NCBI GenBank assembly: GCA_963422735.1
Contig: OY730476.1
Location: 2,560,001 to 2,624,000 of the forward strand
Length of the DNA stretch: 64,000 nucleotides
Direction of reading: 5' to 3'
Source of the DNA: Candidatus Latescibacterota bacterium
GTDB lineage: Bacteria > Latescibacterota > UBA2968 > UBA8231
Positions within the stretch are counted from its first letter, which is position 1. The number at the start of each line of letters is the position of its first letter. The notes under the pieces are model-generated. The model was not told the DNA's origin. It saw nothing but the letters and a program-made list of their open reading frames with translations, and did no database searches. The position numbers and the translations under genes were made by a program. Positions 1 to 64,000 of the stretch are shown here, piece by piece.

Positions 1-181
1 TCGAAAAACTGGGCATTTGCCACACCTACAAGGGCGAGGCTGAAAATGCCTGCGATTGTGAATCGCCGCATGTTCGTACTCCTTCGTTTGAAGTGAACGC
101 CAGAAATCTCCGACGCATTGCTCGTGCATAATTAAAAGAAATGAATGGGGGAGAGAAAATCAATACGCCCACCCCGGTGCC

Positions 182-967
182 CTAGCGGACCGAATAGACT
201 GTGGATTGGTTGTACGGGATGATCAGCGGCTCGATCCCGGCGAGCGCAGCCGCCCACTCTTGCGGATCGTAGTCGCGGGTGACAAAGCAGGCGTAATGAG
301 CCGGCACGGCGACCTTGAGGCCGAGTGCCGATGCCATCTTGGCCGAGCCAGCAAAGAAGGGGAATTCCCCTTCGCTGGGGTGATTGGTCAACAGCCCGAT
401 GTCGGGACCGAGGTCGCGGATGGGCGCGAGTAATTCTTCGTGTTCGGCAAACGTGTTGACCGGGTCGCCGGAAATGTACACGCGTACGCCGCCAGCCTCC
501 ACCAAGTAGCCCAAGTGGGTCACATCGGGCGGAGCGATGTCGTCGCTGGGCAGGCCCTCCGGGGGTTTGGCATACACCGCGTAGGCCGTCATGGTGCCCA
601 GTTTGGCACTAGCACCGGCGGTGATGGTCGCCATTTGGGCAGCGATACCCGCGCTGCGGACGCGCTGGATGCTCTCTGCCGGACCGACGATCTGCACGCC
701 TGGATAGGCAGCGACAATGCGCGCAATGGACTCTGTGCAAGTGTGGTCGCCGTGGTCGTGGGTCAGGAGCACAAAATCCGTGTGCAGCGACGCCTCGTGG
801 AGTGGGGGGCGGGCGTGGATGAAGCGCTCGGCCGGTCGCTCGTGGGGGTAGTAGGGATCGACTTGGACGATGGTTCCCTGCGCGTCCTTGAGGCCAAACG
901 TGCTCTGGCCAAACCAGTGGATGCCAACCGCGTCTCCATTTACTACCAGCGATTCAAATGGGTGCAT
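182..967 (-). CDS. MBL-fold metallo-hydrolase (UlaG-like)
   Basis: THDHGDH metal-binding motif, YISGD and PAHY motifs, N-terminal WFGQSTF. Confidence 0.85.
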   Translation of the reverse strand: MHPFESLVVNGDAVGIHWFGQSTFGLKDAQGTIVQVDPYYPHERPAERFIHARPPLHEASLHTDFVLLTHDHGDHTCTESIARIVAAYPGVQIVGPAESIQRVRSAGIAAQMATITAGASAKLGTMTAYAVYAKPPEGLPSDDIAPPDVTHLGYLVEAGGVRVYISGDPVNTFAEHEELLAPIRDLGPDIGLLTNHPSEGEFPFFAGSAKMASALGLKVAVPAHYACFVTRDYDPQEWAAALAGIEPLIIPYNQSTVYSVR

Positions 968-1059
968 GGTTTCTCCCTGCGGGGTAAGCCGGGTTGCAAC
1001 CCGATGTGCGTTCCGTAAATTTCGTTAAAATTATGAGAAGAAAGAATGGGGAGCAAACG

Positions 1060-2343
1060 ATGAACAATTCCACGCTTTTCGACGCTTCGTATCAACGCCG
1101 CAAGTGGGCACTGCTAGAGCGGCTGCTAGAGCGGCTGGTGCCGATCTACACCTCAGAGGAGGTCGGAGCACTCCGCATTGATGCGGTTGACCGGGATATT
1201 CTTTCGCAGCGCTCTGGGCGCGGGTTTGTCGATCGCGATCTGCTGGAAACGGTTTTGGGCAACTTGCTCGAATGCGTCGCCCCTGGATCGCACAATGCCT
1301 TGGGGCCGGGGCACCAAAAGCCGTCGCTCGACGAGGCTATCGGCGAGATCGCCGACCAGCTCTACGCGATGATTGCACAATCGCTCTCGGCGGCCGGCGA
1401 GAGCGAAGACACTAAAGAGAAGGCTCTAATGAGCACCTTCTGCTTGCTGTGGGAATTGCCCGCCTACAATGTCCGCGCCCGCTGGAATCGCTTTGCTGCG
1501 CTTAGGGATCCAGCCGTTTGGGATGCCTATTTGCTCGACAACTGTGGGTTGACTCAGGAGCGGCTACTCAAGATAGACTTTCGGGCCGCCTTGGACGAGA
1601 CCATTCACCGCCGCGACTTCGACCACTATCGTCGCTTCCTCGCCGCACTGGAGTGCGACTTCATTTTCGACTATCAGATGCAGCTTGTGATGAGCACTTA
1701 TCCGGGGTGGCGAGTGCTGTTCTACCACGACATTGCCCATGCCCTAACGCGCTCCGGCTCGGTGAAGGGTGAATCCGGGCTAACGCGGCGACCGGTGCCC
1801 TTGCTGCCACGGGCCATTGCCGAGTTAGGGGGGCGCTATTATCAGGCGGATATCCATCCCGAAACGCAGATTGGCGATGCCAACTTCCTCGACCATCCCC
1901 ATCGCGGCATAACCACCGGACAGACGGGTATCATCGGCAGCGGGTGTCACATGTACCCGTGTACTTTGGGCGGCCTCAGCGGCAAGGTGCAGCAGCGCCA
2001 TCCCATCATTGGCGACTACGTGTTTATCGGCACGGATGCCGGGCTTTTTGGCCCCGTGCAGGTGGGCGACCGCACGGCGATTGGGGCCAATTCCGAAATC
2101 AACGGCATCGTCGCGATTGGCCCGGATTGTCGGATCGGCGTGTCGGTATCTATTGGTACGCTCAGAGCAAAGGCCGTGCGGCCTGGAGCGATTAAATTGG
2201 GGGCTGGGGTGCGCGTGGGGGCCGGCACCGTCATTGAAAATGATTCGCCGCTCGACTTAGTCATTCCCGACCAAGCGGCGATACCAGCGCGCAGCTACGT
2301 GGTCAACGACGGCTGCGGCCGGCCGAAATTTGTGCGGGAATAA
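1060..2343 (+). CDS. Serine acetyltransferase (CysE)-like hexapeptide acyltransferase with long N-terminal domain
   Basis: ADIHPETQIG..FLDH...TLGG..RHPIIGD matches the CysE left-handed beta-helix; ATG at 1060 follows GGGGAG (ORF is open from 994). Confidence 0.7.
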   Translation: MNNSTLFDASYQRRKWALLERLLERLVPIYTSEEVGALRIDAVDRDILSQRSGRGFVDRDLLETVLGNLLECVAPGSHNALGPGHQKPSLDEAIGEIADQLYAMIAQSLSAAGESEDTKEKALMSTFCLLWELPAYNVRARWNRFAALRDPAVWDAYLLDNCGLTQERLLKIDFRAALDETIHRRDFDHYRRFLAALECDFIFDYQMQLVMSTYPGWRVLFYHDIAHALTRSGSVKGESGLTRRPVPLLPRAIAELGGRYYQADIHPETQIGDANFLDHPHRGITTGQTGIIGSGCHMYPCTLGGLSGKVQQRHPIIGDYVFIGTDAGLFGPVQVGDRTAIGANSEINGIVAIGPDCRIGVSVSIGTLRAKAVRPGAIKLGAGVRVGAGTVIENDSPLDLVIPDQAAIPARSYVVNDGCGRPKFVRE

Positions 2344-2451
2344 GGAATCCAAATCGCATCCTCCTAATTTATAGCCCGTCAGATTCGCGTTAGCCATCCG
2401 CTCAGGCGACGAAATGACGAAATTAAGTGCTCGCCCACAGGGTGCGGTTCG

Positions 2452-2745
2452 TCAATAATAGTAGCGTGCCTGCAAGAAACCTATACGTCCTTCGCTTACC
2501 ATACGATGTTCTTCCGTAAGGCGCCGCGACCACGTCCCGAACGGGAGGTATTTGAGGGGTTCCGGTTTGCCGATACCTGAAAATGGGTCGCGGAGCACGG
2601 CCTGTATCAGATCAAAGGCGCGCAGAGCTATTTTGCGGTTAGTGTGTACCCAGTAACGCAGATCTTCAACGAATTCAGGATGGAATACCCCTATCCATTC
2701 GCGAGCGGGAGGAACATCCTTTCGTTTACTTTTCTTTTTCGACAA
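2452..2745 (-). CDS. yoeB: Txe/YoeB family toxin, apparently altered near the C-terminus
   Basis: DPFSGIGKPEPLK..WSRRLTEEHR; overlaps the upstream antitoxin. Confidence 0.85.
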   Translation of the reverse strand: MSKKKSKRKDVPPAREWIGVFHPEFVEDLRYWVHTNRKIALRAFDLIQAVLRDPFSGIGKPEPLKYLPFGTWSRRLTEEHRMVSEGRIGFLQARYYY

Positions 2746-3016
2746 GACCGAGTTCCCGGCGAAGCTCTTCTATGGAAGAAGGAGACAACGTCCGGCTCTG
2801 TGCGCGGTTGATCGCCACGAGAAGGCGTTGGACGTTTTTGGGCGATCTGAGGAGATGAGCCGTCTCGAGAAGGCTGGCTAATTCGTCGGCTGAAATCAGC
2901 GCGACGTCTTCGGCATTGCGCCGCCGTATAATCACGGGCTCGCGGGTGGAGGCGACTTTGTCGCAGAGCGATGCGAGCTCGGCTCTGGCTTGGGAGTAGG
3001 TCGTAATGGTAGTCAT
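2726..3016 (-). CDS. yefM: Phd/YefM family antitoxin
   Basis: TYSQARAEL..EPVIIRR..LLETAHLLRSPKN; AGGAG RBS. Confidence 0.9.
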   Translation of the reverse strand: MTTITTYSQARAELASLCDKVASTREPVIIRRRNAEDVALISADELASLLETAHLLRSPKNVQRLLVAINRAQSRTLSPSSIEELRRELGLVEKEK

Positions 3017-3033
3017 TTGATTCTCCTATGGTC

Positions 3034-3073
3034 TGTACCTATTTAGTGTACATGTCGTGAAAATTTTGCCAAG
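3034..3073 (-). promoter_or_regulatory. yefM-yoeB promoter with TGTACA-type operator
   Basis: TGTACA at 3047-3052 and TGTACC at 3034-3039 (known YefM operator core); minus-strand TTGGCA-16 nt-TACACT overlaps it. Confidence 0.6.
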
Positions 3074-3164
3074 ATGAATGCTTGCAAAAAACAACTAGCC
3101 AAGATTTGTCCTGACGGCTCCTTTTTTCGGATACCTTTGTCGCCTAAAAGCAACTACTATAAGG

Positions 3165-3935
3165 GTGATCATGGAACGGAATGGAAAAAACTGCGTGCAG
3201 AGAGCTACCGCTGGCGACTCCGCGGCGTTTGGGCTGCTAGTTGAGGAACACACACCGTGGCTGCTGGTGCGGCTCACTCGCAGGCTGGGCTCGCAAGAGG
3301 CGGCAGAGGACATCCTACAGGAGGCGTTCATTGCCGCGTACCAGCAGCTAGCGGAATTGCACTCTCCCGAGCGATTCGGTGCTTGGCTGTGCTCGATCGC
3401 GGACAACAAAGCGCGCATGTGGCAGCGCCGCCGTCTCACGCAGCTCAATTTTCTGGATCAGCTCAACATCGCGGCCCCGCCCGAGCAGGAGAAGCAGGAG
3501 GTTAAGGCACTGGTGCGGAAGGCGATCGGACAATTGAGCGACCCCCACCGAGACGTGATCGTCCACCACTACCTCAAGGGCTATTCCTATCAGCAGACAG
3601 CAAACTTGCTGCACCTCCAAACCGGAGTGGTAAAGAGCCGTCTGCAAAAGGCCCGGAAACGCCTGCAAAAGGAGATCGTGGCGATGGCAGAATCCATCAC
3701 TTCCCAGACATTCGAACTTGGCCCGGACGATCTGGCCGGATTGCGTCACGTAGCTCGCTTCAGGAGCGACGATCCCAAGCGGCCCATTATGCACTGCGTT
3801 TGTCTCGACGCCGGCGGTAGGATTGTCGCGACCGATGGCTCGCGGCTGCTCAACCAAAACGCCAAGGGCATGGCAAAGCCATACCAAGTCCGCCAAGTCA
3901 TCAAGGCAATCGAGAAATTGGAGGGCATGCGATGA
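3165..3935 (+). CDS. ECF sigma factor with truncated beta-clamp-like extension, fused to the C-terminal remnant of a HicA-like toxin (chimeric)
   Basis: AEDILQEAF, FGAWLCSIADN (region 2); YSYQQTA..VKSRLQKAR (region 4); DDPKRPIM..VATDGSRL; tail QNAKGMAKPYQVRQVIKAIEKL. Confidence 0.75.
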   Translation: MIMERNGKNCVQRATAGDSAAFGLLVEEHTPWLLVRLTRRLGSQEAAEDILQEAFIAAYQQLAELHSPERFGAWLCSIADNKARMWQRRRLTQLNFLDQLNIAAPPEQEKQEVKALVRKAIGQLSDPHRDVIVHHYLKGYSYQQTANLLHLQTGVVKSRLQKARKRLQKEIVAMAESITSQTFELGPDDLAGLRHVARFRSDDPKRPIMHCVCLDAGGRIVATDGSRLLNQNAKGMAKPYQVRQVIKAIEKLEGMR

Positions 3936-4258
3936 GCGACCATTACACGTACCGCATCACGTGGTCGGCCGAAGACAACGAACAGGTGGGTCTATGCGCT
4001 GAATTCCCATCGCTGAGCTGGCTGGCCCCTACGCCTGCTGAGACGTTGTCCGGCATCCAGCGCCTTGTGCGCGGGTGTCTGGCAGACATGCACACCACCG
4101 GAGAAGCCGTGCCGGAACCAATAGCGGACCGCAGCTACAGTGGGAAGTTCATGGTGCGTGTGCCGCCAGAATCGCACCGCGCCCTTGCCATACAAGCAGC
4201 AGAGCAAGGGGTGAGCCTAAACCGGCTTGTGAGTGCGCGGCTTGTAAGCACCACCTAA
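3932..4258 (+). CDS. hicB: HicB family antitoxin
   Basis: YTYRITWSAED..GLCAEFPSLSWLA; YSGKFMVRVPPESHRALA..GVSLN ribbon-helix-helix; ATGA overlap with the upstream ORF. Confidence 0.9.
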   Translation: MSDHYTYRITWSAEDNEQVGLCAEFPSLSWLAPTPAETLSGIQRLVRGCLADMHTTGEAVPEPIADRSYSGKFMVRVPPESHRALAIQAAEQGVSLNRLVSARLVSTT

Positions 4259-4524
4259 CTGGTTGCGGTGCTCTCGCCGAAGCGGTGGGGCTGGGTCGCG
4301 CACTGCCGGGAGCAGGAAACAGTGGAGCGAATTTTTCGGCCGCAGTCGGAGTACGTCGGATCCGAGGGTAGAGAGTAGGTGCCCTTGGAAAACCGCTGAG
4401 CAGCCAATTCGCTGATCCATTCTGCCAAGAGATTCACCTTATTAGGCATGTATCGTAATGTTCTTATGTATGAGAACGACGCGAAGGTGCCCGCGTGGCG
4501 TACAGTTGCTCGTCCGCCGGCTCC

Positions 4525-5268
4525 TCAGTCGCCCGTCCTCGGCGGCCAAGTGGCGAAATATTCGGGTGCCCAGCGTCTGGCGAGGTGGTAGTTGCGTTTC
4601 TGATAGGGGCCGGTGGGTGGTGCTGTCTCGGCTTCGATCCAGGCCTCGGCACCGGCCAGCCGGGGGAACTCCAAGATCCAGAGGAACTCGCCTTCGGTGT
4701 TGGTTCCGAGCAGTCGGAAGACCTCCCCGTGGATGAGGCCGTGGCCTCGGGCCACCTCTTGTAGTCGCTTTTGGCGCTCCTCGTCGCCGCGCGTCCGGGG
4801 GGCAACTTGGTCGGAGCCACGACGCCAGCCGCCGAAGGCGAGCACGACGATCGAGGAGGAATCGGCGGTCAGGAGTGGGATCACGTGCGGGTCAGTGTCG
4901 GGGGCCACGGGAGGTTCGGGCTTGCGGGGCAGCCAAGCTAGGCTCTCCGGTTGCCAGCGTCTGGCGAGAGAGTAGTCGTAGAAGCCGTAGCGTCCATACG
5001 GAGGCTCCACCTCAGCCGACATCCAAGCCTCGGCACCGGCTAGGTCCGGGAATTCGATGGTCCAGAACCGCTCCCAACTGTCGCGAGGTGCCAGCAGGCG
5101 GTACCCGTGTAGGCCGATCAGGCCATGGCGCTCGGAGACGGACAGCATCAGATCAACGTGCTGGTGCTCGTAATCGAGCCGCTGAGCCTCGTCGAGTCGA
5201 TGCCACTTAGGCAAGCGTCCACCCCGGAACAGAATGACGACGCTGTCGCCTTGCGCCGAATCAGTCAT
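4525..5268 (-). CDS. Hypothetical protein with internally duplicated domain (possible dimeric alpha/beta barrel)
   Basis: Two copies of W-x-x-EFP-x-LAGAEAW...LARRW-x-PE; GGGGG RBS. Confidence 0.7.
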   Translation of the reverse strand: MTDSAQGDSVVILFRGGRLPKWHRLDEAQRLDYEHQHVDLMLSVSERHGLIGLHGYRLLAPRDSWERFWTIEFPDLAGAEAWMSAEVEPPYGRYGFYDYSLARRWQPESLAWLPRKPEPPVAPDTDPHVIPLLTADSSSIVVLAFGGWRRGSDQVAPRTRGDEERQKRLQEVARGHGLIHGEVFRLLGTNTEGEFLWILEFPRLAGAEAWIEAETAPPTGPYQKRNYHLARRWAPEYFATWPPRTGD

Positions 5269-5339
5269 GCGGACCCCCCCCTGTTGGGTTGCCTGACATA
5301 ATGGTGCGCCCGATCTCTCCGCGTACCCAGACGGAGAGG

Positions 5340-6266
5340 CTACGACAACTCGCCGATTAGTCTGCGGATGTTGGCGTAGTTCGTCTGCATGGCTTCGAGC
5401 CGCGACCCGCTTGCCGGTAGAAAGTGGGTAGCAATCGACAGGACGGCGTCGCAGCGGTTGTCGCGCAGGTTGCGCAGGATCGTCGGGTAGTCCACGTCTC
5501 CCTCGCCGATTGGCGTGTAATCGAATTCGAGCTTCGAACCGTTTATGGTGCGCAGATCCTTGGCGTGGACGCCGTGCAGGTAAGGGCGCAGGTTTTCGAA
5601 TCCGGCGGTGGCATTATCGACTTCGCCGCAATTGTAGTTGTCCGCCGGACACCACAGCACCTTGAACCGCCGTGAGCCTACTGCTTCGACGATGCGGCGA
5701 AAGTTGCGGCTGGTGTTGCCGTAGTTCCACTGCATCATCAGGAAGGCGATGTCGATGTCGTATTTCTCGGCGAGGTCGGCGAACATCGAGAACGCTTCGA
5801 CTAGCTTTTCCATGTCGCCATCGGAGATGATGCCGCCACGCGTTGCCCAGCGCATCGGCCAAGTCGGCTTCCCGCCAGTGTACTCGGCTGGCCAAGCGAA
5901 GCTGCTGCAGCCGACCGCTCCGATTCCCAAGCGGGCCGAAACCTCCATTGACCGTTCTAGGTTGGTGAAATGCTCCTTGAACTGGGCGTGTTTGAGCATC
6001 TTGCCCGGCTCAAGCTCGGCGAGATGCACTGTCTTGAACAACCCGGCACCGTCGAGCAGGAAAAATTCGAGACCGTGCGCGGCGACTTGCGCGGCGGCTT
6101 GGTCTATCTCGGCGTCGGAAAGCTCGTAGAAGCTGCGATTGTCGGAGTGGGTGCCGCACCAAACGTAGCGCGCACCGAGATCGCGCGCTGTCGCCAGCGA
6201 TTGCCCGAATGGCTGCTGCAGCTCTCCGAGATAGATCCCCATCTTGAATTCGTAGTGGTCGCTCAT
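5340..6266 (-). CDS. Sugar phosphate isomerase/epimerase (xylose isomerase-like TIM barrel)
   Basis: VHAKD, PIGEGDVDYPTIL motifs. Confidence 0.75.
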   Translation of the reverse strand: MSDHYEFKMGIYLGELQQPFGQSLATARDLGARYVWCGTHSDNRSFYELSDAEIDQAAAQVAAHGLEFFLLDGAGLFKTVHLAELEPGKMLKHAQFKEHFTNLERSMEVSARLGIGAVGCSSFAWPAEYTGGKPTWPMRWATRGGIISDGDMEKLVEAFSMFADLAEKYDIDIAFLMMQWNYGNTSRNFRRIVEAVGSRRFKVLWCPADNYNCGEVDNATAGFENLRPYLHGVHAKDLRTINGSKLEFDYTPIGEGDVDYPTILRNLRDNRCDAVLSIATHFLPASGSRLEAMQTNYANIRRLIGELS

Positions 6267-6273
6267 GATTCTT

Positions 6274-7107
6274 CTATCCCCGCGCAGGCTCGGCCATCTC
6301 TGCCCGTGCCTGAGTCGCTAGTTCTTTAAGGTGATCGTCGTTGGCCATCCGCTGTTCGAGATGTACCATGCGACGGGCACTCGCCGTGGCGAGCATCTTC
6401 TCGCCGTACGCGCGCTTCGCCCAGAAGCGGGCAAGCCCTGCGATGTCTTGTTTGACAAGGTCGATCTGATCGTCGGGCACGCGCACCATGCAGTTGATGG
6501 TGAACATGCGGCGACGACCACCGCCCCCGAAGGCCGCGTGTTTGAGGTTGTGCTGGAAAACGACGACGTCTCCTCGGGCGATCTCCAGCGCGACGGCTGG
6601 GACTTGGTCGCCGGAGATGCCCCACTGTTCCTGCGATTGGCGCGCGTTTGCTTCGAGCGTCTCGGCATACTGATCGCCGCGCCGGTGGCTGCCCGGGATT
6701 ACGCGCAGGCAGCCAGTGTCGCGCGTCAGGGGGTCGAGGTAGAAGGCGATCTTGACGTGGCGCACTTCCTTCTGGTAGCCATCGGAGTGCCACTGCGTGT
6801 CGCCGGCGTAGTAGTTGCCGTCGGAACTGCTGTAGTTGAAGTCGTCGCCGAGCAGACTGGCCAGCAACCCCTCGATGCGCGGATCGTCGAGCAGCGCGCA
6901 CAATCGCTCGTGTTGATCGATGAAGGGCACGATGCAGGAACGCCGTTCGCCGTCGTGCGGTTGCCCGTCGTGGCCGCCGCCGCGCTCGGCCCAGACCTGT
7001 TCAAAGGCGTCGATGATTTCGTCGATGCAGTCGGCCATCAACCCCGGCAGCGCGAGGTAGCCAAAGGTGTCGAAAAAGTTGAGTTGCTGTTGGTTGAGGG
7101 GGATCAT
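6274..7107 (-). CDS. Phytanoyl-CoA dioxygenase (PhyH) family Fe(II)/2-oxoglutarate oxygenase
   Basis: FFDTFGYL, WHSD, GCLRVIPGSH, GDVVVF..LKH; ATG at 7107 after GGGAG. Confidence 0.88.
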   Translation of the reverse strand: MIPLNQQQLNFFDTFGYLALPGLMADCIDEIIDAFEQVWAERGGGHDGQPHDGERRSCIVPFIDQHERLCALLDDPRIEGLLASLLGDDFNYSSSDGNYYAGDTQWHSDGYQKEVRHVKIAFYLDPLTRDTGCLRVIPGSHRRGDQYAETLEANARQSQEQWGISGDQVPAVALEIARGDVVVFQHNLKHAAFGGGGRRRMFTINCMVRVPDDQIDLVKQDIAGLARFWAKRAYGEKMLATASARRMVHLEQRMANDDHLKELATQARAEMAEPARG

Positions 7108-7179
7108 GTCGGTTCTCCCGGAGTGCTTGACGAAGGGTGAGTTAAAGACGCAAGTAAGAAAAGAGATCGGCACTCGCTA

Positions 7180-7369
7180 TCTATAAGATGACCGATCTTC
7201 ACGACATAGACTATCAGGGCATTGTAGCACTCGACAGCGGTCCAAGCCAGAGAGTTTTTCAACGCCTCGTGGATGAAGATCGTCCTTTAGAGCGCGAATT
7301 CGAGCAATGATGCGCTGTCGTTGTTTCTTCTACGGCAGAGGGCTTGAGCTGAATTTTATAGCTTGCCAC
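7180..7369 (-). pseudogene. RelE/ParE family toxin pseudogene
   Basis: Hand translation gives MASYKIQLKPSAVEE / QRQRIIARIRALKDDLHPRGVEKLSG..RV / LIVYVVKIGH, separated by two frameshifting deletions. Confidence 0.75.
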
Positions 7370-7589
7370 TGCGCTTGAGATATTTGACGACATCCTCAAA
7401 CGGCAAATTGGGTTCGGCGTCCCGCTCGTCGAAGGCACTCAAATCCTCGACATTCTCGGTTAGGGTGCGTCTCACCGCATCATTGACCAAGGCGGAAATT
7501 GACCGGTTCGCTGCGGCAGCCTGTAGCTGAAGGGCCCGCTGAATCGCAGGATCAAAGTTGATGGTGATTCGTTTGGTCGCATTAGGCAC
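7356..7589 (-). CDS. CopG/ribbon-helix-helix antitoxin
   Basis: KRITINFDP..RSISALVNDAVR..EDLSAFDER..LKRSGKL; overlaps the RelE remnant. Confidence 0.8.
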   Translation of the reverse strand: MPNATKRITINFDPAIQRALQLQAAAANRSISALVNDAVRRTLTENVEDLSAFDERDAEPNLPFEDVVKYLKRSGKL

Positions 7590-7814
7590 GAGAAAAGTAA
7601 TAACCTCATAGCGTTAAAACGTCACAGCATAGCGGATTCATTGGATGTCGCCGCTCCCACAGAGCTTGACGGAGGGTGGGGGAGGCGATACATTGGCGGC
7701 GTTTTGGATGCATGTTAAATATAATGAAAGAGCCTGTCTTCATTCAATGGCTGCATAGAATGTCTCTCGCTGGTTGGGAATGGGATTTGATACCGAAAGA
7801 CGTGGAGGGTAGCG

Positions 7815-8951
7815 ATGAAAATTGTCGATGTGAGTGCCGTGCTACTGCAACCCATGCCTTGGGTGCTGGTGAAGGTATGCACCGACGAGGGGATCACCGG
7901 CATTGGCGAGGCCTATCACGGGGCCGGCGTCCACCACATCGCCGTTGATGAACGCCTCACCCAACGCGCCCTCATCGGCCAAGATCCGCGCAACGTTGAC
8001 AAACTCTTCCGCGACATGAAAAGCTCGATGTCGGCGTCGGGGTACTACCAAGGTGCGGTGATGAGCGCGATTAGCGGCATTGAGATGGCGCTGTGGGATA
8101 TCACCGGGCAGGCGATTGGCGTGCCGATCTGGCAATTGCTGGGCGGCGCGTACCGCGACTCAATTCGCATGTACAACGACTGCCACGCCGGCGACGAAGA
8201 CGACAATCCCGAATCTTGGGCAGCCAAGGCCAAGGAAGTGGAAGCCCGCGGCTTTGACGCCATCAAGTTCGACATTGATCCGCGTCCCAACCGGCGCGAC
8301 CGCTACAACCGCACCATGAGCAACAGCGACATTGCCTTCCACATCGAAGTGGTCACGGCGCTCCGCGAAGCACTGCATCCCAACACGGATTTGCTCATCG
8401 ACGCCCACTGGGCCTACGCTCCCCACGACATTCTCAAGGTTGCCTACGCCTTGGAAGCACTAGATTTGATGTGGTTGGAAGATCCGGTTCCGGCCGAAAA
8501 TGTCGCCGCACTCAAAGAAGTGAAGACCGCGACGCGCACCCCGATCTGCACAGGCGAAAACCTGTACACGCGACACGGATTCCGCGAGCTGGTCGAGACG
8601 CAGGCGACGGATATCATCTCGCCCGATTTGGCCAAGGCCGGCGGCCTGTCCGAAGGACGGCGCATCGCCGATCTGGCCGACATCTATTACATCCCAATTT
8701 CACCGCACAACATCTGCAGTCCGATCGGCACCGTAGCCATGTGCCACGTATGCGCCGCTTCTCCCAACTTTCAAGTGTTGGAGTTTCACCACCTCGACAA
8801 CGAGCTATGGAGCAGCCTCACTGTGGAACGCGACCTGATCGTCAACGGGCGGATCCCCTTGCCGCAGGCCCCCGGTCTCGGGGTCGCACTCGACGAGGAG
8901 GTGGCTCGCGGCGCAGCGCGCGAGGACCTCGGCTTCTTCGACGCGGAATAG
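7815..8951 (+). CDS. Mandelate racemase/muconate lactonizing enzyme family (acid-sugar dehydratase-like)
   Basis: GIGEA, ALWDITG, KFD, WLEDP, TGEN, PHN. Confidence 0.9.
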   Translation: MKIVDVSAVLLQPMPWVLVKVCTDEGITGIGEAYHGAGVHHIAVDERLTQRALIGQDPRNVDKLFRDMKSSMSASGYYQGAVMSAISGIEMALWDITGQAIGVPIWQLLGGAYRDSIRMYNDCHAGDEDDNPESWAAKAKEVEARGFDAIKFDIDPRPNRRDRYNRTMSNSDIAFHIEVVTALREALHPNTDLLIDAHWAYAPHDILKVAYALEALDLMWLEDPVPAENVAALKEVKTATRTPICTGENLYTRHGFRELVETQATDIISPDLAKAGGLSEGRRIADLADIYYIPISPHNICSPIGTVAMCHVCAASPNFQVLEFHHLDNELWSSLTVERDLIVNGRIPLPQAPGLGVALDEEVARGAAREDLGFFDAE

Positions 8952-8958
8952 AGCTGAT

Positions 8959-9960
8959 TTGTCGCTCAACTACGTCTTCCGTCGCCTCGGAGTGTTCCTA
9001 CTGGTCGTGTGGGCCGGGGCCACCATCAACTTCTTGATGCCCCGGCTGGCCCCGGTAAACCCCATCCGCGAGCGCCTGTTGCAGGCGGTTTCCTTCGGCG
9101 GTGCGGGCAAGACCGACATGGAGGCCGTGGTGGCCACGTACGAGGCTCGCTTCGGTCTCGATCAGCCCCTGTGGAAGCAATATCTCCGCTACCTTGGAGA
9201 TGTGGCGCGCCTCGACTTTGGGGTTTCCATCGCCAATTTTCCGAGCCGCGCTTCCGACATTATCATGCGCGCCCTGCCGTGGACGCTCGGCCTGCTGACG
9301 ACGGCGACGCTGATCGCCTTTGCCCTCGGCACGGTGCTCGGCGCACTGCTGGCTTGGCCGCGATCACCCGGTGCCCTGCACTACTTTGCCGCGCCCTTCT
9401 TGGCGCTGTCGGCGATTCCCTACTATCTGCTCGGCTTGGTTCTCGTATTCTTGCTGGGTTTCACCCTGCACGCTTTCCCTCTCGGCGGCGGCTTTACCTT
9501 GGGAACGCTACCTGGGCCGACCTTTGCCTTTGCCATCGACGTGATCTATCACTCTATCGTCCCTGCCCTGTCGATCGTGCTGTCGTCGGTGGGGTTTTGG
9601 GCTTTGTCGATGCGCGGCATGATGGTCACTGTCCAGGGCGAGGACTACGTCAACTACGCCGAGGCCCGAGGCTTAAAGAGCCGCGACATATTCTTCCGCT
9701 ACGCCCTGCGCAACGCTTTGTTGCCGCAGACCACGGCCTTGGCGCTGGCCATGGGCTACGTCGTGTCCGGGGCCGTGCTGGTGGAGGTGGTGTTCGCATA
9801 TCCGGGCGTGGGCACGGTGCTGTACCGCGCCGTGCAGACCTTCGACTACTTCGTCATCTACGGCGTTGTGCTCATGGTCATCCTCGCTATCGCCGTGGTG
9901 ACCCTGATCCTCGACTTGGTTTACCCGCTCCTCGATCCGCGCATTGTTTACCGTCGATGA
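8959..9960 (+). CDS. Peptide/oligosaccharide ABC transporter permease (OppB-like)
   Basis: FGLDQPLWKQY, AEARGL..YALRNALLP, DPR end. Confidence 0.92.
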   Translation: MSLNYVFRRLGVFLLVVWAGATINFLMPRLAPVNPIRERLLQAVSFGGAGKTDMEAVVATYEARFGLDQPLWKQYLRYLGDVARLDFGVSIANFPSRASDIIMRALPWTLGLLTTATLIAFALGTVLGALLAWPRSPGALHYFAAPFLALSAIPYYLLGLVLVFLLGFTLHAFPLGGGFTLGTLPGPTFAFAIDVIYHSIVPALSIVLSSVGFWALSMRGMMVTVQGEDYVNYAEARGLKSRDIFFRYALRNALLPQTTALALAMGYVVSGAVLVEVVFAYPGVGTVLYRAVQTFDYFVIYGVVLMVILAIAVVTLILDLVYPLLDPRIVYRR

Positions 9961-9966
9961 CGAGTT

Positions 9967-9992
9967 GGGCAACCACAAGGGATTGCCCCTAC
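9967..9992 (-). repeat. GTAG-type REP element
   Basis: Minus strand GTAGGGGCAATCCCTTGTGGTTGCCC: GTAG tetranucleotide plus GGGCAA/TTGCCC hairpin, located between the permease genes. Confidence 0.7.
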
Positions 9993-10018
9993 GGTGCTCC
10001 GCGCATGGCCTCTCGCCG

Positions 10019-10876
10019 ATGATGCTCTCGCCGATTTCCGCGGCAGCTCGCCGCCATCCCCAGCTTGCAGCCGGCTTAATCGTCGTCTTCGTGGTGATCG
10101 CCTTTGGTCCCGTGGGGACCCTGTTCGTCGATACGGATCTGGCCCGCGTCGGCTCGGCAGAACCCAATTTGTCGCCGTCGTTGGAGCATCTCCTCGGCAC
10201 GGACGCGGCCGGGCGGGACCTGCTCGCGGTAATGGTGGCAGGCACACCGCTCACACTCAGGGTTGGCTTTCTCGCCGGTGCCGTCGGTCTAGGCATCGGC
10301 ATTCTCCTCGGCTTTCTCGCCGGGTACTTCGGCGGCTTAGTGGACGCCCTGATCCGGGGTGCCGCCGACGTGCTGCTGACCGTGCCCGGCCTGCTGTTCC
10401 TCGTGGTGCTGGCCACCTCGTTGCGCACAGCCGTCACTGTTGATATGATGGCCCTCGTGGTGGCCTCGCTGGCGTGGATGCTGCCGACGCGCACGATCCG
10501 CTCGCAGGTGCTGTCGATGCGCGAGCGCGCCTACGTGCAGGTGGCCCGGCTCTCCGGCATGAGGGACTTGGAGATCATCGCCCGAGAGCTGCTACCGAAC
10601 CTGCTGCCCTATCTAGCGGCCAGCTTTGTCAGCGCCGTGGGGGCCGCGGTGCTAGCCTCAATCGGACTGGAAGCGCTGGGCTTGGGCCCCCAGAACGAGC
10701 CTACCCTCGGGATGACTATCTACTGGGCTTTGTACTATACCTCACTGCTGCGGGGAATGTGGTGGTGGTGGGCACCGCCGATAGTGATGATCGTACTGAT
10801 CTTCCTCGGCTTGTTCCTCGTCTCCATGGGATTGGACCGCATCGCCAATCCACGCATATGGCGGGTCTCGTCGTGA
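10019..10876 (+). CDS. ABC transporter permease (OppC-like)
   Basis: HLLGTDAAGRD, ELLPNL, WWWW; start uncertain (ORF is open from 9944). Confidence 0.9.
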   Translation: MMLSPISAAARRHPQLAAGLIVVFVVIAFGPVGTLFVDTDLARVGSAEPNLSPSLEHLLGTDAAGRDLLAVMVAGTPLTLRVGFLAGAVGLGIGILLGFLAGYFGGLVDALIRGAADVLLTVPGLLFLVVLATSLRTAVTVDMMALVVASLAWMLPTRTIRSQVLSMRERAYVQVARLSGMRDLEIIARELLPNLLPYLAASFVSAVGAAVLASIGLEALGLGPQNEPTLGMTIYWALYYTSLLRGMWWWWAPPIVMIVLIFLGLFLVSMGLDRIANPRIWRVSS

Positions 10877-11856
10877 ACGCCGAGAGCAAAAGCCGCGTCG
10901 TACTGCGGGTGCAGGATCTGCGCGTCCACTACCATACTCAAAGGGGCCCGGTGTGCGCTGTAGAGGGCGTCGGCTTTGAGTTGCGGTCGGGCGAGCGGCT
11001 GGGCTTGGTGGGCGAGTCGGGCTCGGGCAAATCGACGACGGCCACGGCCCTGATGCGACTGATCCGGCCGCCCGGCCGGATCGAAGCGGGCCGGGTCGAG
11101 CTCGACGAACTAGAGCTGCTATCGTTGTCCGAGGAGGAGATGCGGGGTGTGCGCTTTTCGCGCATCTCCCTGATCCCCCAGGGCGTGATGAGTTCGCTCA
11201 ACCCGGTGATGCGAGTGGGTGCTCAGATCGCCGACACGATTGAGGCACACGAGGAGCGGCCGGACCGCAAGGCTTTACAGGAACGGGTAAAAAGCCTGCT
11301 GGCGCTGGTCGAGCTGGACCCGGCGACGGCGCGCAGGTACCCCCACGAACTCAGCGGCGGCATGAAACAGCGCGTGGGCATGGCCATTGCCGTGGCCTTG
11401 CGTCCCCAAGTGATTATCGCCGACGAGCCAACCAGCGCCTTGGATGTAGTCGTGCAAAAGCGGGTGATGGACACCTTGTTCCGCGTGCAGCAGGAACTCG
11501 ACGCCGCGGTGATTTTGGTGGGCCACGATATGGGCCTGATGGCCCAATGCGTGGACCGCATCGGCGTAATGTACGCCGGTCGGCTGGCCGAGCTCGGGCC
11601 GGTGCAAAGCCTGCTCGAAGAGCCGCTGCATCCGTACACGCGCATGCTGGTAGAAAGCCTGCCGTCTCTGGAGCGCAAGGGCGTGTTTCGCGGTATCCCC
11701 GGATTGCCGCCCTCGCTGCTGGAGCCGCCGCCGGGATGCCCCTTCCACCCGCGCTGTCCGCAGGTGATGGACCGCTGCTCAAAGCGCGTACCAGCGCTAG
11801 AAGTGGTGGCTGCTGAGCACCGAGCGGCCTGTCACCTGCACACCGAGGTCTCGTGA
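10873..11856 (+). CDS. ABC transporter ATP-binding protein (OppD-like)
   Basis: GESGSGKS, LSGGMKQR, DEPTSALD, HPYT, CPFHPRC; GTGA overlap. Confidence 0.93.
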   Translation: MNAESKSRVVLRVQDLRVHYHTQRGPVCAVEGVGFELRSGERLGLVGESGSGKSTTATALMRLIRPPGRIEAGRVELDELELLSLSEEEMRGVRFSRISLIPQGVMSSLNPVMRVGAQIADTIEAHEERPDRKALQERVKSLLALVELDPATARRYPHELSGGMKQRVGMAIAVALRPQVIIADEPTSALDVVVQKRVMDTLFRVQQELDAAVILVGHDMGLMAQCVDRIGVMYAGRLAELGPVQSLLEEPLHPYTRMLVESLPSLERKGVFRGIPGLPPSLLEPPPGCPFHPRCPQVMDRCSKRVPALEVVAAEHRAACHLHTEVS

Positions 11857-12911
11857 GCACGCCGCTGATCGAAGCGCGGGGTGCCAGCCGAGCCTTTGGC
11901 GGCGGCGTGTTCGACCGGCAGCAGATCGTCGCAGTCGCCGACGCCTCGCTGGTAATCCCGGAGGATGAGCCTGTGGTCGTAGCCATTGCTGGCGAAAGCG
12001 GCAGCGGCAAAACCACCTTGGCGCGCCTGCTGCTGGGTATCCTACCTCCGACCGGCGGATTGGTGCGCTACCAAGGCACGGAATTGCGCCATCTCGACGC
12101 CAAGGTGCGCCAGATATTCCGCCGGCAGGTGCAGGCCGTGTTTCAGGATCCCTTTGAGGTGTTCAATCCGTTCTATCGGGTGGACCACCCCCTAACGGTG
12201 CCGGTTGCCAAGTTCTTCCCGGAATTGTCGCGCCACGAGCGGCGGCAGCGGATCGAGGAGGGGTTGCAAGCGGTCGGCTTGCGGCCGGAGGAGACCCTCG
12301 GGCGCTATCCCCATCAGCTAAGCGGCGGTCAGCGCCAGCGCATCATGGTGGCGCGAGCGCTGTTGCTCGACCCGCGCGTGATCGTGGCCGACGAGCCCGT
12401 GTCGATGGTGGACGCCTCGTTGCGCGCTACCATCTTGGAGACGCTGTCCCGCATCCACCGAGAGCGCGGCATCAGTCTTGTATACATCACGCACGACCTG
12501 ACTACCGCGTATCAGCTGAGCCACACCATTCTCGTCATGTACCAGGGTGCGGTGGTCGAGGTGGGCGACGTGGAGCAGGTCATCAAAGTGCCGCAACACC
12601 CCTACACGCAGCTACTTGTGAATTCTATCCCGCTGCCGGACGCAAAACGCCGCTGGGGAGCAGGCTCTATTGATGGCACGCCTAGCGGCGCAGTGAGGTC
12701 GCCGACGGTGGAAGAGGGAGCACTGGCCCCGAGCACCAGCGGCGGCTGCGCCTTTGCCGAGCGCTGCCCCCACGTCATGCCCCGCTGTCGCCAGCAGCGT
12801 CCGCCGCTGGTGCAGACCGATGCTGGTCGCGCTGCTGCCTGCTATCTCTACGAGGACGGGGCGGTGCTGTCGGAAGAGCAGGTCGCCGGCCTGTCCTACG
12901 GAGGTGGGTAA
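11853..12911 (+). CDS. ABC transporter ATP-binding protein (OppF-like)
   Basis: GESGSGKT, LSGGQRQR, DEPVSMVD, HPYT. Confidence 0.93.
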   Translation: MSTPLIEARGASRAFGGGVFDRQQIVAVADASLVIPEDEPVVVAIAGESGSGKTTLARLLLGILPPTGGLVRYQGTELRHLDAKVRQIFRRQVQAVFQDPFEVFNPFYRVDHPLTVPVAKFFPELSRHERRQRIEEGLQAVGLRPEETLGRYPHQLSGGQRQRIMVARALLLDPRVIVADEPVSMVDASLRATILETLSRIHRERGISLVYITHDLTTAYQLSHTILVMYQGAVVEVGDVEQVIKVPQHPYTQLLVNSIPLPDAKRRWGAGSIDGTPSGAVRSPTVEEGALAPSTSGGCAFAERCPHVMPRCRQQRPPLVQTDAGRAAACYLYEDGAVLSEEQVAGLSYGGG

Positions 12912-13099
12912 GGGATGTGGTGCCCTGAACTGCAAGCCACCCGCGACGACATCGCGATTCGCCGCATCCGCATCGCCAAAGACCGGCTCGACAACGCAGT
13001 CGCGTGCGCGGCTCGGCAATCTCGACGAGACGACGAGATGATCCCGTTGATTGCCCTAGCTGGAGTGCTCAATAAGTCCGAGCGACAGGAAGGAGTCTG

Positions 13100-14251
13100 A
13101 TGGACGTCTTCGCGTTCCGCAAGGAGCTTATTTCAGAATACGAACGCTTCTCTCGAAGTTTCACCCAGATCCGGGCGGCAGAGGCGGCAGACATTCACAA
13201 AGCTGTTGATGAGGCTTACGCCAGTGGCCGTTTCTGGCCCGCTCCCCTCATCCAGTTGAACCCAAATTTCGTGCCGGATGGGTCTATTGACGAGTTTGTA
13301 GCAAAGGGCGCCCTCGAGGCGGAGTGCGCGAAGATCTTTCGCATCAAGAGCCCAACCGACCCCCTCGGCCAACCGCTCGTGTTGCACAAACACCAAGCCG
13401 AAGCCATAGCTATCGCCCGACGAGGCGAGAGCTATGTCCTGACAACGGGTACAGGATCCGGCAAATCGCTCAGTTACTTCATCCCCATTGTCAATGACGT
13501 ATTGCGGCGGAAGAAGTCCGGCGACCCCTGCAAGGGCATCTGTGCCATGGTTGTCTATCCGATGAATGCCCTGTGCAACAGCCAGTGCGAGGAGTTGGAG
13601 AAATTTCTCAAGCGCGGCTATGGCGAGGGTAGCCAACCGGTGACCTTTGCCCGTTATACCGGCCAAGAAACTAACGAGGAGCGGGAGCACATTGCGAAGA
13701 ATCCTCCCGACATCCTCCTGACGAACTACGTCATGCTCGAGTTAATCATGACGAGGTTCATAGAGACCGATAAAGCAGTGCGGCAACACGCCGCCGGGCT
13801 ACGGTTTCTGGTCTTGGACGAATTGCACACGTACCGGGGGCGTCAAGGGGCTGACGTGGCCATGCTGGTCCGGCGCGTGCGGGAGCGGTTCAACGAGAAT
13901 CTCCTCTGTATCGGCACCTCTGCCACCATGGCTTCAGAGGGTAAGGCCGAGGAGCAGAATGCGGCTGTTGCGAACATCGCCAGTCGGCTGTTCGGGGTCG
14001 CTGTCAGCGCGGACAACATCATCACCGAAACCTTGGAGCCCGTTACCAACGACGAAACGCCTAGCGATCCATCCAGCCTGAGACACGCCATCGAGACAGG
14101 CGTACCGGCGAGCCCAACCTACGATGAACTTTCAAGACATCCGGTTGCAGCTTGGGTGGAACGGAAGCTCGGCCTGGGGGATCATTGCCAACGGCTCGAA
14201 ACTGCGTCTCCTCCGCGACAACGCCAGCCTGACTCGGCCCGCCTGCATTGA
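13100..14251 (+). pseudogene. DEAD/DEAH-box helicase, C-terminally truncated (defence-associated type)
   Basis: TGTGSGKS, YPMNAL, TNYVMLE, DELHTY, TSAT present; motifs V/VI and the second RecA domain absent; helicase-like sequence ends near 14175. Confidence 0.85.
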
Positions 14252-17200
14252 GGCCGACTTGGACCTCATGTTCGCAGAGGCACTCTATGCGGATTTTGCG
14301 GCTTTCTGGCTCACCGTCCACGCCAGCCGTTTGCAGCCAACCAATGGCAAGCCGTCTAGTTGCATCATCGAAAGCTGGCGCACCCAAGCTCATCAGACCG
14401 GTGAACGCGCCTTAGACAATCTCCGCGACGGCGTCACCCAAGCCCTACGGCAGATCGGCAACGGCTTCCTACAGCATCCGGGCAACGATGCGCTGCGGAC
14501 CAACCTCGACGCGGGCAAGCTCTCGCCCGAGGGCTATTTCCAGCAGCTTCTCCGGTTCATTTACCGCCTGCTCTTTCTCTTTACGGCCGAAGAGCGCGAT
14601 CTCCTGCATATACCGGGGGCCACCAACCAACAGCGCACCCTGTTCGCCGAGGGGTATTCTCTTTCTCGGTTGCGCGACCGCGCCCTGCGCCGACGCCATT
14701 ACGACCACCACCACGATCTCTATGAGGGCCTGCGGATTACCTTCGGTGCGCTCGCCCAAGGGGTGTCTGCTCTGGGGCTGCCGGCTTTAGGCGGCTTGTT
14801 CCGCTCGGATCAGTGCCCGGATTTGGACGGGGCCGCCCTGGCCAATGAGCGGCTTTTGGAAGCGGTGAGGAATCTCGCTTTCTTCCGCACCGACTCCGCC
14901 CTTGCCCGCGTCAACTACCGGGACATGGGCACCGAAGAGCTCGGTTCGGTGTACGAAAGCCTCTTGGAGCTCCAGCCGGTGGTAGATGTGAACGCTGCGC
15001 CTTGGGCTTTTGGCTTTGTTGGCGATGGAAACGGAGAGCAGGCCGGAGGCTCGGCGAGAAAGCTCACGGGCTCGTACTACACGCCCGCTACGCTCGTGAG
15101 CGAGCTAATCAAATCAACGCTCGATCCCGTGCTCGCCCAAGCGGTCGCTGACCGTCCCGAAGATCCGCGGGCCGCCATTCTCGCCTTAAAGGTCATCGAT
15201 CCGGCATGCGGCTCCGGGCATTTCCTCCTAGCGGCGGCACGGCGCATGGCTGCCGAGATTGCCCGTATCGAGGCTGGTATGAGCAGATCCGGCGAGACTG
15301 CACACCAGCATGCGCTGCGGGACGTGGTGCAAAACTGCATCTACGGGGTGGATCGGAACTCGCTGGCGGTTGAGCTGTGCAAGACCGCCCTGTGGATCGA
15401 AACCGTGCAGCCGGGCAAGCCGCTGACCTTTCTCGATGCGCACATCTTGCACGGCGACAGCCTCGTCGGCGTTCTCGACCCGGAGATTATGGCAAACGGC
15501 ATTCCGGCCGCAGCGTACAAGCCCTTGACCGGCGATGATAAGGCCGTCTGCACCGAGCTCAAAAAGCGCAACCGCCAAGCGGGCGACGCGGTGCAGGGCG
15601 ATCTGTTCAATAAAGACAGCCTGCTCGAAGTGGCGGTGGCTACCTTAGACCTCGACGACATGCCCGAGGAAACGATTGAGGATGTAGAGAAAAAGCGCGC
15701 CGCGTATGCAGCCATGCGCGTACAGGAAGATCGCACCCAAGAGGAACTGCGGGCGAATTTGTTTGTCGGGGCGTATTTTGCCCAAAAGACGCGGGGCAGC
15801 ACGGACGCGGTGCCGATCACCGAGGATTTCAACCGCCTCGACGCCGGCTTGGTCATGCGGCCCGGCGTCTGTGATGCGGTTGGCAAGCTAGCCCGGGAGC
15901 ATCGCTTCTTTCATTGGCATCTGGCCTTTGCCGAGATCGTGCAGGATGGGGGGTTTGACGTGGTGTTGGGAAATCCGCCGTGGGAACGCATCAAGTTGCA
16001 GGAGCAGGAGTTTTTTGCGTCGCGGTCGCCGGACATCGCCCATGCTCCGAACAAGGCCGCCCGCGACCGGCTTATCAAGCAACTAGCCCTCGAAGACGCC
16101 CTGCCTGCTGAAAAGGCCCTTTTTGCCGAGTTCCAAACCGCACAACGGCGAGCCGAGGCCACTTCTCAGTTTGTCCGCACCGGGGATAGATTCCCGCTTG
16201 CCGGCATTGGCGATGTCAACACGTATGCGGTATTTGCCGAGTTGTTCTTCGAGTTGATCGGTTCGCGAGGGAGAGCGGGCCTGATCGTACCTTCTGGCAT
16301 TGCCACCGACCATTCGACCAAAGCGTTTTTCGACGAAATTGTCACCAACAAAAGACTCGTCAGCCTCTACGACTTTGAGAACCGGGAGAAAGTTTTCCCA
16401 AGCATAGACAGCCGGATCAAATTCTGCCTGCTCACGCTGACCGGCACCGAGCATCCCTGTCCACAGGCCGAGTTCGCCTTCTTCCTGCACCAAGCCGAGC
16501 AACTGCGCGATCCCGAGCGTCGGTTTGCGTTATCAGCGGAAGATTTCGCCCTGTTCAATCCCAACACCCGCACCTGCCCCATCTTCCGCACCCGGCGCGA
16601 CATGGAAATCGCCCGCAAGATGTACCGCCGGGCCGGCGTCCTGTGGAAGGAGGCGAAAGGCGGCGAGGAGGAAGTGAACCCTTGGGGCGTGAAGTTCCAG
16701 CGCATGTTCGACATGTCCAATGACTCCGGCCTCTTCCGCACCCGCGAGCAGTTGGAAGAAGCGGGCTGGCATCTTGTGGGCAACGCGTTCATGCACCCTT
16801 CGACGAGCAAGGAGCACGAGCAGTCCGTCGCCGGCATAGGCGACGCAACGAGCGGCCGCTACCTCCCCCTGTACGAAGCCAAGCTGTTCCACCAATACGA
16901 CCATCGCTTCGCCACCTTTGACGGGGTTTCGGAAAAAGACCGCAAAGGCGGCAAGGCCCGCCCCATGACGGCGGCGGAAAAAGCGGGCGCTCAGGCCGTT
17001 GTCCTTCCTCGATATTGGGTGCCAGAAGAAGAAGTGCAAAAAAGACTTGACAAAACCGGAACGACCGAATTTTTGACGACCGACAGGACAGGACAGGACA
17101 GGACAGGACAGGACAGGACAGGACAGGACAGGACAGGACAGGACAGGACAGGACAGGACAGGACAGGACAGGACAGGACAGGACAGGACAGGACAGGACA

Positions 17201-17357
17201 GGACAGGACAGGACAGGACAAGTCCTATTACGTCGCACTACGAGCAATCACAAGAGCTACGGACGTCCGCACGACGATCAGTGCAGTCGTGCCGCGAAAC
17301 GGACTGGGCAAGGGAACAGTCATCCGACTCAAGAATGGGAGTTGGCTTTGCGACTGA
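14124..17357 (+). CDS. Eco57I-like (type IIG / DrmM-like) N6-adenine DNA methyltransferase, N-terminally clipped, phase-variable
   Basis: ELGSVYESLL, GSYYTP, DPACGSGHFL, GNPPW, LPLYEAK; (DRTGQ)9 from the repeat tract; stops before the C-terminal domain in the assembled phase. Confidence 0.88.
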   Translation: MNFQDIRLQLGWNGSSAWGIIANGSKLRLLRDNASLTRPACIEADLDLMFAEALYADFAAFWLTVHASRLQPTNGKPSSCIIESWRTQAHQTGERALDNLRDGVTQALRQIGNGFLQHPGNDALRTNLDAGKLSPEGYFQQLLRFIYRLLFLFTAEERDLLHIPGATNQQRTLFAEGYSLSRLRDRALRRRHYDHHHDLYEGLRITFGALAQGVSALGLPALGGLFRSDQCPDLDGAALANERLLEAVRNLAFFRTDSALARVNYRDMGTEELGSVYESLLELQPVVDVNAAPWAFGFVGDGNGEQAGGSARKLTGSYYTPATLVSELIKSTLDPVLAQAVADRPEDPRAAILALKVIDPACGSGHFLLAAARRMAAEIARIEAGMSRSGETAHQHALRDVVQNCIYGVDRNSLAVELCKTALWIETVQPGKPLTFLDAHILHGDSLVGVLDPEIMANGIPAAAYKPLTGDDKAVCTELKKRNRQAGDAVQGDLFNKDSLLEVAVATLDLDDMPEETIEDVEKKRAAYAAMRVQEDRTQEELRANLFVGAYFAQKTRGSTDAVPITEDFNRLDAGLVMRPGVCDAVGKLAREHRFFHWHLAFAEIVQDGGFDVVLGNPPWERIKLQEQEFFASRSPDIAHAPNKAARDRLIKQLALEDALPAEKALFAEFQTAQRRAEATSQFVRTGDRFPLAGIGDVNTYAVFAELFFELIGSRGRAGLIVPSGIATDHSTKAFFDEIVTNKRLVSLYDFENREKVFPSIDSRIKFCLLTLTGTEHPCPQAEFAFFLHQAEQLRDPERRFALSAEDFALFNPNTRTCPIFRTRRDMEIARKMYRRAGVLWKEAKGGEEEVNPWGVKFQRMFDMSNDSGLFRTREQLEEAGWHLVGNAFMHPSTSKEHEQSVAGIGDATSGRYLPLYEAKLFHQYDHRFATFDGVSEKDRKGGKARPMTAAEKAGAQAVVLPRYWVPEEEVQKRLDKTGTTEFLTTDRTGQDRTGQDRTGQDRTGQDRTGQDRTGQDRTGQDRTGQDRTGQDKSYYVALRAITRATDVRTTISAVVPRNGLGKGTVIRLKNGSWLCD
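17082..17220 (+). repeat. Simple sequence repeat (GACAG)27 + GACA inside the methyltransferase
   Basis: Perfect pentamer tract of 139 bp, counted directly. Confidence 0.98.
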
Positions 17358-18060
17358 TCACAACAGCAACCAACCAGAGAACAGTGATAGCGTCTCTTAT
17401 TCCAGACACGGGCCTTGGTCACAAAGGAGCCGTCATCACGCTGGACGTTGGATCATTCCTTTTCGAAAAACCACCAATGCCACGAATGAGCGGACCGGCA
17501 TCGCTTCGTTCGTCCCAAGGTCAGGCATGAGCGATCGGGCACCACTTCTCTGTATCGAAGATGCTGAGGCTGCGGCACTGTTTGTCTCGACCCTCAATTC
17601 ACTTGTGCTGGACTTCGCGGCTCGGTCTGCGGTTGGCGGTACAGACCTCAGTTTCTTCATCGTCAAGCAGCTCCCCGTCCTGCCACCCGAAGCCTATCTC
17701 GAAGAGGCTTTCTCCGGCCTCAGATACGTCGAACTCATCGTCCCTCGCGTCTTAGAGCTTACGTACACCGCCGCCGACCTCGAAGGTTTCGCCCGCGACT
17801 TAGGCTACGACGGCCCGCCCTTTTCCTACGACGACGACCGCCGCCACCGCCTCAAGTGCGAGCTGGACGCCATCTTCGCGCACCTATACCAGCTAGACCG
17901 CGACGACCTCGAATGGATTTTAGACGCGCCCGAGCCGAGCGAGTCCTTCCCAGCCCTCAAACGCAACGAGATGAAGGAGTTCGGCGAATACCGCACCCAA
18001 CGCTACGTCCTCTGCGCCTACGACCAATTGGCCCGCGGTGAGCTCCCAGACCTGACGTAA
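17221..18060 (+). CDS. C-terminal part of the methyltransferase (segment 3 plus C-terminal domain), out of frame in this phase
   Basis: LNSLVLDFAAR..FFIVKQLPVLPP..ELDAIFAHLY..FGEYRT; frame open from the repeat to 18060; internal ATG at 17527. Confidence 0.85.
   Translation, partial: SPITSHYEQSQELRTSARRSVQSCRETDWAREQSSDSRMGVGFATDHNSNQPENSDSVSYSRHGPWSQRSRHHAGRWIIPFRKTTNATNERTGIASFVPRSGMSDRAPLLCIEDAEAAALFVSTLNSLVLDFAARSAVGGTDLSFFIVKQLPVLPPEAYLEEAFSGLRYVELIVPRVLELTYTAADLEGFARDLGYDGPPFSYDDDRRHRLKCELDAIFAHLYQLDRDDLEWILDAPEPSESFPALKRNEMKEFGEYRTQRYVLCAYDQLARGELPDLT
17226..17556 (+). repeat. Three tandem diverged ~110-bp paralogous segments, one per reading frame
   Basis: YYVALRAITRATDVRTTISAVVPRNGLG (from 17226), WELALRLITTATNQRTVIASLIPDTGLG (from 17336), WIIPFRKTTNATNERTGIASFVPRSGMS (from 17449). 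Confidence 0.88.
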
Positions 18061-18164
18061 TGCAGGCGACGGACTGCTCGACAGGCTCAACGAGCGGAGG
18101 GAGGTGGGCTGGAAGCATCTGTACCAAACCAATTTCAGCTTCTAACTGACGTTGCTCAGTGCCG

Positions 18165-19039
18165 CTACTCGGCTTCGTCTAACAGGTGCCTGAAGGCTTC
18201 GAGGCTGGGCACTTGTATGGCCGCCCGAAACAACTGCTTGAGGCGCTGCACATCGTCGATGGCCCCAAGGCGGGCGGCCAACGGATCCGACGCGGCCAGC
18301 CCAAAGCGAATCTCCAGCACGTCGAGCAGATCTTCAATGGCGCGTTCTCGGCCTCCTCGCTCAATGCCTTGCTCAAGGGCCTTTTCCGTGAAATACTGCA
18401 CTACCGACGATTCGTACATGGTCGCCTCCGAGATGATGGTCATAATCGTTTCTAATCGATACACCAAACCGCTCAAAATAGCAAGGTCGGCTAAGTAATT
18501 CGCCTTGAGGGCCTCGGCCATCGGCACCCCTTGCGCCCGGTGGATACACTGGCGCAACCACGCCTCGGCATTCATACCTGCCGGTCGCTGCATCAACGGC
18601 GCAAAGGGGATCAAGCCTGAATGCCCCTCGTCGAGCATGCGTTGGCCGTCTAGCTCAATCAGCCGAATCACCTTGTATTGCACCAACACGCGGTAGCCGT
18701 GTCGCTCTTGGAGATAGTGCCCCGGATCACGCTGGCCGGCGTCGGGACGCAGATAGATGACGTGGGAATAGATCGGCAGCCCGTGCTGCTCAATGCCGCG
18801 CCCGATATAGCCGGCTATGCGCTGCGGCATGGGTGGTTTGCTGTCGGTGGTTTGAAATTCGTGATGGACCAACGCTTCGTCGCCGCCGATTTGCACGTAG
18901 ATGAGGCTGTCGGTGCGGTGTGTTTCGACAGTAGGTTGACGCCGAGGACCTCAAGGTCGTCTTGCTGGAGGGCGAAGCGGGCAAAGTCAGCCGGGTAGGT
19001 GTGGATGAGATGCTTGGCGATAGTATCGAATTCGGCCAT
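18165..19039 (-). pseudogene. Rpn family recombination-promoting nuclease/putative transposase, frameshifted
   Basis: MAEFDTIAKHL..DF start at 19039; frame change near 18935; HHEFQT..PMPQRI, C-terminal LEIRFG..LKQL. Confidence 0.8.
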
Positions 19040-19289
19040 GAGCCATGCCTTGGGTTGCGGGTGGGGTGGTATCCGCAACGGGCAAGAATTGTGCCAAGGC
19101 AGCGGTTCAGAGGGGACGAGAAGGATATGAGGTGTTGGAGTATAGCGGAGAGGATGCAGGGATGGGAAGTTAGGGGGAAAAGCTGCGTAACATCTGTTAT
19201 AACTGTTGTTTGAGCCGTCCTTTTGACGATCAGACGCAAGATCGAATTCGCCTTGAAACCTAAGCTATTATGCTGATTATACCGCTGGG

Positions 19290-19641
19290 TTGGCCAGCGA
19301 AGTTTCTATGTTTGAAGCCAATCAAAACCTTGACTTGAGACAACGCTTGCGAATAAAATTCTTTCATAACGTATGCTCATCAGACCGTTGCCGTTGATGT
19401 AACGGGGACTGCGAGAGGCAAACATGTTGAATCATTGGGATTTAAGCCGTTCAATGCGCTGCATCTTGCCAGCGCCAAAAGCGGCAATGCGAATTTCCTT
19501 CTAACAACGGATGACCGGATGCTCAAAAGGGCGAAAAGCATCAGTTCGCAACGTAGCATCCGCGTCGAAAACCCGCTGACGTGGTTACAGGAGATGACAG
19601 AAGATGAACGCTCTAAAGATGACAGCGAATCAAATTCATGA
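19290..19641 (+). pseudogene. PIN-domain toxin remnant (C-terminal half)
   Basis: GFKPFNALHLASA..FLLTTDDRML..VENPLTWL; no intact N-terminus; start coordinate approximate. Confidence 0.7.
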
Positions 19642-19828
19642 GTTTGGTATTGAGGAACTTTTGAATAAACTCGGTCCCGTTGGAACGATTCGTTTTCTCC
19701 ATCAGTACGAAGCGGGCAAGGGCAATTACTCGGTTGATCGGCAGCAATGGCTTACTGTGCCAGATATCGAGGCGCTCGCAAACCAGATGCAGCGGTCACG
19801 CGAAGACAATTCCTCCAGTAGAGTTTAA
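19604..19828 (+). CDS. Small protein typically paired with PIN toxins (putative antitoxin)
   Basis: LGPVGTIRFLHQYEAGKGNYSVDRQQWL; AGGAG RBS; overlaps the PIN remnant. Confidence 0.65.
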   Translation: MNALKMTANQIHEFGIEELLNKLGPVGTIRFLHQYEAGKGNYSVDRQQWLTVPDIEALANQMQRSREDNSSSRV

Positions 19829-21612
19829 TGCTGATTCCGTCCCTACATCGTCTGTTAGGGTTGCCCCTATTGGTCGCGGCGTACGCGGCACTAGCTGGCT
19901 GCGGACCGGGCGTGGTGCTGGACGATGTTCCTCGGGACCGCACCTTGATCTTGATGAATGGCGGTCCGAACCAGTATTCCCTTTTCGACAATCAGAACCC
20001 TTATATCCCCGGCTCCGATCAGGGATACCACATGGGCACGTTGCCAGCGGTGTTTGAGCCACTGATCATGTACAACGTGCTCACTGGGGAACACGAGAAC
20101 TGGCTGGCCGAGAGTTGGGAATACGACGACAGCTTTACCGTGCTCACCGTGAAAATTCGCGAGGGCATCGAATGGGCCGACGGCACCCCCTTCACCGCGC
20201 ACGACGTGGCCTTCACCTTCGGCATGCTGCGCGATCGCGCTGAGTCCATGGTGCATCTGGCCGACCTGCCCGAGTTTTTCGACTCCACCGAGGTCGTCGA
20301 TGACCACACCGTGCGGCTAGTGCTTAAAAAGGCGGGGCCGGCGTTTTGGGCGACCACGCTGAGTAGCAACCACGGCATCTTTGTCTTGCCCGAACACATC
20401 TGGGAAGACCAGGACCCCCTAGAGTTCACCTTTCACGACATTGACGGCGGCTTGCCCTTGGGCACGGGGCCCTATCGCCTCGTGTACGCTTCGCCGCATC
20501 AGAAAATCTACGATCTGCGCCAAGACTGGTGGGCGGCCAAGACGGGGTTCAAGCGCCTGCCGAAGATTCAGCGAATCATCTACGTGCCGCAGCAGGAGGA
20601 GAGCCAGGCCGCGCAACTGCTGCTGACCGACCAGCTCGACATGGCACCCATCATGCAGGTGCTCACCCTCGAAAGCGTGTTGGAACGCAATGCGCGGGTC
20701 GTGACCTTCTCTGATCGGCAGCCGCCCTACGGCTACCTCGACTGGTGTCCCATCGACCTCAATATGAACTGCTCGGAGCCGCCCTTTGACGATCCGCAGA
20801 TTCGCCGGGCTATTAGCATGGCCATTGACCGGGAGAAACTCGTCCAGCTAGCCGAATCGGGGGCGGGCGTGGTCGCGCTGCATCCCTTCGCGCCCTACGA
20901 ATGGTTCGCGCCTTTTGACGAGGCCCTACAGGAAATCCTCGCGCGGCACGGGTACGATACTCAGCCGCACCTGCAAGAGGTCGATCGGATCATGGGAGGG
21001 AAAGGCTATCGCAAGGACGACGAGGGCCTGTGGATCAGCCCGGAGGGCGAGCGTCTCGAGATCGCCCTGTACGTGCCGCAGTGGCTGCGGGCCTACGGTC
21101 CGCCGCTGACCCAACAACTGCGCGACGCTGGTTTCGATGCGAACTTTGACACCTCGCCCGGCCTGACCTCTCTCGTGCAGACCGGGGAGCAGAAGGTTTC
21201 TCTCGGCTGCAAGGGCCCCAGTGGGGTGCGCGGCATGGATCCCTATCTGATGCTGTCCTACTACACCTCGCAGTACTTCCGGCCCACTGGGCAGCCGGCG
21301 CCGCTGTGGTCCACCATTTCGCGCTGGCGCAACGAGGAGTTCGACCGCATTGTCGAGCGCATCGCTCCCCTACAGGTCGGCGACGAGGAACTGTTGGAAC
21401 TATTCGTCGAGGCCATGGAAATCTGGGTGGGGGAGTTGCCCGACATCTTCCTTGCACAGCTCATCATCCGCTATCCTTGCAACACCACCCGCTGGACCGG
21501 CTGGCCGAGCCAGCAAGATCCCTACGGCTTCCCGCACTCTTGGCAGTGGGAGCTGTTGAAGACCTTCATCCGGCTGGAGCCTGCCGGGGCAATGGCTCGA
21601 CACGAGGGGTAA
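19828..21612 (+). CDS. ABC transporter substrate-binding lipoprotein, family 5
   Basis: LAGC lipobox, WLAESW, WADGTPFTAHDVAFTF, GTGPY, PFDDPQIRRAI. Confidence 0.92.
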   Translation: MLIPSLHRLLGLPLLVAAYAALAGCGPGVVLDDVPRDRTLILMNGGPNQYSLFDNQNPYIPGSDQGYHMGTLPAVFEPLIMYNVLTGEHENWLAESWEYDDSFTVLTVKIREGIEWADGTPFTAHDVAFTFGMLRDRAESMVHLADLPEFFDSTEVVDDHTVRLVLKKAGPAFWATTLSSNHGIFVLPEHIWEDQDPLEFTFHDIDGGLPLGTGPYRLVYASPHQKIYDLRQDWWAAKTGFKRLPKIQRIIYVPQQEESQAAQLLLTDQLDMAPIMQVLTLESVLERNARVVTFSDRQPPYGYLDWCPIDLNMNCSEPPFDDPQIRRAISMAIDREKLVQLAESGAGVVALHPFAPYEWFAPFDEALQEILARHGYDTQPHLQEVDRIMGGKGYRKDDEGLWISPEGERLEIALYVPQWLRAYGPPLTQQLRDAGFDANFDTSPGLTSLVQTGEQKVSLGCKGPSGVRGMDPYLMLSYYTSQYFRPTGQPAPLWSTISRWRNEEFDRIVERIAPLQVGDEELLELFVEAMEIWVGELPDIFLAQLIIRYPCNTTRWTGWPSQQDPYGFPHSWQWELLKTFIRLEPAGAMARHEG

Positions 21613-22311
21613 GCTATGGACGCTTCGATTACCAAGGCCAAGACGTGCAGGGACGCGACCGAGGGCGGCGATGTCCGCCTGCTGGAGTTGACCCACCGAT
21701 GGACGGCTGGGAGCGCGTGTGCGTGCCTCATCGATCGCGCGAGTTCGAAGACGGAACTGCGGCTGCCCGAAGGCTGGTGGGAATTCCTGATCTCAATGCC
21801 GCAGCGCAACGTACACGGGCTACAGACGTTTCACCTCGCCGACATGGACTATCGCGGCTTCACCGACCAAGTGCCCGGGATGCTGGCCGCACCGCTCGTC
21901 GTCGCAGTCGGGAGCGGACCCCAGCGGCGTGGGGCAAGCACCGGCTGTGTCTCAACCCGGCCTCTCGCTCGACGGCAACGTGGTCGCAGGAACTGTTCCG
22001 TCGGCTCGCTGGGTGGGATGTGGGACCGCTGGGGCACGAGCGATTGCCAGAGGTGCTCGTGCGGGTGATGTGGGTCGCCCGCGCCTGCGTTCTTGCAACC
22101 CCGCTGGCCGGACAAGCGGTCCTGCCCTATGCCGTGCTGGCACATCGTGGTTTGTGTTGTCCGAAGTGGGCGCGTACCGTTTCACCTGTCAGGGCACAAG
22201 CGTGGATGTCGAAAGCCGGCGGCAGCCGATCCGGGCACCGGGCGGATACGACCACGTCCAGTCAGTGACGCTGCATTATCCGAGTGACAGACCCCTCAAG
22301 CGGAGAATGAT

Positions 22312-23757
22312 ATGTTAGACGCTCGCCCCAATATCCTGCTCATTATGACTGACCAGCAACGCGGCGACTGCATGGGTCTTGATCCCCACAGTCCCCGGTG
22401 TTTGCAAACGCCCAACCTCGACTGGCTTGCCCGCACCGGAACGCACTTTCACCGCGGCTACTCCGAATGCCCCAGTTGCATTCCCGCTCGCCGCTGTCTG
22501 ATGACCGGCACCGCACCCGCCGCCAATGGGGCCGTTGGCTTCAGAAGCGCTCCGTGGCAGCCGCCGCACACCTTGGCCGGCGAGTTGTCCAAGGCAGGTT
22601 ATCAGACGGAGATGATCGGCAAACTCCACTTAACCCCCCATCGCAAGCGCTACGGCTTTGACCACATGCAACTAGCCGATGCCACCCGGGGCGACGACAA
22701 CGACTATGTCGAATGGCTGCGGCAATATCACCGCCGCAATGAAGTAGATCCCGGCATGGCCCACGGCATTTCCGCCAACGGCTGGATTGGTCGCCCGCAC
22801 CATTTGCCCGAAGAACAGATGCATACCTTCTGGTGCGTTGACCGGGCCATGGACTTTCTGCGCAAACGCGATCCTTCAGCGCCGTTTTTTCTCAATCTTT
22901 CCTTTATAGATCCTCATCCCCCGCTCACGCCACCAGCCTCTTATTACAACCGCTATATGCATCGCAGTCTGCCCGATCCACTCGTCGGCGACTGGGCACC
23001 CGCATTCGACGGTCCCGAAAAAGGTCTCAATCCCAATGCGTGGCAAATTCGTCTCAACGAACGCGACATGCGCTGTTGTCGCGCCGCTTATTACGGCATG
23101 ATCAACTTTATAGATGATCAGATCGGCCGCCTCATCCAGTTTACCGGGGGGCTCAACAACTGCTTAGTCATCTTCACCTCCGATCACGGCGAAATGCTGG
23201 GCGACCACAACCTCTTTCGCAAAACGTGGCCTTATGAAGCTTCGGCCCGAGTCCCATTTTTTATGCGCGCCCCTAAAAATTGGGACTATCCCGAAGAAGT
23301 CATTTGCAAAAGTCCCGTCGGCATCCAGGACATCATGCCCACCATTCTCGATGCGGCCGACATCGGCATCCCCGATACCTGCACGGGCAAAAGCCTCCTG
23401 CCCGTCCTGCAAGGCGACACCGTCGGCGTCAGGGAATTTCTCCACGGAGAACACGCTGGCTGTTACGCCCGCGACCACGGCAATCACTATGTCACTGATG
23501 GACGCTGCAAGTACATCTGGTATTCGCAAACGGGCCAAGAACATCTTTTCGACTTGGACGAAGACCCCCAAGAAATGCGCGACCTGTCTCGTGATCCGGA
23601 CGCCGAAACTAAGATGCAGCCCTGGAGAAATCGCCTCAGCGAATACCTCAAAGACCGTCCAGAAGGTTTTGCGGATGGCCCGCGCTTAATTCCCGGCCAA
23701 CCCCATGACGCACTCCTGCCAGACTACGATCCAGAAGCGACCTACCCCTATCTATGA
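22312..23757 (+). CDS. Sulfatase (Cys-type arylsulfatase)
   Basis: PNILLIMTDQQRGD, CIPAR (CxPxR), GKLH, SDHGEMLGDH. Confidence 0.93.
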   Translation: MLDARPNILLIMTDQQRGDCMGLDPHSPRCLQTPNLDWLARTGTHFHRGYSECPSCIPARRCLMTGTAPAANGAVGFRSAPWQPPHTLAGELSKAGYQTEMIGKLHLTPHRKRYGFDHMQLADATRGDDNDYVEWLRQYHRRNEVDPGMAHGISANGWIGRPHHLPEEQMHTFWCVDRAMDFLRKRDPSAPFFLNLSFIDPHPPLTPPASYYNRYMHRSLPDPLVGDWAPAFDGPEKGLNPNAWQIRLNERDMRCCRAAYYGMINFIDDQIGRLIQFTGGLNNCLVIFTSDHGEMLGDHNLFRKTWPYEASARVPFFMRAPKNWDYPEEVICKSPVGIQDIMPTILDAADIGIPDTCTGKSLLPVLQGDTVGVREFLHGEHAGCYARDHGNHYVTDGRCKYIWYSQTGQEHLFDLDEDPQEMRDLSRDPDAETKMQPWRNRLSEYLKDRPEGFADGPRLIPGQPHDALLPDYDPEATYPYL

Positions 23758-23807
23758 GCTAAGTACAACCACCGCGTCTCACCCTTATCAAAACGCCGGA
23801 GGAGACC

Positions 23808-24911
23808 ATGACTACGTATCGCGCCGCCGTTATCGGCTTGGGCCGCATGGGCAGCACGTTCGACGATGAAATGAGCGAAGGAGGGGCCATTTTTCTGCCC
23901 TATTGCCACGCCCCCTCGTACCGCGCTTCACCCCATGCGGAACTGGTGGCTGGAGCCGATCCGCACGACGAACAACGCGCCATTTTCGGCGACCGCTGGG
24001 GTTTGGAAAAAGACCATCTCTACAGCGACTATCGCCAGATGTTGGAGCGGGAAGACCTCGACTTGGTTAGCGTCTGCACTACCGCCCGCATTCGCTCGCA
24101 GATCGTCCAGGACTGCGCTCGCGCCGGCGTCAAGGCCTTATGGGCCGAAAAGCCCATCGCCCTGACCTTGGCTGAAGCCGATGCCATAGTCTCCTCCTGC
24201 CGCCAACACGGCACGGCCTTGGCCATCAACTGCGCCCGCCGCTGGAACCCGTTCTTCAGTCAGGCCCGCGACCTCATTGACAAAGGCGCGCTAGGGCAAA
24301 TCCTCCAGGTAACCGGCTACGCCCAATGTGGCCTGTCGCACAACGGCAGCCACCTCATCGATATTGTGCGCTACATGGCCGGGGGGCAGGTCGAGTGGGT
24401 TTTTGGCGAAATGGAATCGGACGCCGCAGCCGAGGGCGAAACCGACCCGCAGGGCAACGGCTATCTCTGTTTTGACAATGGTGTGCGCGCCTTTATCCGC
24501 GCCACTCCCACTGGGGTTGCGTCTTGGGAAATCGACGTCATTGGCACCGAGGGCCGCATCCGCTCTGTGGCCAATTGTACCCAAATGGAGTACATCCGCA
24601 CGGCTTTAGGTGGCAACCGGGGACGAGGCGTACCCGCGTACAGGCCCTTTCCCTATCCGACGCACATACAAGGCATGGGCCTGACCATTGTAGAGGATCT
24701 GATCCAAGCCATTGAGACGGGATCGGCACCGCGCTGCTCGGGCGACGATGGCCGGGCCGCCCTCGAAGTGGCCATTGCCCTGCGCCAATCGCACCGCGGC
24801 GGTTTTGTCCGCGTGGACCTGCCGCTAGCGGACCGCTCGTTAGGCATTCTCTCCTCGGAGATCGCCGAGGATCACACCCCGGCGCGGGTGCGGCGGTTAC
24901 AGGCTTCTTAA
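23808..24911 (+). CDS. Gfo/Idh/MocA oxidoreductase
   Basis: IGLGRMG, EKP, HNGSHLID. Confidence 0.9.
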   Translation: MTTYRAAVIGLGRMGSTFDDEMSEGGAIFLPYCHAPSYRASPHAELVAGADPHDEQRAIFGDRWGLEKDHLYSDYRQMLEREDLDLVSVCTTARIRSQIVQDCARAGVKALWAEKPIALTLAEADAIVSSCRQHGTALAINCARRWNPFFSQARDLIDKGALGQILQVTGYAQCGLSHNGSHLIDIVRYMAGGQVEWVFGEMESDAAAEGETDPQGNGYLCFDNGVRAFIRATPTGVASWEIDVIGTEGRIRSVANCTQMEYIRTALGGNRGRGVPAYRPFPYPTHIQGMGLTIVEDLIQAIETGSAPRCSGDDGRAALEVAIALRQSHRGGFVRVDLPLADRSLGILSSEIAEDHTPARVRRLQAS

Positions 24912-25171
24912 ACACGGCATTCACAGCCTGTACCTCTCCGGTGTGGAGTGCAGCGGTGCCCAGGTGAGGCTTGGACGGCTCCACTGCTCAATCCCGAACC
25001 GCACCCCGACGGGTTGTTCAAATAGACTACAAGGCGCTCGGTTGTCGCGCACTAGGAAAATGGATTGTACGGCAGCCGTCTTTTATGGGCAGATGCCCTC
25101 CCCTTGGTCGAATGTAGAGGGGCGGCGCTTTGTAGGAAGCTGGCGGCCCTATAGCGACGGAGGCTCTGTAC

Positions 25172-27106
25172 TTGGCACTGAGTAAATCGCCTTTCACCCC
25201 GCGGGTATTCTTGGTGGGCCTGCTTTTGTGTCTGCTGATCAGCGTCGCCACACCGTACGCCAATATGTACCTACAGGGCTCGCTGATGGCCCTCGATTTT
25301 GGTACGGCCGCGGCTCTGTTTCTGCTTTTCCTGCTTATCTGTATCAACGTGGTTCTCCATCGTTGCGCCCCAGCCATGGTCTTCCGGCGGGGCGAACTGG
25401 CGGTGATTTACGCCATGATGGCGACCGCCTGTGCCATCCCGACTATGGGATTGATGGAATACCTATTACCGGGCATGACTGCTCTGGAGTACTATGCCAC
25501 GCCCGAAAATGATTGGCAGGCTTATATCCAGCCTCATGTAAAGCCGTGGATGGTGGTCGAGGATCCACTGGCGACCAAATTCTTCTACGAAGGGCTTCCC
25601 CAAGGCATGGTCATTCCTTGGGAAGCGTGGATAGTACCGCTGTGCGCTTGGGGTCTTTTCATTGCGGCGCTCTATCTGACCATGATGTGTGCCGCAGTGC
25701 TCATCCGACGCCAGTGGATGGAGTACGAAAGACTGGTCTATCCCCTCGTCCAAGTACCGGCGGCCATGATCCAACAGGACGAGGGATCTGTCCCTCCTTT
25801 TTTTCGGAGCGGGTTGATGTGGCTCGGTTTTGGCTTGGCCCTAGTCGTGGGCAGTTTGAAAGGGCTACACCATTACTATCCGTCCGTGCCGGCAGTAGCC
25901 ATGTCGACCTCCTTGGACCTCCTGCGCAATACGGTGAACCTGCCCATTATGTTGAGCTTTAGCGCCGTGGGCATTTTCTTTTTTGTCAACCTAGACATCG
26001 CTTTAGGTCTATGGGTTTTTACCCTCCTGGCCATGCTCGAAAAAGGGGCTTTCAGTGTAGTAGGGCTTCATAGCACCGAGGTCGTCAGTGTGTACGGCAC
26101 CCCGGAATCGCCACTATTGGCCCATCAGGGAATTGGAGCGCTGTTAGTCTATGTAGTCGTGGGACTGTGGCAGGCCCGGTCCCATTTTGCCGCTGTTGGG
26201 CACCGAGCTTGGAAAGGGCATGAAGGGAACGAGAATGTCAGTGAGATCATGTCCTATCGGGCCGCCGTGCTAGGGTTGTTCGGTGGGATTGCGGTCATGG
26301 TGTTGTGGCTCTGGTCATCGGGTATCCCTCTGTTGCCGCTCTTGGTGTTTCTGGCCGTCGCCCTGCTCATATTCTTCGGTTTGTCCCGCATAGTGGTCGA
26401 GGGCGGTGTTGCCGCCGCCCGTAGCCCTATGATCGCCTCGACCTTTGCGGTTTCGGGACTGGGCACATCCATAGTGGGGGCCGAAGGCTTGGTGGCCCTT
26501 GCCTATACATATATATGGCACGGCGATGTACGCACCTTTGTCATGGCCTCGTGCGCCAACGGCTTGAAGATAGTCGAGGGGATCGCCAATCTCCGCCCCT
26601 TGTTCTGGGCTCTAGCTCTGACCATTTTAGTGACCGCGGTCGGGTCGATCACGACCATTCTCTACTTGGCCTACACCTATGGGGGGATCAATCTGCATGG
26701 CTGGTTTTTCGGTGCTGGTCCTCAGGTCCCCTTTAATTATATCGCCCACAAATTTCAGAATGCCCCGTCTATACAGGTGGACGGCTGGTTGTTCAAAGCC
26801 ATTGGCGCGGCTCTAATGAGTGGGTTACTCTGGTTACGGCACCACTTTTTGTGGTGGCCCTTCCATCCGTTGGGTTTTGCTATTTGTACGGTATCCTTTA
26901 TCGTCGGGCGGCTCTGGTTCAGCATATTTCTAGCTTGGTTGTTCAAAATGACCGTACTCAAGTACGGGGGATCGCGGCTACACCGCATGGTGCGACCTTT
27001 CTTTATGGGCCTAATTTTGGGACAGTTTTCCAACGCTGGGTTCTGGCTCATCGTCGACGGGTTTACAGGTACTACCGGCAACGGGATAGGCGTACTGTTC
27101 TGGTGA
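25172..27106 (+). CDS. DUF6785/DUF6784-like polytopic membrane protein (putative transporter), copy 1
   Basis: YYATPEN, ERLVYPL, HQG, WWPFHPLG, PFFMGLILG; many hydrophobic segments. Confidence 0.8.
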   Translation: MALSKSPFTPRVFLVGLLLCLLISVATPYANMYLQGSLMALDFGTAAALFLLFLLICINVVLHRCAPAMVFRRGELAVIYAMMATACAIPTMGLMEYLLPGMTALEYYATPENDWQAYIQPHVKPWMVVEDPLATKFFYEGLPQGMVIPWEAWIVPLCAWGLFIAALYLTMMCAAVLIRRQWMEYERLVYPLVQVPAAMIQQDEGSVPPFFRSGLMWLGFGLALVVGSLKGLHHYYPSVPAVAMSTSLDLLRNTVNLPIMLSFSAVGIFFFVNLDIALGLWVFTLLAMLEKGAFSVVGLHSTEVVSVYGTPESPLLAHQGIGALLVYVVVGLWQARSHFAAVGHRAWKGHEGNENVSEIMSYRAAVLGLFGGIAVMVLWLWSSGIPLLPLLVFLAVALLIFFGLSRIVVEGGVAAARSPMIASTFAVSGLGTSIVGAEGLVALAYTYIWHGDVRTFVMASCANGLKIVEGIANLRPLFWALALTILVTAVGSITTILYLAYTYGGINLHGWFFGAGPQVPFNYIAHKFQNAPSIQVDGWLFKAIGAALMSGLLWLRHHFLWWPFHPLGFAICTVSFIVGRLWFSIFLAWLFKMTVLKYGGSRLHRMVRPFFMGLILGQFSNAGFWLIVDGFTGTTGNGIGVLFW

Positions 27107-27128
27107 AAACCCACTTCGTGCCAAGCTG

Positions 27129-29462
27129 ATGACGATGACGCGTTCGGCCGAGCTATTTATAGGTTGCAGGTATAGGCATAAACGGCGCGGTAGTGGGCAA
27201 TTAATGACAATAATAAGGCAGATCGCTCTATACAGGGTTCAAATTTTTGCCGGATGGTTTTTTGTCTTAGTAGCCTGTGCTGGGCGAGAGCAGGCAGCCA
27301 GCACCCAGCGCATGGCCGAACTCCTAGAAGACATAGCAGTTAATGTCGATCCCGCCACGCATCCGTATGTTAATTTGGACCGAGTCGCATATTTCCGCAC
27401 GCGGTTGGACCGTCTGCGCCAATCCGGGGCGGGCGTCAATCCTCGGGGGCGAGAGCAAATCCTGCAGGCCCGCTTTTCTCTTGCCAACGAACTGCTGCAA
27501 GCCGGCCAATCCGATCGAGCAGTGCAAGAGTACCGGCAACTACAGACTGTGGTCCATCATCCTCGGCTTCGGCATTCCCTCCAACTGCTAGTGGGCTTGG
27601 CCTATCTCCGTTTGGGCGAGCAAGAAAATTGTATCGTGCAACACAATATCGACTCTTGTCTAATGCCGATCCGCGGCACCGGAGTGCATCAAATCAAGCG
27701 CGGATCGACCACCGCCATTGAGGAATTTTTGGGGGTTCTGAGCAGAAATATAGGCGACTTGTCGGCTCGTTGGCTACTCAATATCGCCTATATGACGCTG
27801 GGTCAGTACCCAGAAGAGGTGCCGCAGAATTTGCTGATTCCACCCGAAGTATTCACCTCTGACTACGATATTGGGGTTTTTCGCGATGTCGCTCCCCAGT
27901 TGGGGCTGGATGTGGTGGGACTTTCGGGGGGAGCCATTATGGAAGACTTTGACGGCGATGGCTATCTCGATATCGTGGCTTCATCTTGGGGACTGCGCGA
28001 CCCACTCCGCTACTTCCGCAACCAAGGAGACGGGACCTTCGCCGATCTCACACAAGCGGCAGGCTTGGAGGGTATTGTGGGTGGTTTGAATATCTGTCAG
28101 GCTGACTACGATAACAACGGCTATGCGGATGTGCTGGTGCTGCGCGGTGCTTGGCTCGACGAAGGACACTACCCCAACTCGCTATTGGCCAATCGGGGAA
28201 ATGGACACTTTGTCGATGCGACCGAGGCAGCCGGCTTGCTCACTTTTCACCCAACACAGACAGCGGCCTGGGGCGATTTTGACAACGACGGTTGGATCGA
28301 CCTGTTTGTCGGCAACGAATCGCAGGGGCAGGCCATTCATCCGTGCGAGTTGTTTCGCAACGAGGGCCAAGACTCTGGGCGTGGAGTCTCGGCGGTACAA
28401 TTCGTCAATGTGGCTGAGGCAGTGGGACTCGATGTGGTCGGATGGACCAAAGGAGTAGTCTGGGGCGACTACAACAACGATGGACAACTGGATCTGTACA
28501 TCTCGCGTCTGGAACCCGAAGAGTCTAATCTCCTTTTTCGCAATCAGGGGAGTGGGCGTTTCGCCGATGTGACGGCCACGGCAGGCGTAGCCGGACCGCC
28601 CTATAGTTTTCCGACTTGGTTCTGGGACTACGACAACGATGGGTGGCAGGATCTATTCGTCGCCGGTTTCAAGGGTGAGGTAGCGGACGTGGCGGCCGCT
28701 TATTTGGGCTTGCCACACCGCGCCGAAGAGCCTCGTCTATACCACAACAACGGCGACGGTACTTTTACCGATGTCACACGCAAGGTAGGGCTCGACGAGC
28801 CTCTCCTAGCCATGGGCAGCAATTTCGGCGACCTAGACAACGACGGGTACCAAGATTGTTATATCGGCACCGGCGACCCGTATATGGCTACGCTAGTCCC
28901 CAATCGCATGTTTCGCAATGCCGACGGCAATTTCTTCCAAGATGTCACCACCTCGGGTGGCTTTGGGCATTTGCAAAAGGGCCACGGTGTGGCTTTTGGA
29001 GATATTGACCACGATGGCGACCAAGATGTTTTTTCGGTCATTGGCGGGGCTTTTACCGGCGATGCCTATCAGAACGTCCTTTTTGCCAATCCAGGCCACG
29101 GCAATCATTGGATCAAGCTCCGGCTCGAAGGCAGGCGTACCAATCGGGCCGCCATTGGAGTGCGCGTAAAGGTGAGCGTGAATACCGCACATGGCAGCCG
29201 CGACATTTATTCCACGGTCACCAGCGGGGGTAGTTTTGGTGCCTCCAGCCTGCAATGCGAAATAGGCTTGGGACAGGCTGAGTCTATCCGGGCTATTGAA
29301 ATCGTCTGGCCCACCAGCGGGGAAGTGCAGCTTTTCAACGATATCGAAATGGACCAAAGCATGTACATCCGCGAAGGTGATTCGCGTCCGACTCGCTGGC
29401 AGCTCAAATCTTTCGCCATGGCCCCGGGCAATGGGCCGGACGGAATGGCACATACCCACTAG
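27129..29462 (+). CDS. CRTAC1-like FG-GAP repeat protein with ASPIC/UnbV domain and N-terminal helical region
   Basis: Repeated DxDxDGxxD, NRAAIG, GLG..IEIVWP; true start may be 27204. Confidence 0.88.
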   Translation: MTMTRSAELFIGCRYRHKRRGSGQLMTIIRQIALYRVQIFAGWFFVLVACAGREQAASTQRMAELLEDIAVNVDPATHPYVNLDRVAYFRTRLDRLRQSGAGVNPRGREQILQARFSLANELLQAGQSDRAVQEYRQLQTVVHHPRLRHSLQLLVGLAYLRLGEQENCIVQHNIDSCLMPIRGTGVHQIKRGSTTAIEEFLGVLSRNIGDLSARWLLNIAYMTLGQYPEEVPQNLLIPPEVFTSDYDIGVFRDVAPQLGLDVVGLSGGAIMEDFDGDGYLDIVASSWGLRDPLRYFRNQGDGTFADLTQAAGLEGIVGGLNICQADYDNNGYADVLVLRGAWLDEGHYPNSLLANRGNGHFVDATEAAGLLTFHPTQTAAWGDFDNDGWIDLFVGNESQGQAIHPCELFRNEGQDSGRGVSAVQFVNVAEAVGLDVVGWTKGVVWGDYNNDGQLDLYISRLEPEESNLLFRNQGSGRFADVTATAGVAGPPYSFPTWFWDYDNDGWQDLFVAGFKGEVADVAAAYLGLPHRAEEPRLYHNNGDGTFTDVTRKVGLDEPLLAMGSNFGDLDNDGYQDCYIGTGDPYMATLVPNRMFRNADGNFFQDVTTSGGFGHLQKGHGVAFGDIDHDGDQDVFSVIGGAFTGDAYQNVLFANPGHGNHWIKLRLEGRRTNRAAIGVRVKVSVNTAHGSRDIYSTVTSGGSFGASSLQCEIGLGQAESIRAIEIVWPTSGEVQLFNDIEMDQSMYIREGDSRPTRWQLKSFAMAPGNGPDGMAHTH

Positions 29463-29497
29463 TCCCCCCGCCCGTTCGGCAAGACGTACGGCACTCT

Positions 29498-31051
29498 TTG
29501 AGAGAGGATAATTTTTCCATGTATTTTCCGAGTCCATGGAAGGAATCGAGTACCATTTGCCGAATCGGCTATGCAATTTTATTGATATGGACCCTGTACC
29601 ACATTGGAGCCGTACATGGACAGGATGGCGAGGCGAGTGCTCCCTCAAGGAGCCAAGAGCATTATAGGCACGGTATGCGCCATGCCCAAAAGGGCGACTA
29701 TGAAAGCGCGGAGAGGGAGTACCGGAAAGCGATAGAACTAGATGCCAATAATATCTATCCGCACGACGGCCTCGGTTTCATATACGCCCTGCAAAGCCGA
29801 TTGGGCGAGGCGGAAGAGGAATTTGCCAAGGTACTCCAGATTGATCCGGGCTACGCACCAGCACACTACAAGTTGGGTAAAATTTTTTTTATTCGCCAAG
29901 AGTACGGCAAGGCTTTCGATTCTTACCACAAGGCCATTGAGGCTGCTCCCAAGTACTTTCCCGCTCACCACGGACTGGGTGTCATCTACGTACAGACCCA
30001 AGAGCGGGCTAAAGCAGCAGAGCACTTCAAAGCCGCTATCGAAATCAATCCCGACTACGCTCCCCCTCGCTACCGGCTCGGGACGATATATCTAGAAGAA
30101 GGGGACTATTCTCAAGCCATAGAGGAATTGCGGCAGGCGGCCAAGCTGGTCGCCAACGAACCATCTATCCACTTTGTCTTGGGGAACGCCTACATGGCAA
30201 TAGGCCAGCTTTCAGAAGCCGCAGAAGCATTCCACAGAACATTGCAACTCGAGCCGAGCTGGGCCGATGTGCACGATAAACTGGGCTTGGTCTATACCGA
30301 CCAGTCCTTGGCTCTACTGGGGGCTGTCATGGCGGACCAAGACAAGCTGGCAGCCGCCGTTGAAGAGCATCGCAAGGCCGTGGAATTGGCCCCTGAAAAC
30401 GGTTGGTTCCAGCACAATCTGGGTATGGCCTATGAACGCCAGCGACAGTACGACAAAGCAGCGGAGCAGTTCGTCAAGGCCCTCGCAGTCAATCCCGATA
30501 TGGCCTACACCCGTTATCGGCTCGGCATGATCTACTCGAGAGACAAAAAATACCAAGAAGCTATTGAGGAATACCAGTATGCCATCCGGCTCGAGCCCGG
30601 CCGGTCGGTTTTCCACTACGCCTTGGGGGCCGTATATGCTAAGATTGGCAGAGGGGAAGAGGCGATAGGCAAATTTAAAAAAGCCATCGAACTCGACTAC
30701 TACAATGCCGAAGCACATTTCGGTCTGGCCAACGCCTATCTGAAACAGGGCAGAGGCGAGGAAGGTGCAAAGGAGATGGAGAGCTTCAAAAAACTGCGCG
30801 AAGGCAATATAGCAGATATGGAACAACGGGTCGTCTTAGTGCCTGACAACCCAAGATACCACGGCGAATTGGCCGCTCACTATACCCAACAGGGCAGATA
30901 TATAAAGGCGATCAATGAGTACAAGCTGGCCATTGGTCTCGACCCGCATAATCTCGAGTACCGCCGATTGCTCAAAGATGTCTATATCAAAGCAGGGCGC
31001 TATCGGGAAGCGGAAGAGCAACAGGAGATTATCCAGAGCTTTGCCCAATGA
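29498..31051 (+). CDS. Tetratricopeptide repeat protein
   Basis: More than ten 34-aa repeats (AHY.LG..Y...A...Y.KA...P); N-terminal hydrophobic segment. Confidence 0.92.
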   Translation: MREDNFSMYFPSPWKESSTICRIGYAILLIWTLYHIGAVHGQDGEASAPSRSQEHYRHGMRHAQKGDYESAEREYRKAIELDANNIYPHDGLGFIYALQSRLGEAEEEFAKVLQIDPGYAPAHYKLGKIFFIRQEYGKAFDSYHKAIEAAPKYFPAHHGLGVIYVQTQERAKAAEHFKAAIEINPDYAPPRYRLGTIYLEEGDYSQAIEELRQAAKLVANEPSIHFVLGNAYMAIGQLSEAAEAFHRTLQLEPSWADVHDKLGLVYTDQSLALLGAVMADQDKLAAAVEEHRKAVELAPENGWFQHNLGMAYERQRQYDKAAEQFVKALAVNPDMAYTRYRLGMIYSRDKKYQEAIEEYQYAIRLEPGRSVFHYALGAVYAKIGRGEEAIGKFKKAIELDYYNAEAHFGLANAYLKQGRGEEGAKEMESFKKLREGNIADMEQRVVLVPDNPRYHGELAAHYTQQGRYIKAINEYKLAIGLDPHNLEYRRLLKDVYIKAGRYREAEEQQEIIQSFAQ

Positions 31052-32786
31052 AAGCAGGCGCACAACCCATAGAGGCCGCTGGTTTATATGCATTTCTTTT
31101 TTTATCCTCGTTTCCTCACGGCTCTTAGCCGTCGAAGGACGGGAAGTAGAGAGGCGAGTCCAGTTCGTGGATGTAGCAGAGGAAGTAGGGGTTGTGGCGC
31201 AGAACGTCTCCGGGGATAGCGAGCAGACGTACTTGGTCGACAGCATGATGGGAGGATCGGCTTTTTTCGACTACGACCAAGACGGTGATTTGGATTTGTA
31301 CATCTTGAACGGGTCGAAAGTGGTTGGCTTTCCAGACTCAGAGCATCCGCGCAATACCTTTTATAGAAACGAGCACGGTAAATTCGTCGATGCTACCGAC
31401 GAAACGAACTTGGGCGACGCAGGCTGGGGTATGGGATGCACCGTCGGCGATTACGACAACGATGGCGACTTGGACATTTATATAACCAACTACGGCAGAA
31501 ACGTATTGTACGATAACCAAGGCGACGGGACTTTTGTCGATGTAACCGAGTACGCCCAAGTAGGAGATGAGCGGTTCAGCACGGGATGCGCCTTCCTCGA
31601 TTACGACGGCGACGGATATATAGATCTGTACGTAGCCAACTACGTCGATTTCAAGCACTTCCTAGCGACTACGCCCAACAAGTCCTATATGTGGAAAGGC
31701 TTAAGGGTTCATTTCGGACCCCGCGGGATGAAGGGGGGTGGGGATATCCTGTATCGCAACCAAGGCGACGGGACTTTTGCGGATGTGACCATGGAGACGC
31801 GGGTGGTGGACCAAGAGAAGCTCTACGGTATGGGCGTGATCGGCGGCGATTACGACCGGGACGGCGATGTGGACATCTATGTGGCCAACGACACTGGGCC
31901 TAATTTCCTTTATCAGAACCAAGGCGATGGCACTTTTGCCGACATTGGCTGGATGATCGGTGCTGCCTATGGCGAAAGCGGCGAGGCTCAAGGCTGTATG
32001 GGCATTGCCTATGGGGATTACGACAATGACCTGTACCAAGACATACTAGTCACCAACTTCTGGGAGCAGACCAATACGCTTTACCACAACGACCGCGGCG
32101 CATTCTTTTCCGACCTCAGCTTTGACGCCGGCGTGGGCAAGGAGAGTTTTCAGTTTTTGGCTTGGGGCACCGAGTTTTTCGACTATGACAACGACGGCGA
32201 TAAAGATCTCTTCGTCGCCAATGGCCATCTCTTTCCACAATTGGACAGGGCTAATCTAGGCACTAGCTATGCCCAGACCAATCAACTCTTCGAAAACTTG
32301 GGCGACGGCACCTTCGCCGAAGTATCGCAGCTATCGGGGGAGGGCTTGAGGATTAAAAAAGTGAGCAGAGGGGCTTCCTTTGGGGATTACGACGAAGATG
32401 GGGATCTGGACATATTTGTCCTGAATCTAAACGATCGCCCCACTTTGCTGCGCAACGACAGCGGCAATACAAACAACTGGTTGGTGGTCAGAACTATAGG
32501 GACTGAAAGCAACAGAGATGGTATAGGGGCCAAGATTGAGGTCCGCTGTGGGGAGCTCACGCAAAGCGCCGAAATCCGGAGCGGTGCTAGTTATCTTTCG
32601 CACAACGACTTGAGGGCCCATTTCGGCTTGGGGCAGAGAGAGGCTATCGACTTGTTGGTAGTGCGCTGGCCAAGTGGCCTAGAAGAACGGTTTGAAAATC
32701 TCTCTGCCAATAGACTCGTGGTGCTTCAAGAGGGCGAGGGCATTGTGGCACCGCGTCCAAGTAAGAAGGGAGCGTTCGGCGATTGA
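31041..32786 (+). CDS. CRTAC1-like FG-GAP/ASPIC-UnbV protein
   Basis: DYDxDGDxD repeats, SRGASFGDYD, SNRDGIGA, HFGLG; start uncertain (TTG 31041; ORF is open from 30915). Confidence 0.9.
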   Translation: MPNESRRTTHRGRWFICISFFILVSSRLLAVEGREVERRVQFVDVAEEVGVVAQNVSGDSEQTYLVDSMMGGSAFFDYDQDGDLDLYILNGSKVVGFPDSEHPRNTFYRNEHGKFVDATDETNLGDAGWGMGCTVGDYDNDGDLDIYITNYGRNVLYDNQGDGTFVDVTEYAQVGDERFSTGCAFLDYDGDGYIDLYVANYVDFKHFLATTPNKSYMWKGLRVHFGPRGMKGGGDILYRNQGDGTFADVTMETRVVDQEKLYGMGVIGGDYDRDGDVDIYVANDTGPNFLYQNQGDGTFADIGWMIGAAYGESGEAQGCMGIAYGDYDNDLYQDILVTNFWEQTNTLYHNDRGAFFSDLSFDAGVGKESFQFLAWGTEFFDYDNDGDKDLFVANGHLFPQLDRANLGTSYAQTNQLFENLGDGTFAEVSQLSGEGLRIKKVSRGASFGDYDEDGDLDIFVLNLNDRPTLLRNDSGNTNNWLVVRTIGTESNRDGIGAKIEVRCGELTQSAEIRSGASYLSHNDLRAHFGLGQREAIDLLVVRWPSGLEERFENLSANRLVVLQEGEGIVAPRPSKKGAFGD

Positions 32787-33195
32787 TTGTTACGGATTCC
32801 GTTTCCCTCGCTGAGAAGCTCAGTGCGGGGAGATCAAGAGTCTGCATGATTTTACACAACTTACTGATAATATTATAGATAGTGATGATTTCGCCGTCTT
32901 ACTGGTGTAGAAATCCCAGGATGTAACCATGAATCCGGGTGTTCACCAAGTGTTCATCAATAGTTTACAATCGCCTAAGACGCCCAATAAGCGTCAGCAA
33001 TTAGCTTGATATTTTGGTATTTTCTTTTTATCATAACTGTGATTTTCTCGCAAAAATTGTGTATTCGCTATTTTATTTTGTAGCTTCGCTTACCGTGCCA
33101 CTGAAATTATTTGAGAGGAGGAGATAAAAAATCCCTTTAAGCAACCAACCGCCAACCGCTCAAAAAGCAGTTTTCTCACTAAGAAAGGATCTTGG

Positions 33196-34125
33196 GTGAT
33201 GAACAGAGCAATGAGTTATAGCTTCTTGGCATTGAGTTTTGTCCTTTTCACGGTCGCGTCCAGCTCGGCTCACCTGCGGGCAGACAGAAATTGGGCCGCT
33301 GTTCAGGTGCCTATTGGCGTCGATGGCGTAAGAGATGTCCAGATGGACGGAGACATAAGCGAATGGGACAACGTGCCCTCAGTCTTCTGGGTGACCCATG
33401 AGGATCTAATCGAGACCGTCACTGGCACTCAAGGGGATCCCGACCCTTCCAATCTGGCCGAGCGCATCATTTTTGGCTGGAGTCCAGTGACCAACATTTT
33501 GTATTTCATGGAGGAAAGGTTCGACGACCTCTTTTACGGGACCATCGAAAATAATTTCGATACGGTCGAGGTGACCTTAGACTTCGACCACAGCGGTGAC
33601 GCCATTTTCCAAAATGTGGCTTCGGCGGATTTGGATCCGGAAAGGTGGGAAGGGGCCCTATCCCAGAACTACCGCTATCAGCTAGACAAAGAGAATCAAA
33701 TGTGGCTCTGGGGGGGAGCTCCGTGGGCTGGAGTCGAGCCTTATTCCGGTGCTAAATGGAGTTTTGAGGGCGATATCAACGGCGGTGCCGGAACCCTGTT
33801 CATGGAGATGTGGTTCACTCCCTTCGACGATTTGCCTACCAGCTCTACGGGCATAGAGGACGAGGATGTGATCGTCCACACTATGGCGGCAGGCGAAATC
33901 ATGGGTATCGGTTTTGCCGTTCAGGACGATGACGACGGTGCCGAAGGTACGTACAGCGGCTACTGGACCAACAGCGGCGATACGGAACTCTACTTCAAAG
34001 CTACCGCTATGGTTGACTATGTCCTGCTCCCCTTTGATGAGAGCATCTGGGTAGCGGGCGAAGACGTGGGCACTGCCGTCGAGTCGGATAGCTGGGGGGA
34101 CATCAAGGCAAGTTTTTCCCGCTAA
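33196..34125 (+). CDS. Secreted acidic protein, CBM9/DOMON-like, with C-terminal TAVE..SWG.IK motif
   Basis: Signal peptide, MDGDISEW, DFDHSG, C-terminus TAVESDSWGDIKASFSR. Confidence 0.7.
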   Translation: MMNRAMSYSFLALSFVLFTVASSSAHLRADRNWAAVQVPIGVDGVRDVQMDGDISEWDNVPSVFWVTHEDLIETVTGTQGDPDPSNLAERIIFGWSPVTNILYFMEERFDDLFYGTIENNFDTVEVTLDFDHSGDAIFQNVASADLDPERWEGALSQNYRYQLDKENQMWLWGGAPWAGVEPYSGAKWSFEGDINGGAGTLFMEMWFTPFDDLPTSSTGIEDEDVIVHTMAAGEIMGIGFAVQDDDDGAEGTYSGYWTNSGDTELYFKATAMVDYVLLPFDESIWVAGEDVGTAVESDSWGDIKASFSR

Positions 34126-34155
34126 GGAGAACAAGTAAAAGAAAATGAGCAGTTT

Positions 34156-34185
34156 GGGGGCGAGGTCATCTTCGCCCCCTTTTTT
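34156..34185 (+). terminator. Rho-independent terminator
   Basis: GGGGGCGAGG-tcat-CTTCGCCCCC hairpin followed by T6. Confidence 0.85.
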
Positions 34186-34209
34186 AATAATCTTGCCAAA
34201 GGATTGGGC

Positions 34210-36159
34210 ATGGTCCCACCTAAGTCACTAGGGTTACTTTTACTCGCTTTGCTAGGTGTCGGCCTCTGGCCTCAAAATGTCTCCGGCGTGGTTATTTATA
34301 GAATTGGCACCCCCTTTTCAACAGCAGAAAAGGACAGCCTTGAAGGCCTCGGCATCGACTTCAAGGAAATTGACTGGTCGGTCTCCCAACTGCAGGATGC
34401 CCTCGAGCTGGACTCTTTGCAGGCGGGTTCACTGCAACCTAACTACTTTGATGAGGACGAGGACATCGCCGCAACCCTCTTGAGCCGAGGTGGCTGGGTA
34501 AGGGTGCGGCTTTTCGCCAATCAAAATCAACTGATTGGAGAGGTACTCGTCGATGGCGATCCGACCACAGCCCTTACGTGGCCAGCCGTAGCTCCAGAGA
34601 GTTTTCATGTGGGTACGGCGCGGACCCTCAGTGAACAATTGACTTTTGATTTAGGCGGGCGATTTCTCATCCGGGAAGTGAGATTTCGCCCTCTGGCGGA
34701 AAAGCCAGAGCACTTTGTGGAGCAGTTCTCCATTGGCACCCTCGATAGTAGGCTGGTCAATATTGGCAACAGAATGTCCAATTTCCCGACCATAGCCGAA
34801 GTAAAGGAAAACACCGAACCTGAAGTCAGCGTGATTTTAGACCCGCCGATATCGACTCAAACGGTCCAATTGCTGATTTTTCGCGAAACACCCAAGGAAA
34901 TAGGGCTCGCCGATTTTGAACTCTACGGCGGTGGTTTCTTAGCCCGAGCCTCGTATGAGTCCGAGATAGTCGAATTGGGCGAGCTGGCCAGTTGGGGCGA
35001 GATTCGCTGGTCGGGCCGGCAAGATGCGGACGCCCGGATCGATATCCGCACCCGGACGGGAGCAGACCCACATCCCGATATTTTTTGGCAACTGCGACCC
35101 GAGCAGCAAGACAGTGTGCAATTTCTCGATGGCGGTAGCGACTTGACCCTGAGCGAATACAAGAACCAGTACCGCAAGTTGCTCGACGTTCTCAAACCAG
35201 TAGAACCCCGGGATAGAGTAAGCCCCGATACGGAAAACTGGAGTTTCTGGTCCAGTCCTTATCTGTTTGAAAACTTGGGGACCAGTATCGTTTCTCCTAG
35301 TCCTCGCCAATTTTTCCAACTCAAAGTGGACTTCTTGTCTACTGTCGAGGATGGAGGTAAGATCGATTATGTCGAGTTCAAGGCCTCTGTGCCGCCGGCT
35401 GTGCGCAGCTTGGTGGGAGAAATTTTCCCGGTAGATACCCAAGTGGGGCAGGCGACGCATTTCACCTATTTCATCCGGCCTACCATCCGGGCCGGCGATA
35501 TGGGCTTTGACAGCGTGGAGATTTCCACGCCCTCGGGGGTGATTTCAGTTGATTCGCTGCGCATAGACGGCATCAACTACGACGATTTTGTCTGGGCGAA
35601 AACCGCGGATGGCCTAGGCTTTGAGATCAACTTTCCGCGTCAGCTAGAGCCTACCGACAGTGGATCCCTGATCGAGGTGGTGTTCAACGCACCGGTGCTG
35701 CGGGAAGTGGGTACGCTGTTTACTGGTAAGGTGTTCAATAGCGCCGAGCCAAACGAGGTACGCCAACGCATCAATCCGGGCAACGCCGCCGACGAGATTG
35801 AGAGCGACGGAATTTCAGTTAAAACATCGCTGATCAGTTCACTGGTATTTGCACCGCAGATTGGGCCCAATCCCTTTACGCCCAACGGCGATGCCATCAA
35901 TGACGTGGCGCATATTTCCTATAAGCTCTTGCGGGTGACATCTCAAGTTCCGGTCTCCGTGGAAATCTTCGACCTGTCCGGCCAGCTAGTTAAGCAAATA
36001 TACGCCGGGGACATTCCTATCGGAGAGTATTCCCACCCTTGGGATGGAACAGACCGTTCCAACCGGCTGGTACCCCCGGGACTCTACTTGTATCGAATAG
36101 CGGTAGCCATCCAAGCAGAAGAGGGCATCAAGAGCGGCGTTATAGCCGTGGCCTATTGA
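34210..36159 (+). CDS. Secreted protein with C-terminal FlgD Ig-like domain, paralog 1
   Basis: Signal peptide; WSFWSSPY, SPSPRQFFQ, GEIFP, PNPFTPNGD, WDGTD..VPPGLY. Confidence 0.8.
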   Translation: MVPPKSLGLLLLALLGVGLWPQNVSGVVIYRIGTPFSTAEKDSLEGLGIDFKEIDWSVSQLQDALELDSLQAGSLQPNYFDEDEDIAATLLSRGGWVRVRLFANQNQLIGEVLVDGDPTTALTWPAVAPESFHVGTARTLSEQLTFDLGGRFLIREVRFRPLAEKPEHFVEQFSIGTLDSRLVNIGNRMSNFPTIAEVKENTEPEVSVILDPPISTQTVQLLIFRETPKEIGLADFELYGGGFLARASYESEIVELGELASWGEIRWSGRQDADARIDIRTRTGADPHPDIFWQLRPEQQDSVQFLDGGSDLTLSEYKNQYRKLLDVLKPVEPRDRVSPDTENWSFWSSPYLFENLGTSIVSPSPRQFFQLKVDFLSTVEDGGKIDYVEFKASVPPAVRSLVGEIFPVDTQVGQATHFTYFIRPTIRAGDMGFDSVEISTPSGVISVDSLRIDGINYDDFVWAKTADGLGFEINFPRQLEPTDSGSLIEVVFNAPVLREVGTLFTGKVFNSAEPNEVRQRINPGNAADEIESDGISVKTSLISSLVFAPQIGPNPFTPNGDAINDVAHISYKLLRVTSQVPVSVEIFDLSGQLVKQIYAGDIPIGEYSHPWDGTDRSNRLVPPGLYLYRIAVAIQAEEGIKSGVIAVAY

Positions 36160-36204
36160 TTTTCAATCGCCCCCAGATGAGTAAATACGTGGGAGACCAA
36201 TGCC

Positions 36205-38856
36205 ATGGCATGGCAGAGAACATTCAAGCTGGCGAGCACTAGCTTGGTCTGTCTCTTAGGTAGAATGATCCTAGGGGAAGTGGCTTGGGGGCAAGAGGGC
36301 TTTTCTATCCAAGACGGCGCTGCTATCATCGAGTCTAGGGATCACTGGGCTCGTTGGCAGTCGGTGGCAAAGACCATCCAGATCACCGAGGAAGGCGCAA
36401 AACCCGCCTTTATACGCAAGAGCACCAAGCTCGAAGTAGAGGGCAACGAAGTGATAGTCCCCGGCATTAACGCAGTCTTGAATGCCGCCGAGTTCGGCGG
36501 CGGGATATGGGATGCCGGCTCCAACCGCTTAAGCGCAGAAAACCTCATGGACGGTAGGATGGACACCTACTGGGAGCCGGACACTTCCGCCCCTCTTAGG
36601 GATTGGTGGGTGCAAATCGATTTAGGGCGGGCCGTATCGGCCAATAAGATCGTCCTCAAGTTTGTCGGGGAGGATTTGGGAGACCCCTTTCTCCAGTTTA
36701 AGATCCTCACCTCCCAAGGGGAGACCATCATCGGCCCGCTGGTGTACAGGAAACGCTTCTCAACGGACAAGCCCATCAAGAACGAACGGGTCTTTGAAGT
36801 TGATTTGACCAGCCAGTTGCCCACCAAATGGCCACAGGTGCGCGGGGATTTTACCGGCGATGTGATCCGGTTCGTCTCTGTCGGCGTCACGGACAGCGAT
36901 TTTGGCAAGGCAAGACAAGTTTCTCAGTCCGATTACGAAGGCCTCGACCTCGACCAACAGGGCGATATAGAATACTTACGCCGAGAAGCCTCGGGAAGGC
37001 TGAGATTGTTGGAGGGACGCGAGGATTGGGAGGCCTTGGCCAGCAATAATAGTCAAGGCCCTGTCGTCTATTATCGCCGCGAGTTACCCCGCTTGGCGGA
37101 AGTGGAAGTCTGGTCAATCGGCGACAATATCGGCATCGGCGTACTGGAACGAGGTGGCAAGGTGACGAGTTGGGAAAACAACGGGGCTGAGGGTGTGGTG
37201 GTGGACGGGGTAATATACAGCGTAGCAAAGGCGTTGTATTGGCCCGCTCAAGGTGGGTACAATCCCGATAGGCTGCTTCCTTCGCAGCCACCGGATGTCG
37301 AGCGTGCCTTAGTGGTGGACCTGGGAGGGGCCTTCTTCTTAGACAATATCCGCGTACTCCAAGCCAGCAGTAGCCCCCCTGGGCCTTTTCGCGCCTACCG
37401 CATTGAAGTATCAGATGGCTCCACCAATGCTGGCGGGAGCTTGGCGTGGGAAACCGTGGGATCGCTCGACAATATCAATGGGAGCGAGTCGTATCACGAT
37501 TTTAAGTTCCCACTCACCAAAGTCGAGCATTTTTCTTTTACCTATAAGCTCCATGTAAGGGCCGGACGCCACGGCTTGTCAGAGGTTCAGTTTTTCGGTG
37601 AGGGGTACATGCCTGAGTCCCGGATCGAATCGGTCTTTGACGGGCCTTCGGCGTTCATAGAATTGGGGGCCACTCCCCAAAATTTGGCGTCTATAGAGTG
37701 GGATGCGGATATACCGCCGGGTACGGATATTATTCTTCAGACCCGGACCGGCAATACGGTCAAAACGACTACGCTTTACTATAAAAAGAACGGTGAGTTG
37801 TATCCGGGCACCGAAGAAGAGGCAGCGGAAGCTCACGCTACGGATAAAAAATTCTTCGGGGATGCTTCTGTTGGACCCGTCGCTACCCAGACCAACCCAG
37901 GCAGCGATTGGAGCAGTTGGAGCCAACGCTATTTCGATTCGGGAGACAAAATCACCTCGCCCAGTCCGCGTAAATTCGTCGCCATCCGAGCGACCTTTCT
38001 CACGGAAAATCCCCTCGTGGCAGCTACACTGCGTTGGGTGAAACTCAACTTTGTAACGCCAGTCGCCAAAACAGTTGTTGGCGAGGTGCTGCCCGCCCAA
38101 CTCGAGGTAATTGGTGCTGAGCAACTATTTTCCTATTTCGTCCGCACGACCTTCGAGCCGGCCAACGAGGGCTTTGACGAGATTCTTATTGAAGCTCCCT
38201 CCAGCGTCAAAATGAAATTCAAGCAAGCCCATCTGAGCCTCACAGGGCAGCCAACTCAAACCTATACCGCTCAAAGCGAGGGCTTTGAGGTCATGTCTGA
38301 TGATTCCGATTCCCTTTGGGTGCGTCTGCCCACTCCTATCAAAGGGACCGACGAGGCCGCGTTGATTGAGCTTCAGTTTGAAGCGACCATATTCGATTTT
38401 ACCACATTCTTCAATGGCTCTATCGGCTATTCTTCCATTCCCAATTCGTGGCAAAGAGTGGACCCGGGCGATGCAAACGAGATCACGGATAGCGAAAAAA
38501 CCGTGATTTTGGCCCTTGAAAGAGGTGCGGTACTGGGGGATATCGAAGTAAAAAATGAAATCTTCACCCCTAACGGCGACGGCATCAACGACGATATGGC
38601 TGTGAGTTTTTCACTCATGCGAGTGAAGTCATCAACGCCGTTACAGGTGAAAATATACGATCTAGGTGGGCGTCTCGTTCACCAACTGCGCGATGAGTAC
38701 ATAACCACGGGACGGCATTCCGTGGCCTGGACCGGAGTCAATGAATCCGGGGCTTTGGTGCCCCCTGGCATATATGTGCTGAGGACCGACATTACGGTCG
38801 ATTCAAAATCGAGTAGAAATACCTCGGACTACCGCTTAGTGCATGTCTCCTATTGA
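36205..38856 (+). CDS. Secreted protein with discoidin-like and FlgD Ig-like domains, paralog 2
   Basis: LMDGRMDTYW..WWVQIDLG, WSSWS, SPSPRKF, FTPNGDGIND, VPPGIY. Confidence 0.8.
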   Translation: MAWQRTFKLASTSLVCLLGRMILGEVAWGQEGFSIQDGAAIIESRDHWARWQSVAKTIQITEEGAKPAFIRKSTKLEVEGNEVIVPGINAVLNAAEFGGGIWDAGSNRLSAENLMDGRMDTYWEPDTSAPLRDWWVQIDLGRAVSANKIVLKFVGEDLGDPFLQFKILTSQGETIIGPLVYRKRFSTDKPIKNERVFEVDLTSQLPTKWPQVRGDFTGDVIRFVSVGVTDSDFGKARQVSQSDYEGLDLDQQGDIEYLRREASGRLRLLEGREDWEALASNNSQGPVVYYRRELPRLAEVEVWSIGDNIGIGVLERGGKVTSWENNGAEGVVVDGVIYSVAKALYWPAQGGYNPDRLLPSQPPDVERALVVDLGGAFFLDNIRVLQASSSPPGPFRAYRIEVSDGSTNAGGSLAWETVGSLDNINGSESYHDFKFPLTKVEHFSFTYKLHVRAGRHGLSEVQFFGEGYMPESRIESVFDGPSAFIELGATPQNLASIEWDADIPPGTDIILQTRTGNTVKTTTLYYKKNGELYPGTEEEAAEAHATDKKFFGDASVGPVATQTNPGSDWSSWSQRYFDSGDKITSPSPRKFVAIRATFLTENPLVAATLRWVKLNFVTPVAKTVVGEVLPAQLEVIGAEQLFSYFVRTTFEPANEGFDEILIEAPSSVKMKFKQAHLSLTGQPTQTYTAQSEGFEVMSDDSDSLWVRLPTPIKGTDEAALIELQFEATIFDFTTFFNGSIGYSSIPNSWQRVDPGDANEITDSEKTVILALERGAVLGDIEVKNEIFTPNGDGINDDMAVSFSLMRVKSSTPLQVKIYDLGGRLVHQLRDEYITTGRHSVAWTGVNESGALVPPGIYVLRTDITVDSKSSRNTSDYRLVHVSY

Positions 38857-40606
38857 TCTTCTACGATCCGAGAGGAACAGGTTGAACGAACCACCGTTGG
38901 TCAGGACAGCGCTATTAGCGTTTTCTTGTCTATTGCAGGGACTTGCACCGATCCAAGTCTATGGAGAGACGATCGTCCTTGGAGGCCGTCCAGGTACTCT
39001 AGCCTGGGATGGCCATTATTCCGAGACATCGGTTATCGATTTTGACACCAACCCCGGCCAAATTCAGCCTGCTCAGACAGGTCCCGAAGACAATATCGCC
39101 CTGAAAATATTTGAAAGAGGAGGGGCCGTAACGTCGCCTAACGCGAGAATAGTGCTCGAAATATCCCAGAGTCTTTTGAAGGAACGATTGGCACATATGG
39201 TCAGTGGCGATACGACCAAGGCATTTGAAGTGAAGGGCGGTTCCCCTACAGGCGTTATATTTAGGATAGATTTGGGCGAGCGCTTGGGGGTCAATCGGAT
39301 CAAATTTTTCCCTCGGAAGGGGTTTGAAGAGTTTCTCCTGAAAGGCTATGAATTGTTGCTGAACGACGGCAGCGAGGAGCAGAAAACCCTAGCCGGAACG
39401 CCGGATTTCAAGGTTTTTAAGACCGAGGAACGCAACCTCGAGCCAACCGTTGACCTAGACCTGCCCCTGCAGTTTGTTCGTTTCATAGAGGTGAAGCAAC
39501 TAGTGCGAGGGGAGTGGGAGATTGACGAGTTTCAAGTCTTTGGCGCGGGTTTCGCCTCTAAGGCATCGTATACCTCAAGAGTGTTCGATCGAGGACAGCC
39601 CGCTATCTTTGGCGACATAACATGGGCTAGGGGAAGCATCGGCGAACCAACAAAAACGGATGCCATCTTATCGACCCGGAGTGGCAAGACACCGGATCCC
39701 AGCGATTCGCTGTCTTGGAGCGCTTGGTCCTCTCCCTATCCTGCTGGAGTCCACACGGCTATTGAATCACCAGCCCCGCGTCGTTTTTTTCAGTTCCGTT
39801 TACTTCTTAAGACCAGCGATATCCTAGCGGCGGCGACAGTTGATTCCCTCGCCTTTGAGGTGTCCCCAGCCCTAGCCGACTCGCTGGTGGGTGAGATATG
39901 GCCCCAAAGTGCTCTGATCGGGCAGAATACCTCCTTTACTTATGCCGTGAGAACCGTCAACAGCCGAGGCTTTAACCGTCTCAACCTAAAGACTATGGCA
40001 CCGGTAGATGTAGTGCGATCCGTGCAAATAGATGGAACCGATGTCGAATGGGAAAAGGCGGATACAGACGATGGGGTCCAAATTAGCTTCCCCCGGATTG
40101 TGGGGAACCGCACTTTGCGGGTCGCCTTTGAGAACGTGGCATTGCAGTACAATACCTTTTTTGCCGGCAGAGTCTTTGATAGCCAAAAACCGGACAATCT
40201 GCCCCAGGTAGTCACTGAGGGAGACGCAGCCTCTGATTTTGAGGCGCAAGGGGACGACCTTTCGGTCGAGATCTCGGTGGGCAAAGACCTCATTCATTTC
40301 ATGGAAGTGGCTCCCGTCCCTTTTACTCCCAACGGCGATGGCCTAAATGATGAAGTCCTAGTGACCTACGACATAGTCAACCTGACGGGTGGTGCTTTGG
40401 TTTCGTTGGAGATATACGATCTTTCTGGAAGACGTGTAAAGGCGATCTATTCAGGGTTGGATCCCAGTAGGAGATACCAAAGGGCTTGGGATGGAACGGA
40501 CGAGAGCGGGGCCAAGGTGCTACCCGGAACCTATTTGGTGCGAGTGGAAATTGATGCAGATTCAGGAGCTGAGAGTAAAACAAAAATTGTCCCAATAGTC
40601 TATTGA
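38843..40606 (+). CDS. Secreted protein with FlgD Ig-like domain, paralog 3
   Basis: IDLG, WSAWSSPY, SPAPRRFFQ, GEIWP, PFTPNGDGLND, WDGTD..PGTY. Confidence 0.8.
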   Translation: MSPIDLLRSERNRLNEPPLVRTALLAFSCLLQGLAPIQVYGETIVLGGRPGTLAWDGHYSETSVIDFDTNPGQIQPAQTGPEDNIALKIFERGGAVTSPNARIVLEISQSLLKERLAHMVSGDTTKAFEVKGGSPTGVIFRIDLGERLGVNRIKFFPRKGFEEFLLKGYELLLNDGSEEQKTLAGTPDFKVFKTEERNLEPTVDLDLPLQFVRFIEVKQLVRGEWEIDEFQVFGAGFASKASYTSRVFDRGQPAIFGDITWARGSIGEPTKTDAILSTRSGKTPDPSDSLSWSAWSSPYPAGVHTAIESPAPRRFFQFRLLLKTSDILAAATVDSLAFEVSPALADSLVGEIWPQSALIGQNTSFTYAVRTVNSRGFNRLNLKTMAPVDVVRSVQIDGTDVEWEKADTDDGVQISFPRIVGNRTLRVAFENVALQYNTFFAGRVFDSQKPDNLPQVVTEGDAASDFEAQGDDLSVEISVGKDLIHFMEVAPVPFTPNGDGLNDEVLVTYDIVNLTGGALVSLEIYDLSGRRVKAIYSGLDPSRRYQRAWDGTDESGAKVLPGTYLVRVEIDADSGAESKTKIVPIVY

Positions 40607-40644
40607 TCATTCCCATTTTACCTGAAAGCTAGGGCGAAACTCTC

Positions 40645-43356
40645 ATGCTGATCTGCCATATTTGCAGCACTCTAATGCGCGGTATTAGTCTAGCTACCAT
40701 AGTTTGCTCCTTATTCTCGTCCACGTTAGCTTTCGACACCGACGCGCAAGCCCAAGATGTCGATCCGGCGCGTATAAAAGGTGTGCGCCGGGGGGCCGAA
40801 CTCACTTTTGAACCAACCGGGTCCGGCGTGCTGTTTGGGGCCTTGGACCCGGCGGTCAAAAAGTGGTACGCACCCCAAGAACTTTTCCTAGAATACCGTT
40901 GGAAACAGTGGGAATACACCAACTACGCAAGGGACCACTACAATCGCTATGTGGATATCAATTTAGCCGGAGATTACTTCTACGATATTTACGGTTCTTA
41001 CATCACTAGGGGGTGGTTGGTCTACGACTGGTCCCAGACGCAGCCCCAGCAAGGGGGCAGCAATTTATTCAAGACCGAGAGATTCCAAAACTTTTTCAGC
41101 AATTTGGTCATTGCTTCTGATCAGAAGGGGCAACATAACTTGGCCATAACCATAGGCAATGAGATCCGCTCGACCCTTACCCCAATGACCTTCTCAAAGC
41201 CAGCCTTGGACGGAATCCAGGTGGACTACCAAGCCGATAAATACCAGGTCACGACGATCCTTTCTCGGATCTCTTCTCCCGGCGGAGCCGGTACTCGCAA
41301 CCCTGCGGTCAACCAAACAACCAGCCTGACAACGCTGATGGGTGGGCGGGCCATTGCCCAAGTGGGCGATTTCATCAGCATCGGGGCCAACTATGTAAGT
41401 GCCCACAATTCCTTCCAACTCTTGGACGCCTTTGAAGGAACCCCTAGAAGTGGTTCGATCACTTCTAGTCAAAACGCTGAAAATATCACCCAGCTTTTCG
41501 TCCGTCTGACCGACGATTCGCCCGAAGATAACGAAGGCGGTGCTACCCTCTTCGCTTGGGATATGATCATAGAAGCCGAAGTCGAAATCATTGATGAAGA
41601 GGGAGAAAGGGCGTTTAGGCGAGAGGTTATCCGGGCCAGCGAAGCCGGTCTCAAACCCTCGCCCCAGGGCGGCTTTCAGCGCTTGGGTTTCTGGGAAGCC
41701 AGCGGCTCTGAGCAGATCGAATTAGTATACGATTTTTCCGAGGGAACCTACATTGGCCCCGACCCCTCGGAGATAAGAAGAGTGACTTTTGAACTGGTGG
41801 TTGCCAACGACTACAGAATCGAAGTGTCTTCGAACCGCCAGACTAACCGGCAAAACAGCAACGTGTTTCTGCTGGCGGCCAGATCCCAAGAAAATGTCAA
41901 AGATGGCTCCAATCTCAGAGTCCTCAAGATCCCGTACGGTTTGCCGACCGCCACCGAAATTTTCGGTTTCACTCTGGAGGCGAACAATCTTGGGGGGCTT
42001 GATTTCTACGGCGAATTCGACCGCAGTAGGAGTTACCGAAAATACCCCAATAGGCAGCATACAAAACACCTATCGGCTTTTGACCAAGGTGATGGCTGGA
42101 TGGTGAATCTGTCGAAAACCGCTCAGCCGTGGTTCTTTTTTGGCGAGGCTTACAGTATGGACCACAATTATAATACAAGCGCTATCTTGGCCCGGGGCGA
42201 GATCAACATAGATTACGAGGATCGGACGAGATTCTACTACGAACTCGTCGACGACAACGACGATCAGGATCGTTTCCCCGATTGGCAGAGGATAAACGAA
42301 AGCATAGACCTGAACGTATTTCCCGGCTTAGATGAGAACGTCGATTTTATCTCCGATTTCAATCAAAATGATAGCGAAGATCTGCCCAACTTAGTGCCCG
42401 ACTACGACGAGCCCTTTCTGCGCTATTCTACGGACCGACCCGAATATCTATTCGGCATAGATATGAACAACAATATATGGATAGACCGGTTCGAAAACGA
42501 CGATGAAGCAGATTTTCCCTATGGTAGGGATTTAAGCGGGTATAATCTTTATGCGGGCGTCAATATTACTCCAGAGGTGAGGTTGACCGTCGGCCGCACC
42601 GACGAAAGCCTCATTGCCGGCGATGGAGAAAACACTACCCATTATTTGCTTTTTACGCTGGAAAAGGACTACCCCGGCCTAGGCCGGGTGAGGATTTTTG
42701 AGAATTTTAGGCTGGCTAAGGACAATATAGAGAATGACCTTCGCCAGTGGGACGAATTCGAGAGGCGCAACGTCCCTACCATTGATCCTCTGGCGGCCCG
42801 GAATACGTGGATAAATTCGTCCTATATAAGCTTCAACTATACCAAGCTGAAGAATCTAAACCTCGTCAACAAGCTAAAATACGACCGCTGGCATCAAAGG
42901 GAGAAACAACCCGACTTGCGACGGGACTTCGTTTTTGTGGGCCTAATCAATAAAGTGGACTATGTTCTCAAATTCGTTAATCTCGATATCCAGCCAAAAA
43001 TTAAAAACGAACTGAGGATAGAGTCTCCAGCGCTTAAATCAGATCCCAAACGCAAGGAGGACACCCTGATTTTCTCTTTACTAGCTCGGTGGCCATTGTT
43101 TAATAACTCCACTATGCAGGCAGGCGTGGAGTATACCGTTTTCCAGCAGCTCAGGGATGCAGATAAGGCGGTCAAAGAAGGACTGCTGGACGACTTCAGT
43201 GAAATTGTGGGTGCGGCCCAGTTCTCCAATAATTCAAACTACTTGGGCTACAGTTTGACAACCCTGATGGGACTCAGGCTGACCAGAAGAGCCATAGACA
43301 ACGAAACCGAAACGGGCAGAATGGCTTTTGCTACGGTATTTGCCGGTTTGGACTAA
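40645..43356 (+). CDS. Large exported hypothetical protein, probable outer-membrane beta-rich protein
   Basis: Signal-like N-terminus, alternating aromatic/polar strands, acidic DDNDDQD and DMNNN loops, C-terminus TVFAGLD. Confidence 0.6.
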   Translation: MLICHICSTLMRGISLATIVCSLFSSTLAFDTDAQAQDVDPARIKGVRRGAELTFEPTGSGVLFGALDPAVKKWYAPQELFLEYRWKQWEYTNYARDHYNRYVDINLAGDYFYDIYGSYITRGWLVYDWSQTQPQQGGSNLFKTERFQNFFSNLVIASDQKGQHNLAITIGNEIRSTLTPMTFSKPALDGIQVDYQADKYQVTTILSRISSPGGAGTRNPAVNQTTSLTTLMGGRAIAQVGDFISIGANYVSAHNSFQLLDAFEGTPRSGSITSSQNAENITQLFVRLTDDSPEDNEGGATLFAWDMIIEAEVEIIDEEGERAFRREVIRASEAGLKPSPQGGFQRLGFWEASGSEQIELVYDFSEGTYIGPDPSEIRRVTFELVVANDYRIEVSSNRQTNRQNSNVFLLAARSQENVKDGSNLRVLKIPYGLPTATEIFGFTLEANNLGGLDFYGEFDRSRSYRKYPNRQHTKHLSAFDQGDGWMVNLSKTAQPWFFFGEAYSMDHNYNTSAILARGEINIDYEDRTRFYYELVDDNDDQDRFPDWQRINESIDLNVFPGLDENVDFISDFNQNDSEDLPNLVPDYDEPFLRYSTDRPEYLFGIDMNNNIWIDRFENDDEADFPYGRDLSGYNLYAGVNITPEVRLTVGRTDESLIAGDGENTTHYLLFTLEKDYPGLGRVRIFENFRLAKDNIENDLRQWDEFERRNVPTIDPLAARNTWINSSYISFNYTKLKNLNLVNKLKYDRWHQREKQPDLRRDFVFVGLINKVDYVLKFVNLDIQPKIKNELRIESPALKSDPKRKEDTLIFSLLARWPLFNNSTMQAGVEYTVFQQLRDADKAVKEGLLDDFSEIVGAAQFSNNSNYLGYSLTTLMGLRLTRRAIDNETETGRMAFATVFAGLD

Positions 43357-43395
43357 TCTACCAGTGCGTAGGAATGCAGAGGAGATCTGAGCTGA

Positions 43396-45060
43396 ATGCC
43401 AAGAGAGATAACTGTATTTGTGCTTTTATTACTCGCGATTTTAACCGTGCTCATGGGTTGCACAGTGGAAATGGGAGACCGGGTCGTCGCTCAGATAGGT
43501 GATGAGGAGATAACGGTTGACCAGTTGCGAAAATTTATGGATGGCCTCCCCGAATACGCCAAGGCGGAGCGCACTGGGATAGAAGAAGCGAGGAATCATT
43601 TGAACACCATGATCAATATCGAACTGCTGATCATGGAGGCGAAGGCGGCCGACCTCGACGAAAGCCCTGAACTTCGCGCCCGGCTAGAAAGGGGCCGGCT
43701 GGAAAAGTTGGTCAGCATTTTCCAAGATAGGGCACTGGAAGTGGAAGAGGAAGTAGAGGAAAGCGAAGTGCGGGGATACGCTGAACGCATGGGGTTCACT
43801 AGAGCGGTCAGATTAGCCGATATAATGGTTTCCAGCCGAGAAAATGCCTTGGCTGCCCTTAGGGAACTCAAAAATGGGGTTCCTTTTGGGCAAGTTGCCA
43901 AAAAATGGTCCATAAACGAAAAAACCTCGGCCCAAGGCGGGGACTTGGGCCGTTATACCACCCGAGAACACATGATCACGCCCCTTCAGGACAAGCTATT
44001 TTCCCTTGCCTTGGGCGAAGTCTCCGAGCCCATAAAAATTGGTGGGCACTATTCGATTTTCACGATCATAGCCGATTCTACCATCGAACTCAGTCCTCAG
44101 AGAAGGCTGGCGATCCAAATGGGACTAAAAAAGGAGAAAAATCAGCGAGCGCGATCGATTTTAGTTGCTGAACTCAAGGAAAAATACCACCTCGAATTGG
44201 ATCGGGAAGGTCTCGCTCTCATTGTCGAAAAGTTACGTGGCGGTACATCTTTTGCCACGGAGACTGAACGCAATGTAGTTCTCTATCGGTACGACGGCGG
44301 AGAAATAACCGCTCAAGACTTGGCAGAAGCTGGCCGCGTCCTAAAAGGCAATGCCTTGGCCCAACTCAGCGACTCCAGCCAAGTGATCGCTTTTGCCGAG
44401 CACCATGTCGTGCCCAATGCGATGCTCTTGGAAGCGGCCCTGCGTGCTGGTATAGACGAGGAAGCAGAGATGATCGAGTGGTCGGAAAATCAGGCAAAGC
44501 AATTTTTGCTACAGGCCCTCAGGGCGCGAGTCCTAAGAGCTAAAGTGACCATCGCTGAGAACGAGTTACGCCAATTTTACGAGGCGCATGCGGAAAGGTA
44601 TCTGCACCCCGAGCAAATCGAAGTACAGGAGATTCTGGTAGAGACGAAGGCCGAGGCACTGAGGTTGATGGAGCAGATCCAAAAAGGGGCCCCATTAGGC
44701 GATTTGGCCAAGAAGTATTCTATTCGGTCGCTAGAGGATCGGGATGAAGAGGGCCGATTCCACTTCCACCTTTTCGAAAAGGACTTTTTCGGCGGTTTTG
44801 TAGAAGTTGCCGAAAAAGCCGAGATAGGAGCGCTCACCGGTCCGGCCAAGGTCAATGAGGGTTATTCCATATTTAAGGTGCTTTCTAGGGAGCGCAAGCG
44901 GGAGACTTTTGAGGAGGCTGAGTGGAGAGTCCGGTCCCAACTTAAAAGAAAAAAAAACAAAAAGGCCTTTAATCAGTTTATCGAAGAAGTGTGGAACAAA
45001 TACGCAGCGAAAGTGGTTGTTCGGGAGGATAACCTCAAAGCCGCTTTCGGGAAGGGGTAG
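43396..45060 (+). CDS. Parvulin (PpiC-type) peptidyl-prolyl isomerase lipoprotein, SurA/PrsA-like, two rotamase units
   Basis: LMGC lipobox; FGQVAKKWS..GGDLG..GEVSEP; LAKKYS..GALTGP..GYSIFKV. Confidence 0.85.
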   Translation: MPREITVFVLLLLAILTVLMGCTVEMGDRVVAQIGDEEITVDQLRKFMDGLPEYAKAERTGIEEARNHLNTMINIELLIMEAKAADLDESPELRARLERGRLEKLVSIFQDRALEVEEEVEESEVRGYAERMGFTRAVRLADIMVSSRENALAALRELKNGVPFGQVAKKWSINEKTSAQGGDLGRYTTREHMITPLQDKLFSLALGEVSEPIKIGGHYSIFTIIADSTIELSPQRRLAIQMGLKKEKNQRARSILVAELKEKYHLELDREGLALIVEKLRGGTSFATETERNVVLYRYDGGEITAQDLAEAGRVLKGNALAQLSDSSQVIAFAEHHVVPNAMLLEAALRAGIDEEAEMIEWSENQAKQFLLQALRARVLRAKVTIAENELRQFYEAHAERYLHPEQIEVQEILVETKAEALRLMEQIQKGAPLGDLAKKYSIRSLEDRDEEGRFHFHLFEKDFFGGFVEVAEKAEIGALTGPAKVNEGYSIFKVLSRERKRETFEEAEWRVRSQLKRKKNKKAFNQFIEEVWNKYAAKVVVREDNLKAAFGKG

Positions 45061-45072
45061 GGGCCCATAGTC

Positions 45073-46764
45073 CTACTCTGCGTAGAGGTTGGCTCCCATC
45101 TCCATAAAGGCGTAGGGGCCGTTTTGGCGGACCACCAGCAGCTTATTGGCCGGTGCCGATGGTACTGTTTGACGGGAGCCGTCGGGCCAAGTGATCTCCA
45201 CTTCATCTGCCCCTTCCGCCCCACCCAAGCCGAAGAACACACGCATATCGTTGTAGGAGAGATAGCTGGAAGCACCGTTGGCCGTGCGCCACTGGGATCG
45301 GCCGCCGGCCAGCAAACGGACCTTGGCACCCACGGCATCGCGATTGGGGCCACGGCCCAAGAGTTGGACTACGAGCCAGTTGTTGGTGGGAGTGAAATCG
45401 TTGCGCAGCAGGGTGGCTGCCTCATCCAAATTGACGACAAAAATGTCTATATCGCCGTCGTTGTCGTAGTCGCCAAAACTGGCACCGCGGCTGACTCTTT
45501 TAAGGTCCATTCCCGGGCCAGCTGTAGCTCCTATATCGATTAAACGGTCGCAACCTTCGTTGCGGATTAGCTGATTGCGCTGGGGGTAGGAAGTGCTCGC
45601 AATAGTGCTAGCTACCTGCGGATAGACATGACCGTTAGCGACGAATAGATCCAAGTCGCCGTCCCTGTCATAATCGAAGAATTGGGTGCCCCACCCCAGC
45701 ATACCAAGTGTAGGTTCTTCTAGACCGATATAGGCCGTTATATCTTTGAAATGGCCCTCCCCGTCGTTGCGGTAGAAGGTATTACTCTCGCGAAAGAAAT
45801 GGGTTATATAGAGGTCGAGGTCCCCGTCGGCGTCATAGTCTCCGCCGCTGACCCCCATACCCGCCTCTTCTTCACCGTATTCGTTATATGCGATGCCGGC
45901 CTTGAGGCCAATTTCGCTAAAGGTGCCATCGCGGTTGTTGTCGAAGAGTACATTGGGAGTTGCGTCGTTGGCCACGAAGAGATCGGTGTCGCCATCGTTG
46001 TCGAAGTCTTCGGGCAGTACACCCAACCCGTAGTAGCGGTTGGCCCAGGAGATACCCGAGGGACGGGTGACGTCGGTGAAGGTATTGTCTCCGTTGTTGC
46101 GGTAGAACAGGTCGGCGGCTCCAAGTAGGCCTTGGGGACCGCAGAAGATATCGATTCCCTCGTAGGTGCAGGCCTTATCCGGAGGAGAGTCAAAATCGTA
46201 GACTAGGTAATTGGCGACGTATAGGTCGAGATCACCATCGCCATCGTAATCAAAAAAAGCGGCGCTGGAGCTATAATCGTTCCCTGCTACCCCAGTGGAA
46301 ATGTCCACAAAGGTACCGTTGCCTCGGTTGCGGTAGAGGATATTGGAACCGTAATTGGTCACGTAAAGATCGCGGTACCCATCACCGTCAATGTCGCCCA
46401 CGGTGCATCCCATGCCCCAACTGCGGTCCCCGACGCTGGCTGGTAAGGCCACATCAGCAAAAGTGCCGTTGCCTCGGTTGCGGTAGAGGACATTGCCTGG
46501 TCCGGATTTTTGCCGGTAGGTATTGATAGTAGCGCCGTTGACCGCGTATAGGTCGAGGTCGCCATCGTTATCGTAGTCAAAAAAAGCAGCCCCTCCGCCG
46601 GAGGTTTCGACAATGTGCTTTTTATTATGTCCGCCGGCCACGTATTGGAAGGTGATGTGCGCCTCCTCCGTTTGGTCGGTGAATTGGGGTAGAACAGATT
46701 CCGGCAGCAGCACGGCCAGCACTAGGGCAAAGGCAAGGGCTTGGCGGTAATAAAAAAAGTCCAT
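45073..46764 (-). CDS. CRTAC1-like FG-GAP/ASPIC-UnbV protein
   Basis: DYDNDGDLD repeats, SRGASFGDYD, NRDAVGA, FFGLG. Confidence 0.9.
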   Translation of the reverse strand: MDFFYYRQALAFALVLAVLLPESVLPQFTDQTEEAHITFQYVAGGHNKKHIVETSGGGAAFFDYDNDGDLDLYAVNGATINTYRQKSGPGNVLYRNRGNGTFADVALPASVGDRSWGMGCTVGDIDGDGYRDLYVTNYGSNILYRNRGNGTFVDISTGVAGNDYSSSAAFFDYDGDGDLDLYVANYLVYDFDSPPDKACTYEGIDIFCGPQGLLGAADLFYRNNGDNTFTDVTRPSGISWANRYYGLGVLPEDFDNDGDTDLFVANDATPNVLFDNNRDGTFSEIGLKAGIAYNEYGEEEAGMGVSGGDYDADGDLDLYITHFFRESNTFYRNDGEGHFKDITAYIGLEEPTLGMLGWGTQFFDYDRDGDLDLFVANGHVYPQVASTIASTSYPQRNQLIRNEGCDRLIDIGATAGPGMDLKRVSRGASFGDYDNDGDIDIFVVNLDEAATLLRNDFTPTNNWLVVQLLGRGPNRDAVGAKVRLLAGGRSQWRTANGASSYLSYNDMRVFFGLGGAEGADEVEITWPDGSRQTVPSAPANKLLVVRQNGPYAFMEMGANLYAE

Positions 46765-46938
46765 ACACTCATCGCTGTAGAGGTGAATTAAGCAGATAAT
46801 GGTAGTATGGATAGGGAATTATAGGTCTTAGCCTTTGCTGCGGCAAGGACAGGGGACCGTAGGATGTGGATGGTAGTTTTGCGACTTTTTTATTAAAAAG
46901 TCATATACTCTCGCCATTCATGGATCCAGAGGTGCGGA

Positions 46939-47733
46939 ATGAGGCAGATTTTTGCCGTCCTAATGATGGGCATCACGTGCGCGGCTGCGGGGCGATCCGA
47001 GAACATTGTTGTGGAGCTTCGCGATGGAGTCGCGATGGAATTTGTGTGGATCGAACCAGGTACTTTTCTGATGGGGTCGCCAACCTCAGCCCCTACACGG
47101 GGCGAAGACGAAGGCCCACAGCACGAGGTTTCGATAAGCAAGGGATTCTACTTGGGTATATTTGAGATTACCCAAGCCCAGTGGGTTGCGGTGATGGGGA
47201 CAGCGCCGTGGACCCGGCGCAAGTACGTACAGGCCAAGCCGAATCGCCCGGCAGTCTATATCTCGTGGATCGATATGCAGGAATTCCTCCGTCGCTTGAA
47301 CGAAGCCGCCGATGGGGATTTGTATCGCCTGCCCACCGAAGCCGAGTGGGAATACGCCTGCCGGGCAGGGACCGCGACGAGCCGTTCCTTCGGGGATGAC
47401 GAAAGCCAGTTGGGCGACTATGCGTGGTACATAGGAAACGTGGGTGAAGCAGAGGGGAAATTTGCCCAGCCGGTGGGTTCAAAGCAGCCGAATTCGTGGG
47501 GTCTGTACGACATGCATGGCAATGTATGGGAGTGGGTGCAAGACTGGTACTACAACGTCTATTCAAGCACCAAACAGGTGGATCCTACAGGAGTTGCTTC
47601 GGGCTCTACCCGCGTTATGCGCGGAGGTGGTTTTGTCAATCACGCCCGCAACGTACGGTCGGCCAAACGCTTCAGCTTTGATCCTTCGCTCCGCTACTGT
47701 GCTATTGGAGCACGCCTAGTGATGAGAAAATAA
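46939..47733 (+). CDS. Formylglycine-generating enzyme (SUMF1)-fold protein
   Basis: FLMGS, RLPTEAEWEYACR, NSWGLYDMHGNVWEW, RGG; lacks the catalytic Cys pair after RGG. Confidence 0.88.
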   Translation: MRQIFAVLMMGITCAAAGRSENIVVELRDGVAMEFVWIEPGTFLMGSPTSAPTRGEDEGPQHEVSISKGFYLGIFEITQAQWVAVMGTAPWTRRKYVQAKPNRPAVYISWIDMQEFLRRLNEAADGDLYRLPTEAEWEYACRAGTATSRSFGDDESQLGDYAWYIGNVGEAEGKFAQPVGSKQPNSWGLYDMHGNVWEWVQDWYYNVYSSTKQVDPTGVASGSTRVMRGGGFVNHARNVRSAKRFSFDPSLRYCAIGARLVMRK

Positions 47734-47809
47734 ACAGCCTCTCTTTATTGCTCAAACGACTTATCCATTAGTTAAAATACGACTATATGACAATCCATAG
47801 AGATGAATA

Positions 47810-49798
47810 TTGAAGAAGAGATTTCCGCTCCAATCCCGCATGTGGAGAAAAAAACACCAGCCGACCTACGGAGACTTTAAAGGTATCTCGACTCGGGCCA
47901 TCTTACTGGGAGCGGTACTGGCTTTTCTGCTAAATCTACTCGACGCCTATGCTACGACCCTCATCCGAGGTTCGTATTTAACCCTGAATTTCAGCACTCC
48001 AGCGGCCTTATTCTTTTTCTTTTTTGTCGTACTTACCAGTGCCTTGGTTGCCTGTCTCCACCGGCCCTTGGCCTTGAACCAAGCCGAGTTGGTAACCATT
48101 TATATCATGCTAGTGGTGGCTTGCTGTGTTCCCGGCATGGGTTTCACCCAGTTCATCATACCCTGCTTGCTGGGCTCCACCTACTATGCCACACCCGAGA
48201 ACAACTGGGATTTTCTCTACAACCAGTACATCCCCAGCTGGATGATTCCCCGAGGCGAGAACGCGGCGCGTTTTTTCTTTGAAGGTCTGCCCGAAGGCGA
48301 GGCTATCCCTTGGGGCATCTGGGTCGTACCTCTGAGTTTCTGGTACGGGTTTTTTCTGGTACTCAGCTTCGCCATGATCTGTACCATGGTCATTCTACGT
48401 CGCCAGTGGATGGACCGAGAAAAGCTGGTCTATCCACTGGTCCAAGTGCCCATGGAGATGATCGGTCGAGAAAAAGAGAGAATGGTCGGTCGGTCGTTTT
48501 TCACTAACAAAGCCATGTGGGTCGGTTTTGCTGTATCATCCATTCTGCTCAGTGTCAATGGCCTGCACTCCTACTTTCCGACCTTTCCGCAGATCACTAA
48601 AACCTTCGTATTGCCCTTGTTCCGCGATACGGTCGGCCTGAATTTCTGGTTTAGTCCGCCTTGGACAGGTTTTTTCTACTTCGTCAACCTCGATATCACG
48701 GCTTCAATCTGGATATTCTACATCCTCACCACTGTCCAGCGGGGCATCTTCAATATCGTCGGCCTGCAGAGCACACAGCGGATCGATTTCTACTCTATCG
48801 AACCTTTCTTGGCCCACCAGGGTATGGGCTCTATGATAGTCTTTGTGCTGGTGGGGTTGTGGGTGGGACGCGGCCATCTACAAGATGTATACCGCAAAGC
48901 CTTCCATGGCGACGAAGAAGTCGACGACAGTGGCGAAATTCTATCCTACCGACAGGCCCTTTTCGGACTGGTAGCGGCACTTGCCCTAGTGGTGGTTGGC
49001 CTATGCATGATGGGACTAACTTTTCCCACGGCACTGTTATTCCTCTTTGGTGCCATGATGCTGTTTATAGGGCTAACTCGGGTAGTGGCCGAAGGGGGCA
49101 TCCCGGCCATGCGGCCCCCCATCATGACTTCGAGCTTTGTCATTTCGGGGGCCGGTGCCTCGGCCTTGGGTGCTTCGGGTCTGGTGGCCTTGGGCTTTTC
49201 CTACGGGTGGCATTCCGAAGTACGCTCTTTTGTCATGGCGTCTGTAGCCAACGGGCTGAAGATGGGTGAGATTATAATCGGTTCCAAGCGCCGGCTATTG
49301 TGGGCCGTGGTCATTGCCATTGTAGTCAGTCTGGTCGGTTCGTCGTATATGACCTTAGTGTTGGCCTATAAATATGGGGGCATCAATCTCAATCCGCTCT
49401 TTTTTGTGGGGCAGGCCCCCACTTTCGGTCCTCGGGATATGGCTCCGCGAATCGCCACAGAGCTGCCCGGCCCAAGACTGGACGCTTGGCTGTTTATGGG
49501 CATTGGTGGGGGAGTGATGGCTCTGCTGATGTGGGCGCGGCACCAGTTCGTCTGGTGGCCGCTCAATCCCCTCGGCTATACCATCAGTGCCAACTGGAAG
49601 ACGGGACATATCTTTGGTAGCGCCTTTCTTGCTTGGCTCCTCAAACTGTTGATTCTGCGCTATGGCGGTCCCAAGCTATACCGAAATTTGCGACCATTTT
49701 TTCTCGGCCTGATCTTGGGCGAGATCGTAACGGCGGGCGGATGGTTAGTGCTGGATTATATAACCGGACACATGGGGAGCTTTCTCACGCAGATCTAA
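47810..49798 (+). CDS. DUF6785/DUF6784-like membrane protein, copy 2
   Basis: YYATPEN, EKLVYPL, HQG, WWPLNPLG, PFFLGLILG. Confidence 0.8.
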   Translation: MKKRFPLQSRMWRKKHQPTYGDFKGISTRAILLGAVLAFLLNLLDAYATTLIRGSYLTLNFSTPAALFFFFFVVLTSALVACLHRPLALNQAELVTIYIMLVVACCVPGMGFTQFIIPCLLGSTYYATPENNWDFLYNQYIPSWMIPRGENAARFFFEGLPEGEAIPWGIWVVPLSFWYGFFLVLSFAMICTMVILRRQWMDREKLVYPLVQVPMEMIGREKERMVGRSFFTNKAMWVGFAVSSILLSVNGLHSYFPTFPQITKTFVLPLFRDTVGLNFWFSPPWTGFFYFVNLDITASIWIFYILTTVQRGIFNIVGLQSTQRIDFYSIEPFLAHQGMGSMIVFVLVGLWVGRGHLQDVYRKAFHGDEEVDDSGEILSYRQALFGLVAALALVVVGLCMMGLTFPTALLFLFGAMMLFIGLTRVVAEGGIPAMRPPIMTSSFVISGAGASALGASGLVALGFSYGWHSEVRSFVMASVANGLKMGEIIIGSKRRLLWAVVIAIVVSLVGSSYMTLVLAYKYGGINLNPLFFVGQAPTFGPRDMAPRIATELPGPRLDAWLFMGIGGGVMALLMWARHQFVWWPLNPLGYTISANWKTGHIFGSAFLAWLLKLLILRYGGPKLYRNLRPFFLGLILGEIVTAGGWLVLDYITGHMGSFLTQI

Positions 49799-50090
49799 GA
49801 AAATCCTCCTCTGCCCGGCATGGCAGCACATAGGCCCTAGCCCCTCAAGGCCCTTTGGGTTCTATTGACCGCGCAGATATTCGTCTGATTTGGCCGCATT
49901 GGGGGACCAGTACCTCATGTCCAACCTCCCTTGTTTATGGCTTCTTCAACTAAAACGAGGAAAATATAGAATTTGGGCACACTCCTGATTGTTGCCCGGC
50001 GAGTACTCCGCCACCACCGGCAGCACGACGGCTTTATCGACGCCGCATTCGTCCATATTGGAGGTCGGTGCCGAGGCTGGGATTGGTGGT

Positions 50091-51821
50091 TTACCCCTCG
50101 GACACGGGCAGTACGAGCCGCGAAGGATGCACTGCCGAGTGATGCACGGCGTTGGTTGCCACGACTAGCTCGGTGTCGGCTAGGTCGTTTTTGCCCGTGT
50201 TGTGATTGCGGTCGTGGTTGGGAAAGTCGCTCGATGTGACCTCTAGACGGATGCGGTGGCCCGGCTCAAAGCGGCAGGCCGTCGGCCCCATGCGGATGCG
50301 GAGATCCACCACGTCCCCTGGCGTCAGCCGCTCTTCGACGTCGAGGGAGTTGCGGTGGCGGACGCGCACCATGCCATAGCACATCTCCGGCGCTGGTCTG
50401 CTCGCCATCTCACCGCCTGCGCCAGCCGCGGTCGGGTGCTCGTCCACCAGCCGCGCGAAAAAGTCCGTGTCCGGTGCCGACGAGCTGACGAAGAGCACGG
50501 CTTCTGGATAACCGGCGATCTCCACGGCTGCGCTCAGCGGCTCCGAGCGATAGCAGAGGATGTCGGTGCGCCCTTCGAGTCGGCGGCGGTCCGCCGGCCC
50601 GGTGAACCACTCCCGCGTCCACAGCGTCGGCACGGGATTGCGGGGATCGTAGTCGAAGCGGTCGGCCTCGCTGCCATCCCGCCCGCCAGCGGTCGATAGC
50701 CGACCGGAACCGCCGAACTTGGCGTCTCCATTGCTGCTCAACAGGTACTCACAGGGCGTCGTGCCCGCTGGCGGCCAAGTGTCGGCCGAGCGCCATCGCC
50801 CCTGCCGCCCTCCCATTGCGAAGTAGCGCACCGCTGGCTCGCGGTTGACGCCGTTGTCGATTCCTTTGAGCCAGTGGTTGAACCAGCGGATGATCAGGTC
50901 CGGCAGGTCGAGCTCGGCCTGTGGCCCGAAGTCGAATCCGGCCACTATGCGGCTGCCGAGGCTCGGGTGATTCCACGGGCCGGCGATCAGCTTCGTCTGC
51001 GCCCGCGCTCGCTCGGTGCGACCGTGGCACTGCATTAGCTGAAGATGCCGCATCGAGCCGTTGCAGTGGTCGTACCAGCCGCTAAAGTCGAGATTCGGCA
51101 CTGCTACTTCCTTATGCACCTCGTCGAATTTCCAAGCCCGCCGGTTCGGGTGTTCAAGCCAGTCTTTCGCGTACTCCGCTAGCCTCGGCGGCAGGTGCCG
51201 GGGGAAGTCGAGCCACGGCAGGTAGCCGATCCAGTGCCCCTCGCCGGCGACCTCGTCCCACTCCTGCCGCGCTTGCTCCGGCGCGTGCGGTGGCGGCAGT
51301 CCGTGTCGGCGTCGCAGATCCGGTGCCATAGAGGTGAGCCACCACTTGATGCGCCGCCCCGGCCGAAACCCACCCGGCCAGTCAACCTCGGTCAACTCCA
51401 ACGGGATGGTGTACGCACACATGGCTACCAGATGCGGGGGGCGCAGCTTGGCTAGCTGCCACTGCATCCAAGCGTTGTACGAGGCCCCAAGGGTGCCGAC
51501 CCTGCCGTCGCACCAAGACTGCGCCGCCAGCCACTCCACGGAGTCGTAACCATCCTCAGCGTCGCCCGTGTGCTCCACGGTGAACGGCACCCAGTCGCCC
51601 TCGGAGCCGTAGCGACCGCGCGAGTCCATAGTGGCCACGGCGTACCCAGCGCGCACGTACCGCTCGAATCCAGACTTTGGGCGGTCGTACGGGGTGCGCA
51701 GCAGGATTCCGGGGAACCGGCCGTCGGCGTCGGGGCGAAACACGTGCGCCTCCATGCGTACGCCGTCGCGCATGGGCACTTGGACGTCAGGCTCAGTGAG
51801 GATTCCTAGGGTGCCGCTCAT
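50091..51821 (-). CDS. CocE/NonD family hydrolase
   Basis: VPMRDG, RTPY, GASY nucleophile motif, GWYD, GPWNH, SSDFP..RN.NTG. Confidence 0.92.
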   Translation of the reverse strand: MSGTLGILTEPDVQVPMRDGVRMEAHVFRPDADGRFPGILLRTPYDRPKSGFERYVRAGYAVATMDSRGRYGSEGDWVPFTVEHTGDAEDGYDSVEWLAAQSWCDGRVGTLGASYNAWMQWQLAKLRPPHLVAMCAYTIPLELTEVDWPGGFRPGRRIKWWLTSMAPDLRRRHGLPPPHAPEQARQEWDEVAGEGHWIGYLPWLDFPRHLPPRLAEYAKDWLEHPNRRAWKFDEVHKEVAVPNLDFSGWYDHCNGSMRHLQLMQCHGRTERARAQTKLIAGPWNHPSLGSRIVAGFDFGPQAELDLPDLIIRWFNHWLKGIDNGVNREPAVRYFAMGGRQGRWRSADTWPPAGTTPCEYLLSSNGDAKFGGSGRLSTAGGRDGSEADRFDYDPRNPVPTLWTREWFTGPADRRRLEGRTDILCYRSEPLSAAVEIAGYPEAVLFVSSSAPDTDFFARLVDEHPTAAGAGGEMASRPAPEMCYGMVRVRHRNSLDVEERLTPGDVVDLRIRMGPTACRFEPGHRIRLEVTSSDFPNHDRNHNTGKNDLADTELVVATNAVHHSAVHPSRLVLPVSEG

Positions 51822-51854
51822 CGCACCGGCTCCATCTATTCTGGATTACTACTA

Positions 51855-52788
51855 TTGAAGACCCTACTATTTGCAAACATAGCAAAGTGCTTCGGCGAGC
51901 GCGAAAGGTTTAGTGGATACACCTTCAGGGCCTTCTTCTTGGGTGCGCTCTTCGCCGCGATTCTCGCCGCAGGGGCCCCTAGTCCTGCGCGGCTCGTATA
52001 TGCCCCAAGATTTTTCTACCCTTGGGGCACTCTTCCTGCTCAGTGCCTTTGCCATTTTCGTGGCTCTGACCCGCATCGTCGCCGAAAGTGGAGTGCCCGA
52101 AGCACGCACTCCGATGATGCCGCAGAGCTTCGTCGCCGCGGGGGTAGGCACGGCCGCAGTCGGCGAAACCGGCATTACCGCTCTCGGCTTCTCCTTTACT
52201 TAGGCCACTGAACTGCGCGTCGTGGTAATGGCTTCGGCCGCCCACGCTCTCAAATTGCTCGACGGCCAGCAGGGACGCCACCGCCCCTTCTTCTGGGTGC
52301 TGATGCTCGCGGTGCTGGTCAGCATGGTTAGCTCGCTGTGGGCGATCCTCGATTTGTCATACCGCTACGGCGGCATCAACCTCAACCGTTGGTTTTTTGG
52401 CGGCGGTGCCCGCGCCCCTTTCGAGAGCTTTGTCGCCCGCCTCTTGCTCAACCCCACCGGGCCTAGCTGGGAAGGCTGGTTTTCCACGGGGATCGGCGCT
52501 GCGATCATGGGCGGCCTGATGCTGGCCCGGCATTACTTGACGTGGTGGCCCCTGCACCCCATTGGCTTCCCCATCGCCGGCCTGTGGCTGATGAGCCACT
52601 CTTGGTTTTCGATCTTTTTGGCGTGGCTTTGCAAGGCCATCGCCCTCAAGTACTGGGGGCCACGCGGCTTCCGCGCCGCCCGCCCTTTCTTCCTGGGGGC
52701 GATCCTCGGCCAGTTTGCCAGCGCCGGAGTCTGGCTGGTCATCGACGCCTGTACCGGTATGACCGACAACCGCATCTTTAGCTGGTGA
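51855..52788 (+). pseudogene. DUF6785/DUF6784-like membrane protein pseudogene, copy 3
   Basis: N-terminal RAFFLGA and GSYM fragments joined directly to the C-terminal third; frameshift; TAG at 52201 where paralogs have Trp. Confidence 0.8.
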
Positions 52789-52900
52789 TTGTCAGGGGCG
52801 TTTCCAGCGTTTCCAGCGATAGAGCAAGGCGAAATTGGGAATGGGGCGAATGCCGTCGTCGGACACGAGAAAAATGGCGATGGTGCAGCCCGTGAAACCC

Positions 52901-53617
52901 CTACATGTCGCGCAATAGCACTATAAACAACCCCATGTCCTCCTGTTCGTCGCCGCCTAAATCCACGCTGACTCCTGCGTTTAGCACCGTGCCATCGCCG
53001 AGGCCGATGTCGAGATTCGGCTCTAAGCGGACGCTGAGGTTCTCCTCTAGGTCGGAGGTGTTGGACGCGAGGAGCAAGTCGAGGTACGCGCTTAGTTTTT
53101 CGCTGAATACTTGGGCTGGCTCGAGCAAGAAATCGACGACGAGGCCCTCGTCGGTGTAGCCTTTGAGCGCGGCAACCTGCAGCCGGGTATTGAGGCGGAA
53201 GGCGGAACCGATTCGCGTGGTCTGCATGAAACCAACGGCCAGTCCCGGGTTGGGAATGTCGCCAGCTGGCAGGGCGATGCTGGCGGTCGCCGCGCGGTTG
53301 GAGCCGAGCTGGTACTTGCCGCCGACCACGATCGACGAAAAGTTGGAACTTCCGTCCTTGAAAAAGCCAAAGGTGAGATGCGCACCCGCTTCAAAGCGAG
53401 CGCGGGGATTGAATTTGGCCATGGCCACGATATCGCTTGCGTCCTTGAGATCCTTGATCGTGGATGGGGAGGCGGTCGTGTACACTCCAACATCGACGCT
53501 AGTGTAGCCTGTGCCGCCCGGCAGGACGTAGTAGGGGTCGTAGCTGAGGGGATGTTGGGCATGGACGGCCGTGTCCACTAGCGCGACCATGCCGATCAGT
53601 ACGCAAAGCAGGTGCAT
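52901..53617 (-). CDS. Hypothetical exported beta-strand protein (possible outer-membrane protein)
   Basis: AGGAGA RBS before ATG 53617, signal peptide ending AVHA, amphipathic strands. Confidence 0.6.
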   Translation of the reverse strand: MHLLCVLIGMVALVDTAVHAQHPLSYDPYYVLPGGTGYTSVDVGVYTTASPSTIKDLKDASDIVAMAKFNPRARFEAGAHLTFGFFKDGSSNFSSIVVGGKYQLGSNRAATASIALPAGDIPNPGLAVGFMQTTRIGSAFRLNTRLQVAALKGYTDEGLVVDFLLEPAQVFSEKLSAYLDLLLASNTSDLEENLSVRLEPNLDIGLGDGTVLNAGVSVDLGGDEQEDMGLFIVLLRDM

Positions 53618-53645
53618 GAGATCTCCTAAATATTGTGAGGGGGTG

Positions 53646-54596
53646 TCAGAAGCCGCAGCGCTTGCAGGCGCGGAAGAAAGGCTCGGCCATGGCGTAGGCA
53701 CCGCGAAAGACCATGTCGCTGGTGAGGGGATGCACGCAGATCAGGCGCGCGCCGTTGTCGATGGCCTCGACCATGCCGTCTTCGATGTCTTGGGGGTCCT
53801 CCATCGCACCGTGCCCAACGACGCGGCCGGTGTGGACGCCGCGCTCGGCCGCGGCGCGGAAAAGGGCGTTGACCGCGTCGTTGACTTCGGGGAGGTCGCC
53901 CTCGCGCAGGATGGCGTCGAAGGGGCCGACAAAGCCACAGGCCTTGTTGCGCCCTTGGGCAGCCATCAGGTCGAGGACGCGGTCCCGGGTCTCGATGTCG
54001 ATGATGTATTCCTTGGTCTCGAACTGGATCCAGCCTTGGGTCTCGGTCTCGGTACCGCGCAATTCGTCGGGAGTGAACATCATGGTCCGCTCACCGTCGC
54101 GGACTGGATACCCACCGCGGTCGTCCGGGGTGGCTTGGCCGGGGACGGGGAAGTTGATGGCGCGGTAATAGCGCTCGGCCTCCTCGTAAGTGGTGCCATA
54201 GGGACGCATCGTCGCCCGCGCCCCGAGCTGGAAGACGTCGCCGTGTTCGGAGCGGGCCTCGCGGGCTAAACGCTGAACCGGCAGGATGCCATGGCGCGAG
54301 AGGACGGCGTTTTGCTCGCGGCCATACCAGCCTTCCCACTGGCTGTGCTCGGCGTCATTGACCATCCACGACCATCCCGCCTTGGCCCAAGAATGTACCT
54401 CGGCGTCGCGCAGCTTGTGCCATGGCACGTCGTTGAAGCCGCCCAATAGGGGCGGGGTTTTGGCCACGGACGCGTACGAGTCGAGGATTTCCTTGAGCGG
54501 GTTGCGCGCGGGGTTGAGGGCATAATTGTAAGCGCGGCGAGCGAACTCCTCGGCTGCGAGGGGCCGGCTGCCGCCGATGGCTGCGATGGCGTCCAC
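53646..54596 (-). CDS. HpcH/HpaI aldolase family protein
   Basis: AGWSWMVNDAEH, IQFET, FVGPFD. Confidence 0.75.
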   Translation of the reverse strand: MDAIAAIGGSRPLAAEEFARRAYNYALNPARNPLKEILDSYASVAKTPPLLGGFNDVPWHKLRDAEVHSWAKAGWSWMVNDAEHSQWEGWYGREQNAVLSRHGILPVQRLAREARSEHGDVFQLGARATMRPYGTTYEEAERYYRAINFPVPGQATPDDRGGYPVRDGERTMMFTPDELRGTETETQGWIQFETKEYIIDIETRDRVLDLMAAQGRNKACGFVGPFDAILREGDLPEVNDAVNALFRAAAERGVHTGRVVGHGAMEDPQDIEDGMVEAIDNGARLICVHPLTSDMVFRGAYAMAEPFFRACKRCGF

Positions 54597-54683
54597 TTAG
54601 GTATCTCCTTGTTTCTGGGTCAAATTATGTCGCGTTCCTTCTAAATATAAAGAGCCGCAATGTCCGTTGTAGGTGCTGGCGTC

Positions 54684-55045
54684 CTAGCTGGTCGGGAGCA
54701 TGTCGGCCAGCAGCGTCGCCAAGCCCAAAAACGAAAGGAAGCCCACTATATCGGTCACGGTCGTGAGAATGATCGAGGACGCCTAGCCCAGTTTGGACAG
54801 CACGACCGGAATGGCCAGCCCGTTGAAAACGCCGATTACCAGTTCCTTGACAAGGACGCGAGCCGCGTACGAGCCGCACGAGTCCCCGCATGGTCACGGC
54901 GAGGGTCTGCACACCCGTTAGCTCCCGCATGCTGACGACGCCGACAAGCCGTTGATCGTCAGCTACCACGTAGAGATAGTAGAGAGCGTGATCGGGATTG
55001 CGCTGGAGCCGCGCTAGCACTTGGCAAACCGGCTCCTGCTCGAAT
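54684..55045 (-). pseudogene. mgtE: MgtE magnesium transporter remnant
   Basis: Fragments YYLYVV..LVGVVSMREL, GVQTLAVTMRGL, KELVIGVFNG, SIILTTVTDIVGFLSFLGLA, separated by deletions; boundaries approximate. Confidence 0.75.
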
Positions 55046-55049
55046 GCGC

Positions 55050-55680
55050 TGACCCACGTCGTAGGACTTGTTGACATAGTGCATGGCGAGGATGTTGGCG
55101 GTGGTGCTGCGGACATCCAGCCCAAACGCAAAAGCCGCGCCGGCGAGGATCGCGGCGAGCACGATCAAGAAGATGTCCGTCAGCAGCGATACATCCACTC
55201 CGAGTTGCTTGGTTGCCACGAGAATGGCCGCGCCGACGATGAGGCCCCGGACGAGGCGGGCCAATTGCCGCCCCTGATGCGGGCCGTGCTCGTTGCCGCC
55301 TCGCTGACGAGGCGACCTCCGACGACGTCGGCGAATGAGACCGCGACCGCCACGATGACCTTGGGCAGGTAGTGCGCTAGTGCGGCCAGATAGGTGGTCA
55401 AAACCGGGAGGCCGACGACCTCGCTCGTCACCATGACCGCGACCGACAAGACGAGCCAGTAGATACTGCTCGAGACGATGCGCCCGAATCCCTTGTCGGC
55501 TAAGACCTGTTGCCAAGCGGCCTTGGTCGTTGTCGCAGCAATCCGCTTGGAAAAACGCTCGATCACTCGGCATGCGGTCGCGCGGAGCACCCGCGCCACG
55601 AGCCACCCGACAGACAGCACCGACTTGGACAGCACGTGGAAGAGATCTCTTTAATGGAACCAAGGACGGCGAGCATCTCA
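55050..55680 (-). pseudogene. Mechanosensitive channel (MscS/CmpX-like) remnant, frameshifted
   Basis: VGWLVARVLR, YLPKVIVA in one frame; AFAFGL..ANILAMHYV..YDVGQ in another. Confidence 0.65.
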
Positions 55681-55713
55681 GCGGATGGGCTGGGATCCAT
55701 AAGACCCCTCCAG

Positions 55714-56451
55714 TTACTTTTTTTGCCGGATCACCATCGAGACGATGGCCAGCCAATAGAGGTTCTGCACGACGGCAAAATAATAGACGACCCCCATGAG
55801 GTGGTCAAACACCGCGCCCAACGCGAAAACCATCAGATAGACGTCGATTCCACTACGCAGATAGTTGCGCAGTTTCAGCGGCGGAACGCCCACAAAGCCC
55901 GCCAAGCGACCCATCAGGCCACGGCCCGCGGATTCCGCTAGTTGGCCCTTGCCAAAGGCCGTGGCGTTCATCAGGGTGGCGATGTGGGTCATGGCTAGCG
56001 ACGCGAAGACGACAAACGAGTAGAGATAGGCGTGAGGATAGTCGTTTTGGTGCTCTAATGCCCGTCCCAACGCGAGGCATAGCACCAACTCGGCGATGCG
56101 GTCGAGCAGGCCGTCGAACCAAGCGCCAAACGGTGAGCTAAGGCCGCGCAAACGAGCGAGTTCGCCGTCGCAGCAATCGAGCGTAAAGGACAGTTGGATG
56201 AGTAGGCCAGCCCCGATGAGGGCGATGCGCTCGCCCGTGGAGAGTAAATACGCACCGGGTAGGAGGACGAGAAAGGAAAGGACCGTCACGTGGTTGGGGG
56301 TGAGTGGGGTGCGGACCAACAAGCGGGTGAGCAGGGTGGAGAGACGGCGGTTGAACAGGACTTCGACTGGCCCCATGACCGCGGGTTTGCTGGCCTTGAA
56401 GTCCGCAGCCGTGTACGGGAGTTTACGCACGGGTGCTCCTATATAGTCCAA
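55714..56451 (-). CDS. CDP-alcohol phosphatidyltransferase family protein
   Basis: TPNHVT, DCCDGELAR..G..FDGLLD signature. Confidence 0.9.
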   Translation of the reverse strand: MDYIGAPVRKLPYTAADFKASKPAVMGPVEVLFNRRLSTLLTRLLVRTPLTPNHVTVLSFLVLLPGAYLLSTGERIALIGAGLLIQLSFTLDCCDGELARLRGLSSPFGAWFDGLLDRIAELVLCLALGRALEHQNDYPHAYLYSFVVFASLAMTHIATLMNATAFGKGQLAESAGRGLMGRLAGFVGVPPLKLRNYLRSGIDVYLMVFALGAVFDHLMGVVYYFAVVQNLYWLAIVSMVIRQKK

Positions 56452-56583
56452 TTTTTCGGATGCGCTTAGCGAGATAAGTAATGTTGTTCTGCGACCTTAT
56501 TGCCCTTGGACAACCGCGGGCGCAACGGCAGTCGGCTGGCTTTCCATTGAAATAGTGGTAAAAGACGGTCCAGTCGAGCATGG

Positions 56584-57882
56584 CTACTCGCGGAAGGGAA
56601 TCAGGCGCAGGACCTGCTCAATGGACATGCATAGCTCTTCCGCTTCATAGGCCCGTTGGTGCAGAAGAATGGACTCCGCGGTTTTGAGCATGGCCGGATA
56701 GGCACTGCGCAGCAAGTGGTTGGCGTAGAGGACCACCTGCACACCGGCATCGATGAGCTGTTGTTCGGTCACCTGACTGAAGGTCGAAGGCATCACGACC
56801 AAGGGGACGCGGGAGGGCAACTTGGCGTATTCGTCGCAGAAGGAGAGGATTTCGCACGGGGTCTTTTCTCGACTGTGGATCAGGAGGCCGTCGGCCCCGC
56901 TGCCGATGTACGCGTGTGCGCGCTCGATGGCATCGCGCACGTATTTGCCGGCGAGAAAGGACTCAATGCGCGCCACGATCATAAAATCGTCGGCTATTTG
57001 GGCCTTTTTGCCGCGCTCGATTTTGTAGGCAAAGGCATCGGCATCCTCTTGGTGCTGTGCGGCCACCGCGCCGGATAGAGAATTCCCCTTGGGATTCATT
57101 CTGTCTTCTACGACAATGGCCGAAACGCCGATCCGCTCCAGCGTGCGCACCGCTAAGACAAAATGCTCGACCAAGCCGCCGGAATCGCCATCGAGGATGA
57201 GCGGCTTGTTGGTGACGTCCAAAATTTCCTGCACCGTGGCCATGCGCGAGGTGAGATCGATGTATTCGATGTCGGGCTTGCCCTTGGCCGTGGAGTCGGT
57301 GAGGCTGCCGACCCATATGGCGTCGAATTCCCGCGTTTGGCCGTCCGCTTCCACTTGCGCGTTCTCGACGATCCGCCCAGTGAGGCCACTGTGCGCTTCG
57401 AGCGCGGTCACCAGCGGCTTGGCGGCCAGCAACCGGCGCAACCGCTGGCGGCGGACATCGGGCGTAAAGCCCACTTCGCGGAGGGCCGCATTCAGCCGCG
57501 TTGAGGAAATGCCCGGAGTGTACGCCGGCTCGACCACTTCTCCGCCCCACTCTTTGAGCGCTTCGATGACGCGCTGCCGCGCCTCCCGCTGAACGCCGGT
57601 GCGCCAGTCGTCGCCGTGGACGAAGTAGCGCGGCCGCAGGCGGCGCACGTTGGACACGTAGTCGAGCGTCGTCTGGGGGATTACCTCGCTTACCCCCTTG
57701 ATGCTTTCGACGATAGCCTTGCGCTGCTCGTAGTTCAGATAGGGCAGGCGCTTGTAGCTGACCATGGCCTCGTCGGTCATCAGGCCAATGGTAATTTCTC
57801 CCAATTCTCGCGCGACGCGGATGATGTTTAGATGCCCTTGGTGGAGCAAATCCACGCACATAGGTACATATACTCTAGGCAT
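56584..57882 (-). CDS. aepX: Phosphoenolpyruvate mutase with N-terminal cytidylyltransferase domain
   Basis: [58 protein letters not shown]. Confidence 0.9.
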
Positions 57883-58004
57883 TTAATGGCTACCGGGGTT
57901 GAGGGGTCAGATCGTGCGGCTCTAAAAAGTACAGGCAGAACTGAGACGCGGCAATGGACCGCACTGCGGTTGTCTCCACCGGGGCCAGCGGCTATTTTCC
58001 GGCT

Positions 58005-59948
58005 ATGCACAAGGAGCGAACTGGCTTGGAAGTGACGCGGCGCGCCCTAGTACTGGGCGCGGGAGCAGCTCTCTTCCTGAATCTGGCCTGTCCCTACTCA
58101 GTACTCGTCCTGCAAAACGCCGGCCTGACTTCGGATTACCTCGCGGCCGGCGCGATGATGGTCTTCCTGCTGCTGGTGGGCTTAATCAATCCCCTGTTAA
58201 AGGTCGCGTTTAGGGCTTGGGCATTGCGCACGAACGAGCTAGTGGTCGTGTACGCGATGATGGTCGTGGCGTCGGCGATTCCCACTTGGGGACTGGTGAC
58301 CAACCTGTGCCACATCCTAACCCGCCCTTTTTACTACGCCACGCCAGAAAACCGCTGGGCCGAGCTGATTCAACCGCTGATTCCCTCTTGGCTGGCGCCG
58401 CACGAAGCCGAAGTAGCGCGCTTCTTTTACGAAGGGATCCCCGAGGGGATGAGCATTCCGTGGGGTGCTTGGCTGGTGCCGCTGGTGGCTTGGGGCAGCG
58501 CGATGCTGGCGATCTACTTGCTGATGATAGCTACCATGGTCGTCTTCAGGCGGCCTTGGGTCGAACAGGAGCGGTTGGTCTTCCCGCTGGCGCAGGTGCC
58601 CTTGGAGATGCTACGCGGCAACGACGAGGGCATTTTCCCGCAGTTGTTTCGCAACCCGTTGATGTGGGTCGGGTTTTCGTTGCCCTTTGCCATCCAACTG
58701 CTGGACGGGCTAAACCACTACTTCTTTTACGTGCCCGAGGTGCGGCTGGTGTTCGACCCGCTGATGCTGTTCCGCGACAGCGTGCGGCTGCACATCTTCG
58801 TCAATTTCGCCATCATTGGAGTGGCGTATTTCCTCAATCTCAACGTGGCCTTCTCGGTGTGGTTTTTCCACTTGTTGAGCCGCTGCCAGACTGGGGTTTT
58901 CAACGTCATTGGCTTTCAGATCAAAGGGCACAACGAGGCGTTGACGGGTTCTTCGATAGCCCTGTCGCATCAGGGGATGGGGGCGATGCTGGTGCTGGTG
59001 GGGGCGATCCTGTGGACGGCGCGGCGCCACTTGCGCCAAGTGTTCAGCGCGGCCTTTAGGCGCGGGGTGCAAGCCGACGATGGCGATGAGATTCTCTCCT
59101 ACCGGGCGGCCGTGTGGCTGTGGATCGCCTGCGCGGCCTACTTCCTCGGCTGGCTACTGCTGAGCGGGGTGCCGCCGGTGGCGGCCGTGGTGTTTTTCTG
59201 CGGGGCGTTTGCCATTTTCTTGGCCATTGCGCGGGTCATTGCCCAAGGCGGCGTGGGCTTTACTTCTTCGACCATGCTGCCGCAGCCCTTTGCGGTCTAT
59301 ACCTTGGGTACGGACGCCATCGGCTGGAAGGGGCTGGCGTCAATTAGCCTGAGCTATTCGTGGGCCGCTGAGATGCGCACTACGGTCATGGCTTCAACTG
59401 CCAACGCGCTCAAGCTGGCGCACGGGCACGGAGCGCATCACCGCCGCCTGTTCTGGGGGCTGGTTATCGCGGTCGTCGTCGGCATGATGGGTGCCTTCTG
59501 GATCACCCTCTATTTGAACTACACGCACGGCGGGATCAACCTCCGCCAGTTCGGGGTGCCGACGCTGGCCTATCGCTTCTTGGAGGACAAGATCCACAAT
59601 CCCGTCGGCTGGGATCACATCCGCCCGCGGTTGCTGTTTACGGGCGTGGGTGCGGCCTTGATGGGCGCGCTGATTTACATGCAGCACCACTTCCCGTGGT
59701 GGCCGCTGCACTACATCGGCCTGCCGGTGAGCGACAGTTGGGTCATGGGCGTGGCGTGGTTTTCGGTATTTTTGGGCTGGCTGTGCAAGGCCGTGATATT
59801 CAAATTCGCCGGTACGCGCGGCTACCGCACGTACAAGCCGCTCTTCGCCGGGTTGATCGCCGGACAGCTCCTAGGCGCGGCCGCGTGGATGGTGATCGAC
59901 TTTTGCCTCGGGGAGGTGGGGAATGTGGTGTACGTGGGGGTGCGGTGA
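58005..59948 (+). CDS. DUF6785/DUF6784-like membrane protein, copy 4
   Basis: YYATPEN, ERLVFPL, HQG, WWPLHYIG; ORF is open from 57954. Confidence 0.8.
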   Translation: MHKERTGLEVTRRALVLGAGAALFLNLACPYSVLVLQNAGLTSDYLAAGAMMVFLLLVGLINPLLKVAFRAWALRTNELVVVYAMMVVASAIPTWGLVTNLCHILTRPFYYATPENRWAELIQPLIPSWLAPHEAEVARFFYEGIPEGMSIPWGAWLVPLVAWGSAMLAIYLLMIATMVVFRRPWVEQERLVFPLAQVPLEMLRGNDEGIFPQLFRNPLMWVGFSLPFAIQLLDGLNHYFFYVPEVRLVFDPLMLFRDSVRLHIFVNFAIIGVAYFLNLNVAFSVWFFHLLSRCQTGVFNVIGFQIKGHNEALTGSSIALSHQGMGAMLVLVGAILWTARRHLRQVFSAAFRRGVQADDGDEILSYRAAVWLWIACAAYFLGWLLLSGVPPVAAVVFFCGAFAIFLAIARVIAQGGVGFTSSTMLPQPFAVYTLGTDAIGWKGLASISLSYSWAAEMRTTVMASTANALKLAHGHGAHHRRLFWGLVIAVVVGMMGAFWITLYLNYTHGGINLRQFGVPTLAYRFLEDKIHNPVGWDHIRPRLLFTGVGAALMGALIYMQHHFPWWPLHYIGLPVSDSWVMGVAWFSVFLGWLCKAVIFKFAGTRGYRTYKPLFAGLIAGQLLGAAAWMVIDFCLGEVGNVVYVGVR

Positions 59949-59960
59949 AGCGATCGCGGC

Positions 59961-60638
59961 TCAGACGATTTGGATGCCCCATTCATCACATCGCGCTTTC
60001 ACGGTATCGGCAGGTTCCAAGCTGATGAGGGCCCCCTCGACCGCTTTGTCGGGATGCTGCCGCCGCATCAACTCCACCTTGTCGGCAAACCGATCCACCT
60101 CTTCGACCTTACAGGCGGCCGACTTGACCTCAAAGACCAACAGCGAGCTGTCGTCGATCAGAATATCGACTTCGTAGGTTCGTCCCGCCGGGCCCACTAC
60201 TCCCTCCACATCCGCTAGCTTCTGTCGCAGCCGCACGTTGTCTGCGGACACATCTTGCCGCTTCAGGCCAAAGCGCAACACCTCGGCGACCATGTTTTCG
60301 AGCTTCCTTCCCGCCCGCCGCTGGAACCCCCCGACAGTCAAATCGACCTTAGCGTCTGTATAGGCTATCTGCTGGCTTATCTGTTCAAAGCGCTCGTCAA
60401 TTTTTTCAAAGCGCTCGTCAATTTTTTCAAAGCGCTCGTTGACCTCCGAGCGGAACTGACCAAACTCGCCGCGGAAGGCATGCAACTCAGCGAGCACTGC
60501 GGCCACTTCCTTTTTGGTGGCAAACGCTTCGATGAACGCCGTATAGGCGCGCTGCTCCAGCTCTGGGTGGCGCTTGAGCAGTGCCGGCAACTGCCTTTCG
60601 AGCGTCTCCAATAATTCTTCGTCGGTTAAAAGGGCCAT
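59961..60638 (-). CDS. Coiled-coil plus PD-(D/E)XK nuclease-like protein (DUF3782-like)
   Basis: ERFEKID heptads; YEVDILI..FEVKS. Confidence 0.65.
   Translation of the reverse strand: MALLTDEELLETLERQLPALLKRHPELEQRAYTAFIEAFATKKEVAAVLAELHAFRGEFGQFRSEVNERFEKIDERFEKIDERFEQISQQIAYTDAKVDLTVGGFQRRAGRKLENMVAEVLRFGLKRQDVSADNVRLRQKLADVEGVVGPAGRTYEVDILIDDSSLLVFEVKSAACKVEEVDRFADKVELMRRQHPDKAVEGALISLEPADTVKARCDEWGIQIV
60384..60439. repeat. 21-bp in-frame tandem repeat (2.7 copies)
   Basis: TTCAAAGCGCTCGTCAATTTT units at 60384, 60405 and 60426 (partial). Confidence 0.9.
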
Positions 60639-60784
60639 ATTGCGTTCTCCTCAATACAGGATTTATGACTAGAACATAACCTGCGCAAGAGTCCGCCGCA
60701 CATCACGCACCCCGTGATTGACGCATCCCGACGATAGTTTCTATATCATATCCTTGGATAAACCCAACTCAAAGGAGGCTCGAC

Positions 60785-61873
60785 ATGAGCGACAAGATGT
60801 ACCGAGCAGCGGCCATAGGCCGGACCGGGTGGGGCAATTGGGGACATGGGCTGCACTTGGGCTTGAAGAACCACCCGCGCATCGAGGTGGTAGCCGTCGC
60901 CGATGAGGACGCGCAAGAGAAGCAGGCCAAGCAGGAGGAATTGGCCGCCCCCCGCGCCTACGTCGACTGGCGCGAGATGCTAGAGACCGAGCAGCCAGAG
61001 GTGGTGACGGTTGGGCCGCGCTGGACCGATTGCCACTTGGAGATGGTGCAGGCCTGTTTGGAGGTGGGGGCGCACGTGTACTGCGAAAAGCCCATGACTT
61101 GGAACTTGGCTGAAGGTGACCAGATTGTGGCTAAGGCCGAGGCAACCGGTCGAAAGGTAGCCGTGGCGCATCAGGGGGCGTACCTGCCGCGAATACGGCA
61201 CGTAGAGGAGGTGTTGGCGCAGGGGCGGATCGGCGAGGTGCAGGCCATTCGCGCCCACGGCAAACAGGACCGGCGCGGCGGCGGCGAGGACATGATTGTG
61301 CTGGGAACGCACTTGTTCAATATAATGCGCCTGTTTGTCGGCGATGTGGCGTGGATGACAGCGCACATCACGCACCAAGGCCGCGCGCTAAAAGTCGAAG
61401 ATGTGCGCGAGGCGACCGAGCCGGTGGGACCCGTCGCTGGCGATTGCATCAACAGCTATTTCGCCTTCAAAAGCGGGGTGGCGGGCTTTTTTGATTCGCG
61501 GAAATACGCCGAGGGCGGGGGCCAGCGGATGGGCATGGAGATCGAGGGCAGCGAAGGGGTGATCGCGTTGCGCGGCGGCGGCAGTGGCCCGGCCATGCTC
61601 TATCCGCATCCGGTATTTGATCCCGCCGATGCGAGCCAGCAGTGGATCCCCTTAGACGAGGTGGCGGACGAATCCCTGAGCACGGGCAACGACTTGGCGG
61701 TCGCCGATTTGATCGACGCGGCCGAAGCCGACCGCGAGCCGCTGTCGAGCGCACGCGACGCAGTGGCGGCTTTGGAGATGATCTTGGGAGCCTACGAGTC
61801 GGAGATTACCGGGGAACGGGTGGAATTCCCGATGGAGCGGCGAGAGCACCCGTTGGTTGCTTGGAGGGCTTAG
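60785..61873 (+). CDS. Gfo/Idh/MocA oxidoreductase
   Basis: HVYCEKP, GGGEDMIVLGTH; AGGAGG RBS. Confidence 0.9.
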   Translation: MSDKMYRAAAIGRTGWGNWGHGLHLGLKNHPRIEVVAVADEDAQEKQAKQEELAAPRAYVDWREMLETEQPEVVTVGPRWTDCHLEMVQACLEVGAHVYCEKPMTWNLAEGDQIVAKAEATGRKVAVAHQGAYLPRIRHVEEVLAQGRIGEVQAIRAHGKQDRRGGGEDMIVLGTHLFNIMRLFVGDVAWMTAHITHQGRALKVEDVREATEPVGPVAGDCINSYFAFKSGVAGFFDSRKYAEGGGQRMGMEIEGSEGVIALRGGGSGPAMLYPHPVFDPADASQQWIPLDEVADESLSTGNDLAVADLIDAAEADREPLSSARDAVAALEMILGAYESEITGERVEFPMERREHPLVAWRA

Positions 61874-61922
61874 GTCGTCTTCCTCGTCAAAATGACATGT
61901 CAATCAACATAATGACTATCAA

Positions 61923-62227
61923 CTAGTGCGCTACCTCGCTGATTTCAACGGGCTCCCCCCCTTGTTGTACCATCTTTAATGCGGCTGAAAGGGTCGTTGA
62001 AAGAAGCATTTTCAAGTGTGCATTTGAACTATTGCCGCAGGTAAGCCATATCACTTTTGGAGGCGGACCGAAACAATTGCGTTCGCCTCTCGCGCTCAAT
62101 AAAAAATATTAGGCTCCTTCGCCTTCCCAAGCTCCATATCGCGCAGATGGAGTACCTCAATGCCAAACGTATCTTGAATCCGAGGGGAGAGTTTGGGGGA
62201 GATATGAACGTCCAGCCAAAGTATCAC
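61923..62227 (-). pseudogene. DUF5615 PIN-like toxin pseudogene
   Basis: MILWLDVHISPKL..HLRDMELG..IFY-stop, then GPPPKVIWLTCGNSSNAHL in another frame; GTGA overlap with the DUF433 gene. Confidence 0.75.
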
Positions 62228-62448
62228 GCAGCAAGAACCGGATGGTTGAGCCGTTGACTGGCAAACCGCAGACAGGCGCGAATGTCTTCCAGTTCAAGGT
62301 CGGGATGCTCGTCCAAGATATGTTCGCTACTTGGGCCATGGGCGAGCAAGTCCAGCACATCGGTGACGCGAATTCGCATCCTTCGAATACAGGGCCGTCC
62401 CCCGCACTGGTCGGAATCTATCGTGATGCGATCTTGCAGAATAGTCAT
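62224..62448 (-). CDS. DUF433 antitoxin
   Basis: RITID..CGGRPCIR.MRIRV.DVL..PDLELEDIRACL.FA. Confidence 0.9.
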   Translation of the reverse strand: MTILQDRITIDSDQCGGRPCIRRMRIRVTDVLDLLAHGPSSEHILDEHPDLELEDIRACLRFASQRLNHPVLAA

Positions 62449-62458
62449 AGCGTTAAAT

Positions 62459-62500
62459 AACGCGGGAATGATGTCGAGAACGCGGGAATGATGTCGAGAA
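62459..62500. repeat. 20-bp perfect tandem duplication
   Basis: AACGCGGGAATGATGTCGAG twice. Confidence 0.9.
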
Positions 62501-62636
62501 TTTGCGTTGCGTCAACGATCCTGATAAGAACCTCGACGGTTGGGACGCCCGTGGATCTAGGGTCTAGGGGATGCCGGCCGGACAACCACAGGGGATTGGC
62601 CGACCGGCGCGTCGTCCCTGCCATTCTCCGCTCGGG

Positions 62637-62665
62637 TTGACGCTTCTCCTCCCATTCCTTACAAT
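62637..62665 (+). promoter_or_regulatory. Sigma70-type promoter of the TonB receptor gene
   Basis: TTGACG-17 nt-TACAAT; GGAGG RBS at 62701. Confidence 0.7.
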
Positions 62666-62711
62666 TTTGATTCTTTTCAAGCTATTCCTACTTCATTCAC
62701 GGAGGGCACTC

Positions 62712-64000
62712 ATGCACATTGAGAGGAAGAAGTGGCCGGCGGCACTGGGCGTGGCGTTGTTTTGCACTCTGCTCGCGCTGCCGGCGTTCGCTGGCAACGG
62801 CAAGATTGCCGGCGTGGTACGAGACGATTCCGGGCAGGCATTGCCCGGGGCCAATGTGTTCGCCGAAGTGACCGGCGAGCGAGTCGGCACTACAGCCGAC
62901 GACAAGGGTCGCTACTTTTTACTCAACATCCCGCCCGGCACCTATGCGGTCGAATCGAGTTACGTAGGGCACCAAACGGTGCGCCAGACCCAAATCGAGG
63001 TCCGCTTGGACCTGACGACGACGGTCGATTTCGAGCTGAAGACCGAGGCGATTGAAGGCGAGGCGATAACAGTGGTTGCCGAGGCACCGCTGGTTGAGCG
63101 CTCGCTGACGACCAGCCGGGCGACAATAGGCCGCGCCGAACTGAACAACACCATGCCGGTGGCCGACTTGCAGGACTTGATTAACACGACGCCGAGCGTG
63201 TTCCGCGGCTATATCCGCGGCGGGCGCAAGGCCGAGGCCAAAGTGCTCGTCGATGGGATCGATGTGTCGGATACATATTTCCGCGCCGGCGAAGGCTTAG
63301 TCACTTGGAACCCCTATGTAGACGTCAATCGCACCTCGGATGGCGAGTTCACTGCGGTCGGCGTCAACTCCAGCAACGTGCAGTCGCTGGACATTATCGC
63401 CGGCACCTTCAACGCCGAGTACGACGCGGCTAGCGCCGGCATCATCAACGTCGTCACCCGCGAAGGCAGCGACGAGTTAGAGGGGAGGCTGTTTATCCGT
63501 CGCGGCGTCAGCGGGTACAAAAACGCCGGCCCGGATGTCTATGCGAGTCTGGTCAACCCCAAGCCGGGCGACGACGGTATCGTTGATAAGACGACCTATT
63601 TCAACCGCTATACGAAAGAGCGCGACAAGTTGCTAGCCTCTGAGGACGAGGCCGACAAGGCCAAGGCCGACAATTACTACATTTTCGACCCCGAGCAAGT
63701 TACCTACGGCGACAATCCCTCCGCGGAGATGGAATTTTCGCTGGGGGGCAAGCTGCCGTTGCCGCGCACGAATTTCTACTTGACCACGCGCTATCTCAAC
63801 GACGAGGGGGTATTCCCCAACGCGCTCAACCGCTCGCAGCGCTACTCGCTCAAGCTGACGCATCGGCTCAGCCAGAATATCAAGCTGACCGGCAATGCGA
63901 TGATCGACGACGGTGGCGAGTTGGGAGGTTGGGTCAACCGCAACTTCAGCGGCCGCTACGCCTACTTTCCCGCCGGGGCCTTGGGCAACAAGAAGCTGGG
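62712..64000 (+). CDS. TonB-dependent receptor, runs off the window (absent from the ORF track)
   Basis: MHIERKKW signal peptide, GKIAGVVRD..LPGANV..G.YFLLNIPPGTY, plug IRGGR..VLVDGI, GTFNAEY..SAGIINVVT. Confidence 0.92.
   Translation, partial: MHIERKKWPAALGVALFCTLLALPAFAGNGKIAGVVRDDSGQALPGANVFAEVTGERVGTTADDKGRYFLLNIPPGTYAVESSYVGHQTVRQTQIEVRLDLTTTVDFELKTEAIEGEAITVVAEAPLVERSLTTSRATIGRAELNNTMPVADLQDLINTTPSVFRGYIRGGRKAEAKVLVDGIDVSDTYFRAGEGLVTWNPYVDVNRTSDGEFTAVGVNSSNVQSLDIIAGTFNAEYDAASAGIINVVTREGSDELEGRLFIRRGVSGYKNAGPDVYASLVNPKPGDDGIVDKTTYFNRYTKERDKLLASEDEADKAKADNYYIFDPEQVTYGDNPSAEMEFSLGGKLPLPRTNFYLTTRYLNDEGVFPNALNRSQRYSLKLTHRLSQNIKLTGNAMIDDGGELGGWVNRNFSGRYAYFPAGALGNKKL

Follow-up and report, generated by a model that had tools for sequence, protein, structure and literature searches.

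We report what we judge to be a real and new form of phase variation, represented by a methylase gene in the window, the whole 64,000-nt stretch of DNA analysed here; part of its mechanism we infer from the sequence. The reading that we consider rather probable is that a hypermutable repeat tract rotates the reading frame, each frame giving a defined product, and that a relay of translational restarts then leaves the enzyme, an ARMADA type I-like methylase, either fused or split. The linker that precedes the final module of a PglX/DrmMI-like methylase would hold the tract, and slipped-strand mispairing would take place there. Because no repeat unit has a length divisible by 3, gain or loss of units would rotate translation through all three frames. 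Each frame would yield a defined product, unlike in ordinary on/off phase variation. In the layout found in the window, which we call class II, the predicted products are the methylase body with segment B, the body with segment B', and the body with a fusion of segment E and the C-terminal domain. For the class I layout they would be the body with segment A, the body with segments C and D and the C-terminal domain, and the body with a short tail. Ribosomes probably restart at stop/start overlaps, giving a separate C-terminal chain in the short states. If so, the repeat number would set both the segment carried by the body and whether the enzyme is made as one chain or split; the pieces would then assemble, and the states may differ in mode of activity or in DNA specificity.

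The tract consists of 27.8 copies of GACAG, 100% perfect by Tandem Repeats Finder, with 27 exact units at 17082-17216 (Table 1). It lies inside an ORF matching Pfam Eco57I, N6_Mtase and MmeI_Mtase, and its unit of 5 nt, not a multiple of 3, is of the kind that marks SSR phase-variable genes. Three paralogous segments of ~37 aa follow on its 3' side, one per frame, with their R codons at 17241, 17351 and 17464, that is, with gaps of 110 and 113 nt. In the current phase (frame 0) the DRTGQ repeats lead into YYVALRAITRATDVRT..., while frame 2 reads into WELALRLITTATNQRT... and frame 1 into WIIPFRKTTNATNERT... and ~170 more residues. No stop codon lies between the tract and the segment of any frame, and two of the three products terminate shortly past their own segment. 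The peptide DRTGQ is identical in all three frames, automatically, because the unit is 5 nt long. The original prediction had described this arrangement, namely 27 GACAG units in an Eco57I-like methylase, tandem paralogous segments staggered by 110 and 113 nt, frames open up to their own segment, a common DRTGQ linker and an assignment of repeat number modulo 3 to segments, and both the translation and the arithmetic agree with it. A search of the 64-kb window in six frames with a segment motif expression returned four matches, the three segments and one containing stop codons, as compared with a mean of 0.92 matches in 100 shuffles of the window. Pairwise over 29 aa, the three segments share 38-48% identity in protein and 48-53% in DNA. 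Segment E with the C-terminal module is found in 3924 representative proteins, mostly at the C-terminus of proteins of ~1300 aa.

Table 1. Features of the methylase locus (positions within the window)
Feature	Position	Strand	Basis or remark
Hypermutable tract (GACAG)27.8	17082..17220	+	Tandem Repeats Finder and translation; DRTGQ in all frames
Segment 1 (type B)	17226..17357	+	Frame 0; n mod 3 = 0; TGA 17355-17357
Segment 2 (type B')	17336..17530	+	Frame 2; n mod 3 = 2; TGA 17528-17530
Segment 3 (type E) and C-terminal domain	17449..18060	+	Frame 1; n mod 3 = 1; stop 18058-18060
ATGA overlap	17527..17530	+	Frame 1 ATG (M of GMSDRAPLL) overlaps frame 2 TGA
Candidate restart TTG	17348	+	6 nt past GGGAG 17337-17341; anti-SD duplex -6.8 kcal/mol
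Methylase ORF as now phased, 1077 aa	14124..17357	+	Without ~152 N-terminal residues; ends past segment 1
YprA/DruE-like DExH helicase, N-terminal fragment, ~373 aa	13100..14251	+	Truncated by deletion; Pfam DEAD 1.7e-26, PADLOC DruE 7.6e-45
Deletion junction, polymorphic in source populations	14175..14177	.	Branch point of contigs from three runs

The arrangement is conserved well beyond this locus. We compared the window with 80 relatives, mostly from MAGs of sponge symbionts belonging to many phyla, and found a tract at the same site in 78 of the 79 loci assessable for it. These and the following locus counts are not independent, because the loci share descent and horizontal transfer. The tract units are 1, 2, 4, 5, 7, 8, 10, 11 or 31 nt long, none a multiple of 3, with 33 distinct non-homopolymer units across the loci and up to 54 units in the longest tracts. 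Segment layout could be scored at the 66 loci that extend 900 nt or more 3' of the tract, and 49 of these show one of two patterns. Class II (12/66) has segments B, B' and E in three frames; the commoner class I (37/66) has segment A in one frame, segments C and D with the C-terminal domain in another, and only a short tail with no segment in the third. The out-of-frame steps, from first to second segment and in class II also from second to third, leave a remainder of 2 on division by 3 in nearly every case, with 107, 110 or 113 nt as the usual lengths and a single exception of 106 nt (L014); C and D of class I share a frame, usually at a spacing of 120 nt. In 12/12 class II and 33/37 class I loci, each segment can be reached from the tract in the frame that encodes it. 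Thus, the expectation, named in the original prediction as a test, that homologs would carry an SSR with a unit not a multiple of 3 followed by staggered segments holds family-wide; that of three alternative segments applies to class II, and the two-segment-plus-null layout of class I was unforeseen. Among metagenome homologs, those at ≥55% identity have a tract in 20 of 22 cases, and 15 of the 16 that extend far enough have segments in at least two frames. Not one of the 45 homologs at ≤54% identity has a tract; 30 have one in-frame segment, 15 have no segment detectable by the motif expression, and an out-of-frame segment occurs in 0. Judged by this distribution, the tract and the staggered segments are a derived feature within the methylase family.

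It is well known that genes can be translationally coupled through overlapping ATGA stop/start codons. What is new here, and went unnoticed in the original prediction, is that such overlaps link the three frames: the stop of a frame is typically a TGA overlapping an ATG, GTG or TTG of the next (-1) frame, with SD-like sequence upstream. The likeness to coupling lies in these xTGA overlaps after SD-like sequence and in the -1 step; unlike in usual coupling, they occur within one gene, place three frames in series and would have the choice among them set by an upstream tract. In class I, the stop of the tail frame lies at A+46 in 25/37 loci (ATGA 16, GTGA 8) and that of the A frame at C+64/67 in 26/37 (GTGA 14, ATGA 10), the A frame ending ahead of the overlap in 11/37. 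In class II, the stop of the B' frame lies at E+64/67 in 8/12 (ATGA 7, GTGA 1) and that of the B frame at B'-2 in 8/12 (TTGA 7). In the window, AAGG at 17517-17520 lies 6 nt 5' of the ATGA at 17527, with an anti-SD energy of -3.3. Gene callers begin separate ORFs at the junction M in several relatives (P0132, P0135, P0139 and P0171), and the codon at the E junction is Met in 10 of 12 loci, as compared with none of 23 segments in the outgroup (Fisher p = 3.6e-7). Mean anti-SD energies at the junctions are -4.4 to -5.3 kcal/mol; at matching offsets, other segment types give -0.05 to -2.6, and random codons give -2.1 (Mann-Whitney p between 2e-3 and 5e-10). Ordinary homologs have GTG at 12 of 17 Val codons at +63 and AGG/AGA at 13 of 17 preceding Arg codons, their upstream sequence is moderately SD-like (-3.06), and the E-junction energy differs weakly from that of the outgroup (p = 0.04). 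The relay signal, as read from these comparisons, is partly not specific to the tract-bearing clade. The sequence pattern of translational coupling, a stop/start overlap with SD-like sequence 5-10 nt upstream, is present at the tract-bearing loci and in part in ordinary homologs. These features suggest that in the short states a restart relay would still supply the C-terminal domain, then as a chain of its own. A restart from B to B' would need a TTG start.

What the segments do is a separate matter. The original prediction took them to be alternative target-recognition elements, so that three repeat phases would give three methylation specificities, and we regard this as doubtful. It would fit with the alternative segments, three in class II and two in class I, following the body at an equivalent point, and, if the relay works, with a C-terminal domain present in every phase and states differing mainly by segment. 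Methylases of the DISARM class 1-like and PglX types are also described, in the accessible text of one paper, as varying their coding sequence via programmed inversions (PMC9881135). However, searches with segment plus C-terminal domain against Pfam at E ≤10 gave 0 families for 9 of 10 sequences, with one irrelevant weak match; no match was obtained in NCBIfam or PADLOC, and matches in the PDB covered the methylase core only. No profile or structure match to a specificity domain, such as the TaqI_C-type target-recognition domain that the region may resemble, was found in Pfam, NCBIfam, PADLOC or the PDB. Segments of one type, with type-specific residues, are 0.50-0.66 identical across loci, as compared with 0.32-0.46 for paralogs within one locus. 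These values show no concerted evolution among the segments of a locus, and the types are conserved, not hypervariable, which is usually atypical of specificity determinants. One class I frame has no segment at all. Taken with the early ends of two of the three products, these results do not bear out the role in target recognition.

Our estimates of coding constraint bear on a simpler possibility, ordinary on/off switching, in which the long frame alone would be functional and the other segments would be decaying relics of tandem duplications of ~110 nt. All six segment types have pN/pS of 0.32-0.48 in their own frame and 0.87-1.9 in shifted frames; since the segments were detected by the motif expression in their own frame, these estimates are biased, and removal of the motif columns, a partial correction, gives 0.37-0.58. 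The most variable codon position is the third. Type B keeps its consensus in 12 loci at a pN/pS of 0.48 (0.58 without motif columns). There are 0 stops in the frames that require read-through, as compared with 11-75 in frames no longer needed. From these patterns, all three frames are apparently shaped by selection. On/off switching by SSRs is the established pattern in methylases, as described in the accessible text of several reports (PMC7383803, PMC5909438, PMC4889913), a full-length fused protein comes from one frame only, and the third frame of class I is a short tail. We nevertheless consider simple on/off switching improbable, because own-frame constraint is equally strong in short-frame and long-frame segments, the short-frame segments retain type-specific sequence across phyla, the read-through frames are kept free of stops, and the stops that end the frames sit on start codons with SD-like sequence upstream.

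The reading with a defined product for each frame is further supported by allelic differences. P0075, P0164 and P0165, members of cluster 9 from three assemblies, are 100% identical over the 322 aa before the tract, and they carry 35, 40 and 65 repeat residues and are in three different frames. Among the 9 multi-member 90% clusters that we inspected, every one shows a difference in tract or state. The assembled states are 16 tail, 12 A and 9 long in class I, and 4, 4 and 4, one count per frame, in class II. In the runs that hold the window locus, k-mer contigs end inside the tract. The alleles of relatives argue that tracts at this site undergo slipped-strand phase variation and that switching occurs in nature. 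The original claim of a recombinase-free three-way switch thus stands for the choice of frame, which in homologs is conserved, under selection and represented by near-identical alleles in all three frames, but not for the change of specificity. It would also be conceivable that all isoforms are made together by transcriptional or translational slippage on the tract, with no heritable switching of the DNA. Frameshift suppression at the SSR of a mod gene in a heterologous system, as given in the accessible part of one report (10.64898/2026.04.01.715767), and the great length of the tracts would be in line with this. We hold it to be very improbable as the sole mechanism, because otherwise identical alleles differ in tract length and frame in the DNA itself and the assemblies are spread over all three frames; both mechanisms could coexist. 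That the tract lengths and frames are assembly noise has a negligible chance of being true: short-read contigs do frequently end in the tract, but staggered segments, spacing and constraint are independent of its length, and dozens of assemblies made independently, among them long-read genomes in a single contig, show the pattern.

The host of the tract has the features of gamma-class N6-adenine methylases (Pfam Eco57I at 4e-20, N6_Mtase and MmeI_Mtase; PADLOC DrmMI at 8.2e-71), with the AdoMet-binding motif DPACGSGHF and with GNPPW, which contains the catalytic NPPW. By these matches and by the gene order in relatives, it is an Eco57I/PglX/DrmMI-like adenine methylase of an ARMADA type I-like defence system. 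ARMADA type I, as described in the accessible text, comprises a YprA-like helicase, a BrxHII/RapA-like helicase and a PglX-like methylase (10.1101/2025.09.15.676423), and its gene content and order are matched by L013 with its genome (G041) and, reversed, by L073. The BrxHII/RapA-like helicase is present in L013, L073 and L002 (952 aa; PADLOC DpdE 7.8e-210, DrmD and BrxHII), and the YprA-like helicase is intact in G041, as a 1775-aa open frame with an MZB match at its end, and in L073 (1695 aa).

Several known systems share elements with this one. In lic1 of Haemophilus influenzae, CAAT repeats are preceded by alternative start codons in different frames, and in NgoAV an SSR-truncated HsdS has altered specificity. 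Both are alike in that several frames around an SSR give more than two states or a truncated product is still functional; lic1 varies start codons on the 5' side of its tract and NgoAV shortens a specificity subunit, whereas here protein modules downstream of the tract, at the C-terminus of a methylase, would be exchanged. The phase-variable methylases of phasevarions (Type III mod, Type I hsdM/hsdS and Type IIG Cj0031) have the same slipped-strand repeat in a methylase frame, and in the accessible text they are described as ON/OFF (PMC5909438, PMC7383803, PMC4889913), whereas here constrained modules occupy all three frames and are joined by stop/start links. Programmed inversions in DISARM class 1 DrmMI-like, Cj0031-like and BREX PglX genes likewise provide alternative alleles within a coding sequence, and, as far as that text describes them, use inverted repeats and DNA inversion (PMC9881135) in place of a repeat tract and staggered frames. 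The homopolymeric tracts of Helicobacter canadensis are also 3'-part repeats that alter the C-terminal sequence without plain silencing; the accessible text reports neither conserved paralogous modules in alternative frames nor a restart relay (PMC2823697). The terms 'frameshift' and 'phase vari' are absent from the text of the ARMADA paper (10.1101/2025.09.15.676423).

SSR phase variation is usually portrayed as on/off, and here one locus could encode three defined states. If true, this would be a new design principle for stochastic switching and would make ARMADA/DISARM-like defence phase-variable through its methylase. Since the methylase is needed for ARMADA defence, as stated in the accessible text (10.1101/2025.09.15.676423), its switching would switch defence with restriction never left unopposed. 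We speculate, as a tentative extension, that the gene is frame-multiplexed, with relays that always supply the C-terminal domain and states that differ in specificity or in the balance of methylation and defence, forming a heritable, recombinase-free three-state immune switch spread horizontally among sponge symbionts. Such a switch may give a handle on the trade-off between phage defence and DNA uptake in dense, multi-phylum and mostly sponge-associated symbiont communities. For annotation, methylases of 1150-1200 aa called "frameshifted" or "truncated" in these genomes would be switch states, not pseudogenes.

The copy in the window is itself a deletion allele; the original picture of the locus, correct in its frame layout, had overlooked both the deletion and the missing partner genes. 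The window methylase is 77% identical to that of L013, and the alignment begins at L013 residue 167. Only the first ~373 aa of the YprA-like helicase remain, without DUF1998/MZB; residues 1-373 are 85% identical to the 1775-aa frame in G041, and the N-terminus of the 1695-aa L073 gene matches the fragment at 41% identity. No BrxHII/RapA-like Swi2/Snf2 helicase lies beside the window methylase, and the closest match in the rest of the genome has 31% identity. The allele thus lacks the greater part of the YprA gene, all of the second helicase and the N-terminus of the methylase, with the remains of both outer genes still in ARMADA order, and it has probably ceased to belong to a functional defence system. 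In the source samples it is the majority form and coexists with an intact allele at lower depth. The junction form has a depth of 168.5 in run X1 and 332.2 in X2, as compared with 53.7/61.4 (X1) and 78.8/82.3 (X2) for a 7404-nt contig leaving at 14177 and a 1034-nt contig entering at 14175; in X4 only the 1034-nt contig is present, at a depth of 116.4. The loose end of the entering contig encodes the missing N-terminus of the methylase.

The ORF that contains the pentamer tract matches Eco57I, N6_Mtase and MmeI_Mtase in Pfam, and DrmMI (8.2e-71) together with Type IIG models in PADLOC. The original prediction, made from the window sequence alone, was that the tract selects one of three alternative paralogous segments, each in its own reading frame, and thereby acts as a specificity switch. 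Three-frame translation from the tract onward reproduced the three predicted products exactly, and the proposed assignment of repeat number modulo 3 to reading frame proved correct. In our nomenclature of these modules of about 37 aa, the three segments are B, B' and E. A motif regex applied to the six-frame translation of the 64-kb window returned the three segment sites and one stop-containing match, against a mean of 0.92 matches in shuffled-sequence controls, so a chance origin of the segment sites was rejected. Tandem Repeats Finder also reports other short perfect repeats at 1111-1137, 60384-60439 and 62459-62500, with periods of 12, 21 and 20 and 2-3 copies.

Features of the methylase locus and its surroundings (positions in the window)
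Feature	Position	Strand	Description
(GACAG) tract	17082-17220		27.8 copies, 100% perfect (Tandem Repeats Finder)
Methylase ORF	14124..17357	+	1077 aa, contains the tract
Frame 0 product	stop 17355-17357		YYVALRAITRATDVRT..., currently in phase (translation from tract onward)
Frame 2 product	stop 17528-17530		WELALRLITTATNQRT... (translation from tract onward)
Frame 1 product	stop 18058-18060		WIIPFRKTTNATNERT... plus C-terminal domain of ~170 aa (translation from tract onward)
B/B' junction	stop 17355-17357; TTG 17348		frame-0 stop lies 7 nt past the TTG; GGGAG 6 nt upstream of the TTG
B'/E overlap	TGA 17528-17530; ATG 17527-17529		TGA over ATG; AAGG 6 nt upstream
Deletion junction	14175-14177		noted within 14148-14204
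243-aa ORF	18165-18896	-	downstream; no Pfam match
594-aa ORF	19828-21612	+	at the position of the SBP_bac_5 solute-binding gene in homologous locus L013

The arrangement is widespread in the family. Repeats of five residues occur at the equivalent site in many of the 120 best protein relatives and fall into discrete length classes. From a survey of 528 relatives, with one genome per species, we studied the best 80, almost all of which come from MAGs whose titles name sponge-associated lineages of many phyla; the set further includes a soil Dehalococcoidia MAG and an activated-sludge Chloroflexi MAG. Together with the window these gave 79 assessable loci (L027 is without downstream sequence and L035 is masked at the tract site), of which 78 carry a hypermutable tract, and in these 78 the tract lies directly 3' of a conserved RYWVPE..RLDK stretch. 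The repeat unit is a homopolymer in 11 loci and measures 2 nt in 1, 4 nt in 23, 5 nt in 26, 7 nt in 7, 8 nt in 6, 10 nt in 1, 11 nt in 2 and 31 nt in 1, so that none of the 78 tract-bearing loci has a unit that is a multiple of 3. The assessable loci use 33 distinct canonical non-homopolymer units, and in L071 a unit of about 29 nt occurs, by eye, twice. As a check, the original prediction proposed looking in homologs for such repeats followed by staggered segments; among 66 loci having 900 nt or more of downstream sequence, 49 show this layout. In the class I layout (37 loci), segment A is followed 107-113 nt on by C and D in the -1 frame and then by the C-terminal domain (CTD), while the third frame terminates within A. 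In the class II layout (12 loci, window included), B, B' and E with the CTD follow one another in successive -1 frames at steps of 107-119 nt, mostly 110 or 113. The remaining 17 loci are partial, rearranged or missed by the motif regex. Every segment can be reached in its own frame in all 12 class II loci and in 33 of the 37 class I loci; of the four exceptions, two are artefacts of the chosen start point. Some genomes hold two or three such loci (L017, L030 and L031 in one Rhodothermales genome; L006 and L045; L059 and L066), and the copies each have a tract unit and layout of their own.

The segments are constrained in the frame in which each is expected to be read. Pooled Nei-Gojobori proportions over 29 codons gave own-frame pN/pS values of 0.45 for A, 0.48 for B, 0.36 for B', 0.41 for C, 0.38 for D and 0.32 for E, compared with 0.87-1.9 when the same DNA is read in the other two frames, and the most variable codon position is the third. 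When the columns required by the regex are left out, the own-frame values are 0.37-0.58 and still the lowest of the frames for every type. No locus has a stop in a frame needed to reach a later segment, while frames no longer needed contain 11-75 stops. Concerted evolution or gene conversion was rejected as the cause of this conservation because a given segment type is more similar across loci (identity 0.50-0.66) than paralogs are within one locus (0.32-0.46). Such type-specific conservation of sequence argues for three defined modes over fast-evolving specificities.

All nine multi-member protein clusters examined at 90% identity vary in tract length or state. Proteins P0075, P0164 and P0165, from three assemblies, show 100% identity across all 322 residues ahead of the tract, have 35, 40 and 65 repeat residues, and read a B'-type short, the E-long and a tail frame. 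The assemblies of class I loci are in the tail state in 16 cases, the A state in 12 and the long state in 9, and those of class II are divided 4, 4 and 4. Among 115 loci, the pairs with a real tract and flanks at least 90% identical were all 100% identical with the same tracts, probably one dataset filed twice, and so carry no information on switching. The source-run data for the window's locus are Logan contigs that break off some 30 nt inside the tract, the raw-read run X15 gave 0 reads, and none of the datasets listed for the locus was RNA. Overall, we consider it highly probable that the locus is a selected multi-state switch.

Another finding, new in this analysis, is a possible stop/start relay between the frames. 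In most cases a frame ends in a TGA whose letters overlap those of a start-type codon in the next (-1) frame. In class I, the tail frame stops at A+46 (offsets are relative to the named segment) in 25 of 37 loci (ATGA 16, GTGA 8) and the A frame at C+64/67 in 26 of 37 (GTGA 14, ATGA 10, TTGA 1, GTAA 1), the A frame ending earlier than the overlap in 11 loci. In class II, 8 of 12 loci have the B' stop at E+64/67 (ATGA 7, GTGA 1), and 8 of 12 have the B stop at B'-2 (TTGA 7). Methionine is far commoner at the overlap positions than elsewhere; 10 of 12 E segments have it at the E junction, whereas none of 23 outgroup segments and none of 37 D segments do. Predicted anti-Shine-Dalgarno pairing upstream of the junctions averages -4.4 to -5.3 kcal/mol, compared with -0.05 to -2.6 kcal/mol at matching offsets within other segment types and -2.1 kcal/mol at random CTD codons. 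Database gene callers begin separate ORFs at junction codons in P0132, P0135, P0139 and P0171. The valine codon at the C junction is GTG in 18 of 19 cases, but we give this less weight as start-codon evidence since GTG is also the usual codon at this site in ordinary homologs (12 of 17), and the AGG/AGA arginine codon before the E junction was down-weighted because ordinary homologs share it. Since the tract-less homologs (L120-L161, offsets +54 to +66) already carry the GTG, the AGG/AGA codon and a moderately SD-like sequence at +63, the putative restart site at +63 may be ancestral to the family, as an internal start for a separate CTD. Under the proposed relay, ribosomes would restart at the overlaps and the short states would still yield the CTD, as a separate chain. 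The alternative that these sites stimulate frameshifting, and do not serve for restart, was set aside, as the conserved ATG, GTG or TTG identity of the codons and the SD spacing of 5-7 nt appear to fit initiation better. From these sequence features, we lean slightly towards a relay that works.

The segment and CTD match no known family in Pfam (E up to 10), NCBIfam or PADLOC, and PDB matches, by sequence and profile search, are limited to the methylase core. The module may be TaqI_C-like, but we do not claim this. The difference in DNA specificity between the states that the original prediction proposed seems doubtful.

Phase variation of methylases by SSRs and ATGA coupling are both known. 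For DISARM-like and PglX genes, PMC9881135 describes inversion shufflons, and PMC2823697 describes SSR-driven C-terminal switching. In the literature searched, which covered few subscription journals and no supplements, we found no account of an SSR followed by alternative functional modules in its three frames, of phase variation in ARMADA/DISARM methylases, or of constrained paralogous modules in all frames linked by stop/start overlaps.

As an outgroup we used loci from a metagenome scan for the window's allele, in which the best match was 65% identical. None of the 45 metagenome homologs at or below 54% identity has a real tract or, by regex, an out-of-frame segment; 30 have one in-frame segment and 15 none by regex. 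At 55% identity or above, a tract is present in 20 of 22 homologs and segments occur in at least two frames in 15 of the 16 with enough sequence. Because the distant homologs are without the tract and the C-terminal module, found in 3924 representative proteins, is typically single and at the end of proteins of about 1300 aa, we take the tract and staggered duplicates to be a derived state of one clade. Same-genus genomes (L083-L086) share about 86-91% DNA identity over the last ~400 nt of the gene and do not share it in the segment region (window 17221-17652), and in protein clusters identical bodies are joined to unlike segment cassettes (P0137 E-type, P0138 C+D-type); for these reasons the cassette region seems to have been exchanged between loci. 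In sequencing run X4, the dominant contig differs from the window at 11 listed single bases within a stretch of 74 nt just upstream of the tract (16987-17060) and is identical to the window in the remainder of the gene, a clustering that suggests a recombination boundary beside the tract.

In intact relatives, the methylase is accompanied by a 952-aa Swi2/Snf2 helicase (PADLOC DpdE 7.8e-210, DrmD, BrxHII) and a YprA/DruE-like helicase of about 1700 aa with an MZB domain. This gene content and order match those described for ARMADA type I, in which defence requires the methylase and its NPPW motif (10.1101/2025.09.15.676423, PMC13463889). In the window, a deletion has taken out the Snf2 helicase gene, the N-terminus of the methylase and all of the YprA-like gene beyond its first ~373 aa, which now adjoin the methylase at residue ~153. 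Contigs of three runs show that the site is polymorphic and that the junction form is the majority one, with depths of 168.5 (X1) and 332.2 (X2); in X4 it is contiguous, at depth 1431.7. The minority form leaves and re-enters at the junction via contigs of 7404 and 1034 nt (depths 53.7/61.4 for X1 and 78.8/82.3 for X2; the X4 listing has just the 1034-nt contig, with depth 116.4). This intact-looking branch makes up roughly 8-25% of depth, and the loose end of its entering contig translates as the methylase N-terminus that the window lacks. The window thus presents an intact switch architecture in an allele bereft of its partners. The intact system is present in a related genome, in a neighbourhood that is likely syntenic. 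A further minority contig (depth 49-119 in X1, X2 and X4) has 274 other letters in place of the 292 nt at 15985-16278, a patch that coincides with the stretch just after NPPW where the window methylase diverges from that of L013, and this sequence may belong to the intact allele.
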